This document shows positions 1 through 64,000 of a DNA stretch of 64,000 nucleotides, piece by piece. The notes below the pieces were generated by a model. That model was not told the origin of the DNA. It saw only the letters and a program-made list of their open reading frames with translations, and did no database searches. The position numbers and the translations under genes are program-made. Position 1 is the first letter of the stretch. Every line of letters begins with the position of its first letter. Source of the stretch: Octopus vulgaris. Taxonomy: Eukaryota. Location of the stretch: assembly GCA_951406725.2 (NCBI GenBank), contig OX597827.1, forward strand, positions 21,018,001 to 21,082,000, given 5' to 3'.

Positions 1-807
1 GGGTCTGTGGAAACTATCATTCATGACCATTTGCATATGCAAAAGGTGTCTGCCAGACAGATTTCCAGGTTGCTCACACCTTTCCAGAAGCATGAACGCG
101 TTGAGTGCTCGAGGATGAATTTGGAGATGTGCCAAGAAGATGAGTCAAAATTTTTCAAAAGACTGATCACACAGAATAAAACCTGGGTCCATCACTATGA
201 TCCATAGACCAAAGCCCAGTCAATGCCGTGAAAGCACCGTGACTCACCTCCTCCAAAGAAGGTAAGGGTGCAGCCCTCCGCTGACCAGGTTATGCTCACA
301 GTCTTCTGGGACCAGGACGGAGTAGTGATGACAGATTTCCTGGCAAAGGGTACCACAATTACAGGAGCCTATTATGCTTCACTTTTGAGGAAATTAAGAG
401 AAGCTATCAAAATCAAGAGGCGGGGCAAGATCAGCAAAGGCATCCTCCTCCTGCAGGACAACGCTCCGGTCCACAACTCGCGTGTCGCCAGATCAGAAGC
501 ACAGGCGTGCAGCTATGAACTCCTCCCCTTGCACCCTCTGATTTTCACCTCTTCCCAGCCATTAAGTTGATTTTCAAAGGAAAGCGTTTCCCAGATGATG
601 CAGCCTTGATTTCTGAAGTCACGTCGTGGTTGGAGGACCAAGCTGGGGTCTTCTACAAAAACGGTCTCCAGAGCTGTATCAAACGATGGGAGAAATGCAT
701 AACTCTGGGTAGTTCCTATGTAGGAAAAGACTAATAACTGTGCCAAGTGTCGTTGCTCTACTGCTATGGGAAGTGGGTCAGGGGCATTACTTATTGAACG
801 CCCCTCG
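1..807 (+). mobile_element. Mariner/Tc1 transposon 3' part: decayed transposase plus right TIR
   Basis: Broken ORFs with mariner motifs (KVSARQISRLLT, TWVHHYDP, VMLTVFWD, LLQDNAPVH). TIR-like GGCATTACTTATTGAACGCCCCTCG ends at 807 and is followed by TA. Confidence 0.9.
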
Positions 808-821
808 TATATATATATAGA

Positions 822-865
<44 letters not shown>

Positions 866-966
866 CATATACATACATATATATGTGCAGATATATGTAC
901 ACAGATATGCATGCATGCATATATATACACACATACATAATATATATATGCACACATAATATATAC

Positions 967-1036
<70 letters not shown>

Positions 1037-1376
1037 ATGTATGTAGGTAGGTATATATGTAATGTGAGATAATATTTTCATTTTTAATAGTTTCACTATG
1101 TATACATTATATACATAGTGAAACTATTAAAACTGAAACTATTATCTCACATTACAATAGACATGTTATTGTTTCACTTTTAACGCGTAATACCGAAACA
1201 GTGTAAGAGATTGTTCCGGACTTGCACTAGGCAAGATTTGAAACATTTTTTGGCTCATGACACTCCATGGACCGTAAGTAGTGTAAGTGTAAAATTTGAA
1301 TGAAATCAGTTGGGTAGTTCTCGAGTTTTAGTGAGGCACACATACAGACACGCAGACAGACTGACACGTATTCTCA

Positions 1377-1443
<67 letters not shown>

Positions 1444-1644
1444 TCTCAGAGCGAGTTATAAACAGTAGCGGTAACACATCGTGTTGCATATTTGCCATTT
1501 GAATATGGCTAACCCATAAGGGTGGATGCTACTGTAGTTTGTAGCCCCAGGAAGATATCTACTCCAGTTGGCTATAGACACACTATCTGTGTCCTGTCAG
1601 TATTTGTGAAGGGGAGTCATCCTCCCCGTCTTCAACACATGATA

Positions 1645-1689
1645 CACACGTACCCGAGTTTCAAGGTGTTTACCTTTCATCAGCGTGTG
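1645..1689 (-). ncRNA. Type I hammerhead ribozyme (minimal)
   Basis: Reverse complement of the motif at 1984-2028. Confidence 0.85.
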
Positions 1690-1983
1690 ACAATCATGGT
1701 TGTCGACGAGAAGTCAGATCCCTTCACAAATACATATACTTTTTCCAGTGTCGATTTGACACTGATAATGAAAAAGTGAAATCAAACAATGATAAATCTC
1801 AGAGCGAGTTATAAACAGTAGCGGTAACACATCGTGTTGCATATTTGCCATTTGAATATGGCTAACCCATAAGGGTGGATGCTACTGTAGTTTGTAGCCG
1901 CAGGAAGATATCTCCTCCAGTTGGCTGGAAAAAGTATATGTATTTGTGAAGGGATCTGACTTCTCGTCGACAACCATGATTGT

Positions 1984-2028
1984 CACACGCTGATGAAAGG
2001 TAAACACCTTGAAACTCGGGTACGTGTG
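1984..2028 (+). ncRNA. Type I hammerhead ribozyme (minimal)
   Basis: CACACG-CTGATGA-AAGGT-AAAC-ACCTT-GAAA-CTCGGG-TA-CGTGTG: 6-bp stem I, 5-bp stem II, intact core, GUA site. Confidence 0.9.
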
Positions 2029-2191
2029 TATCATGTGTTGAAGACGGGGAGGATGACTCCCCTTCACAAATACTGACAGGGCACAGATAGTGTGTCTATA
2101 GCCAACTGGAGGAGATATCTTCCTGGGGCTACAAACTACAGTAGCATCCACCCTTATGGGTTAGCCATATTCAAATGGCAAATATGCAACA

Positions 2192-2245
<54 letters not shown>

Positions 2246-2583
2246 GTTTTTTAATAATTGCTTGTATTCTTATTTTATATGCATAGAATAATATGCTATA
2301 TGCACGTATGTTATTATAATTATCATTTTAATAAATAAATAAGTTAACATTTTAATGTCCAAAAGTTGATGAACCAACTATTGTACTTCTCCATTTTCTT
2401 ATTTGCAATATAAATTAATGGCAAAATATATCTTTACCTTCACCCATTTAATACACTAGGTAAGTTAATTGCAATGCAATAAAAAAACACTTGTGTATTA
2501 ATAATTGGGTATTATGCCAACAGTATATTGGATAGATATTATCCCTTAGTGGGTTGGACCCACAACCCCTAACTTTCTTGGAG

Positions 2584-2616
<33 letters not shown>

Positions 2617-2746
2617 TTCAGCAAAATTTAGATTCAAATGAATATGGTACTTAAGTTAGATGCACCAGAATATTGTATGGTGTTATCCATATAAATCCAT
2701 GGGGTGATTATAATCAAAATAAGCAACAAGAATAACTTCGGTAATT

Positions 2747-2830
2747 TGGTACGATCGTTTCACGCTACATCATTTTATTAAATGTTATAAGCATTACAAC
2801 AGATTTAAAATGCTGAGCACTCATCAGCCA
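2747..2830 (-). ncRNA. Hammerhead motif, long stem II
   Basis: TGG-CTGATGA-GTGCT...AGCGT-GAAA-CGATCG-TA-CCA. Stem III is palindromic; stem I is only 3 bp. Confidence 0.65.
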
Positions 2831-3651
2831 GTAATAGAGGTTTTCCATTAATACATAATTGTCATATCAATTGATAACATTATAGAGAAGGTAGATATAT
2901 AGACAAAGATGTGGAGTTAAATTTTAAGAACATTTAAGGTAGTGGAGTTTATCAACTGACTGAAGAATATTCAGTTATTTTGAACTGCTAGAAGGTTTTG
3001 AGAAGAATGAACAATTGAAAGGAGACAAGAAATATTTTCTATTTATAGAAATAGGGGTGAAATAGATGTCAAAGTTCCATATAAAGAAATTGAGATAGAG
3101 AGAAAAGGGTTGTCACACTACAGATGCCTTTTACTACTATTTAGCATTAGGAAAACTAGCTTAATGTCAAATGGTTATAATGACCACTCATAGAGAATGC
3201 AGAGATTTTTTAAAACTTATATACATCAACTTTATAATTAGCTGATAGGTTTTGAGTATTTTGATACGTTGGATTAAAGGAGAAATTATAAATCTACTAT
3301 TTATTCAATTTAGAAAAAAATCTATCACTTATTATGAGTAGGCATAATACTTATTAATTGGGGGTGTGACAACCCTTTTCTCTCTACCTCAATTTCTTTA
3401 TATGGAACTTTGACATCTATTTCACCCCTATTTCTATAAATAGAAAATCTTTCTTGTCTCCTTTCAATTGTTCATTCTTCTCAAAACCTTCTAGCAGTTC
3501 AAAATAACTGAATATTCTTCAGTCAGTTGATAAACTCCACTACCTTAAATGTTCTTAAAATTTAAATCCACATCTTTGTCTATATATCTACCTTCTCTAT
3601 AATGTTATCAATTGATATGACAATTATGTATTAATGGAAAACCTCTATTAC

Positions 3652-3735
3652 TGGCTGATGAGTGCTCAGCATTTCAAAACTGTTGTAATACTTACAACGT
3701 TTAATAAAATGATGTAGCGTGAAACGACCGTACCA
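3652..3735 (+). ncRNA. Hammerhead motif, long stem II
   Basis: TGG-CTGATGA-GTGCT...AGCGT-GAAA-CGACCG-TA-CCA. Confidence 0.6.
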
Positions 3736-3825
3736 AATTACCGAAGTTATTCTTGTTGCTTATTTTGATTATATATATATATATCAATTTATGTTGCAAG
3801 ATTCCTGATGTGAAATCGTATGTTG

Positions 3826-4100
3826 AAACAGATATTATTGTATATCGGGATGATCATTTTTTCTTGCCAAATAAACACACACACACACCATATATTTATT
3901 CTTCACTCGTTTATTACTCTTCTTATGTTAACTCATGTCAATTGTCCGGAAAAGAGGTCACAGAGGTGGGACGAAAGATTTCCGAACAATGAACATGAGT
4001 CAAAATAAGAACAATAATAAACGAGTGAAAACAAATAGATAGTACGGGAGTTTATTTGGCAAGAAAAAAAATGACCATCCCAAAATACTATATCCTCTGT
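3826..4100. repeat. Diverged fold-back element with a decayed hammerhead at its centre (same family as 51250-51480)
   Basis: Inverted arms surround TTGTCCG-GAAAAGA-GGTCACAGAGGTGGGAC-GAAA-GATT-TC-CGAACAA. Confidence 0.6.
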
Positions 4101-4581
4101 GTGTATATATAGCACATACTTAATACACGCCCCATATACTCTCTATACACTATATAAATCTTTTGATTACACAATAAAAAGATACCACAACCCCACCCTT
4201 CTCTGGAACCCACTCCAAACAATTAACGCAATACAATTACTAACCAATAAACTGACACCCACGCTGCCTCTGTTCGGTTCAATAACCACCCGACACTAAA
4301 GCATATAAAACCAAAGGCACTACATAGACGAGCACATGGCAATAATAATAATAATGATTAATTATTTTATTGTTAATAATTAATTCTTTTATGATGACAA
4401 TAATAATGATTCTGACTGGGACCCCGCCTGCAAGTCTTACGCTGTTTATCTTGATATGAGATCACCATGATACGCATGTACCTGGTGTACCCTTATGAAA
4501 CAGGTAGTCATGGTGGGTATACTGGGCTTCGTAGATTTGTACCCCAGTGTTACTTTGATGGTATGCACTGCTCTCTCACTC

Positions 4582-4630
<49 letters not shown>

Positions 4631-4635
<5 letters not shown>

Positions 4636-5107
4636 AAAGCAACCATACTATGGGATATGCCAATACACACAGATAGAGAAATTAAGGACAATAGGCCAGA
4701 TATAGTTGTCAGAGATCATGAAGAAAAAAATGCTTTCTAATTGATGTATCAATACCAGCAGATGACAACGTGTCTCTAAAAGAAATGGAGAAACTTTCAA
4801 AATACAAAGACCTAGAAATAGAGGTAACTCGAATGTGGAATCTAAAAACAGAATCAATTCCTATCATAGTAGGCGCATTAGGTATGATAAAAAAATATTC
4901 AGACAAATACATAACAAAAACACCAGGACTTAGAAATATATACAACATACAGAAAATTGCACTACTAGGCACTGCACACATCCTACGCAAAACACTTTCA
5001 ATGCAGTACCAATAAGAGCATCACAACAAACCACAGCACATACCCAAGGCACACAGTAGTATGTGGCTCGGTAGTGAAGTGAAAGCATGATATAAAAATA
5101 AACTACT
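4631..5107 (+). mobile_element. 3' end of an R4/Dong-like non-LTR retrotransposon (restriction-like endonuclease domain) in (AAT)n
   Basis: ILWDMPIHTDREIKDNRPDIVV then, after a frameshift, KEMEKLSKYKDL..IPIIVGALG. AAT repeats flank both sides. Confidence 0.8.
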
Positions 5108-5826
5108 GAATAATACTAATAATAATAAAAATTCTCTCGAATTTTGACACCAGGCCAAAAATTTTTAGAAAAGTGGGGAATAGTTTACATCGACCCCGAA
5201 AACATGAAAAGTAAAGTCGACCTCGGCAGCATTTGAACGCTGAACGTAAAGAGTCGGAGGAAATAGTCCGATGTGCTAACGATTCTGTCAGCCCGGAGCC
5301 CAAATAACAATAATAATAACCATTTATACTACAGGCACAAGGCCTGAAAATTGGGGGTACGGATTTAGTCGATTACATCGACCCTAGTGTTCAACTGGTA
5401 TTTATTTCATCGGCCCCGAACAGATGAACAGCGGAGTTTGAACTCAGAACGTAAAGAAAAAAACAGAAGAAATGTTAGTAAACATGTGCTGCGCTCTGCT
5501 GACGGCGCTACAAGCTCATCACCGAAAGAACACAAATAATTATAAGCGAGGTAATAATATAAAGAAGAAAAAAATAAACATAAGGCTTAGCTACCTGTCC
5601 AATGTTTATAGGCGAACCAATTACAGACAAGGGCTTCATTGCAGCGGTCGAAGTTTCAATTCTGTCTGAAGTCGACGGTGGAAAACTTTAACGCTTGGTC
5701 TTCTTGTTCGAATCTGTTTAGCGAAACGGCACCTAACCACAAACTTTATATAGCAACGTTGTATGCATATATATATCTGTATGTGTGTGGGTGTGTATGT
5801 GTTTATGTATGCCTATATATCCGTGT

Positions 5827-6000
5827 GTTCATGTGTGTGTGTGTGTCTATATAGCCGTGTGTGTGTGTGTGTCTATATAGCCGTGTGTGTGTGTGTGTCT
5901 ATATAGCCGTGTGTGTGTGTGTGTCTATATAGCCGTGTGTGTGTGTGTCTATATAGCCGTGTGTTCATGTGTGTATGTGTGTATGTCTATATAGCCGTGT
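5827..6000. repeat. Minisatellite CTATATAGCC(GT)n, about 6 copies
   Basis: Direct reading. Confidence 0.85.
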
Positions 6001-6324
6001 TTGTGTGTGTGTGTTGCATGTCTTATATAATAAACTCGATTAGAATGTTAATTTCATTCACTTAACAAACGTTCGTCAGGCGTTGAAATAAACTCTTTTT
6101 ATATTTTTTTATAGTAGGTTCTTTTTTCTGCGAACTGATATTTCACTCTCCCCCACCCTCTCTTTAACCCTTTTATGCTTTTTTTCTTCATTTTTTTATA
6201 TATATATATATCTGTCTGCCTCTCTCTCTCTCTCTCTCTCTCTCGTTCTCTCTCTCTTTCTCTTTCTCACACTCCATTTCACACACACATACGCGCCCGC
6301 ACACGTCACATACACACTCCCTCG

Positions 6325-6361
<37 letters not shown>

Positions 6362-6579
6362 ACACAGTCGTAGTTCTTTCTCCCTTCCTCTCCCCTTCTC
6401 CTACATCCACAAATTCTCACTCTCTTTCCCTCTCTACTCCTGCAACTCTCTTTCTCTCTCGCACCCCCCTTCCCCCCTCAACACACGCGACACATTCACC
6501 CGCACACGCGCACCACTGCTGGATCACTTGTACGCGGACCAAGTCAAATACTTCAAAAACGGATGTAGGAAAAGAGGCT

Positions 6580-8122
<1,543 letters not shown>

Positions 8123-8306
8123 GAGTGGTTACAGGGGCTTTATAGCGATTTTGACTGCTATTTCTAGACATGTAAGAGTTTTTGCAACCCTCTCCATTAT
8201 AATTGTGATTTATTCAAAATTATGCATAATTCCTGTATGAAAAACGTTTTGACCGCATGTTCTCGCCATTGATATATTAGTAAATAATTTTGTATTGTTT
8301 ACAATG

Positions 8307-8701
8307 ACTCTTTTACTCTTTTACTTGTTTCAGTCATTTGACTGCGGCCATGCTGGAGCACCGCCTTTTAATCGAGCAACTCGAACCCGGGACTTATTCT
8401 TTTGTAAGCCCAGTACTTATTCTATCGGTCTCTTTTGCCAAACCGCTAAGTAACGGGGACGTAAACACATCAGCATCGGTTGTCAAGCAATGCTAGGGGG
8501 ACAAACACAGACACACAAACACACATGCACACACACATATATACGACGGGCTTCTTTCAGTTTCCGTCTACCAAATCCACTCACAAGGCTTTGGTCGGCC
8601 TGAGGCTATAGTAGAAGACACTTGCCCAAGGTGCCACGCAGTGGGACTGAACCCGGAGCCATGCGGTCGGTAAACAAGCTACTTACCACACAGCCACTCC
8701 T
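8307..8701 (-). mobile_element. SINE family A (head GGAGTGGCTGTGTGGTAAGTAGC, tail GTAAAAGA repeats)
   Basis: Similar copies at 22707, 28178, 49259 and 63886. A/B-box-like head. Confidence 0.85.
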
Positions 8702-8756
8702 TCGTAATGTATTTTCCATTCCTCTTATATATCTATCTCTCTAGCTACATATATAT

Positions 8757-9062
8757 ATCACGTCACGTGATCATGTGACCGACCAGGCTACCACATGTTG
8801 CTACACATCGCTGGTCACAATGCGCTTCGCATTGTTTTAGCCTTCAAATGACACCACCCTACTGGCTAAGCGAGCAGGCCAACAGAAGAAAGAGTGAGAG
8901 AAAGTTGTGGAGAAAGAGGATCGCCACCACCCCCTGCCGGAGCCTCGTGGAGCTTTAGGTGTTTTCGCTCAATAAACACTCACAACGCCCGGTCTGGGAA
9001 TCGAAACCGCGATCCTCCGACCGCGAGTCCGCTGCCCTAACCACTGGGCCATTGCGCCTCCA
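8757..9062 (-). mobile_element. SINE family B (tRNA-derived head)
   Basis: Head GGCCCAGTGGTTAGG...GGTTTCGATTCC. Copies at 33052 and, diverged, 56708. Confidence 0.85.
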
Positions 9063-9064
9063 TA

Positions 9065-9100
<36 letters not shown>

Positions 9101-9128
9101 CATATATATATATATATATATATATATA

Positions 9129-9521
9129 CTAGCAGTATCGCCCGGCGTTGCTCGGGTTTGTAAGGGAAATAATTATATAAGCATTTTTAGAGATGTAAAG
9201 TATAATAGCCATCTCAATATGGCTAACCACAAAGAGGGAGGGGTGTTACTGTAGCTTTTTACGTTCTGAGATTTAATAATAAATTTTAGAGAGTTACTTC
9301 CCTTATATATGTCAAAAATGGATTAAAAATGGGAAAAATTGATGGTAATTTTTTTTAAATCGTAGACTCATCGTAGACGCGCGCTAATACCCAGACGGTC
9401 TCGATATGAATCACGACTATAAGATACCCGGTTTTGGTTAAACTGCACCGCAAAATGTGGGAGTAGTTAGGAATCTAAATCGTAGGAGACAGACACACAA
9501 CCTCACTTTTATATATAAAGA
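9129..9521 (-). mobile_element. Non-autonomous Helitron
   Basis: 5'-TC start, 3' hairpin CCCGAGCAACGCCGGG plus CTAG, inserted between A and T. Near-identical copy at 41241-41639. Confidence 0.9.
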
Positions 9522-9685
9522 TTTCCTCTATTTACATAATATTGAGGTCTCTTTCTTTCTTTTGTTATCTTACTGTTTTTACCAATATACATATATATAT
9601 ATATATATAAATGTATAAATAGTTACAGAGATGTACTTGCATAGCAAGTGACTTGATCTGAGATCGTGTGCTGGAACGAAAACAG

Positions 9686-9944
9686 TTGCAGCGTTGAAGG
9701 TGTTTATAAGCCATTTAAGAAACACACAAAAACCGTTACATTCACTTCAACATTTAAATTTAATTTGTCAAAATATTTTCGTCGCTTTGAGACCGCGACC
9801 TGTTAGCACGATATTTTTGTCAGTGAACAGGTCGCGGTCTGAAAGCGACGAAAATATTTTGGCAAATTAAATTTAAATGTTGAAGTGAATGTAACGGTTT
9901 TTGTGTGTTTCTTAAATGGCTTACAAACACCTTCCACGCTGCAA
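9686..9944. mobile_element. Fold-back element with a variant hammerhead (G3-C8 core)
   Basis: 9686-9803 is the inverse of 9826-9944. Motif at 9816-9866. Confidence 0.7.
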
Positions 9945-10744
9945 TATATATATACACACATATATATATATATGTATGTATGCATGTATGTGTGTGTGTG
10001 TGTGCGTGTCTGTGCTTGTGATTGTCCTCCACCACTGCTTGACAACGAATGTTGGTTTGTTTACATCCCTGTCACCTAGTGGTTTGACAAAGGAAACAGA
10101 TAGAATAAGTACAATGCTTACAAAAATAAAACTGGAGTTGATTCATTAAACTACGGTTCTTCAAGGCATTGCCCCAGCATGGCCACAGACCAATGGCTGG
10201 AAAAAGCAGAAGAATAAAAGAATACATTCTCTGCTTTGGTCTTATGTTCAAGGCATAAGAAAGCTTGAGTTTACATGAGAAGGCCTAACAGACCTGGTAG
10301 AAACAGCAGCCAAATCTCCCTCAAATCACACCTTACTGTCTTATGTATGTATATATATATGAGCCAATGAGGGGGACCTCTACATGGTAGCTAGACCTGG
10401 TAGAAATAGCAGCCAAATTTCCCCCAAATCACACCTTACTGTCTTATCTATGTATATATGTATGTATGAGCCTATGAGGGAGACCCCTACATGGCAGCTA
10501 GACATGGTAGAAATAGCAGCCAAATTTCCCCCAAATCACACCTTACTGTCTTATCTATGTATATATGTATGTATGAGCCTATGAGGGAGACCCCTACATG
10601 GCAGCTAGACATGGTAGAAATAGCAGCCAAATCTCCCTCAAATCACACCTTACTGTCTTATCTTTCTGCTACTTATATTCGTCGTAAAAAACTTTCCTGT
10701 CACACACTCACGCACACGCACACACACACACACACGCACCCTCA

Positions 10745-10779
<35 letters not shown>

Positions 10780-11467
10780 TCACACACACGCACGTTAGCT
10801 TACAATTTTATTTATATATTTGCGTGTCTGTGTTGAAAGAGGAAGTGGGAGGCAGAGTGAAAGAATCACTCACTACAGTAAGTAAATTACTTTCATTTTA
10901 TTCGCTGCCCACTGTGTGTGTGCGTTTGCGTGTGGTGTAAACCAGACTAAGAAAAGCATTTGACACACATACCAGAATGTGAGTTTTCTGTAAATTTTGC
11001 TTAATTGGAGTTTAAATTTTAAAAACTGGACCTGGCATGACGCGATGCATTGTACTCTTAAAATTGCTAGGTAAATTGTAATTGAAGAAATCCTATATTG
11101 TAGATTTGTATAACTCCCAAAGGGAAGCAGATAAAATCTGCCTTTTATAATAAGAGATATAATAACTGTAATTATATATTATTTTTTAATAATGATAATA
11201 TAGGCTGCAATTACAGCGTCTAATCTAAACACGTGACTGAAGAAAAGCATTGATGACGTGTTCAATTCCCAGTGGTTCGGCCCATCTTTTTTCAGCCACT
11301 TGTTTAGATTAGTCACTTTAGAGTCTATATTATCATTGTAAAAAAATAACATAATAGTACGTTTATTATAAAAAGACCTATGTAGTCGCTTTTCTCCGAA
11401 ATTTAATAGTCTTTGGGTTTGTTTATGTGTGAGTGCGTGTGTGCGTGTGTGAAGGCGCATGTATGTG

Positions 11468-11498
<31 letters not shown>

Positions 11499-11941
11499 AT
11501 TTTATTTTGTAATTTTATTTGTATCGTTTTTACGTCCTGTTTGTGTCACATTTTGTTCTTTCCTTGTTTTACCCCTCTGCGAAGTAATTTCCTTTAATTT
11601 CTACGCAGGAAGGGCTAAGTTCGACGAGTCGTGTTCTGTCCTCACCTTCGAAACACACTGGAGTTGAACTAGGGACAGCTGATGAAGTTTGTCTAGTACT
11701 CTGTTTTTTCTTATTTTTACGTTTTCGTTCTCGTTGAGTTCTGCGTCTATTTGTGGTGTCCTGTACTCACGTATATATATTTATATATGCATGTATATAT
11801 ACATGTAGATGTAGGTACGTACACATATGTATGTATGTATGCATATATTTTATTTATTACACTATTGTATGACTGAGCGCCTTCGCGTCGATTCGATTCG
11901 ATTCGTTCCGTTTCGTTTCGTTTCTTCTTCTTCTGCCAGTA

Positions 11942-12004
<63 letters not shown>

Positions 12005-12252
12005 ATATATATATATATAGTGTAATATATATATATGTATATATATATGTATATATAGATATCATTTAAAAATAGGATAAAATCTTCATAAAAAATTATC
12101 AAGTAGTTAGCGTGAAAAACCTCATAAGAGAAAAAATCCACAAACTTTTTTCACTTAAATATATTTAAGTGAAAAAAATATAAATATAATATGTATATAT
12201 AGATATGTATGTATATATATATAAGGCGCATGTATGTATGTATGTATGTATG

Positions 12253-12310
<58 letters not shown>

Positions 12311-12311
<1 letters not shown>

Positions 12312-12603
12312 CGTAAAGTATACTAGCCATATAAATATGGCTAACCACTAAGGGTGGGTGTTACTGTTGCTTTTAGCCCCAGGAGATCATCGTCTCCAGC
12401 TGGCTTTAGGCACACTTCCTGTGCCCTTATGATATTTGCAAAGGGAGGTCATCCCCTCTCGTAAACCTAAGCGTTACGCACGGACTGCAGTTTCGAGGAC
12501 TGCAGTCCGTGCGTATCGCTTATGTTTACGAGAGGGGATGACCTCCCTTTGCAAATATCATAAGGGCACAGGAAGTGTGCCTAAAGCCAGCTGGAGACGA
12601 TGA
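12311..12603. mobile_element. Fold-back element related to 1441-2193, inverted within its hammerhead
   Basis: Shares AATATGGCTAACC...GCCCCAGGA...CTCCAG with 1441-2193. Arms 12385-12490 and 12497-12603. Minus strand reads CCTC-GAAA-CTGCAG-TC-CGTGCG. Confidence 0.75.
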
Positions 12604-12705
12604 TTAATTTTTAAAAAATGAAGAAAAAAAACAAGGAAAAACAGCAACGCGAGGACGTGGTACATGCAAAGTATTAACAGACGCTCAGGGACGGAAAGAA
12701 AGGTT

Positions 12706-12740
12706 GTTTCACGTTTCGAACAAAGCTCTTCTTCAGAAAC
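12706..12740 (-). ncRNA. Minimal hammerhead motif with cleavage triplet GUG (probably dead)
   Basis: GTTT-CTGAAGA-A-GAGC-TTT-GTTC-GAAA-CG-TG-AAAC. Confidence 0.65.
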
Positions 12741-12798
12741 AGGAGACAGAGGAATGTCAAAAAAAAAGGAAGGTGGAGGAAAAAAATCGCCAACAATC

Positions 12799-12877
<79 letters not shown>

Positions 12878-13124
12878 AATGAGGATAAAATTTTTTTCGA
12901 AAAAAATATTTTTTTCGAAAAAAATTTTATCAATGGCCAGCATATTAAAAAATACCTTAAACGGTTAAATTTATAAACAATTCATAAATGAGGGCAAAGG
13001 AAAAAATTTCTAATGCCAAATATGCCGAAAAATTGGACATATTGTCCATTAACCATATAATTTTTTCACAATACGCACGCTACTCGAAAAAAGGTCGACA
13101 GAAACTTCTAAAAAATTCCATTAT

Positions 13125-13182
13125 TACCATATCGGACCGATTTCAGAGTTAGCTACTAAGAGCCCTCTCTTCGTCAGTGATA
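13125..13182 (-). ncRNA. Type I hammerhead ribozyme
   Basis: TATCA-CTGACGA-AGAG...CTCT-GAAA-TCGGTCCGA-TA-TGGTA. Inverted partner of 15939-15996. Confidence 0.85.
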
Positions 13183-14329
13183 CATGTGGCAAAAGAAATA
13201 AATGAGATACTTACTCATACCCATGGAAGAAGCAAACACTAAGTCATGAGCACATGAATCTCTTATGATAAAAGGCAGATTTTCTCTGCCTCCCAAAACG
13301 TTCATTTTTTATACAATTGTACAATATAGAATTTCTTCAATTGGAATTTCCCAATCATTTTTCCAAGTAGATTCCATCGGGTCGTGGCATGTAAAGTTTT
13401 TTCAATTTCACCCCCAATTAAGCAAAAATTTCAGAAAAGTAAATATTTTACGATTTCCCTCTTTCATTTCAAGTGCTTCACTCCTACCATTACCACTACA
13501 CTTTCTCCTCCTTTCTCTTTGCAAGTGTGCAACAATTAAAGTGAAAGTATTTATATAAAAGGGATGAGCAATTAATACTGGTCATCCTTTTTGCTAGAAG
13601 AAGATCCGCTGTGGTCTTATATGCTACACCACTGGTTTTCAATTCATATTAATCAAATTAATATTCAATTTTTCACCCTTATTATGTGTGTGTGTATTAG
13701 CAATTCGTATAAAATTGCATCAATGACTTGAACTTGAATAAGTGGTTTCACATAAATGGGGATACATTAAAAAGGTTTGTTGTTATTATTATTACTGTTT
13801 GACTATTGTAATCACGTTTGTTGGTTCCTCGTCAGGGAAACGTTGTTGTGTTGCATTTGTTAAATAATTGTAAACCGTAACCCTCCCCCTTTCGGAGAAG
13901 GGGCTTTGGTTATTGTTTTAAAATTGAATTGTGTCCCTGTTTGGGGAAATTGACAATATTTTCACCATCTTTATGGAAGCATTTTTGTTAAAATGCCTTC
14001 GATAGAAGAAAGTCCAAAAATGAATTTCGCTGCAGCCGTACACTTCTATACAAGAGGGAGGACAAGATCCACTTGATCGAAATTGCAAGAGACGGGCCTA
14101 CAATTCCAGTCTGTTATATATTTTGAGTATTGTTATCACTAGCGATATCAAGATATAACTTTGTATTTTGTATTTTATGTGTAGATGTATATATATAGAT
14201 GTACATGTAATATGTACACATATATATATATACACATATATATATGCATAATATATCTACCCATACACGCACACGTACACACACACACACATACATAGGG
14301 GCAGGTGTTGCTGTGTGGTAACAAACTAC

Positions 14330-15644
14330 GTTCGAAGATACTGTACTTGATATGGGCGGTAGTGCCTTGCCGGTCTATGGCCTACCTTCAACAAACCGGG
14401 AAGGCACAAACACTCTGTCTTCACATTTGCTGCGTGAGACATGTTTTAATGTTGACGAGCTTGCCGAGTACATAGCCGACAATGAGCCAAAGCTCCTTCC
14501 AGAACAGAAGTTCGCTTACAACTCCGTTGTTAATTCAGTCCGGGCCAAAGCTGTGGGGATATTTTTCCTGGACGCTCCTGGGGGCACTGGGAAAACTTTT
14601 CTCAACAAATTAATATTGGCTGAGATTAGGCGAACACAAGGCATTGCCCTAGCTGTGGCATCATCTGGAATTGCGGCTACTTTGTTGCCAGGCGGCAGGA
14701 CAGCTCACTCCACTTTCAAGCTTCCGCTTGACTTAGCGAAGACTGAGACACCAACTTGCAACATCAGTAACAGCTCCGATCAGGCAGAAGTCTTCAGACG
14801 ATGCAAGCTTATCGTTTGGGATGAATGCACGATGGCCCACAGATGTGCTCTTGAGGCACTAGATAGATCTCTCAGAGACATCAAACACTCTTCAGCTCCC
14901 ATGGGAGGCATAACACTTCTTCTTTCAGGGGACTTCCGACAAACACTTCCCGTTATTCCCAAAGGGACTAGAACTGATGCAGTAAGTGCGTGTCTTAAGT
15001 CATCCACATTGTGGCCACTGGTGAAGACTCTCAAACTTCACACCAATATGCGTGCTCATATGCGACGTAATATCACATCAGCAGCATTTTCTCACACCCT
15101 CCTTGCACTTGGCGAAGGCAAAATACCAGGGGATGAAAATGGTAATATTGCCATCGATTCCATTTGTACCATTGTTAAAACGCCTTCTGATCTCAGAGAT
15201 GCAGTGTTCCCAGATCTACAAGCTAATTATCAGAATATGGATTGGATTGGCCAAAGGGCTATTCTGGCCCCGAGGAATAAAACTGTTCACCATATTAATG
15301 ATGAAATGCTAAAACTCATTCCTGGGGATGTCTATGTATATAAGTCTATCGATACAACTCCTGACCCAGAGGACGTCATCAACTATCCAATAGAGGTACT
15401 CAATTCCTTTCAGCCCCCGGACTACCACCACACATTCTCAAACTTAAAGTTGGTGCCCCTATAATGCTCATTAGAAATTTGGTTCCCCCAAAACAATGCA
15501 ATGGCACACGTTTGATCGTTAAGTCCTTATCTCCCACCGTAAACTTATATCAATATTTGCCTGAATAATCATCATAATTCAGTGCAATCATTAACAGTAC
15601 TTTCAAGCAATTCAGCCCCGAGCATCGCCGGGCAATTCTGCTAG
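14330..15644 (+). mobile_element. Helitron remnant: PIF1-family helicase fragment with intact 3' terminus
   Basis: ORF 14352-15464 has FLDAPGGTGKT, AVASSGIAATLLPGGRTAHS, IVWDECTM and GDFRQTLPV. A frameshifted continuation reads PIMLIRNL..CNGTRL. Ends with hairpin CCCGAGCATCGCCGGG and CTAG|T. Confidence 0.92.
14352..15464 (+). pseudogene. Truncated Helitron PIF1-like DNA helicase ORF (370 aa)
   Basis: SF1 helicase motifs are present. The Rep domain and C-terminal motifs are missing. Confidence 0.9.
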
Positions 15645-15938
15645 TTGTTTATAAATTTAACCGTTTAAGGTATTTTTTAATCTGCTGGCCATTGATAAAA
15701 TTTTTTTCGAAAAAAAATTTTTTTGGAAAGAAATTTTATCCTCATTAGATATAAATTTAAGCGTTCACTTCCGGACTATCTCACTCTGTGAGAGCCTCAG
15801 TTCAAATCGCACGTGTCTCGAATGGGCTGGAGTATTTCTATTTTGGATGTATTTGGGGTAATTAGTTGTGCTCATGACTTAGTGTTTGCTCCTTCCATGG
15901 GTATGAGTAAGTATCTCATTTATTTCTTTTGCCACATG

Positions 15939-15996
15939 TATCACTGACGAAGAGAGGGCTCTTAGTAGCCAACTCTGAAATCGGTCCGATATGGTA
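15939..15996 (+). ncRNA. Type I hammerhead ribozyme
   Basis: TATCA-CTGACGA-AGAG-(AGGGCTCTTAGTAGCCAA)-CTCT-GAAA-TCGGTCCGA-TA-TGGTA. Confidence 0.88.
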
Positions 15997-16120
15997 ATAA
16001 TGGAATTTTTTAGAAGTTTCTTTACAAAGAATAAATCCTGGGGTTGATTTCTTCAACTAAAAACGCTTTAACGTGGTGCTCCAGCATGGCCACAGTGAAT
16101 TGACTGAAACGTGTAAAAGG

Positions 16121-16175
<55 letters not shown>

Positions 16176-17030
16176 CATACATACATACATGTATATATGC
16201 ATGTGCGTGCGCGCGCGTGTGATTAGACTGCGACCATGTTTGGACACTCGAAAGATTTAAGTCGGACGAGTCGACCCACGCACTTAAAGCTTATTAAGCT
16301 TAATCCTCATTCGATCGGTTACGGGAACGTAAACACACCCACACCGGTGGTGAGGCAATGCTGGGAGACAAGCACAGACAATGACACACACACACACACA
16401 CACAAAATACCTATACAGGTATGCACGATTGTGTTTATTTGTGTGTATGTATCTGCGCACGTGTTTTTTTAAATGTGTGGCCAGTCGACCCACCCGGATC
16501 TCAACATTTTTTAAATAAAATGTTCTATTTGCACCATTTCTACCCCTCCTTCTCTCCACTCACTCCCCCTCCACTCCACATCCATCTCTCTCTCTTTCTC
16601 CTTCTCCTCCCTCTCTCTCCCATTTCTCTCTTCCTTTCGCTGAGAAATTTTTGAAACTATGAAATGTGACTTCGGTCTTTATAATTATGAAAGTACAGTT
16701 TTTCGAAGGCCGCGGCCTGGCCAAATCGGTTGCACGCCGAGAAAAATGCTTAACGTCATTTCAAGTTCTGAGTTCAAATTCGGTTGAAGTCGATATTTGC
16801 TTATTCTCCTTTTGAGGTTGATGAAATAAATATCAGTTGAGGACAGGACTTGATGTAATCAACTTAATCCACCCACCCACCGAAATTACTGACTTTCTGC
16901 CAAAATTTAAAACCAATATTCTTTGCAGTCAACCTCTAACCTCCCCCCCACACACACACACACACATTTTCCTTCGTTATTTCCTCTCTGTCTCATTTCG
17001 CTCTGTCTATTTGTCTATATCATTTTTAAC

Positions 17031-17130
17031 AACATTAGTGTTGACAGGGACTTTGAAGTTTCGGCCCACTTAGCCTTCGCCGAACTGTCCAATGAGCCGA
17101 GACTTCGAAGTCGCTATCAACACTAATGTT
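17031..17130. repeat. 100-bp hairpin made of two opposed hammerhead 3' halves
   Basis: Minus strand: GGCC-GAAA-CTTCAAAG-TC. Plus strand: GCC-GAGA-CTTCGAAG-TC. Confidence 0.55.
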
Positions 17131-17227
17131 GTAAAAGGAGAATTTTTTGAGGGATTTTTCAGTTTCATGTAAAATTGTTTTTGTCGTGGACATACATACA
17201 TACATACATACATACATACTTACATAC

Positions 17228-17262
<35 letters not shown>

Positions 17263-17327
17263 GACGCCATGATAGATCGTTAGCCACTACACACATCTAT
17301 TTCTCTCCTTGTTTTTTTCTGTGTCCC

Positions 17328-17361
17328 TTTCTGTAGAAGAGCGTAGGCTCGAAACGTAAAA
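17328..17361 (+). ncRNA. Minimal hammerhead-like motif (CUGUAGA core variant) in a repeat family also at 22593, 34223 and 42970
   Basis: TTT-CTGTAGA-A-GAGC-GTAG-GCTC-GAAA-CG-TA-AAA. Confidence 0.65.
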
Positions 17362-17563
17362 TACTTTTTCTATTCCTGAGCGTTATACTAATACATCTGT
17401 TTGTTTTGTACACCACCTGTCTTCGTCTTTTGTTGTTGTTTTTTTCGTGAACTCTCCCTATATATATATATGTATATGTATGTATGTATGTATATATATA
17501 TATGTATGCATGTATTTATGTATGTATATATATTTATACTGTGTGTATGTGTGTGTATAAATG

Positions 17564-17647
<84 letters not shown>

Positions 17648-18290
17648 TGCAAACAGACACATATCTATGTTTGTCACACACCTTTGTGACTCTACTGCTC
17701 TTGTTTCTTTCTCCATCTCTCTCTTCCACGCTTCACCTCTCTCCCTCTCTGTATCTTCCCCCTCTCTCTCCCTCTTTCTCGTCTAAACAAGCTTCCTCTG
17801 TTTTTTGCGCTTTCCTTCTCTAAACACAAACAACTGAGTTGTCATTCTTGTTGCTGTTATTGCTGTTGGGACAACAACAATAACAGCAACAATAACATTT
17901 AACTTTCTACATATCTATTATAACGATGATGTAACAATACATGATCTAATGTGTCCTTCCATTCTTTTGAAAGATTTGGCAATTCAGCTACTATTTCTAG
18001 CAGGTTGTACGAGCGCGTAAAGCTTCCCACCTTCAGTTCATACAAGTGTATGTGTGGGGGGAGGGCTCTGCATATGGGTGTTACGTGTGTGTATGTTTAT
18101 GTACGGGTGTGTTTGTGTGTATACATGTATGTCTATGGGTGAGTGTGTGTACGCGTGGTGTGCTGTTGAGCGAGACAGATATATGGAGGAGAGATAAGCT
18201 GGTGTTTCACATAATTAATTCTATGAGCAACAACAAACTAATTAGCAACAAATCCTGTATGCGATGAGGAAAGAACATTAGCTCAATGAC

Positions 18291-18588
18291 TAATGTTTGT
18301 TCATTCTCGAGCCACGCCTGGCTCATAAGGGCCGGTTTCCTTGGCCTATAGGTTCCCCACCTGGACGGGACGCCGGTCCGTCGCAGGTGAGCTGCAAGAT
18401 GCAGGAGGAAAGAGTGATAGAAAGTTGTGGCGAAAGATTCAACAGAAGTTCGCCATTACCTTCTGCCGGAGCCGCGTGGTGCTTAGGTGTTTCACTCATA
18501 AACACAGACATCGCTCGGTCTGAGATTCGAACCCGCGATCCCTCGACCGCGAGTTCGCTGCTCTAACCACGAGGCTATGTGCCTCCAC
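18291..18588 (-). mobile_element. SINE related to family B
   Basis: Head GGAGGCACATAGCCTCGTGGTTAGAG...GGTTCGAATC. Confidence 0.75.
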
Positions 18589-19177
18589 AAAATATAGGTT
18601 TTCCCGTACGCGTGTGACTCGAACACACGCCTTTTTGTATAGGCGACGTTGTGTGCTGCCGTTAAATCAATCCATCAAACTGTAACACCAAAGACTAATA
18701 AACATTTAAATTATTTCGGCGAGAAAGGGAGAAAACTTCGGACAACTTTCGGTCTTATGAAACCTCAGTGGAGTATAGACTTCGTTGGAATTGAAAAAGA
18801 AGTGTGGAATGAAGGTCATTAAATAGTAGTGAGGAGTGGTGGTCAGTATATAGAAGAAAAGCCAACGGGAGGTAGTGTGGAAGGCGGACAAATAAAGAGG
18901 TAGGTTGGCTGGTAAGTAGGTAGGTAGATAAGTAGCTAAATCGATAAACAGACAGACAGACCGAAGTAAATGGAGGTGGGTAGAGAGCTATCGGCTGAAT
19001 CAAAGGCTTTTTGTTTTTCTCAGAATTTTGCTGGTGATTTTTGGCAACTTGTATTTCCATATTATATCACTAATTTGATACAATTTGTTGTCTAATTGTT
19101 GCTGAATTGTTTATTATTTATTTTCACAATTAACATATAAACACTAATTGTTTACACTTATTTTACAGCTTTGATAA

Positions 19178-19555
19178 TGAGTGAGGAAAAAATTGCTATC
19201 GGAACCATTTTGCACTATTCGTGGAAAGAGAAGACCGAATGCAAGGGCAGCAGCAAAAAAAGAAAAAAGAAATTAATAATGTAGAAGGCCCTGGAACTAT
19301 TAACGAACGCGTGGTTCAGAATTGGTTCAGATGCTTCAAGGAAGGTGACATCAGCCTCGAAGACAAACCCATGTGATGGAGACCTTCTGTTGTGGAAGAT
19401 GAAATGGTTGAACAACAGTCAAGCACAAGTACTAGTACATTGCTGGCAGAACTTGGTTCTTCACAAAGCACCGTCAGTCGACACCTCCATAAGCTCGGTC
19501 TTGTGAACAGACGCTGTCGAGACGTTCCTCGTGAATTGACCAATGACCAGATTTT
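19178..19555 (+). mobile_element. Mariner transposase N-terminal remnant
   Basis: WFRCFKEGDISLEDKP and LAELGSSQSTVSRHLHKLG (HTH region), with stops. Confidence 0.75.
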
Positions 19556-19965
19556 GTCATCGAATTGTAACTGGGGATGAAGAACGAATCTATAAGCCTC
19601 TCCAAGCGCTGGAAAAATAGACGTCAAAAGACGCCATTGCCACCTTAAAAACTCCGAGTACTACACACTAGGTTGTAGGCGAGTAAAAGAAAGATAATGA
19701 ACTAAACTACCAGCACGTGGAGAGGTTTATAGCCAATCCCTTGTTATAATTATGTATATAATTATTAAAATATTTGTAAAATTCACCTATAAGGTTTTTA
19801 TTTCCGTGCTGACCCACTCCTAAAATCATTAATAATTTTACCCTTATTATAATTAATACACACACACACACACGCGCGCGCGTGCGCACGTGAGTCGTCT
19901 AAGAGACAGTAAGTCAGGGAAAAGAGGCACTCGAATATCTGTAAATCGAGTGGGTATATTCCCCG

Positions 19966-20238
19966 AAATGTACAGTAATATATATCTATCACGGCTGATT
20001 TTACCAATCGGTTACGCACTAGGAATGCAATTGAGTGTTATGGAACAATCTGATTATATAACCTTACGTTCATCAGAGTTAGCCGATATAAAAGGGAATA
20101 TGGCATTTCCATATTGGCTAACTCTGATGAGCGTAAGGTTATATCATCGGATTGTTACCTAACACTCCATTGTATTGCTAGCGCGAAACCGATTGGTTAG
20201 ACCAGACGTGATGGATATATAATACTGTACATTTCGGA
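19966..20238. mobile_element. Fold-back element with a long-stem-II hammerhead (20122-20200, +)
   Basis: Arms ~19966-20090 and ~20110-20238. CT-CTGATGA-GCG...CGC-GAAA-CCGATTGG-TT-AG. Confidence 0.65.
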
Positions 20239-20273
20239 TGCAGGAGTGACTGTGTGGTAAGTAGCTTGCTTAC

Positions 20274-22338
20274 TTCTCATGACTCTCAGTTGTCAATGTG
20301 CGCATGCGTCATTGTTTGTGCACTGAAGAAGATAGCCGGCTGAGTTTAGCCTGCCAAAAGAAGCTGCTGCAAGGTAGGACTTTTCTCTTGGACCCGGTGA
20401 GGGTCGTTGTCTGTGCTTATATGTTTTACAAACAGGGAATCCTCACTGAATTCAGGATGCTGGTCTACTTGTGATTCAGCAATATGGTCCATAGTAAATG
20501 AAGGGTTTTTTCTCATTGTCTGGTAGGCGTATCCTTCAAACACTTTGTTTTTACAACAACATTTACCATTATTGGAAAACTGTCCTGCCACCGAAAGTCG
20601 TTCGCTGTTTGTAAATAGTGTATATTTTACAAGTACGTTGGAAAGCTGTATTCAAGTGGAGCAGTCCAGGTTCTAATTGGAGTACCATAAGGGCTTGGAG
20701 TACATGAATGCCCATATTATTTTTTGATGTTTATTTTTAGGAACTATTGTTTTCTTGTTCTATTGTGATTTTTTATTGAACTGTTTGCTTTTTATTTATT
20801 TATTCTTCCCTTTTGTTTTCTTTTGAATTCTCTCTTTCATTTTATGCGAACTATTGCTTTGAACATGGCAAAAAAAAATACGGATAAGATTGTAGAGTAG
20901 GAGATTGTCCCACCGAAACAGTGGTTAAAGGATATGGAGGAGAGGACGGTGGTGGTAGGACTTATTCTAAAGTTCATGATACCATCACTGTCTTCCCAAA
21001 ACCAGTTATAGAAAATGAACTGAAAGACTATCTGTCCTCTGTGAAATACATATCCTGTGGTGTCAAGCATGCAACTGTATGGTTGCTGTTTGACTCCCCA
21101 GAAGTGGCCCGTGAATTTGCGAGCCAGCCCCTGGAGGGCAATGACATTTTGTTTCTTCCCATTTATTGTGGGAAGAAGTTGACGAGGGCTTGGGTTTGCA
21201 GCTTTCCACCCGGAGTTGATCCCGAGTGGATTGAAGATACTATCCGCTGGTGTCTGAGTGGCAGTAGCACCAAGCTCCTCAGCGTAAATATTCTGCCTAC
21301 GGCTGACTGGGAGGGGTCAAAAGCTGTTTTGACCCTATGGACCCAGTCAGCCGAAAGTCTGGTATTTCCAGACTTTTTGAGAATGGCCGGGTCTAGGTAT
21401 CCGGTGATGCTTCAGGGACGCTCCCCACCCCAAGTGTCATCGGTGCTTGAAGCCAGGCCATATAAAAAAGAACTGTTCTCAAGGGTAAAGCGAAGTCCTG
21501 GAGCGGTTGACGGAGACATCTGTAGAGGAGGGAATGAAGGCGGCCGAGAAGATGGAGGACTCCTCAAAGAAGAGTCGTAAAAGGAAGGTGAGCAATGATG
21601 GGGCTCACCAAAGAATCCTGGGGATGAGGGAGGGGAGACGAATCTCCAGGTCACGGAGGATACGCACCCTCCCCCAGTCGAGAGGAATATCGCTCGTGGC
21701 CGGGTGACGCCAACTCGGAGCCCGTCTTGATTTTAAAGGAAGCATGGGCTACGGTGGATTACACGGACACAAGCGATGATGAGGTGGAAAATTGACAAGA
21801 GGTTGAAAAGCCTCAGTGTAAGAGACTCAGCGCCTCATTTGTAAATGGACTAGTGTTGATTGTATATTGAATATTTTATTCTATGTTATTGCATGTTATT
21901 GACTATTAAGTCCAATAATTGTAAGAACTGTAGTGAGATGTTCAATACCTCGTTGAGGTGGAAAAATTGACAAGAGGTTGAAAAGCCTCAATGTTATAAA
22001 GTGTAAGAGGCTCAGCGCCTCATTTGTAAATGGACTAGTGTTGATTGTATATTGAATATTTTATTGTATGTTATTGCATGTTAATATTTGTAATGCACTA
22101 TTTTATAGTATGTTATTGCATGTTATTGACTATTAAGCCCAATAATTGTAAAAACTGTCGCGAGAGGTTCAATACCTCGTTTTGTTTATTCTGTTGACAA
22201 AAAAAAATTTTAATGTTTTAGCGAAGCAGAAAATCTCTCATCAATATCATCCTTATTTCATCATTCACCTCATCAATGTTTATGTCCAGCCCGCAAGCTA
22301 CTCTTTGTAATGTCTTTATGGGAAATTTTAATGAAGTA
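20274..22338 (+). mobile_element. ORF1-only retroelement copy 1 (decayed), inserted in a SINE A head
   Basis: TSD AAGTAGCTTGCTTAC at 20259-20273 and 22339-22353. Disrupted ORF ~20865-21795 is homologous to 23395-24639. Confidence 0.85.
20865..21795 (+). pseudogene. Disrupted gag-like ORF1
   Basis: Aligns by eye with the 414-aa ORF (GVKHATVWLLFDSPE vs GVKYATVWLLFDTPE; LVFPDFLRMAG vs LVFPDFLKMAG). Contains a stop and frameshifts. Confidence 0.85.
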
Positions 22339-22479
22339 AAGTAGCTTGCTTACCAACCACGTGGTTCTGGGTTCAGTCTCAGTGCATGGCATCTTGGGCA
22401 AGCGTCTTCTACTATAGCCTCTGGCCGACCAAGGCCTTGTGATTGAATTTGGTAGACGGAAACCGAAAGAAGCCCGTCG

Positions 22480-22510
<31 letters not shown>

Positions 22511-22671
22511 GGAATTTACAAAAAAATAGACGAAGACGGGTGTGTAAACGACAAACAGATGTATTAGTTTAACGCTCGGGAAGTGAGAAAGTCTTTTACG
22601 TTTCGAGCCTACACTCTTCAGGAGAAAGGAACTCAGAAATAAGCACACAGAGAGAAAATAAACAGAGAGAG

Positions 22672-22708
<37 letters not shown>

Positions 22709-23098
22709 TCTTTTACTCTTTTAATTGTTTCAGTCATTTGACTGCGGCCATGCTGGAGCACCGCCTTTAGTCGAGCAAATCGACCCCGGGACTTATTGTT
22801 TGTAAGCCCAGTACTTATTCTATCGGTCTCTTTTGCCGAACCGCTAAGTGACGGGGACGTAAACACACCAGCATCGGTTGTCAAGCAATGCTAGGGAGAC
22901 AAACACAGACACACGCACACACACACACACACACATACATATATATATACATATATACGACAGGCTTCTTTCAGTTTCCGTCTACTAAATCCACTCACAA
23001 GGCATTGGTCGGCCTGGGGCTATAGCAGAAGACACTTGCCCAAGATGTCACGCAGTGGGACTGAACCTGGAACCATGTGGCTGGTTAGCAAGCTACTT

Positions 23099-25345
23099 TA
23101 TTTCAAAACATTTGCCATAAAGGCAGTACACAGATTACGTTAGCTTTGCGGGCTGGACGAGGACATTAATGAGGTGAATGATAATGAAAGAAAGATGATA
23201 AAGATGGGAGAAGACAGAAAGCGCCCGCCGACTTTTGCTTCTCTAAAACATTGTTCTTTTTAAAAAGATAAACACAAAACGAGGTATTAAACCTCTTACA
23301 ATTTTTCCAATTTTGGGCTTAGCAGTCCATTATTAATACAAAACGAGGTATTAATCCTCTTACAATTTTTCAATTTTTGGACTAAAGTCCATTACTAATA
23401 ATACATATCGTCCTCGAAATAGCTTGTGCCCGCGCCCTCCACCATCAACCACGCCTCCCTCAGAACGTAGTCAAGTTCCGAGTTCGCGTCGCCCGGGACC
23501 AAGTTATAATCTTCATTGAGCTCCTTTAGCCCTAGCGTCACGTCGAACGCCACGGCCTCCACAGCTACCTGCGGAGGCCATTCGGGGTCCTGTGTGAAGG
23601 CTAAAGGTGCTCCCTTGTAGTGCTCTTCCATCACTTTTTCAATTTCTCCTCCTCTATAGAAGAGGACCAATACATTCAGTTCTTTCGTTGGCGGCACAGT
23701 TTCCGCCAACGGTATTCCTTCTCTTGTCGGTGGCACAACCCCAACCGACGTAGTTCCGCGACATTCCGGTGCTACACTGACAGCCGGTAGTGTCCCGTTT
23801 TTCTTCCTCTTTTTCTTTTTTTTTCCCTTTTCAACTGAGGGAGGGTGCGTCTCCTCCGTGGCTGGAAGATTCGCCTTCCTCTCCTCATCCCTATTATCCT
23901 TTGGTGAGCACCCATTGTTGCTCACCTTCCTCTTTCGGCCTCTGTTTGAGGAGTCCTCTGCTTTCTCGGCCGTTATCGTTCCCTCTTCTAGAGGGGTTTT
24001 ACTTAACTGTTCCGGGATCCTATTTTGTTCCCGAGGACAGTTCTTCTTTATGTGGCCGGGCTCCAAGCACCGATGACACTTAGCGGGGCGACCCTCAAGC
24101 ATCACCGGGTACCTGCACCCGGCCATTTTCAAAAAATCTGGAAAAACCAGATTGGCTGATTGAGTCCACAGGGTCAAAATTGCTTTCGACCCAACCCATG
24201 CAGCCGCAAGAAGAACTTTTACATTGAGGAGCTTAGTTTCGCTGTCACCCAGACCCCGGCGGATAGTCTCCTCTATCCACTCGGGTTCTATGTCGGGTGG
24301 CAGTCCGCAGATCCAAGCTTTCATCAATTTCTTTTTTTTGTACGTGGGCAGGAATAAGATTTCCTTACCCTCCAAGGGTTTGCTAGCAAATTTGCAAGCC
24401 TCTTCAGGGGTGTCAAATAGCAACCACACCGTTGCATATTTGACACCCCTGGAAATGAATTTAATTGTTGGCAAATACTCTTCCAACTCCTCCTCAATTG
24501 CCGTCTTTTCGAATAGGGCGATGGTGTCAAGTGCCTTGGAGTAGGTTCTCAACACCACCGTCCTATCTTCACGGTCTTTTAACCACTTTTTGGGTGGTAT
24601 GATTTCCCACTCCAAAATTTTGTTATTTTTCATTGCCATGTTTTTTTTAAAAATATATTCAAATTAAACTCAAAAGCAGGAAGAAAAAAAGTTCAAAAGT
24701 CTAGATAAAATTTGATAGATTTTTGAAAAAACAAAAAGGAGAAAGCACAACAGAAGGGAAGAAATTAACGGAAAGTCGCAATAAAGAAAAAAACAAAAAA
24801 GGGGGGGGGGTTAAATGAAGTTCAAAAGAAAGTTAATAAACAGAAAAAACACAGCAAAAATATTCTGGCCTTGCGGTACTCCCGGCCTGGGTTGAACCTG
24901 GAACGCCGCAACTGCAACACAACCTCCACAAAAATGGGTCCGAAAGGTAATCCAATAGTGGCTTATTTTTATACTTTTCTTGCGAAGTACTCTGACAAGG
25001 GAATAAATTCAGCAATCTCAAACACAGCACTGGCTACTGCCAACGGTAATTTTAACAGTAACTGTATTGAATTCTGAGTATACGCCCCTCCACTGTTTTT
25101 TCTTTTTTTTTTTTTTTCAATGAACACAAAAACGGCAGCCGCCTAGCGCAGGCGAAATTGTCTCAGAGTTGGACACAACCTACTGAAATAATAATTGGCA
25201 CGCAATAAATTATGCCCAACTCACAATAAACAAAATCACTTACCTCGACAACTTTCCGTTTTTGGTCTTTTTTCTTTAGTTGGACAGAGCTTGTTACTCA
25301 CGTCCACTCTAGCTCAACAAGAAGCAACCGACTAACTGCGCATGT
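23099..25345 (-). mobile_element. ORF1-only retroelement copy 2, inserted in a SINE A head
   Basis: TSD CTGGTTAGCAAGCTACTT at 23081-23098 and 25346-25363. About 700-bp 5' UTR, one ORF, about 300-bp 3' UTR. No RT or endonuclease. Confidence 0.88.
23395..24639 (-). CDS. Gag-like/LINE ORF1-type nucleic-acid-binding protein with a CCHC zinc knuckle (414 aa)
   Basis: Uninterrupted, complex ORF. CHRCLEPGHIKKNC fits CX2CX4HX4C. Basic tracts RGRKRK and KGKKKKKRKK. Paralog at 20865. Confidence 0.85.
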   Translation of the reverse strand: MAMKNNKILEWEIIPPKKWLKDREDRTVVLRTYSKALDTIALFEKTAIEEELEEYLPTIKFISRGVKYATVWLLFDTPEEACKFASKPLEGKEILFLPTYKKKKLMKAWICGLPPDIEPEWIEETIRRGLGDSETKLLNVKVLLAAAWVGSKAILTLWTQSANLVFPDFLKMAGCRYPVMLEGRPAKCHRCLEPGHIKKNCPREQNRIPEQLSKTPLEEGTITAEKAEDSSNRGRKRKVSNNGCSPKDNRDEERKANLPATEETHPPSVEKGKKKKKRKKNGTLPAVSVAPECRGTTSVGVVPPTREGIPLAETVPPTKELNVLVLFYRGGEIEKVMEEHYKGAPLAFTQDPEWPPQVAVEAVAFDVTLGLKELNEDYNLVPGDANSELDYVLREAWLMVEGAGTSYFEDDMYY

Positions 25346-25719
25346 CTGGTTAGCAAGCTACTTACCACACAGCCACTCCTGTGCCTATATATATATCAAT
25401 TATTGAAGTGGCTAGTAGAAATTTAAAACCAAAAGGCCCAAGTACAACAGTCTCTAAAAGTGACTAAGACCGCAAGTATAATCATATGTAAAAATATGTG
25501 TGCACATTGGTTTCAAATTATGGTAAAGGCAAGAAGTTTCGGGAGGGAGGGAGTAAGTCGATTTCATTGACAACCGGTACTTATTTTATCACCCCGAAAT
25601 GGATGAAAAGCAAAGTCGGCCCCGACGGCATTCGAACTCAGAACGTAAAGACGGACGAAATGCTGGTAAGCATTTTGTCCGGTTGCGCGCTAACGATTCT
25701 TTTTTTTTTTTCTCTAGGT

Positions 25720-25938
25720 CAGTGGTTTTCAACCAGGGTTCCCCGGAACCTTAGGGTTCCACCAGTACAGTCCAGGGGTTCCGCCAAAAGTTACAAAACT
25801 GCTAAAATCGGCAGTCATTTTTAATTCTCCTGTGCAGATATGTGTGCATAAGACTATTAAATTATTGCTCAGGGGTTCCTCGAGCCAGTGGAATGTTTCC
25901 TTGGGGTTCCGCTCCAACAAAAGGGTTGAAAAGCACTG
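25720..25938. mobile_element. hAT-type MITE
   Basis: Termini CAGTGGTTTTCAACC and GGTTGAAAAGCACTG. 8-bp TSD CTCTAGGT. Confidence 0.85.
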
Positions 25939-26203
25939 CTCTAGGTACAGGGCCCGAAATTTTGATGGAGGAGGAAAGTCGATGAAATCGACCCCAGTGC
26001 GCAACTGGTGCTAATTTATCGACCCTGAAAGGATGAAAGGTAAAGTCGACCTCGGCAGAATTTGAGCTCAGAACGTAAAGACAGACGAAATACTGCTAAG
26101 CATCTCGCCCGGCGTGTTAACATTTCGGCTAGTTCGCCGCCTTACGTACATATATATTAAATACGCATACATACAAACACACACATACATACTTACACAC
26201 ACA

Positions 26204-26251
<48 letters not shown>

Positions 26252-26355
26252 AAGTAATTATATAAAATGATGAACATTGTATTTTTAACTGTTGAAAAGA
26301 GATGCACAACTGAAATTATGTAACATTTGTGAGATCCGGTTTGTCATTCTTCTAA

Positions 26356-26393
<38 letters not shown>

Positions 26394-27019
26394 ATGCGTG
26401 CATGTGTGCGTGTGTGTGTGTGGAGAGAGTGAGAGAGAATGTTTGTGTCGTAGATAAGAGTGGAAAAGAGGGAAAGGAAGAGAGAATGAAAGAGAGAGAA
26501 TGAGGAGGTCGAGGGGAGGAGAAGAAGGTGAAGGAGAAGAAGGTGAAGGAGAAGGAGGAGGAAGCAGAAAACAAAGAGATGGGAGATGTAAGAGGAGGTG
26601 TGGAAAGGAGAAGGAAAAGAGGAAAACAATGACGGTGTGAGGGGGTTGTTGAGGATGGAGGGGAGGAGGAGGAGAGTCGAGTTAAATGTGATATGAGTTT
26701 TATGAAGAGACGACATTCCGCAGAGTCAATGAGCGTTGAGAGTTGACCATCTGTCATTACAAAGGGGACGGCGGAGGCAGATGTGTCTCGGCCGAACCAA
26801 ATCCAATTATCCACTTAATGCTTTAACGATCTCGTTTTGTGTTGCATAAAATTGTTGCTCGATGTTTTATCGAAGAGATTTTGCATCAAAAAACACTTTC
26901 TGTCGAAAAACATTGGTGTCACGGTTTTTAAGTCAGGGTTGAGGGTTATGGCCTAGGTTTAGGGCTATAGTTTGGGGTCTCGCTTAGGATCTGGGGTCAG
27001 GATTTAGAGTTTAGGGCTT

Positions 27020-27118
<99 letters not shown>

Positions 27119-27536
27119 GTCTATTGCGAATTGGGAAATGTTACAATTCCTCTTCTGGGTATTTCTTGATGTTTTGAAATTTCTTTATTGACTATTTTAA
27201 AATTTTTCTTCTCCTGCGGTTCGAATTTTAATTGTTCCACGTGTTGCATCCTAGAAAGTCTTTTCTTCGTAGAAAATAAGAATCGGCAAACCTGTTTTTT
27301 CCGTAAAAATATCGCAGAATTCTTTAACAATTTAGAGAAGCTGGCTATGTTGTTTCCAAGTTGTTTTATTTTATTAATGTATTTGAGATGTTACAGTCGT
27401 CATTTTCCACAGCTACTGAAGGGTTTCTTAACTGCAAAATGATGTCAATCCAATATTCACGGTAATCTAGCGGGTACCTACCTCTTGGCACACGACAGTT
27501 TTCTTCTTCAAAGTTCGAGTTATACAGAGCAATAAG

Positions 27537-27966
27537 GGATCTTTTCGGTTTGAACGGCAGTTTTTTCTAGCGGTATCATATGAAATTGTCACCCATAATT
27601 ATGACTCTAGTATCGATCTATTGCATTTCAACCTATTTTAGGGTTAGTTAGGGTTAGGGTTAGGGGTGGGGGAAGGGTATCTTTTTTTTCTTCAGAAATG
27701 TAAATAAACCCAATCTGTTTCTTAAACGAAGGATATATTCATACGGCTCAGAATGTTTTTTACCTCAATGGACGTCATTGATTGGTTGAAATTGCAGAAA
27801 TTAAAGGAAAAAAAACCCAACAAATATGTTACAAACTATAGAATTTTCTCAATTAAGCCAAGAGAAAAAGATGTTTTATAAACACATTCTACCAGTATAC
27901 GAAGTTTGAAATTTTTTAGTTACCTAGAAATTATGTTAAAAACTGCCGTTCAAACCGAAAAGATCC
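27537..27966. mobile_element. GG-terminal MITE (Merlin-like) with internal TTAGGG repeats
   Basis: TIR GGATCTTTTCGGTTTGAACGGCAGTTTT. 8-bp TSD GCAATAAG. Confidence 0.85.
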
Positions 27967-28177
27967 GCAATAAGTCATATACTGACCGCTTTAAGTGAAA
28001 ACTATCTTCCCAACTTTTCATATTATTTTGAAGTCTTCAGATTGATGCCAAATTTGTTGAAGATTTCGCCGTTTATCCAATTCTCTGCTAAAAGATTATT
28101 TTTGTCTCTTTCTCCGTGCGTAAATCATTTATAGAAGTTTCTCTGCCTGCTTTAGAGTGAGCAATAAAATTCTATTA

Positions 28178-28557
28178 CGCAGGAGTGGCTGTGTGGTAAG
28201 TAGCTTGCTTACCAACCACATGGTTCCGGGTTCAGTCCCACTGCGTGGCACCTGGGGCAAGTGTCTTCTACTATAGCCTCGGGCCGACCAAAGCCTTGCG
28301 AGTGGATTTGGTAGACGGAAACTGAAAGAAGCCCGCCGTATATATGTATATGTATATGTGTGTGTATCGCTTGGCAACCGATGCTGGTGTGTTTACATCC
28401 CCGTAACTTACCAGTTCGGCAAAAGAGAGCGATAGAATAAGTACTAGGCTTACAAAGAATAAGTCCTGGGGTCGATTTGCTCGACTAAAGGTGGTGCTCC
28501 AGCATGGCTGCAGTCAAATGACTGAAACAAGTAAAAGAGTAAAGGAGTAAAAGAGTA
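28178..28557 (+). mobile_element. SINE family A, uninterrupted (empty-site reference)
   Basis: Continuous GTGTGGTAAGTAGCTTGCTTACCAACC. Confidence 0.88.
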
Positions 28558-30195
28558 CGAAATTGTCAGATGTTTTGTCGTTAATATTTAACTAACATCA
28601 CATGTTTCTTGATGAAGTTTTTGAACATTTCAAATTAGGACCGTAAATCTTGTCATTTAGTGCAAATATATCTATTCAGTGGCACAGAATATCGTCGGGG
28701 GAAAGACCCACTCTGTGCCAGCTTCCAAACACCTTGGCTCTGTGCCACTAACAGGATTCTAACTTAAAGCTTTTAGGTCATTCGAATCAGCTCCCGGCAT
28801 CAGACACTCCCCCTCTTCCTCCAACACCACCACCACCACCATTTCCAGGAAATACCAGTCTATGAATCAGAAAACTAATGAAAAACTTTTGTCATGTCAT
28901 GCCCTCCATCGTCTGTAAAAATCATATAGCTAATATCAGTAACTGAATATCTAATTTCTTCTCATTTGAGCAAATATTCGATATATGCAGCCCCTTGCTG
29001 TAATAACGCCCGAACCAACAGTGGCTTCAAACAGAAGATAATTTATAATCCGACCATAAAAAGAACGAATCCTAAAAATAGACCTACAAAGATTATATGG
29101 TTCGCTTTTTTCTTGTGTGTTACGAAGAATGTAGGCAGAAAATCCCTTGCCTCGAAAAATAAGCATTTCCCGGATAGGCACAAGTATAAGAAAATTTTTA
29201 AAAGACGTTCCGGGAAAGTTTCTTGTAGTTGCTGCCACCCCAAAATGGAAAGCATTATTTTATGGAAGTCACACTGGGCGCCTACTCCAAAATGTAACTA
29301 TATAGACCCAGACACTTGCCCCTCAGCCAGGTATGCATAGTTACCTCATGGTATGCGATGCTGAGGTCACCTCAGGTCTACCAAATGACGAACCAGAAAA
29401 ACAATATATTGTACTGTATGATAAGATCTTTAAAAAGAGATATACCAGCTACCAGTTATCTTTCCGGTACGTTCACAAGAAGAAAATCATTAAGTTAGTT
29501 AGGATATGAATGCCAATAACACCATTCACACACATTGTAGAACGATCCACAGCAAGTGTTGATATGTAAAGGAGATGCAGACTTTGTATAACCGAAAAAC
29601 TCATAGATATTTTACATCTAATAATTCCAGCGACCTACGCAAAATCAAACATCTTGACTATCAAACTCTACTGGAGAACACCAGCTCTCCTGACTAGGCA
29701 GACAGTCTAACAAACTTTAACATTTTCCCGTTGAATTAACCGCATCGACAATTGTTATTTCTCATTCCAACGGACGAAAGGGAGACAACTCTTATCTCAC
29801 TTCATTTCAAGCTTTCCTTATCTCATTTCCTTTCTTTTCTCATTTTTCTTCATTTTCCTCCGTAATTCTTTGTAGCTCTTTCTTGCTTTCCCTGAGAGAG
29901 CAGCCGTATTCTGGACTTGAAAGATTGCAGGATAACACACAGCTCGGCGTGCAAGGTCGACCAGTTACTGTACTACCGGAGTACGAAACTTATAGTAGCT
30001 CACACATACTTATGTGTACGCACACACACAGACACACAGACACGCTGCTCACACAAGTTTTTTCTATCGATTTACGTGCGCTGGGACGCGCGCATGCGCT
30101 TACGAATAGCAAACTGTCTTCTTTTTCGGAATAAATGAGCTTCCATTTGGTCGGCTGAAATAGAAGCCATGTAGAATGACTGGGAAGATCAAACG

Positions 30196-30636
30196 AACCA
30201 CCACCACCACCACCACCACCACCACCACCACCGTCAACAAGAACAGCAACATCGTCAGCTCTATCATCACCAGTAGCATTGTTGTCATCAACATTGTCAT
30301 CATCATCATCATCATCGTCGTCGTCGTTGTCGTCATCATCATCATCATCGTCATCATTATCATTATCATCATCATCGTCATCATCATCATCATCAGCATC
30401 ATCGTCGTCGTCGTCATTATCATAATCGTCGTCGTCATCATCATCATCTTCATTATCATCGTCATCATCATCATTATCATTATCATTATCATCATCGTCA
30501 TCGTCATCAGCATCATCGTCGTCGTCGTCATCATCATAATCATCGTCGTCGTCATCATCATCATCATCATCATCATCGTTATCATCATCATCATCATAAT
30601 CATCGTCATCATCATCATCATCAGCAGCAGCAGCAA
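30196..30636. repeat. Trinucleotide repeats (ACC)n and (ATC/GTC)n
   Basis: Direct reading. Confidence 0.95.
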
Positions 30637-32267
30637 CGTTAACTGCAGCAGTACTGGCAGTACAAACTATCGTATCTGTACATCGAGGTATATTTGAGAA
30701 GATAATGGAATGTTAGATTGGAGGCAGTCGAGACAGAAGAGCGCCAGATTGACTGGATTGCAGTATTCTAGTGTTATATCACTTACGTGTCAGAAGTTTA
30801 CTGAGAATCTAGTAAGCTGACAATCTAGTTATCCGGCAATCTAATAATCCGGCAATCTAGTTATCCGGCATTCTAACTTTCCTTTAAGTAAGCTAAGTGC
30901 CCGGCCTCTGGAGGGCAAAAAATCCAGAAGATTCGTGGATTGAGATTAAAATCTCCACAAAAAGACCAAAATGAGAGTTTGTATTTATTTATTAAGTGAA
31001 ATGGTTTAGTTAGAAGTAGAATGGAAATTATGAAGACGATGACAGGATCTACAAGATTGATAAGGGGTGGGGGGAGAAAGGGATATCGATGACGGGTCAT
31101 CCTCTCGACATATTTTATCGATTGATTGATATTACAGATACCAAATGGCTATTTTATTATCGCCCTTCAATTAATTAGTTTTCTTATGTAAAATTCAATT
31201 AATTATAATATATGAGATATCCGTTGTGATGTTACACTTTAAAAGATCATGCCAACAATTTAGTGTCGTCATTGGTTTAGTGCAAAGGTTCTGAACCCAT
31301 TTTGGCCAAAGGCCCCCTTTTGACCCTTCGAGTCACAAATGCCCCCCACCCCCGAAAATATTTTGATTTTTCAATAAACTTATTTTGATATCAGCAGATA
31401 ATGGTAAAAAATTAAAGGACGTCGTTTTGCGTATGCGCTTGTACACAGCCGGGAGTAGAGATGTACAAATTGAAATGCAAAAAAAAAAAATAATAATTAA
31501 ATAATAAATTATAAGTTTAGTAATTGCATTTATTTCCACCACGCGACACTTTTGAGATCAACGTGTCCTCTATCGAAAGAGTGCTCTTTGGTACAAGTAA
31601 ATGCTGATGAAATCATTTCAAACCTTTCCGATTTCCCGTATCAAAACAGCAAGAACTTGTGAAATAATCTGAGATATAAGTTATTGTCACCCGAGAAGAG
31701 GATTGTTTATGCTCAACAAAGAGAGTCTTTTTGATAGAAATTGTTGAAATACATATGTACGTCATATGAGTAGCAAATTGTGGAGGATGGGATTCACTGT
31801 ACTCGGATCTTGTGAGTCTGAGTCACAAAATCAGCCCACTTTTAAAATGAGGTCAAAAAAATCTGAAAATTTGTCATATTAAACATTCATTTCTTATTCA
31901 GGATCCTGTTTGTTTCATTCGCAAAATCTGCATTTTTTAAAAGAAAGTAAAAATCTGAAAATTGGTTTTTCTTGATGCAGTTTTACACGCTTATTCCTAA
32001 AAAGCCAAACGCACAATTTTTTTTTAAATTCCTGGTTTCAAAATACGGACAGTACGAATCTACCATTCGTTTCTCTTTATAATTTCTAAATAATCTTTTA
32101 AATACTTCAAAATCAAAATTGCGTAAATATGTGTGCCAGAAACAGTAGTTAAAAATTAAGGAAATAAATTTGGGAGAGATCTCTTATTTATGACTGACTT
32201 TTATTCCATTATTTTAATATCTTCTGAAACTTATACATATACATGTATAAATGCATACAGAAACATA

Positions 32268-32309
<42 letters not shown>

Positions 32310-32522
32310 TTTTATATATATCCTTGTATATATAAATAAATATTTCGGCATATCTACACAATTGTTCCCCAAATATTTGCTTCTTCATAACCTTGAGAAA
32401 ATTAAATATTTCTTTTCTACAAATATACTTCAGATCATGTAGATTCCAATTAAATAGGAATTCATTGTGAAAACCGTTTGTCCCTAAAGGAGTTCTAGAA
32501 AATTCACACCATTAGGCTTTGT

Positions 32523-32577
<55 letters not shown>

Positions 32578-32789
32578 TATAGGATAAAAATTTTTTCGGG
32601 AAAAAAATTTTATCAATGGCCAGCATATCAAAAAATGCCTTTAAAGGTAAAATTTATACATAATTTACAAGATAAGGGCAGAAGAAAATTCTAATGCCAG
32701 ATACGCATTGGGTACTTAAGTCTGCTCGGGACTTGGTGCTTGCTTCTTCCGTGGGTATGAATAAGTATTTCATTTATATCTCGTGTATG

Positions 32790-32848
32790 TGCCGCTGAAG
32801 AGGGGAAAATTTCTTGTGAATTAACCCCGAAATTGGACCAATACGGTA
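32790..32848 (+). ncRNA. Type I hammerhead ribozyme in element 32580-32980 (family of 12876-13260)
   Basis: TGCCG-CTGAAGA-GGGG...CCCC-GAAA-TTGGACCAA-TA-CGGTA. The element lies between (AT)n tracts. Confidence 0.88.
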
Positions 32849-32977
32849 ATAACGAATTTTTTAGAGATTTCTATCGTTTTGTTTCGAGACGCATAAATTT
32901 AATGGTTATCGACATTTTTTTTGTTTCGGTGTATCTGGCATTAGAATTTTTCTTCTGCCCTTATTATCTTATCTTAT

Positions 32978-33051
<74 letters not shown>

Positions 33052-33054
<3 letters not shown>

Positions 33055-33348
33055 AGGCGCAATGGCCCAGTGGTTAGGGCAGCGGACTCGCGGTTTCGGT
33101 TCCCAGACCGGGCGTTGTGGGTGTTTATTGAGCGAAAACACCTAAAGCTCCACGAGGCTCCGGCAGGGGATGGTGGTGATCCCTGCTGTACTCTTTCACC
33201 ACAACTTTCTCTCACTCTTTCTTCTGTTGGCCTGCTCGCTTAGCCAGCGGGGCAGCGTCATTTGAAGGCTAAAACAATGCGAAGCGCATTGTGACCAGCG
33301 ATGTGTAGCAACATCTGATAGCCTGGTCGGTCACGGTGATCACGGTGA
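33052..33348 (+). mobile_element. SINE family B
   Basis: Matches the reverse complement of 8757-9062. Confidence 0.85.
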
Positions 33349-33882
33349 TATATATATATATATATATATAGTATTGTTTTAATTATATCTTTATACACGC
33401 ACATAAAATACTGGCACATCGTCGGTTACGATAATCACAAGTATCCCAAAACTTCTTCACCAATCTTCCAACTTCATTTTTCCTCTTAAAAAGAAGACTT
33501 TCGTCTACTTGGACTATATGTCGTACCACTGCATGGCTGTCTGTCTGCTAATGTTGCTGATGGACATGCAGCATGTCACTGGCATTTCACATATAAAATC
33601 CAGGATTATATGAACAAGTGTGGAGACCGTCAGTTAACCTTCTTCCATAAAAGAATTTTAAAATTATTTGGAAATTATAAAGAGAAACGAATTGTAGATT
33701 CGAATTGTCCGTATTTTAAAACAACAAATTAAAAAAAAACTGAGGAGCGGGAGTTTTTTTTTTTTTTGCATAACTACATCAATTCTATTATACAGAAGAC
33801 AGAATCGAAAAAAAATTGTAAAAATTCTTAAAAATACAAAAGTTATGAGGGGTTTTAGCACATGCTTACATCATAATTCCGC

Positions 33883-33916
<34 letters not shown>

Positions 33917-34222
33917 CATCAGACCACACCACACTACACCATACAACATTACACATCACATCACAACACACCACCCATACACCCATCCCCACATTTTCAC
34001 ACCTACACATACATACACGCACACGTCCAGACCACCAGCCCTCATTCACACGCACATACATACTCTCTTATACACACACGCACCTTCGTGTTGGGGGTCA
34101 TCTTTACTTTGTTATCTCCCCTACTTTCCCTCTTGTGTGTGACCCTTCTGTCCGAGTCAGTCACCATGATAGATCGTTACCCACTGCACACATTTTTTCT
34201 CTCCTTGTTTTTTTCTGTGTCC

Positions 34223-34258
34223 CTTTCTGTAGAAGAGCGTAGTCTCGAAACGTAAAAG
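34223..34258 (+). ncRNA. Minimal hammerhead-like motif (CUGUAGA)
   Basis: CTTT-CTGTAGA-A-GAGCGTAGTCTC-GAAA-CG-TA-AAAG. Confidence 0.6.
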
Positions 34259-34362
34259 ACTTTTTCTATTTCTGAGCGTTATACTAATACATCTTTTTGT
34301 TTTGTACACCACCTGTCTTCGTCTTTTGTTTTATTCGTAAACACTCCAAATAAATATATATA

Positions 34363-34402
<40 letters not shown>

Positions 34403-34546
34403 TATATATATTTATTTCTTTATTGCCCACAAGGGGCTATATAGACATATATATATTATTTACTTATACACATCAACAAATGAGTTGATGGGGTACTCTC
34501 CGTGTAGTTATCCAATTTTCTAAAAATAACACCTAAATCTCCCTTA

Positions 34547-35485
34547 GAATCTTTTCTAAAAGAAGGACTGATTTTTCTAGTTAACTAAATAATTTTAAAC
34601 TTCGTATACTGGTAGAATGTGTCAAAAGAAAACATTAATTTCAACTAGTTTTTTTGAGAAAAATGTATTTTGTAAGTTTAAACGTAGTTTAAATCTGCGA
34701 ATTTTAACCAATCGTATTGTCTGTTTTGATCTGAAATCATTATCTGCATAGTGTTACTGTGACGTAGACAGCTATTTTGTGAAAATTTTAAACAGCGTGG
34801 GTAAGAAGTAAACAAACAGTTGTGGTAGATGTGGTTATCATGGCAGTGGTGGTGGTGGTGGTGGTGGTGGTGGTGGTGGTGGTGGTGTAGTGGTGACAGT
34901 GGATATGTATGATGGCAGCAATTATAGTGTTGGTGTTTTTGTAGAGGTGGTGGTGGTGGTGGCGGCAGTGGATGATGATGATAATGATGATGATAGTAGT
35001 AGTGGCATTGATTATGTTAGGATGTCTCATGGATGGTAGTGTTGAAGACATTGCAGAGTGTAGTGATGGTGAAATTGGTGATTTTGAATATGATGCTGGT
35101 ATTGGTCTTGGGGTTGTGGTTGCAGAAGATGGTTGTGGTGGTGGCATTGGAGGTTGTAGTAATGGTTGTAGTGGTGGTTGTGAAGATGATTCTGATATTG
35201 ATAGTCTTTGCATTGAAGTGGTGGCAGAGTCAGAGTAAATAATAAGAGCCCAGTTAACACAAGATTCTTAAATTTCGGAGATCATAAGATAGAGAGCAAG
35301 AAGTTAAAAGTTCCAATACTGGCCCAATTCCTAGACCCAGATTCTTCAACTATTTTATACGAAAGGGGTTAATGGCAGGGTAGGGATTCAGCTTAAAAAT
35401 AAATTGTATAACAAAAAATACATAAATAAATTACTGCTCCAACGATGTAATTTTAGTATGTGTGTGTGTATGTATGTATGTATGT

Positions 35486-35520
<35 letters not shown>

Positions 35521-36302
35521 GATCAAAACAGTTTGATTCAAATTCTGTGGTACTTATATATTCAAACATACATATACATGTAGATGTATATAACATATAT
35601 ATATATATATTGTATGTAAACATCTTTTATATATATATAATGTATGCATCTATAATACACACACATTATAAATATATACACATATATGCATATGCATTAG
35701 AATGTGTGTATAGGTGTATATATATATATGCATATGTTTGTATACATGTGTGTGTAGCTATTTAGGATCTACACAAATTTTATATATACTCCACGAAGTT
35801 TGAAAGTGTTTAGAAAAAATTATTTTTTTTAAATCTGTAGGTCAAAAGGTAAAGATCCGGTATTTTAAATTTTTGTTGCATTTCTAATCTTTCTGATGTC
35901 TAAGGATGGATATTTATGCGTATGAATCATTTTCTTTTTATTTTGTTTCAAATATAATTCTAGGGAACTGAAAAAGCTGTGTACGATGCCAAGCGAATTT
36001 AGCTGTTTACGATAAGCGGATGTTTACATTTTGGCTGTTTACATGTTTATGTTAAGTACGTCACAAAATAGCTGTTTACGTCACAGTAACAATATGTTGA
36101 CAGGCAGTAAATGATATGAGGTCAAAACAAAGAATACCATTGTTTAAAATTCGAATTATTAAATTACGTTAAACTTAGAAATTACAATTCCGTTTTCAAT
36201 TTGGTTTACAATTATGTTTCCTTTTGACTCATTCTACCAGTATACGAAGTTTCAAATTGTTTACTTAACTAGAAAAATCTGTCCTTCTTTTAGAAGAGAT
36301 CC
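34547..36302. mobile_element. 1.76-kb Merlin-like TIR element carrying unrelated internal sequence
   Basis: Ends GAATCTTTTCTAAAAGAAGGAC and GTCCTTCTTTTAGAAGAGATCC, with ~240-bp diverged inverted arms. 8-bp TSD CTCCCTTA. Confidence 0.75.
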
Positions 36303-36670
36303 CTCCCTTATACTATGCTCTTGTTAGTATTAAGGAAAGGGACAATGTTCACTCCTCTCCATCATTACGATTAAAATTAATATTTTTTATTTTGTTCGGC
36401 TCTGTGAATTTAACTGTTTTTTAAGTGCTTCTATCCATTGCTTGATACAGGAAATTGGAAATTCCTAAACAAAACAGAGAAATTCTAACTTAACAAAAAA
36501 TATACAAAGAGAAAGAAAAGGTTCTGTTTTCCAAAGCCAAAAGATGTGTCTTTAGCTGGGGTGTAATTTTATAATTACAACAAATTCAAAATTTGAATTT
36601 CAAAACATAAGACTTACCACGTTATCTGGTGTATAGCCGCATTTCAAATGGGTACAAAACCTAAAACAAA

Positions 36671-36721
<51 letters not shown>

Positions 36722-36894
36722 TTGGGTCTTTAACAGCCGGGGGTCAATTTAAGTTCAATCGCAGAAAGGAAAACAAAACGGCAACACACGCAATCATATA
36801 CATACAAACATACCCATACATACACACACATACACAAATACATACCTATCAGCCAGTTTGATCCAGAATTCTGACCACCATTCTTTGTATATTT

Positions 36895-36965
<71 letters not shown>

Positions 36966-38401
36966 CATTCAGCTTTTCGCTTTTATTCATTACCTTTTTT
37001 TTTTCTTTTAATCGTCTGTCACTATTCATCTGCTTTTAGTTTTTGCTTTAGGGGTTTCACTTTAGCGACACCAGTTACACATGGTACTAGGAATTTTGCT
37101 TGGTGTCGTCAAAGTGGAAAAGGTGTTTTTGAAGTTTTTGAAAATTTGAAACAAAAAGGCATGGCTTTTTAAACCCACTTCGCAGATGTGAAAATATGGC
37201 TACTACTCGTCAATTCCAAATTAAAGTTACCAAGTCCCTTAACGCCCCCTAGTGCCCCTTTGCTCCAAAACGCCCCCATCGAGCTCCAAATGGCCCCCGT
37301 TGAGAATGTTTGGTTTAGTGTCTTTGGAATATTACGGCAAACTTGGAGCATTTTTCGATTATTTCATTTGCCTTTCTTCAGTTGTGAATCTTCTGTTGTG
37401 AATCTTCAGTTGTTTCATCTAACTGAGCTGGTGGCACGATGGGCGTTTTTCGAGTTTGTACGGTTCTTGTACAGTTGTATAGTTTGTGTGGCTGCGTTGT
37501 TTATACGGTGGCATGGTTTATACTGTTTGAATAGGCCACATGGCCAGATAGCTTGTATGGTTTATGTAATTTGTATGGCCGTGGAGAGACCTGCAAGAAC
37601 TAAGGAAACACGCGAGAGAAATGTCGCTAACGAGGTCTAAACTGGTTCAATAATTCGATCATTGAAATAAACAATTGATCCATTGGTCAGTGATTTAAGA
37701 CATTTCAGATTTTCAAGGCGGATATTTAGAGTTTGAAGCAAGTCAGAGTTGAGGAGAACTAAATTACATTGAGGTGAATGATTCCTAGTTCTTAGCTTAA
37801 GCTTATCTGGAGTTAATTATCACCTGCACTTAACAGTTTGCCAGGTACATACATACATACATATATACATACATGCACACGCACGTACACGCACACACAC
37901 GCACACATTAACACACACACACATAAACACGCGCATACATATTTGCATATATACATACATTTAATCCTTGCTCAGGAATTTTTTACAAAATCCAATTTTG
38001 GCGAAATAACAAGTTTTCTGTTGAGTTGAAGTCGAACCTTGCCTATTGTGAACGACGATCTGTGTGCACGCGTGTGTATATGTGTGTACGAAAAAAGCCT
38101 GTGCGTGTGCGTACCTGTGTATTTATGTACGTATGTATGCATGTATGTATAAATGTATGTGTGTATGTGTGTGTGTATGTGTGTATGTATGTTTGTGTAT
38201 GTATAAAAGTTGAGTTTGTTTTAATTGCCATTCAGTAATTATTATACATCTTCCATAGGATTTATCATTGGTTTATTAAAATTAACTCCGATAATTCTGA
38301 TAAATCAAGAATTTATGTTGTATGGTATTTGATATACCTGTATTTATCTATTTTGTTCAGTTGACCCATTCTGAGTTATTTTTCTTAGTTCATTTTTGTT
38401 T

Positions 38402-38449
<48 letters not shown>

Positions 38450-38930
38450 GTTTACATTGTATATACTGAGTCCACAGGGAAGTAACTTTTTCATCAGTTA
38501 TGTGTTCGACTGAAAAGGACTCTTTTACTCCCGACACCCAGATATTTTGCTTGTCTGGGTATGTTTCAACTTACCCCAGATTAAATATGATTTTCATATG
38601 CGCAAATTACTCTGCGCTTTAATGAGTTGGCCAACTTGGTCTTATCGTATAATCTTAACTATTTTTAGAAGATCCTTTTTCTGTCTGCTTTTCTGGCGCG
38701 ATCTCATGCAACAAGTACAGTCTGTTTGAGGTAGCATGCTTTGTAGACTTAAATTAAACGCAGCCACTGGATCTGATTGCAGTAAGTCAAACTGAAGGCC
38801 GTAAATGAATCTTTTTTTATTAAAAACTGGTAATATGCACTCGATTTTCTGCACACCCATAAATAACTTAAATTACACCAGTGATTTAAAATAAAAGAAT
38901 GTGAAGTTCTTCTCCACCCGCGACTTGAAT

Positions 38931-38961
<31 letters not shown>

Positions 38962-39632
38962 TTACGGGTAAAGACTGAAGGTACATTTCAGGCAAATATA
39001 TGAAAAAAGAGACAGAATGAAGAAATAAAATAAATTAAGAAAAATAAAAAATAAAAAGATAAAATCAGCATATTAATTTTGAACGAGTTTTAATTAGAGA
39101 AATGAGATTACTTTACAAAACCAAAATTCTATGAAGATTTGTTTAGATGTTTGTGTGAAGTAAGAAAATATGCTATTTGATAAATAAAGAGCTACAAGCT
39201 AGTAAACATAAGTCTCCATCCGACTTCGCCCACCATTCCCGAGAGGGTCGTGGGTTTAGAGTTCTCACGCACCTCATCCATAGGGTTCTCGGAAAGCAAC
39301 CATCATTACACTTTCCTGCTGTTCCATTCCCAAGCGTGACCAACTAAAACTATGGATACCATCCAACCATTTCGTTCTTAGTATACTCCTAAGCCTCCTG
39401 TCGGTTGGTTCGACTTGAAGAATCTTTGACCGCTTCTATTCGAGATCGAAACCGAATTGTGGATAGCAAGTTTGGCTTCTTTTTTTGGTATCAATCTCTC
39501 TTCGTCTGAGATTCAAATGCTTGAGCTGACGCATTGCTGTACCAAGACACGCAATTTTAGCATCTAACAATATAATCTCCTAATATAATAATGAGCGTAG
39601 TGTTTTTATATATTTGTATATACATACATACA

Positions 39633-39692
<60 letters not shown>

Positions 39693-39739
39693 CATACATA
39701 TACATACATACATACATATACATACATACATATATATAC

Positions 39740-39770
<31 letters not shown>

Positions 39771-39925
39771 CATACTACATATATATACATACATACATAT
39801 ATATACATACTACATATATATACATACATACATATATATATACATACTACATATATGTACTACATACATATATATACATACTAACATATATATACATACA
39901 TACATACATACATACATACATACAT

Positions 39926-39967
<42 letters not shown>

Positions 39968-39995
39968 AAATAAGCAACAAGGATATCCAGAGGTA

Positions 39996-40084
39996 ATGCG
40001 GTACGATAGTTTCATGCAACTCCATTTAATTGAACAATGCAATCATTACATCAATTTAAAATGGAGAGCAATCTTCAGCTGCAC
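39996..40084 (-). ncRNA. Hammerhead motif, long stem II (family of 2747-2830)
   Basis: GTGCAG-CTGAAGA-TTGC..CTCCATTT...AAATGGAG..GCAT-GAAA-CTATCG-TA-CCGCAT. Confidence 0.65.
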
Positions 40085-41240
40085 AAAGATATAAAAGTTA
40101 ATTAAATTAGAACAGATGGACACATTAGTATAATTATACCTAAAATCTTCAAAAAGTTAAGGAGATAAACAAAGAACATGCTGTCTCACTCCAGCATAGA
40201 AGTTACTAAGTTTTCAAGAAGATATACATTGTTACAGACTCTGCCTGTCACTGATTTTTTTGTTTTTATGGGGTCAGTTTTAATTTATAGACTAGTTTAT
40301 CAAATCCCTTGTATATCTAAGGCTGAGAGAACAGAGGGCAGTATCTGTTAGGGGTAGGGCTGAGGGAGCAGACAGTCAATTTAGTTGGTATGGCCATAAA
40401 AATCAAAATTTATTAGAAGCAATATCATGACGTTTGTAAAGGAAAACTTAAAACAAGATGTTAGCTGACAATTAAGAGGGTTGCCCACTAGTAGACCATT
40501 GATAATGAAAAAGGGGACGTCTTATCATGTAGTACTATAGTTAAATCTTTTAAACAATGTTGCTATATTGTGTACAGTTAAAGTTTGAGGTTATTCAGAG
40601 GATTATTAAGAAGAATATTATAACAAAAGGATAGAAATTTTTGAATACTTTTGAGTATATACCAAACTTTTACCACAATAGAGGGAGGAAAAGAAGTTAT
40701 CTAGAACTAGTTTAATATTTATAAATATTATACACTTAAATACTAACTCATCAGATGATATCTGTGAATATTGATTAATTGGTATATACTGGTATTAATA
40801 AAGGAGTATTGAGGTAAAGGAACATGTTAATTATATATTAATAAAATTATAATGTAAGTAGTATTTTTTTATAAGTAGTGAACATACCAGTATAGTTTTA
40901 TATAAACTAAGTATGAATTTATAGAGATACAAAAATTAGATTAATTTTATAAATAAATAAAGGCTAATTATAAAATAAAAATAAAATAAAATATAATAAT
41001 CAAGTAGGGTTAGGGTTAGGGTTAGAGTTCCATAGAAAAGGAAATAAAATAGCTTAATTACTAATGCTATGGTAAAGTATATGTAGCTTATTAACACCAA
41101 TAGAGAAGATTTTTAGAAAATGTATAATAATTCAAAATATATTAGACTAAAAATTATATATCTACTTATTTAGCTAATATCAATAAAAGACTGATGTCTG
41201 GTATCAGCTTAAGAAATATTTAAGTTATGGAACAGTCATA

Positions 41241-41639
41241 TCTTTATATATAAAAGTGAGGTTGTGTGCTGTCTGTCTCCTACGATTTAGATTCCTAACT
41301 ACTCCCAGATTTTGCGGTGCAGTTTAACCAAAACCGGGTATCTTATAGTCGTGATTCATATCGAGCCCTTCTGGGTATTAGCGCGCACCTACGATGAGTC
41401 TACGATTTTAAAAAAAAAATTACCATCAATTTTTCCCATTTTTAATGCATTTTTGGCATATATAAGGGAAGTAACTCTCTAAAAATTTTTTATTAAATCT
41501 CAGAACGTAAAAAGCTACAGTAACACATCCCCCCTTTGTGGTTAACCATATTGAGATGGCTATTATACTTTACATCTCTAAAAATGCTTATATAGTTATT
41601 TCCCTTACAAACCCGAGCAACGCCGGGCGATGCTGCTAG
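41241..41639 (+). mobile_element. Non-autonomous Helitron
   Basis: A|TC...hairpin...CTAG|T. Same family as 9129-9521. Confidence 0.9.
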
Positions 41640-42246
41640 TTTTACACTAATTTATTTAAAAAAAAACTAAGGGTTTAAGAAGTTATTATTGTTACTCCCT
41701 ACATGATATTTATAGTTTCTTAGTGGTACTTGTTTAGAAGAGTTATTTATATAAAGGCCCTTATAAATACTAAGATCAGGAGGGTTGAGCCATTTAAGAA
41801 AGAGATAAATCAAGTAATTTCTAAAGATCATTTCAAACAATATTGTCTTATTGTATAAAGTTAAAATTTAGGGTAATCAAGAAGATTATTAAGAATGAAA
41901 TTTTAACAAAAGGATAAAACTTCTTTGAATATTTTGAGTATATACCAGATTTTTACCACAATAGAGGGAGGAAAAGAAAATTGCAAAGAAATAGTTTAAT
42001 ATTTATTTACTTATTACTTATTACTTATCTGAATATTAACTTTTTATATGGTTTCTATGGAGATCGATCAATTGGATTTAACTGGTGTTTAATAAGGGAG
42101 CAACTTAAGTTAAAGAACATGTTAACTCTATACTGATTTAATTAAATTGAACTATTTTAAGTTGTCAAGATACCGGTATTCCCTTATATGAGCTGAGTAC
42201 GAATTAATAGGGGTTCGAGGATTAGATTTATTTAAGGCTACCATAA

Positions 42247-42301
<55 letters not shown>

Positions 42302-42733
42302 TCTGATATGCTAAATAGAACTGGATGCGGATATAAATGTTACGGCAAAACACTATTAAAGACAGTTCATGGATTTACCAAAGAAATAAATACGAAATTT
42401 GGATTAGAAAAATGCGCCAAAGTAACCATGAAAAGAGGAAAACTAGTTAAGAGTAGCAACATCACACTAGATAAAACCAATGAAATAAAAGAATTAGACC
42501 AAAGCCAAACTTACAAATACTTAGGAATCCATGAACTAGATAAGACACAACACACACAAATGAAAGAGAAAATAAAAAAAGAATATTATAGACGAGTTAG
42601 ATCAATACTAAAAACAGAGCTCAATGCTAAAAACAAGATAATAGGTATTAACACTTTAGCTGTCCCAGTTATAAGTTACAGCTACAATATCCTTAACTGG
42701 ACACTAAATGAACTGACCAAAATAGATAGGAAA
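42302..42733 (+). mobile_element. Non-LTR retrotransposon RT C-terminal fragment (R4/Dong-like) following (AAT)n
   Basis: FGLEKCAK, YKYLGI and INTLAVPVISYS motifs. Confidence 0.8.
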
Positions 42734-43095
42734 AGGGGAAGTGGGGAAGGCGCACACACGCACACATCAAGGTCACCAGCCCTCTTCCACAAGCGCATGA
42801 TACACTCTTATACACACGCACGCGCACCTTCGTTTTGGGATCACCACTCCTTTATTATCTCTCCTTCTTTCTAGCTCTCTTGTGTGATCCCTCTGTCCGG
42901 CATTCGCCATGATAAATCGCTACCCACTACACATACTTTATTTTCTCTCTTTTTCTTTTTTCTGTGTTCCTTTCTGTAGAAGAGCGTAGGCTCGAAACGA
43001 TAAAGATTTTTCACTTCCCGAGCGTTAAACTAATACATCTGTTTGTTGTCTACACCATCTGTCTTCGTCGTTTGTTTTTTTTTGTGAATTCTCCC

Positions 43096-43129
<34 letters not shown>

Positions 43130-43134
43130 TATAA

Positions 43135-44040
43135 TTTGAATGGAGGCAATACTAGCGGAAAACCAGAGGAACAGAGGAACTATTATCCAATATATATGTG
43201 TACTTTCTTCGACATTAATAAATCAATATAAAGTTCCAGATAATATAGTATTAAAAACAACGCAAATATTTAAAAATATTTAAAAATACGTTGGCATTTT
43301 AAAAATATATAAACACATATATAGATACATAAATAGATATAAAAACGTCGATATAATATAAGATAAAAACTTCTTTTATATGTTGCTATCATTGTGTCTT
43401 TCTTGTTGTGGAGCATCCTGATGAGGGGAGTGTCTGTTTCATTAAAATATGAAATCTATGTCGTATTATCTCACACGTCTCCGAAACGGACCCAAACTTT
43501 CCACTGGACTCCGTGTTGTAACTTGTGAATTTTTATTCCCTTGTATCTTATTGTGTGAATTAATAATTCAATAAGTCTTATATTATGTTGATGTTTTCTA
43601 TTTTGCCTGCGTATTTATATATATTTGTATTTTTAAATATTTTTAAAAACCTACGAGTTTTTATCTTATATCATATCGACGGTTTTTTTAAAATATCTAT
43701 TTATGTATCTATTTATGTGTTTATATATTTTTAAAATGCCTACATATTTTTAAATATTTGCGTATTTCTAAATATTAAATATCTATATGTTTATATACTT
43801 GTATGTTTTTAATACTATATTATCTCGAACTTTATATTGATATATTAATGTCCAATGAAAGTACACATACATACTGAATATTCTATTGGATAATAAGTCA
43901 TGTTCCTCTAGTTTTTCGCTGGTATTGCCTCCATTGAAATCATAAATTGGAACTTAGCTCAATTGGAGCACTTTGATTCTTGCCCCTGTTTCTGAGCATT
44001 GTTAAAGTTAACAATCTCTATATAAAATCTCATAATTTAT
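43135..44040. mobile_element. Fold-back element in (AT)n with a 3'-damaged hammerhead (43414-43493, +)
   Basis: 43135-43380 is the inverse of ~43650-43940. CATC-CTGATGA-GGGG...CTCC-GAAA-CGGACCC. The family recurs at 58605-60420. Confidence 0.75.
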
Positions 44041-44047
44041 ATATATA

Positions 44048-44423
44048 CTAGCAGTATCACCCGGCGTTGCTCGGGTTTGTTTCGGGTTTGGAATTTTTGA
44101 AAAGTAAAAATTTTGCATTATGTAGCTTGTTACTCTCTTTAAGTGAACATTTTTCTTGTTGAAATACACCGAAAAATGGCGACACAGCAGTAAAAAAAAT
44201 TGTAAAAAATAGGGATTTTCATAGAAAAAAAGCGCCTTTTTGAGGTAAATAATTTTTGGTCCGATTTGAATTTTTTCTTCTACAGAAGGAAGAGCAAGCC
44301 TTCTTCTATCATACTCTCAATTTTGGTCAACTTGCGCCGCAGGGTCTCGGAGGAGATAGTTTTAGTTGAAGGCTACCAAACCTACCATACACAGACAACT
44401 TCAGCTTTATATATAGAGAGAGA
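44048..44423 (-). mobile_element. Non-autonomous Helitron (different interior from 9129)
   Basis: Same 3' hairpin plus CTAG as 9129. 5' end TCTCTCTCTATATATAAAG. Confidence 0.8.
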
Positions 44424-44751
44424 TTATTAATTATTATATAAACTATAAATCGTGTATTCCTGAGATACAGGCTTGAATTCAAGTTTTAGTAAACCGTATA
44501 TAATAATATGGCTTCATGCAAATAAAACTTATAATTTTATTTACCATTTGATTTATATTTTAATATTAATAAGATATCTACTAAGAATTATTTAATCTTT
44601 ACAGTTATAGATGTTAGTATATTAATCATGAGATACTGCCTGATTCAAAGTTTGAGTAATCTTTGTATTGCATTTAATTTTCTTAACGGGGGTTTTTGAA
44701 AACATGTTTACAACCAACACATTGAGTGTAGCTCCTTTCTATTGAATTCTT

Positions 44752-44845
44752 CCCCTGATGAAATATCCAATTAATGATATTCAATATGAAAATTTAATTT
44801 AATTCCTCAAATTCAATTAATTGGGCATCGAAACAGCTGTAGGAG
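44752..44845 (+). ncRNA. Hammerhead motif, long stem II, partly decayed
   Basis: CC-CTGATGA-..CCAATTAA...TTAATTGG..-GAAA-CAGCTG-TA-GG. Confidence 0.6.
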
Positions 44846-44930
44846 CAAGGAATTTAATAGTGTATAGAATTGAATATGTTCAAATAAAATGATGTCTCTA
44901 CACCAGTTTCTCCATTTCCTTTTTCTATTG

Positions 44931-44994
<64 letters not shown>

Positions 44995-45001
44995 CACACA
45001 C

Positions 45002-45645
45002 GCAAGGTCTGATCAATAAATATCGGGACTGTTGCCATAGATGTGAAGCTAAAGCACCCAGAGTAAAGCTGCTTGGCACAAATTGACCTTGAAATCTGCT
45101 GTGTATGTGTATGTGCACTACATTTTAATGTTCTAGCTCACTTCCGCTGTTTATAGCAGTGCTTAGAAGGAAGGTGTGTAGTGTGTGTGATCACTGCATT
45201 GACCATGACAGAAAAAGTTGTCATGGTGATACCAGCTCAGAGGCCTACGCAAAGCTGTAAAAAGTGTATGGAGAGGAGTGTATGAGCTGCATACAAGTGT
45301 ATGTGTGGTTCAGATGTTTCCAAGATGGCCGAAATATATTCTGGGAGACCCGCAGCCAGCAGAAATCATCACAGATATGCATGCAGCTATGAGGGGAAAT
45401 CGTTGAATCACCATCTATGAGTTATCAGAAGATGTTCAGATTAGTTCTGGTTCAGTTCAGTCGATTATCACTGAAGATTTGTGAATGAGATGCGTGTCTC
45501 CAAGTTTGTGCCAAAACTGCTTTCAGCTGACCAAAATGACACTTGGGTTTCAGTTGCACAAGATCTTGATTGTGTCGAGAATGATGAAAACTTTTTGAAA
45601 ACTGCGCAGGTCTCTGAGCAGGTATCACCAAGCTTTTGGCAAAAT

Positions 45646-45648
<3 letters not shown>
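45002..45648 (+). mobile_element. Mariner remnant (left TIR plus decayed transposase)
   Basis: TIR-like AAGGTCTGATCAATAAATATC. Protein fragments VWFRCFQDG and VSKFVPKLLSADQ. Confidence 0.7.
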
Positions 45649-45696
<48 letters not shown>

Positions 45697-46024
45697 GTAA
45701 TGCAATACGATTTGTGAATGAAACTAGTCAAGTGAATAAACTCTGGGACCAATCAAAAATGGCCCACACATACAAACACAAACACATGGATATATACACA
45801 CACACCATTCTGACCTCCAAGACCAGTCCCCAAATCCATTGACCCATGACAGACTAGCCCAGAAACAAAGAAATCCTTTTACTTCCACATTGCTCTTCCT
45901 TCCTCCCACCCCAACCAACCTCTCACACTATCCCTTAAAATAGCAAACATTCCAAGACAGAAAAAATGCCCAAAAGACAGGTCAGTTCCTCTCCAATTTT
46001 TTGTAAATTCTTAAATATATCTCC

Positions 46025-46082
<58 letters not shown>

Positions 46083-46835
46083 CCAAACAAACATGATTTT
46101 TATTGATCTCCAAATACTTGTTGTTGAATACCTTCTTAAATACTTTATTGTAAACTGTTTTTAACATTTTCTTATTATTATTATCAAAGAATGTATATAT
46201 GTATTATGATACTTTAGTGTCAACCAGTATTTAACACACCAAAACTTATACAAAGCTTTACATTTTACTTTTGACAATCTTTTTTTAAAAGGTGAAACTA
46301 CTCAAGTGAATAAACATTCTTAAAATTGCATTTTCAAACATATATATATATATATATTTCTTTTTTTTTTTTACTTTAGTCTATTGATACTTTTTAGTTG
46401 CTTAGTCAATCGACACGCTTTAGTAATTCCTTTTGATAACCTAGTTTAGTAGATTTGTATATACTATTTTTTTAATTGGCCTTTCTATATATTTTGTATT
46501 TTTAAGAGCATATATGTTTTACCTTCCGTGCTTTTATATATGTATTCGTTTTATATGTTGAAGGCCATGGTAATGCGATATATATATATGTATGTGTATA
46601 TATATTGTTTTTGTAATTTACTTGATCTTTACTTGCCAATTGTCATTCTAATTTTAACCTTTCTATGATATGCAATTTTCAAGATGGTGTAATTTGATTG
46701 TTCATTTTGATTCGATAGAAGGTGGGTTTTTCTCTAATATTTCATGTGTAAGCATGTATCTATATATATAGTGACATTGAAGGACGCATCTTTCGATTTA
46801 CAATCTAATATAGTAGAACATTTAGTATATGTCTG

Positions 46836-46880
<45 letters not shown>

Positions 46881-46888
<8 letters not shown>

Positions 46889-47512
46889 TCAATATAGGGT
46901 GGCAAAAAAAAAAAAAAATTTTTGTAGAATTCTTTTGCCACCAGCGGCCTAGTAGGAAAAAATTAAAATAGTCATAGACCATTTTTAAGTTCAACATCAA
47001 CAATAAAGGAACGGCCATAATAGGCCATTCACCCACTAGAAATAACAGCCAAAGCTTCAACCGCAAATAAAAGTCAATTCAGTAAACCAGGAGAAAATTT
47101 AAAAAACATTTACCCTGTAATTTCTTATACGATATACCGTTTCATCTGCTGATTAATGGTAAACTAACCTGATTAAATTAAATCAAGCCAATCTTCCACA
47201 GGCCCTCAGATTCTTCAGTAAGAAATAGCCCAAGACGGAACAGATATTTTCACGAGGCATTTCCGACGTTGCCAAGTTTATATCTGACCTAAAATTTTCA
47301 AATCGTCGCACTCGCGCCAAATTTATCGGCAGCAAATAAATATAAGCCGTCGATTCCATTACGGAATTAACCAGAAAATTCATAATTAATCAATATAGGG
47401 TCGTTCCTTTATTGTTGATGTTGAACTTAAAAATGGTCTATGACTATTTTAATTTTTTCCTACTAGGCCGCTGGTGGCAAAAGAATTCTACAAAATTTTT
47501 TTTGCCACCCTA
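46881..47512. mobile_element. ~500-bp unit, short tandem restart, then inverted segment; hammerhead-bearing
   Basis: TAATTAATCAATATAGGGT occurs at ~46882 and ~47383. 47402-47512 is the inverse of ~46893-47013. Confidence 0.8.
47120..47226 (-). ncRNA. Type I hammerhead ribozyme with extended stem II
   Basis: ATTTCTTA-CTGAAGA-ATCTG...CAGAT-GAAA-CGGTATATCG-TA-TAAGAAAT, with an 8-bp stem I. Confidence 0.88.
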
Positions 47513-47514
47513 TC

Positions 47515-48072
47515 ACATCTCACTCCTCTGGAAATTCACCATTCAAACTGACAGAAAGATAGATCCGAATAGGCCAGACATCATATTGAAAGACTTCAGA
47601 AAAAAGTCATGCCTCCTTAATTATATGACTGTCCCAATCGACATAAACTATCTTTCAAGACCTACCAAAACCTGAGCAGGTATAAAGATCTTGAAATAAA
47701 AATTAGCAAAATGTGGAACCTCAAGACTAAACCAATACCTGTTGTCATAGGTGCCCTTGGAATGATAGCAAAAGGGATTGATTCCTACCTAGCTCAGTTA
47801 CCAGGAAACCCCGAAATGGCAGAAACAAAAGATAGTGCTCATGGGAACTGCCCATATCCTATGTAAAATACTGTCCATGTAATCTCAAATTTTAAAGCAA
47901 ACTCATAATTTTCTTGTGTTTTCTTAAACATTCTCTAGAACAATACTCTGTGTAAAACCAAATATATGACACCCTAGGCATAACACCAACATGAACTTCT
48001 AACTTGTCTCTTGAGGTCTCTGGGTGAGTCTTGGAGCCAACATGTACAAATACAAAGCAAAAGACAAACATA
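47515..48072 (+). mobile_element. Decayed 3' end of an R4/Dong-like LINE ending in (AAC)n/(AAT)n
   Basis: LLWKFTIQTDRKIDPNRPDIILKD, YKDLEI and IPVVIGALG fragments. Confidence 0.75.
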
Positions 48073-48085
48073 TACCAACAACAAC

Positions 48086-48193
<108 letters not shown>

Positions 48194-48436
48194 AAGAAGA
48201 AGAAGAAGAAGAAGAACAACAACAACAACAACAACAACAACATTGAAAAATACCCCAAGACACATGACGGAGGCTGGAGGGTATATTAGCCGAAACAGTG
48301 TGTAAATTATTCCATTTTTCTATGATGTGTGCATGTGTTTGCATCCTTGTGTGTGTATGTGTGTGGCTTTCCCTTCATCCCCATCCTTTCACCCTATTGT
48401 GCTGCTGCTGTCCTAAGACCCGAAAAAATATGATAC

Positions 48437-48666
48437 CTATTTCTTTATTACCCACAAGGGGCTAAACACAGAGGGGACAAACAAGGACAGACATAGGTAT
48501 TAAGTCGATTACATCGACTCCAGTGCGTAACTGGTACTTAATTTATCGACCCCGAAAGGATGAAAGGCAAAGTCGACCTCGGCGGAATTTGAACTCAGAA
48601 CGTAGCGGCAGACGAAATACCGCTCAGCATTTCGTCCGGCGCGCTAACGTTTCTGCCAGCTCGCCG
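48437..48666 (-). mobile_element. SINE family C
   Basis: Head GGCGAGCTGGCAGAA...GAGTTCAAATTCC. Many copies in the window. Confidence 0.85.
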
Positions 48667-49056
48667 AAAAAATATGATACCGTTGCTGTATTCTTTTGTG
48701 CATGTGTGTTCGGCCACGGTTGTTGCGTGCAACATAGGAGAGCGAATCGGTGAACAACGGCGAGAGCTCGTCGGTGCTCTGGCAACACGCTCAGGCAGAA
48801 CACGGAGGCTCGATTAATCGCACAGAGGTTAAATTACTATTGACACATAGAACTGAGAACGACACACAACAGCAGACGGACCGAGCGTCAATAGAAAACA
48901 TGAATGGAACAGTAACACCCACCACTACACCACACCACATGACAGTAGGGATGGGAAGAGGGGAGAAAGGAAGAAGGGAAAAACAGTGAATAATACACAG
49001 AAGCATAGAGGGTAATACACACAAAAGTCATATATGCACTTACCTGTATACATATA

Positions 49057-49105
<49 letters not shown>

Positions 49106-49434
49106 ACACACACACACGTATATCCGTGCGTCCATGTCTTTATTTTTGAAATACTTCAATATTATTGTTGCTGTTATTGTGTTATATGTGTAAAAAAAGG
49201 TAAATAAATAAATATATGAATAGATAAATAAATAAATAAAAATATAAATATATGAATAGGCGTAGGAGTGGCTGTGTGGTAAGTAGCTTGCTTACCAGCT
49301 ACATGGTTCTGGGTTCAGTCCCACTGCGTGGCACCTTGGGCGAGTGTCTTCTACTATAGCCTCGGGCCGACCAAAGCCTTGTGAGTGGATTTGGTAGATG
49401 GAAACTGAAAAGAAGCCCGTCGTAAATATGTGTG

Positions 49435-49478
<44 letters not shown>

Positions 49479-50295
49479 ATAATTAAAAATATATGCATAC
49501 ATACAAACATATATGTACGTACCTACATCTACATGTATATATACATGCTTACATAAATAAATATACGTAAGTACAGGACGCCACAACAAGACGTAGAAAC
49601 GGGAAAAACAAAAATTTAACGACAAGTACAGGACAGGCTACACAAGGAAAAATCCAAAAATTTTTTACAAGAAAACAAGTACAGGACAAGCTACACAAGG
49701 AAAAATCCACCGTCATCAGCTGTCGCTAGTTAACTCAGGCGTGTTTCGAAGGCAAGACAGGACACTCATTAACTAGGCCTTCCTGCGAGAGAATTAAAAT
49801 AAAATTCCAAGCAGCGGGGTAAAACGGGTAAGAACACAAACAAGATGTAACAATAAAACTACACAATAAAATATAAGATAAAAATACAAGACGAGAAATA
49901 AAAAGGGAATACAATACGGGAAATCAAACAAACAAGAGGACAAATGAGAAAAACCAAACAGACGAAAAAGGCCTTTTTTGGCTAGACGAAAGATGTTGTG
50001 TGGCAGCGTAGGGAAGCAAGACTTTTCAGTAGCAGAGGCAGCGTGCGAAAGAGAGAAAGTTTTTAAGCTGGAAGTGAGAAAGAAGGAAGGAGGGGGGGAC
50101 ACGCGGCTAAGAGAGAGAAAAGGGGAAGAGTGAGAGGGAGCGAGAGTGGAGAGGGTAAAGCAAAGGGAGAGAATTGCGCGTCTTAAATATTTATATAAAA
50201 ATTGAATGGAGACAAGAAGTGGAACGAACCGACAACTCGAAACGAACCTGACGCGGGGCGCTGTCAGAGAATAATGTGATAATTAAAAATATATG

Positions 50296-50356
<61 letters not shown>

Positions 50357-51249
50357 GTGTGTATGTGTTTGTGTGTCTGTGTTTTTTCCCCTTGACAACC
50401 GATGCTGGTGTGTTTACGTCCCCGTAACTTAGCGGTTCGGCAAAATGGACCGATAGAATAAGTACTAGGCTTACAAAGGATAAGTCCTGCTCCGGCATGG
50501 CCACAGTCAAATGACTGAAACAATTAAAAGAGTAAAAAGAGAAGATAAATAAATAAATATATCTGATACATACCTGTGATGAATGTATGACAGAGGCAGA
50601 TAAAATAAATAGAACTATTTAAAGGGTATGTATGCATACAAAGCGAACCCATACACACACACATACACATACACACGCACATGAAACTTCATGGACGGCC
50701 ATAATGATGTCAATAACACAGCTAACACGGTCAGCAGCAGCGGCGGTACAACGATGGTAATAACAACAACAATAACTACCAGAATCGTTAGCATGCCGGG
50801 CGAAATGCTTAAGATTCTGAGTTCAAGTTCCGCCGAGGTCGACTTTGCCTTCCATCCTTTCGGGGTCAATGAATTAAGCACCAGTTGCGTAATGGGATCG
50901 ATCTAATCGACTGATCGCCTCCCCCAGAAATTTCGGGCCTTGTGCCTAGAGTAGAAAAGACTAACTACCACGGTGGCAACACGGTGGGTAAACACACATA
51001 CACAGAGGAATACAGGAACTGTACCAAATACTTTTTCGGGTCTTAGGACAGCAGCAACACAATAGGGAGAGACGATGGGGCTGAGGGGAGGGCCACATTG
51101 CTGCTACAAACTGTGACACACACTGAAGCATACACACACACACTCACACACACACAAACAAGGACACAAACGCATGCGCACATAAGGGTAGATATCTTAG
51201 AAAAACAGAATGGAGTAAGTGGAGCAAGAACACACACGAAAACGAAAAG

Positions 51250-51292
51250 TGTCACTGAAGAGGTCACAGATGTGACGAAAAATTTCCGGACA
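51250..51292 (+). ncRNA. Minimal hammerhead motif
   Basis: TGTCA-CTGAAGA-G-GTCAC-AGAT-GTGAC-GAAA-AATT-TC-CGGACA. Stem I is imperfect. Confidence 0.65.
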
Positions 51293-51483
51293 ATGGACAG
51301 GCATTAAAGTAATAAAATAAGGACACTAATAAACGAGTGAATAAAAATATATATAGTGCGTGTTTTTATTTGGCAAAATAAAATAATAAATAAATAAATA
51401 AAATGACCACCCTGAAGTACAACAATATCTGTTTCAACACACAATGTCACATTAAGAATCTTGCAAAACGAATTGATAAACGG

Positions 51484-51518
<35 letters not shown>

Positions 51519-51768
51519 TCACTAATATCAATGCCAAACAGTGTTTTACAACACATCTAGTATCCTACTACAATCAACAGACACTACTCACTGTGAACTG
51601 TGTCTGATGATTGCGTTAGGACTCCAGACGTGTTATAAAACAGTTTGGCATGTTCTCAGCACATGAAACTAACAGTAGCACATAAAAACATATATTGTGC
51701 TTATTAAATAATATTTATCTCTCAGCAAACGGAGTACTATTTTGTTGATCTTATCATCACGGAACAGT

Positions 51769-51876
<108 letters not shown>

Positions 51877-51975
51877 TATATATATATTGTATGTATGTAT
51901 GTATATATATTGTATGTATGTATGTATGTATGTATGTATGTATATGTATATATATATATTATGTATGTATGTATG

Positions 51976-52012
<37 letters not shown>

Positions 52013-52040
52013 GTATATATATATATATATATATATATGC

Positions 52041-52082
<42 letters not shown>

Positions 52083-52828
52083 CACAGATATGTATATACA
52101 CATATGATGGCTGACAACTCATAGACGAGTAAGACCATAGACAAAGCAATGTCTGTTCTTACTTTCAGATCCAATAAGGCTTGCAGAACACTCGAACCCT
52201 CTCCAGCCTACTGATATGAACTTGAGACAAGCCGCCTTAAGATATTTAGTGTATGTGGAGGTGGTGGTCGTGGTGGTGGTGGTGTGTGTGTGTGTGGTGA
52301 GTGCATGCGTGTGTGTGCGTGCGCGAGCGCGTGTGTGTGTGTGTGAGTGTGTGTTTGTAATGTAATCTTTAAAAAACAATCTTCGGTTGATTTCAACAGA
52401 ACTCTTTTCTAAATCGCAAAACATGTTTCTAATAAACTTTTCCGTTTCTTGAGACACTTCCTTTGTCAATTTGCTTATGTAAATTACACGCGCGCGCAAA
52501 TACACACACACACACACATTAGCTGCCAATGGTATCGTCCAGTACAAAAAAAAAACAAACTAATTAATTGGTCGACTGCTGGAACCGGCATTTGGATTAT
52601 TTTCACGGTCGTCTGGTCACATGGCATAATGGGGGGGGGGGGAGTGAAATAAAGGGGGCGGTGTGTGTGAGAGAGAAAGGGGGAGTAGAAAAGAGCAGGG
52701 AGGGGGACAGAGAAAAGGGAGGAAGTGGATGAGGACGTGAAAGAAGGGTCGGTGGGAAGGAAGAAAATGAGATGTCATTCGAGTGGAATATGAAATATTT
52801 AAGTGACGACGACGACGACGACGACGAC

Positions 52829-52890
<62 letters not shown>

Positions 52891-52895
52891 TAGAC

Positions 52896-52953
<58 letters not shown>

Positions 52954-53148
52954 GTTGGTAGGTAGGTAGGTGTAGGAGTGATAATGATGTGGGGAGAGGG
53001 GAGGAGGGGAGAATGCTGCTGCTGCTACTGCTGCTGCTGATGATGATGACGACGACGGCGGCGACAACGATGACGACGACTACGAAAAAAGATATGGGAA
53101 ACTTGGCCTGACATTTCGAGGTAAAGACAGAAAAAAAGTGAGACACAC

Positions 53149-53179
<31 letters not shown>

Positions 53180-53982
53180 CACACACACACACACACACAC
53201 ACAACACACAACACACACACACACACACACACACGGGTGCCATGGTGGATGTACTTTTCTGTATGAGAAGGTCGGGTGTCCTTTTTCCTGGTTTTTGAAA
53301 TTGAGTCTTGACTTTGGAGATGAAGTCTGGGAAACGAAGGCTGAAAGCTGTCAAAAGGAAATACTTCAGTGCAGCTTATATATACAATATATGTCACATA
53401 ATAAGGCTACCTAGGCAATTAGTAGATGAAAACTATCTGCAAGACTATTTAAAATCTAAGAGCAATAAACAAGGGACATCACTCCTATAAGATCAGCCGT
53501 ATAGGAGGTTTTACTTGTTTCTGTATTTCAAACGGTCACAAAGGGAGGTTTTGTCAACTAATTGAGCAAACAGTCTCATTTTATCAAAGTTTTCCATCTC
53601 GCCATATTACATACGTTTTTGCCAATGGACCCTTTTGACTCCCTATTTTACCCGGCTGGAGCCCCAGATCCTAGCCCTAGCCCTAACCCATTTATTGTAT
53701 GTAAAGGAAAATCCTCTGATCCTTTTCAATTTATATGTTATAAAAAAGAAATAAAAGTGTTTTCTTTGTTGTCGAAATATAAACTGGTTTATTGCTGATC
53801 ACTTTTAACAATGGAAATCTTCTATGGACCCTCAGTGTCTATCGGGATCCCGACTGAGAACTACTGCTCGAAATAGAGGAGTGTATCAATTAGGGTTGCC
53901 CCCTCCCGGGTCACCCTCACCCTTCTTTTGCAGTCATATTGTTATTAAGTATGGTAATGAGGTCTAATATTGAACTAGCCAG

Positions 53983-54564
53983 AAGGCGGTGAGCTGGCAG
54001 AATCGTTAGCACGCCGGGTGAATTGCGTAGCCGTATTTCGTCTGCCGCTACGTTCTGAGTTCAAATTCCGCTGAGGTCGACTTTGCCTTTTATCCTTTCG
54101 GGGTCGATTAAATAAGTACCAGTTACACACAGGGGTCGATATAATCGACTTGATCCGTTTGTCTGTCCTTGTTTGTCCTCTCTGTGTTTAGCCCCTTGTG
54201 GGTAGTAAAGAAATAGGTATTTCGTCTGCCGTTACGTTCTGAGTTCAAATTCCGCCGAGGTCGACTTTGCCTTTCATCCTTTCGGGGTCGATTAAATAAG
54301 TACCAGTTACGCACTAGGGTCGATATAATCGACTTAATCCATTTGTCTGTCCTTGTTTGTCCTTTCTGTGTTTAGCCCCTTGTGGGCAGTAAAGAAATAG
54401 AAATAGGTATTTCGTCTGTCTTTACGTTCTGCGTTCAAATTCCGCCGAGGTCGACTTTGCCTTTCGGGGTCGTTAAATTAAGTACCAGTTGCGTACTGGG
54501 GTCGACCTAATCGCCCGGCCCCCTCCCAAAAAGTTTCGGGGCTTGTTCCTAGAGTAGAAAAGAA
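53983..54564 (+). mobile_element. SINE family C: one full copy plus two 5'-truncated tandem copies
   Basis: GTATTTCGTCTG restarts at ~54032, ~54217 and ~54407. Confidence 0.85.
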
Positions 54565-55001
54565 TGGTAATTTATCAGGATCCCGTCTTTCTCATTCGCA
54601 AAATGAGCCCCCACCCTCTTAATTTGGCTCAGATTGCTTTCAATTTTGGTGCATCGATACAACTCTGAATTTTGATTACGATCAACCAATTACTTTTTCT
54701 CGTAAGTTAAAGAATCTGGTGTTATTTGAAATTAAAGTTGGGAAATTTGGGTAATTTTAGCCAATCAACAGATAGCGTGGCATCAGCAGCTTGTTACCAT
54801 GACAACAGTACGCTGTGTTGTGGTTCACTTCACTGTTGTCTGCGACTTTGTATTTCACTTCACGGTTGTCTGTGACGCACGTTGTTCGATGTTGATTTTT
54901 TACAATTGCTTCTTCACACCACGAGTTTCTTTTCACCCGCGTGTTTTGTTTTAATTTTACTGTGTTGGTATATTACATATTTCTGTGTTGGTATATTACA
55001 A

Positions 55002-55522
55002 AAGGCGGTGAGCTGGCAGAGTCGTTAGCACGCCGGGCGAAATGCGTAGCCGTATTTCGTCTGCCGTTACGTTCTGAGTTCAAATTTCGCCGAGGTCGAC
55101 TTTGCCGTTCATCCTTTCGGGGTCGATAAATTAAGTACCAGTTACGCACTTGGGTCAATGTAATCGACTTAATCCGTTTGTCTGTCCTTGTTTGTCCTTT
55201 CTGTGTTTAGCCCCTTGTGGGGTGGGGGGAAGGGTATATTTTTTTTCTTCACAAATGTAAATAAACCCAATCTGTTTCTTAAACGAGGGACACGTTCATA
55301 CAGCACAGAATGCTTTTTAACTCAATCGACGTCACTGATTGGTTGAAATTGCAGAACTTGAAGAAAAAAACAACAACAAATATCTTACAAACTATAGAAT
55401 TTTCTCAATAAAGCCAAGAGAAAAAGATGTTTTATAAACACATTCTACCAGTATACGAAGTTTAAAATTTTTTAGTTACCTAGAAATTATGTTAAAAACT
55501 GCCGTTCAAACCAAAAAGATCC
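55002..55522 (+). mobile_element. SINE C fused to the right part of a Merlin-like MITE
   Basis: SINE runs to ~55221, then the MITE body ends CCGTTCAAACCAAAAAGATCC. Confidence 0.75.
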
Positions 55523-57165
55523 CAGTATTTCAACCACCGTGGACGAAAATGTCTATGAACTTCTCACTTCGGTGGCTATAGGCTCTTTCACTGTCTCCTT
55601 CTTCATTGCCATTCTTCTATGTTCTTAACACACGCGCATGCCTTATACACACATACATTTCGCTCTCATGACGGTCTTTCTATTATTCTGTATACATGAC
55701 TCACGCACAGACACCACATGTTACTACATCAATAAATGTCCTCTTAACCATTCTACTCGATTGTGTCTCCTTTTTCTCTCTGGCACTTACACGTACGATT
55801 AAATTTATATTTATTATATCGACCGTGTGATAAAGAGCCATTCTCGTCACCTCGCATCGCACGGACATTACAAATACTACCAGTTGAGCACTGGAGTCGA
55901 TATAACCAACAACCCCCACCCTTCCCCATAAAATTTCTGGTCTTTTAGGGACTATTAGTCCAAGTAAACGTCTTAAACGAGACGCATGTAGGATAATATG
56001 TGAACATATGGCTTATAAATCACGGCACAAAATATAACTTTATGGTTTTATTAACAGAATCTATTGTTTTAGTAAAACTTAGGAACGAGTAATTTGTAAG
56101 ACCATATTCAGTGAAAGGAAGCTGAGGGTTGAGTGCAAGCAGTCGAGGACCTCCAGTCTAAATTATTTATTAAATAACTGACTTTGTATCAAGGCAGTTA
56201 TTTAAACAAGAAACTTTATGAACTCCAGGAATTTACGATTTAGCAGAACGAAAATGTCAACTAGAAGTGCATAAGTTTACTTGCATCATCGTTTGTTATT
56301 ATCTACTACTACTACTACTACTACTACTACAGATATATATATATATATATATGATTTTTATTTATACAGATATATATTTTTTTAACATCCGAGTTGTAAT
56401 TGACTTCCGGTACAATTTTGTCAGCTAAAGTTTTACGTTAAAAAAGCACTTTTGCATGTTCCATACCAGGAAGTTTGAGTTGATCAAAGCTGGTAAGAGA
56501 GATGCGTTTGTTCCCGTCCACCGGAAATGCCCGGCTAGTTACATAACAAAATCAAACAACTGTTTTGTTTTTACTTTGTCTAAATTACTGAAGCAGTAAT
56601 ATAATATTTCTCACACGGGGAGCCTGCTTCTCTTTTTCTTTCTACTACGCCATTAGTTGCTATAATAATAAATAATAAAATAATATATAGTATATAAAAA
56701 AAAAACGTGAAGGCGCATGGCCTAGCGATTAGGGTGTTGTCGGTTCGACTCACGAACGAGTGGCGTGTTATCTTATTTTTTTCTGGGAGGGAGTGGTTTT
56801 TTTTTTTGTTTGTTTGTTTTTAGCAAAACACTTTATTTCATGTAGCTGCAGTGCTGTAAATCGATAATCCTGCGACAGACGAGCTTTGCGGTCAGAGGGA
56901 ATGTTGGCTCCGCTCGCCTTGCCCCACGGGGTGACATCCTTTCTAAGCTAAAAACGGTGCGAAGCGCATTGTGGCCAGCGATGTGTAACAATATTCGATA
57001 GTCTGCTTGATCACGTGGTCACGCGATATACTAAATTGTTAACCGCTGAGAATGTCAGAAAGTAAAAAGCGAAGCAAATAAAAAGAAAAAAAAAGATTTC
57101 ATTTTCTGTAGAATTAGAAATGCGAGTATTTCTTGGCTTTTAAACGTTTCCCCACTCTCATTCGG

Positions 57166-57209
<44 letters not shown>

Positions 57210-57436
57210 CAATATTGTTTGTTTCTGTACCGTCCCTCATTACACCGTATGCTATAGACTACATTCCTAACCTTACAGTTAACTTGTGGGTTCGTCCTAC
57301 ATACAATACGGTTGTTACCCGTACATGGAAGCCTTTTAAATGAATATGTTCTACAGATCATGGATTTTATGGGAGGTTCCTGTCCTTTCAACTACTTTAA
57401 TCCGTTGATTAAAGTATGTTGTTGTCTTGTTTCATC

Positions 57437-57444
<8 letters not shown>

Positions 57445-57470
<26 letters not shown>

Positions 57471-58150
57471 TTTGCGGATAAACAAATTAGACGCATAAAA
57501 TATATAAAATACGTCAAATACAGAATATGTCTACTTGCAAAACGATGAAAAGCAAAAGATGGAAACTTTCAGATGATGAATATTTAAGTATAAATATATA
57601 TATATATTAATAGATCCAATTTACACAGAGTACAAACGACAGAGAAAATGAAAGGGGTGGAAGAAAGGTGTTATGAGTCCAACAGCCGTTTCTGGGGGCT
57701 CGGTGATCCATAATAATGTTGGTGGATTTAGTCCATTACAATACGCGGCTGTATGGATGCAATTAACATTGGATCAGACGAGCCTCATCAGGGTAAAGAA
57801 GATCTTATATTTCAGATCTTAATGCAGAGGAATTCAAAGATGGAATATTGCGATGCACTAAATCCACCAACATAATTATGGATCGCCGAACCTCCTGAAA
57901 CAGGTTGGGTCTATGACACTTTTCTTCTACCCTTTTAATTTTCTCTGTCGTTTGTACTCTGTAAGTTGAACCTAATAATATAAATATCTGTATATTTATA
58001 CTTAGAAATTAATCGTCTGAAAGTTGCCCTCTTTTGCTTTCTCTCGTTTTGCATGTATACAGATATACATATTTTGCATTTGACGTATTTAACATATTTA
58101 ATATATTTGATGTGTCTAATTTGTCTATCCACATAATTCTCTCTCTCTCT
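57445..58150. mobile_element. Fold-back element between (AG)n and (CT)n with a decayed long hammerhead-like motif (57677-57795, -)
   Basis: Diverged inverted arms. CC-CTGATGA-GGCTCG...CGAGCC-CCCA-GAAA-CGGCTG-TT-GG. Confidence 0.6.
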
Positions 58151-58208
58151 CACTTGAGTCGAACCAGGGCAGCTGATGAGGGAATTTTCCTCCTTGATTG
58201 TTTGTCCT

Positions 58209-58263
<55 letters not shown>

Positions 58264-58455
58264 CACGCATTGAGTCGAACCAGGGGCAGCTGATGAAGGG
58301 GAATTTTCCTCCTTGTATTGTTTGTCCTGTACTATGTTTTTTTTCGTTGTTAAAAAAAACAATATGTCCGTTTCCTTTTTGTTTGATTTTATGTTTTCGT
58401 TTCTCGTTGTGTTCTACGTTTATTTGTGGTGTCCTGTACTCTGCTGTGATTTTTG

Positions 58456-58516
<61 letters not shown>

Positions 58517-59094
58517 GATGTAAGTATGTACATATATGTATGTATATATGCATATATTTTATTTATTTATTATATTGTTATTATATAAAGTATACAATTT
58601 TATGTAGAGATTGTTAACTTTAACAATGGTCAGAAACAGGGGCAAGAATCAAAGTGCTCCAATTGAGCTAAGTTCCAATTTATGATTCCAATGGAGACAA
58701 TACCAGCGGAAAACTAGAGGAACATGACTTATTATCAAATAGAACATTCAATATATATGGGCACTTTCATTGGACATTAATAAATCAATATAAAGTTCCA
58801 GATAATACAGTATTAAAACATACAAGTATATGAACATATAAATATTTAATATTTAAAAATACGCAAATATTTAAAAATATTTTTTTTTAATATTTAAAAA
58901 GTACGTTGGCATTATGAATATATAAATACATAAATAGATATACAAATAGATATAAAACGTCGATATAAGATCAAACTCGTAGGTATTTAAAAATATTCAA
59001 AAATGCTCATATATATAAATACACAGGCAAAATATAAAACATCAACATAATATAAGACTTATTGAATTAATAATTCACACGATAATTATTAATT

Positions 59095-59717
59095 GGATCT
59101 TTTCCTTTTGAACGGCAGTTTGTAACATAATTTCTAGGTAACTAAAAAATTTTAAACTTCGTATACTGGTAGAATGTGTTTATAAAATATCATTTTCTCT
59201 TGGCTTTATTGAGAAAAATTCTATAGGTTGTAACATATTTCGTCTAAAATTTCTTGCATTTCGGCAATTTTAACCAATCAATTACCTCCATTGACGTAAA
59301 TAACATTCTTTGCATAATGAATATGTCCCTCGTTTAAGAAACAGATTGGGTTTATTTACATTTGTGAAGAAAAAGATACCCTTCCCCCAACCCTAACCCT
59401 AACCCTAACTAACCCTAACTCTAACCCTAAATCTAAAATAGATTGAAATGCAAATGTAAATAAACCCAATCTGTTTCTTAAACGAAGGACATATTCATGC
59501 GGCACAGAATGTTGTTTACCTAAATGGACGCCAGTGATTGGTTAAAATTGCCGAAATGCAAGAAATTAAAGACGAAACATGTTACAACCTATAGAATTTT
59601 CTCAATAAAGCCAAGAGAAAATGATGTTTTATAAACACATTCTACCAGTATACGAAGTTTAATAATTTTGGTTACCTAGAAATTATGTTAAAACTGCCGT
59701 TCAAACCGAAAAGATCC
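59095..59717. mobile_element. Palindromic Merlin-like MITE with central (CCCTAA)n
   Basis: GGATC termini, TSD TATTAATT, ~270-bp inverted arms. Confidence 0.85.
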
Positions 59718-59838
59718 TATTAATTCACACGATAAGATAGAAGGTAATAAAGATTCACAATTTACTACACAGAGTCCGGTGGAAAATTTGAAATTACACA
59801 ACATTAACATGACATACTAATACAGGAAGATAATGTTC

Positions 59839-59925
59839 CATCGACGGGCCGTTTCGGCGACGTGTCCGATAATATGATAGAAATTTCACATCCTTAATGA
59901 GACGGACACTGCCCTCATCAGGATG
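59839..59925 (-). ncRNA. Type I hammerhead ribozyme with extended stem II
   Basis: CATC-CTGATGA-GGGCAGTGTCCG...CGGACACGTCGCC-GAAA-CGGCCCG-TC-GATG, GUC site. Confidence 0.85.
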
Positions 59926-59941
59926 CTTCACAACAAGACAC

Positions 59942-60380
59942 GGATCTTTTCGGTTTGAACGGCAGTTTTTTCTAGCGGTGTCATATGAAATTGTCAACCA
60001 TAATTATGACCCTAGTATATATCTATTGCATTTCAATCTGTTTTAGGGTTAGCGTTAGTTAGGGTTAGGGTTAGGGTTAGGGGTGGAGGGAAGGGTATCT
60101 TTTTTTCTTCATAAATGTAAATAAACCCAATCTGTTTCTTAAACGAGGGATATATTCATACGGCACAGAATGTTTTTTACCTCAATACACGTCACTGATT
60201 GGTTGAAATTGCAGAAATTGAAGAAAAAAACAACAAATATCTTACAAACGATAGAATTTTCTCAATAAAGCCAAGAGAAAAAGATGTTTTATAAACACAC
60301 TCTACCAGTATACGAAGTTTAAAATTTTTTTAGTTACCTAGAAATTATGTTAAAAACTGCCTTTCAAACCGAAAAGATCC
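59942..60380. mobile_element. Merlin-like MITE with (TTAGGG)n
   Basis: Same TIR and body as 27537-27966. Confidence 0.85.
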
Positions 60381-61309
60381 TGCTTCACAACAAGACACAA
60401 TGATAGCAACATATAAAAGGACAACTTACTTCGTTACATTCTCGCCAAATTCAGTTCACATTGACATTCACTCCTGAATTCTTTCAATGGATTCCTAAAC
60501 TATGATAGAGAGTAAGTTTACTGCCTGACAGTTATTTCTGTACTTAAACATTACAATGAATACTTAAGTCTTATTGATTCATTAATCCCCTTTATAGAAC
60601 AGCTATATTAACTCACAAGCATGACCTGGTATATTGAATTAAAGACATGTTACGCTCAGTTCAGACCATTCTATTATAGTATTTGTTATTTTATTTTTAA
60701 TTCCATTCCAATGCTTATCTGAAGTTAGCTATCCTAGTTCAAATCATACCAATTAAATCCTTACCGACATAAAATACTATCTACTAATACTTACTTCATT
60801 AATTATATTATTTTCAATTACATTTTAAATTTTAAATTACAGATTACAGATTTTAGATTTTAAAATTTAAATTATCATCATTATCATTAGTTCGAATTAG
60901 TATTATGACTTTTTATTATTATTACTCTTATTCTTATCCTTATATTTATTTTTGTTTTTAAATTTCTTTAAAAGCGTCGAGTGTATCTTATGTGTGCAAG
61001 CCGGAATTGCATCAGTAAATCTATTTAGCATAGCATGATTGTAATTCATCAAAATTAAGTATGCCTCCCCAATGCATAATCCACATCTAGTGGATCAGAT
61101 TCCAAAGGGAGGGTCATGAGCCAGGATGGACCAAGATAATTTGAATTCTATACTCTTTTCCCTAAGGTCGTTTATAAACGATGCTAATGCGGTGGGTGTC
61201 CTATATTTTGGATTCTTAAAAGAACTAAGGTGGCTCCTAAAATCTAAAATCCCAAATCTGTAATTTTAAATAAAAAACACCAAAGAGTTTAAGAGGTCTT
61301 TTTGCTATT

Positions 61310-62235
61310 ATTCTCAAAAACTGTGAAGTAATAATGCTGTTGAATTGTGGAATAAGTTCAGAAATGATCTTGCTGAAGATTTCAAGTATCAAGTTCGGTT
61401 GAGTAAGCTGAGCAAGATATCGTTTTCACTGATGCTATATACAATGCGGCTTTGATTGAAATAGAAGATCAAATTATTTCGATGGGAGGTGAACCTATAG
61501 AAAATTGAGGTCTCCCACTAACTAACAGAGGAGATCTTAACAATCTATCCACTGAAATAATGAGGGAAATTTCCTATGATAAGGATGAACTGACCATGTA
61601 CATAAATGATAATCTTCCCAAGCTTTTGCGGGATCAACGTCGTACATATTCCACTATCATAGAAAGTATTAACAGTAACAGAGGAGGACTTTATTTCTTA
61701 GATGTTCCATGAGGTCCTGGGAAAACCTTTGTTATTAAACTCCTCCTGGGTGAAGTTCTTCAAGAAAATAAAATAGCTTTAGCTACTGCTACTTCTGAGA
61801 TTGCAACAACATTACTACCCGGAGGTCGGACTGCCCGTTCAACATTCAAGTTACCTTTAGATTTATCAAACAAAGAAGATCTAGTTTGTAATATATTTAA
61901 AAATTCTGCAATGGGTGAACTAATACAAAGATGTCACTTAATTGTCTGGGACGAATGTACAATGGCCCACAAAATAGCTTTTGAAGCTGGGGACAGAACA
62001 TTACGAGACATTAGAAATTGTAATTCCATGATGGGAAATGTCACAGTATTATTGTGAGGAGACTTCCGACAAACACTACCAGTTGTTCCAAGAGGAGCAA
62101 AAGTGGATGAGCTCAAAGCTTCAATAAAGTCTTCTGCATTATGGCATCATGTGAAAATGCTTCAACTTTCGACAAATATGAGATCGAGGCTTTCAGGAGA
62201 TCAATCTGATTATCTATTTGCAGAGCATCTTTTGA
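61310..62235 (+). pseudogene. Decayed Helitron PIF1 helicase
   Basis: FLDVP*GPGKT, LLPGGRTA, IVWDECTMAH and GDFRQTLPVVP, with multiple stops. Confidence 0.85.
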
Positions 62236-63086
62236 AAAAAAGATCACGCTTGGCCGAACTCCGGTCACGTGGAAGGAAAGGAGAGGAAAGGAAAGAGGGG
62301 TAGAAGGACTGAAGAATTAGGGGAAGAACGAGGAGAGGAAATCAAAGGGACATAGATGTGGGATGCCTTCAGCAGCTGGGGAGCTGACCGGAACTTGGGG
62401 CTGACCGGAAGGGACAGGAGTGACGTGCGCGCAGGCAGGGCAGGATTCGGCCTTTTCGATCGAGATAACTGAGGGAGTGAGACGCGTGAGCACGTTGTTA
62501 TGGTAGGGGAGAAGCAGCTGCTATTTCTAGTGTTCGGGTCGGGCTGCGTTGAAAAATCCATTGCCGCTGAAAGGTCTCCGTCGAGCGAAAAGAAGGTAGG
62601 TGTCCTTATTTCGAATCTCTCGCATACACCACAATAGAGAAAGGTACAAGGGAGATAAACGAGGAGGGAAAGTAGGGAGATTAAAGAAAGAGAAGGCCAA
62701 GAAATGTGAAAGATGGGGAGCGAGAAAACGAAAAGAGGAAAGAAAGAAGAAAGTACGAGGGGGGACTAAAAGAAAGAGTAAAAGAGTCGTACAGAATTTA
62801 GATACATACTTACTTACAAGGTCCTTGCCTTCGTAAACGTGGAGTAGATGAAAAAGGGACAACTGCAGAAGGGGAATATTCTTTATGTTGTATGTCTCGT
62901 TTGCCTGTTTGTTTGTTTTTCGTTGTTCGAAAAAAAGGTCGTTTCTATGTCTTTGATTTTGTTTTCGTTTCTCATTGTGTTTTACGTATTTTTTTATGTC
63001 CTGTACCCATATATGCATGTATATATACATATATATGTAGGTATGTACATATATGTATGTATATATGCACATATTTATATATTATG

Positions 63087-63129
<43 letters not shown>

Positions 63130-63463
63130 AGTAGGTGAATGAATTATCCTATGTTTATCGTCAGCATGGAAAATTCGTTTAACCGAAACCTGGGTAGCAA
63201 ATTCACGTCAGAAAACACGGTTGAAGCGACCTGTCAAGGGTAGAAACTCCGGGTTCATGTGTAGAAATTTGTGTGTTGTATATGAATAAATTAAAGAATG
63301 GAGTCAAACGAAGATGTTAACAAAATTCCTTTACTCTCGACACATGTTTCGAAGACAGCATATTTTCATTCCAAAGGAATGATTGCCTACATGGTAAACA
63401 AAGCGATAATGTAGGCAATCATCGAAATTTTTGTTTGACTTGTTGTCGAGAGAGGCTCCCTTT

Positions 63464-63545
63464 CTTTCCTGGTGAGAAGATTGCATAATACACCCTTTAT
63501 TCCTTTGGAATGAAAACATGCTGTCTTCGAAACATGTGTCGAGAG
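63464..63545 (+). ncRNA. Hammerhead motif (A6>G in this copy) in fold-back element 63290-63590
   Basis: CTTTC-CTGGTGA-GAAGA..GCAT...ATGC..TCTTC-GAAA-CATGTG-TC-GAGAG. An inverted 3' half lies at ~63335-63380. Confidence 0.75.
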
Positions 63546-63587
63546 TAAAGGAATTTTGTTAACATCTTCGTTCGACTCCATTCTTTC

Positions 63588-63641
<54 letters not shown>

Positions 63642-63831
63642 TAAAAAAACAGGAAAACATTAGAGAAAAACAACGCGAGGGAGTGGTACATGCAAAGTAT
63701 TAGCAGACGCTTGTATATGTGTGTGTATATATACGTATATATGTATATATATATATATATATGTATGTATATATGTGTATATATAAATATATATATATAT
63801 GTATGTATGTCTATATATGTGTATATATGTC

Positions 63832-63885
<54 letters not shown>

Positions 63886-63890
<5 letters not shown>

Positions 63891-64000
63891 AGGAGTGGCT
63901 GTGTGGTTGGTAGCTTGTTTACTAGCCACACGGTTCCAGGTTCAGTCCTACTGCGTGGCACCTTAGGCTAGTGTCTTCTACTATAGCCTCGGGCCGACCA
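63886..64000 (+). mobile_element. SINE family A 5' part (runs off the window)
   Basis: Head sequence matches 28178. Confidence 0.85.

Follow-up and report, generated by a model that had tools for sequence, protein, structure and literature searches.

Two ORF1-Only Inserts in SINE Heads

The window analysed here is a 64,000-nucleotide stretch of Octopus vulgaris DNA (contig OX597827.1, positions 21,018,001 to 21,082,000). Two copies of a retroelement that encodes ORF1 only lie on its opposite strands, each within the head of a SINE and in the SINE's own orientation. The features are as follows, in window positions.

8307–8705, minus strand: empty SINE copy, site at 8684
20240–20258, plus strand: head of host SINE 1, ending at the insertion point GGT/AAG
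20259–20273, plus strand: left target copy of copy 1, a 15-bp match to the right copy
20274–22338, plus strand: copy 1 of the ORF1-only element, a decayed member of the older subfamily
20865–21685, plus strand: broken ORF1 of copy 1, with stops and two frameshifts; zinc knuckle readable near 21432–21480
21780–22181, plus strand: 3′ UTR segments duplicated within copy 1 (21780–21898/21954–22083 and 21882–21954/22109–22181)
22293–22302, plus strand: GCAAGCTACT in copy 1, the reverse complement of target bases 2–11
22311–22323, plus strand: 3′ terminal hairpin motif of copy 1, decayed form
22339–22498, plus strand: right target copy of copy 1 (22339–22353), followed by host SINE 1, of whose body only the first half is present
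22706–23098, minus strand: right target copy of copy 2 (23082–23098), followed by host SINE 2 with its whole body and tail
23099–25346, minus strand: ORF1-only element copy 2, young subfamily
23113–23125, minus strand: hairpin motif TGCC-N5-GGCA of copy 2, common to the two-ORF partner
23139–23149, minus strand: GCAAAGCTAAC in copy 2, an imperfect antisense copy of the target
23395–24639, minus strand: intact ORF1 of copy 2, 414 aa (P0001)
25347–25363, minus strand: left target copy of copy 2, 17 bp, in this family partly element-encoded
25364–25381, minus strand: head of host SINE 2
28177–28555, plus strand: empty SINE copy, site at 28198
49261–49443, plus strand: first half of an empty SINE, with its site at 49281

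With at most one mismatch, AAGTAGCTTGCT has seven occurrences in the window (0.24 expected), corresponding to two flanks per element copy and three empty sites. The coordinates, orientation, and junctions of both copies agree with the first-pass annotation, and the three empty sites that it reported were found again (8684 minus, 28198 plus, and 49281 plus). A fourth empty SINE, degenerate, lies at 63908. One zinc-knuckle ORF had been attributed to each element; this holds for copy 2, where the 414 codons are open, whereas the ORF of copy 1 is broken and has lost most of its C-terminal part. Neither copy contains a trace of ORF2 by tblastn (best E 0.73), consistent with the reported lack of a reverse transcriptase (RT) or endonuclease. 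Copy 2 is covered in all 30 bins by contigs from one presumed RNA run and from three runs of unstated kind, which carry three other organism labels; this coverage speaks to presence only.

The two copies are 760 bp apart and inverted, as one old segmental duplication might leave them. Such an origin is refuted, however, as their identity is only 73% in 824 nt of ORF and 70% in 257 nt at the 3′ end, their 5′ UTRs do not align, and their hosts belong to different SINE subfamilies. Furthermore, copy 2 has many relatives genome-wide at 97–98% identity, including on other contigs.

Target Site Occupancy

Across the family, the short elements are 2.0–2.3 kb long and encode ORF1 only. The exact tail of copy 2 is present in 217 copies, with AAGTAG directly next to it in 212, and a SINE body follows in each of the first 30 examined. 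The flanks are therefore far from random, and the early claim of one exact site is accurate for the young subfamily. It applies to only about two thirds of the older tail type (107 exact-tail copies): among the first 30, 18 are at the SINE site, or 20 if two damaged junctions are counted, nine are elsewhere, and one cannot be judged. Free target copies number more than 53,000. The SINE head gave no tRNA match in Rfam, which thus did not confirm a tRNA origin; by consensus, putative A- and B-box-like motifs flank the site.

Among 78 filled sites, 51 hold short elements and 12 hold two-ORF copies. Short and long elements form mixed head-to-tail arrays at the SINE site, and unrelated families use the same SINE base and stack in arrays as well.

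If SINE and insert traveled as one composite, no site-specific endonuclease would be needed. About half of the young copies reside in the younger TAAC SINE subfamily, and 37 of 38 copies of the two-ORF partner described below are full-length or nearly so, both in keeping with such hitchhiking. However, TAAC also accounts for about half of the empty sites (27,720 versus 25,456 by SINE subfamily), and an insertion preference for the TAAC SINE was dropped for the same reason. In a comparison of flank divergence suggested by the first-pass annotation, 19 young copies are 98.9% alike, whereas their host SINE bodies are 90.2% alike. In addition, 5′-truncated copies retain the SINE head upstream, and unrelated families stack at the one base. 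The truncated copies and the host SINE diversity refute hitchhiking; the elements inserted independently into existing SINEs.

The Two-ORF Partner

An autonomous partner with endonuclease and RT had been predicted at the same base, and one was found through the filled-site pattern. The first 30 zf-RVT matches were rejected as partner because they belong to other two-ORF families. The partner (L141/L142) is a young 5.45-kb LINE with an ORF1 of 467 aa and an ORF2 carrying the Pfam domains Exo_endo_phos, RVT_1, and zf-RVT. The closest solved structure to its ORF2 is human L1 ORF2p (E 1e-66), compared with 1e-19 for R2. With endonuclease, RT, and a C-terminal zinc-binding motif all present, it is an L1/Tx1-group non-LTR retrotransposon; the narrower Tx1 label is tentative and follows domain order, no poly(A), and site specificity. 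A search among plasmids with ORF2 gave no match, which carries no weight. Its exact tail occurs 108 times, and 30 of 30 3′ junctions examined are at the SINE base, 27 followed by a SINE body and three by another element, compared with the threshold of more than 20% of flanks in one repeat used for Tx1 target preference (PMC4494074). ORF2 is open (1140–1150 codons) in seven of 38 copies and both ORFs in three. The system was apparently active recently.

The partner had also been expected to share the whole tail of the short element. Instead, their DNA aligns in the last ~37 nt only, and the remaining 3′ UTR is unalignable. Both tails also contain a short stretch antisense to the target; other two-ORF families, when searched for antisense copies of their own flanks, did not show them consistently. 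In most cases, the short hairpin of the tail folds no better than shuffled sequences (z −2.0 to +1.5).

ORF1 of the Short Element

P0001 comprises a CCHC knuckle at residues 187–202 (24034–24081), a basic linker, and a C-terminal part of ~95 aa. It is predicted to contain two RRM-like folds, based on secondary structure and on Atlas leads for its homologue P0002 (scores 0.89–0.93, TM < 0.5). The protein is of the CCHC-knuckle type, homologous to ORF1 of octopus two-ORF elements, and L1 ORF1p is absent from its solved-structure matches. Among 152 proteins compared, P0001-type ORF1 was found in Octopus sinensis records only. The C-terminal part, for which no counterpart was found, is conserved among close subfamilies.

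Short-element ORF1 is under purifying selection. Over residues 1–205, dN/dS is 0.11–0.33 in 28 of 28 comparisons, all of which use P0001 as a common reference and are thus not independent. The value for copy 1 versus copy 2, a comparison proposed from the start, is 0.18 at dS 1.05; in the linker, dN/dS is near 1. The signal holds between subfamilies that differ by a dS of as much as 1.8.

One explanation of this selection is that the short element is a helper and not a parasite, its ORF1p being required to target the partner or bring it into the nucleus, a service that HeT-A Gag performs for TART. The persistence of selection across subfamilies, the excess of short elements over two-ORF copies at filled sites, and the conserved C-terminal part would all suit a helper. 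On the other hand, the partner encodes a full ORF1 itself, with the frame open in some copies, and cis-preference explains the selection equally well, which leaves a helper role quite unlikely.

The short elements could also be repeated internal deletions of a two-ORF LINE at the site, as for TRE5-A.2 and R2-derived short elements, with a selection signal inherited from autonomous ancestors. Internally deleted partner copies do exist (L215, L222, L234, and L241). However, the short-element ORF1s group in a single clade (100/100) with a long branch and are 24–33% identical to every sampled two-ORF ORF1 (28% to that of the partner), whereas sampled two-ORF ORF1s are 33–47% identical to each other. 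No P0001-like ORF1 was found in two-ORF elements among 20 diverged ORF1 matches, 78 filled sites, and 20 other ORF2 loci. A TRE5-A.2-like derivative would be nearly identical to the partner outside the deletion; here, the identity is confined to 28% in ORF1 and ~37 nt of DNA. A tree that groups short-element ORF1 with partner ORF1 is not rejected (p-AU 0.343), so the short elements may go back to one ancient origin from the partner lineage. A recent deletion origin is largely refuted, and repeated deletion as a whole is very unlikely. The sporadic deletions that the first-pass annotation had raised against its own reading thus do not describe this family, which is one clade with a selected ORF1.

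Repeats at the Junctions

The repeats flanking the two copies were initially described as target site duplications (TSDs) of 15 and 18 bp that start at the same base. The start base and the 15-bp repeat stand, whereas the 18-bp match of copy 2 consists of 17 bp plus a coincidence: its 18th base, a G, opens this 5′ UTR type, as seen in copies with an A at that position in the host. Moreover, the left repeat is only in part a target duplication. Where the host has the other variant, the left repeat of full-length copies carries the base of the element, in seven of seven short and 12 of 12 long copies (19/19), so these TSDs are partly element-encoded.

The truncated copy L245, in contrast, has a 16-bp repeat carrying host variants. 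Fourteen 5′-truncated copies have a SINE head directly upstream with 0–17 bp duplicated (one longer). No SINE head was found upstream of the truncated copies L087, L091, L097, L251, and L258. A symmetric second nick in the inverted-repeat target, which would yield 13-bp repeats, is unsupported by the 0–17 bp range.

A Model for Insertion

The two inserts belong to a long-lived ORF1-only family that occupies one SINE-head base and is most probably pasted there by the endonuclease and RT of a two-ORF L1/Tx1-group LINE. The common site, the common 3′ end, and the mixed arrays suggest that the partner likely mobilizes the short element in trans. Transcription of the short element would be driven by its 5′ UTR and begin within the left repeat, and an AATAAA formed across the 3′ junction would let the RNA read slightly into the target sequence. 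ORF2p of the partner would bind the 3′ hairpin, nick the bottom strand at GGT/AAG, and prime reverse transcription, with pairing of the read-through bases aiding priming. The cDNA end could then anneal to the top-strand overhang via the target-like 5′ end of the RNA. Such annealing would produce a hybrid left repeat, favor full-length copies, and rebuild an intact target, so that arrays would grow upstream. The short element may retain its own ORF1p because this protein mainly coats the RNA that encodes it.

A more extended version is speculative and rather doubtful. It holds that site choice is RNA-assisted, with the target-like 5′ leader, the 3′ read-through, and the antisense copy 35–70 nt from the end gripping both DNA strands. 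A satellite lineage of ancient origin, equipped with an ORF1 of its own, would have joined through gain of the 3′ hairpin and the antisense segment. The SINE head would act as a landing pad that renews itself and is used by a whole community of elements.

Relation to Known Systems

HAL1 (half-L1) derives from L1 and is not known to be site-specific. The octopus short element likewise has ORF1 only and no ORF2 remnant; unlike HAL1, it lacks a poly(A) tail, has only a short 3′ end in common with its partner, and uses one target base. Mammalian HAL1 is described as non-autonomous and coding for ORF1p only (PMC5753468). The octopus element resembles it in multiplying as its own family with a selected ORF1, as seen from the 217 and 107 exact-tail copies, and is not a HAL1 in the strict sense of a mammalian-type L1 minus ORF2, given its CCHC-knuckle ORF1 without an L1 ORF1p match.

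In Dictyostelium, TRE5-A.2 lacks ORF2, keeps ORF1, and is mobilized in trans to the target of its partner, close to Pol III units (PMC5391098). It is a deletion derivative of TRE5-A.1, unlike the octopus element with its distant ORF1, and its site is set through ORF1p by the distance to tRNA genes, whereas the octopus site is a fixed sequence. HeT-A at Drosophila telomeres is a long-lived, selected, gag-only non-LTR element that outnumbers its RT donor in mixed head-to-tail arrays (PMC5537684). The octopus element is similarly long-lived, selected, commoner than two-ORF copies, and found in mixed arrays. However, HeT-A attaches to chromosome ends, serves the host, and has a Gag that targets partners; the octopus insertions are internal, with no host function indicated.

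A similar pairing is that of Tx1-Mar and SINEU-3 in crocodilians, a Tx1-clade LINE and a non-autonomous passenger with a common target inside another transposon, a ~16-bp duplication, and tandem insertions (PMC4494074). There, 313 of 347 SINEU-3 are on target, and hitchhiking was excluded through truncated copies (PMC4494074). The octopus system shares the LINE with passenger on one transposon target, the ~16-bp repeats, and the tandems. The Tx1-Mar target is a Mariner DNA transposon and not a SINE head, and SINEU-3 is a non-coding, snRNA-derived SINE in contrast to a 2-kb passenger with a selected ORF1. The Tx1 targets listed for that clade are DNA transposons, LTR elements, U2, U5, 5S, satellites, and microsatellites, with no SINE among them (PMC4494074).

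For R1Bm and SART1Bm, downstream target sequence or target-like RNA 3′ bases aid accurate priming (PMC7265360), and ORF2p of stringent LINEs recognizes a 3′ stem-loop (PMC4176376). The R1Bm and SART1Bm segments are target sense, whereas the octopus tail segment is antisense, a case not found in the literature searched. Each ingredient of the octopus system has a precedent in HAL1, TRE5-A.2, HeT-A, or Tx1-Mar/SINEU-3. The combination was not found in the literature searched, and the families may already stand in Repbase or Dfam.

Implications

For annotation, the partly element-encoded nature of the apparent TSDs makes them unusable for dating or defining insertions in this family. The octopus offers a young site-specific LINE system with more than 53,000 free targets, in which a dependant with ORF1 only is more numerous than its helper. 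A 5-kb insertion at one base, nearly always full-length and with passengers admitted via a ~37-nt tail, is relevant to targeted gene insertion. These natural parts make it testable why half-elements retain ORF1, since a 28%-identical ORF1p must serve a foreign ORF2p, and to what extent the pairing of RNA with DNA at the two ends determines how precise and complete LINE insertion is.

Two insertions at one base of a SINE

The two window copies of the short, ORF1-only element interrupt an abundant SINE in its head, as follows.

20274-22338, + strand: copy 1 insert (older subfamily), in the SINE's orientation
23099-25346, - strand: copy 2 insert (young subfamily), in the SINE's orientation

The insertion point, between GTGTGGT and AAGTAGC, is the identical base in both SINE copies; coordinates, strands and junctions bear out the first-pass annotation here. 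The site 12-mer, with at most one mismatch, occurs seven times in the window against 0.24 expected. Although the target forms an imperfect inverted repeat (TGGTAAG-N7-CTTACCA, window 28194-28214), only one insertion orientation is seen. Between the two inserts, alignment identity is 73% across the ORF and 70% for the 3' end. Each had been credited with one zinc-knuckle ORF. In copy 2 this is an open frame of 414 aa whose single CCHC knuckle falls just short of the Pfam cut-off (E 0.0026); in copy 1 the ORF1 frame is broken. No ORF2 remnant is detectable in the window inserts, in keeping with the proposed lack of reverse transcriptase and endonuclease.

The window also holds PIF1-like helicase frames (14322-15464, Pfam E 3e-67, and 61713-62057), probably Helitron fragments, a Mariner-type transposase fragment (232-570; Pfam Transposase_1, E 4e-20) and near-perfect long inverted repeats with arms of 271 and 410 nt (1478-2195 and 2709-3773), probably young MITEs.

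Site fidelity of the short-element family

In the 2.8-Gb genome, a 27-nt tail pattern that leaves the junction out finds 217 exact copies of the copy 2-type tail. AAGTAG comes next in 212 of the 217, and SINE body lies downstream in all of the first 30. Copy 1's older tail type, with 107 copies, uses the site more loosely: among its first 30, 18 enter the SINE body, two have damaged junctions, nine lie elsewhere (five of these flanks begin with AAGT) and one is not judgeable. The claim of one exact site therefore holds for the copy 2 type but for only 18-20 of the first 30 older tails. Among 35 copies fetched with both ends, which have several 5' UTR types, 34 are 1.9-2.3 kb elements and the other is truncated. 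An essentially full frame is open in about 24 of the 103 protein matches listed. Of the protein-collection candidates that were scored, a single one, from Octopus sinensis (64% identity), is a full relative of P0001 (the copy 2 ORF1 protein). Since 820 matches to the filled-site pattern compare with 25,456 and 27,720 empty exact targets for two SINE subfamilies, occupancy is roughly 1.5%.

Independent insertion

Copies could have arisen by segmental duplication, or by SINE and insert moving together. Three observations exclude both. The last 600 nt of 19 young copies are 98.9% alike, whereas their host SINE bodies are only 90.2% alike. Fourteen 5'-truncated copies, selected for a visible SINE head, have that head directly upstream with 0-17 bp duplicated and one longer duplication; five further truncated copies show no head. 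Head-to-tail stacks at the site also combine elements of different subfamilies. Four loci (L304, L308, L219, L248) carry arrays of at least four elements, short and long mixed, in a single SINE. At one filled site (L033/L088, G000:C1:39263450-39263580), a 106-bp derivative consists of ~50 nt from each end of the short element and is accompanied by a 17-bp repeat.

A two-ORF partner at the same base

The predicted autonomous partner was found: a LINE of 5.45 kb with a 467-aa ORF1, then an ORF2 with endonuclease, RT and zf-RVT, for which the closest solved structure is human L1 ORF2p. An ORF2 end is present in four of the first 30 filled sites. Partner tails have 108 exact copies genome-wide, and the partner is at the site in 30/30 copies. 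Among 38 copies, chosen by 3' identity only, 37 are full-length or nearly so, ORF2 is open in seven and both ORFs in three; copies are ~98% identical to each other. Older two-ORF subfamilies occupy the same base. Of the first 100 filled sites listed, 78 were classified: 35 hold a short element with visible ORF1, 16 the short-element tail alone, 12 a two-ORF element, five a partner-like tail, six only the hairpin and four nothing. The others were set aside, 10 as previously fetched (seven short elements and three two-ORF ones) and 12 because the letters before the site did not resemble a tail.

A different SINE is inserted at the same base in L109, L252 and L264, with a tail resembling other two-ORF families (L109 additionally bears a site-specific hairpin end), which suggests that the endonuclease carries RNAs other than its cognate ones as well. 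Further intact two-ORF families (L145, G000:C2:73.046-73.063 Mb; L311-L314; L322), whose 3' flanks recur and which form tandem arrays, probably have targets of their own.

Ancestry of and selection on ORF1

The partner had been expected to carry the same tail; the site is shared, but the DNA aligns with the short element over the last ~37 nt only. Across 196 residues, the ORF1 proteins of short element and partner share 28% identity. The ORF1s of short elements fall into a single clade (100/100) with a long branch and are 24-33% identical to all sampled two-ORF ORF1s, which are 33-47% identical among themselves. Because a tree uniting them with the partner ORF1 is not rejected (p-AU 0.343), the short element may stem from the partner's lineage long ago or from another lineage. 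A sample of 20 diverged hits, 78 filled sites and 20 other ORF2 loci contains no two-ORF element whose ORF1 resembles P0001.

The suggested dN/dS comparison places residues 1-205 in the purifying range (0.11-0.33 in 28/28 comparisons with P0001, dS up to 1.8). Values for the linker are close to 1 in many of these comparisons, and the C-terminal part is at 0-0.3 for most close subfamilies and 0.4-1.0 for others. Residues 1-207 are predicted (pLDDT 82.8) to form two strand-helix units, read as RRM-like, and then the knuckle.

A second, separate ORF1-only family of ~1.5 kb uses the same site (L300:2494-3987 and 5957-7466; G000:C7, about 72.866-72.871 Mb), in a mixed array with a short element and a two-ORF copy. 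It has a partner-type tail, and its ORF1 shares 38-44% identity with the partner ORF1 and 26% with P0001.

Hybrid repeats and 5' ends

Simple target-site duplication had been proposed. Truncated L245 does duplicate its host's own variants over 16 bp, but in hosts with the TTAC variant the left repeat keeps the element's TAAC in 7/7 short and 12/12 long copies (L219 omitted, its right neighbour being another element). The flanking repeats are thus hybrids, the left one following the element rather than the host. In one 5' UTR type the left repeat is missing base 10 in 10 of 12 copies irrespective of host; an additional T near base 9-10 is common in partner copies. The RNA would start with target-like bases, and the cDNA end would pair through them with the overhang of the top strand; a full target would be rebuilt at the left junction, which would explain the arrays.

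5' UTRs are swapped between subfamilies. Within 45 nt of the left repeat, most 5' ends bear an ACGT motif or one like GCGCATG (window 20300, 25338-25344); these may resemble NRF1 and CRE sites.

The 3' end

Direct reading finds no poly(A); AATAAA arises across the 3' junction. At 9-19 nt from the end is a TGCC-N5-GGCA motif. Among 68 distinct tails, themselves picked by this motif, each pair is kept in 57-60, and both sides have changed in three tails at the outer pair and three at the third. Folding energies are mostly unremarkable.

AGCTAC, the reverse complement of target bases 3-8 in a match often longer (up to 10 nt), occurs in 33/63 short-element tails (AGCTA in 52/63) and 18/20 partner-type tails, related tails not being independent, against ~2% of shuffles and 0/34 other ends. 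Its distance from the end is 34-42 nt in short elements and 71-73 nt for the partner, and the surrounding sequence does not otherwise align between the two. With read-through bases added, pairing with this segment is predicted in five of six folds. A strict need is argued against by its imperfect version in copy 2's young subfamily and its absence from the L300 family.

Mechanism and standing

The site, the partner, the shared end, selection on ORF1 and the hybrid repeats are observed. Where the promoter lies, read-through, binding of the hairpin, nicking and the use of ORF2p in trans are proposed by analogy with known LINE biology (PMC4176376, PMC7265360). The nearest known system is Tx1-Mar with SINEU-3 (PMC4494074); ORF1-only precedents are HAL1 (PMC5753468) and the targeted TRE5-A.2 (PMC5391098) and HeT-A (PMC5537684). 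An octopus repeat annotation lists 13 recently active L1-Tx1 families, and the words 'target' and 'non-autonomous' are absent from its main text (PMC13282606). The accessible parts of PMC4824008 and PMC8869645 hold nothing specific to this system. Full-text literature searches, whose coverage stops short of most subscription papers, Repbase and Dfam, brought up no account of a Tx1-type LINE that targets the head of a SINE and has an ORF1-only dependant. That the system is real is well supported.
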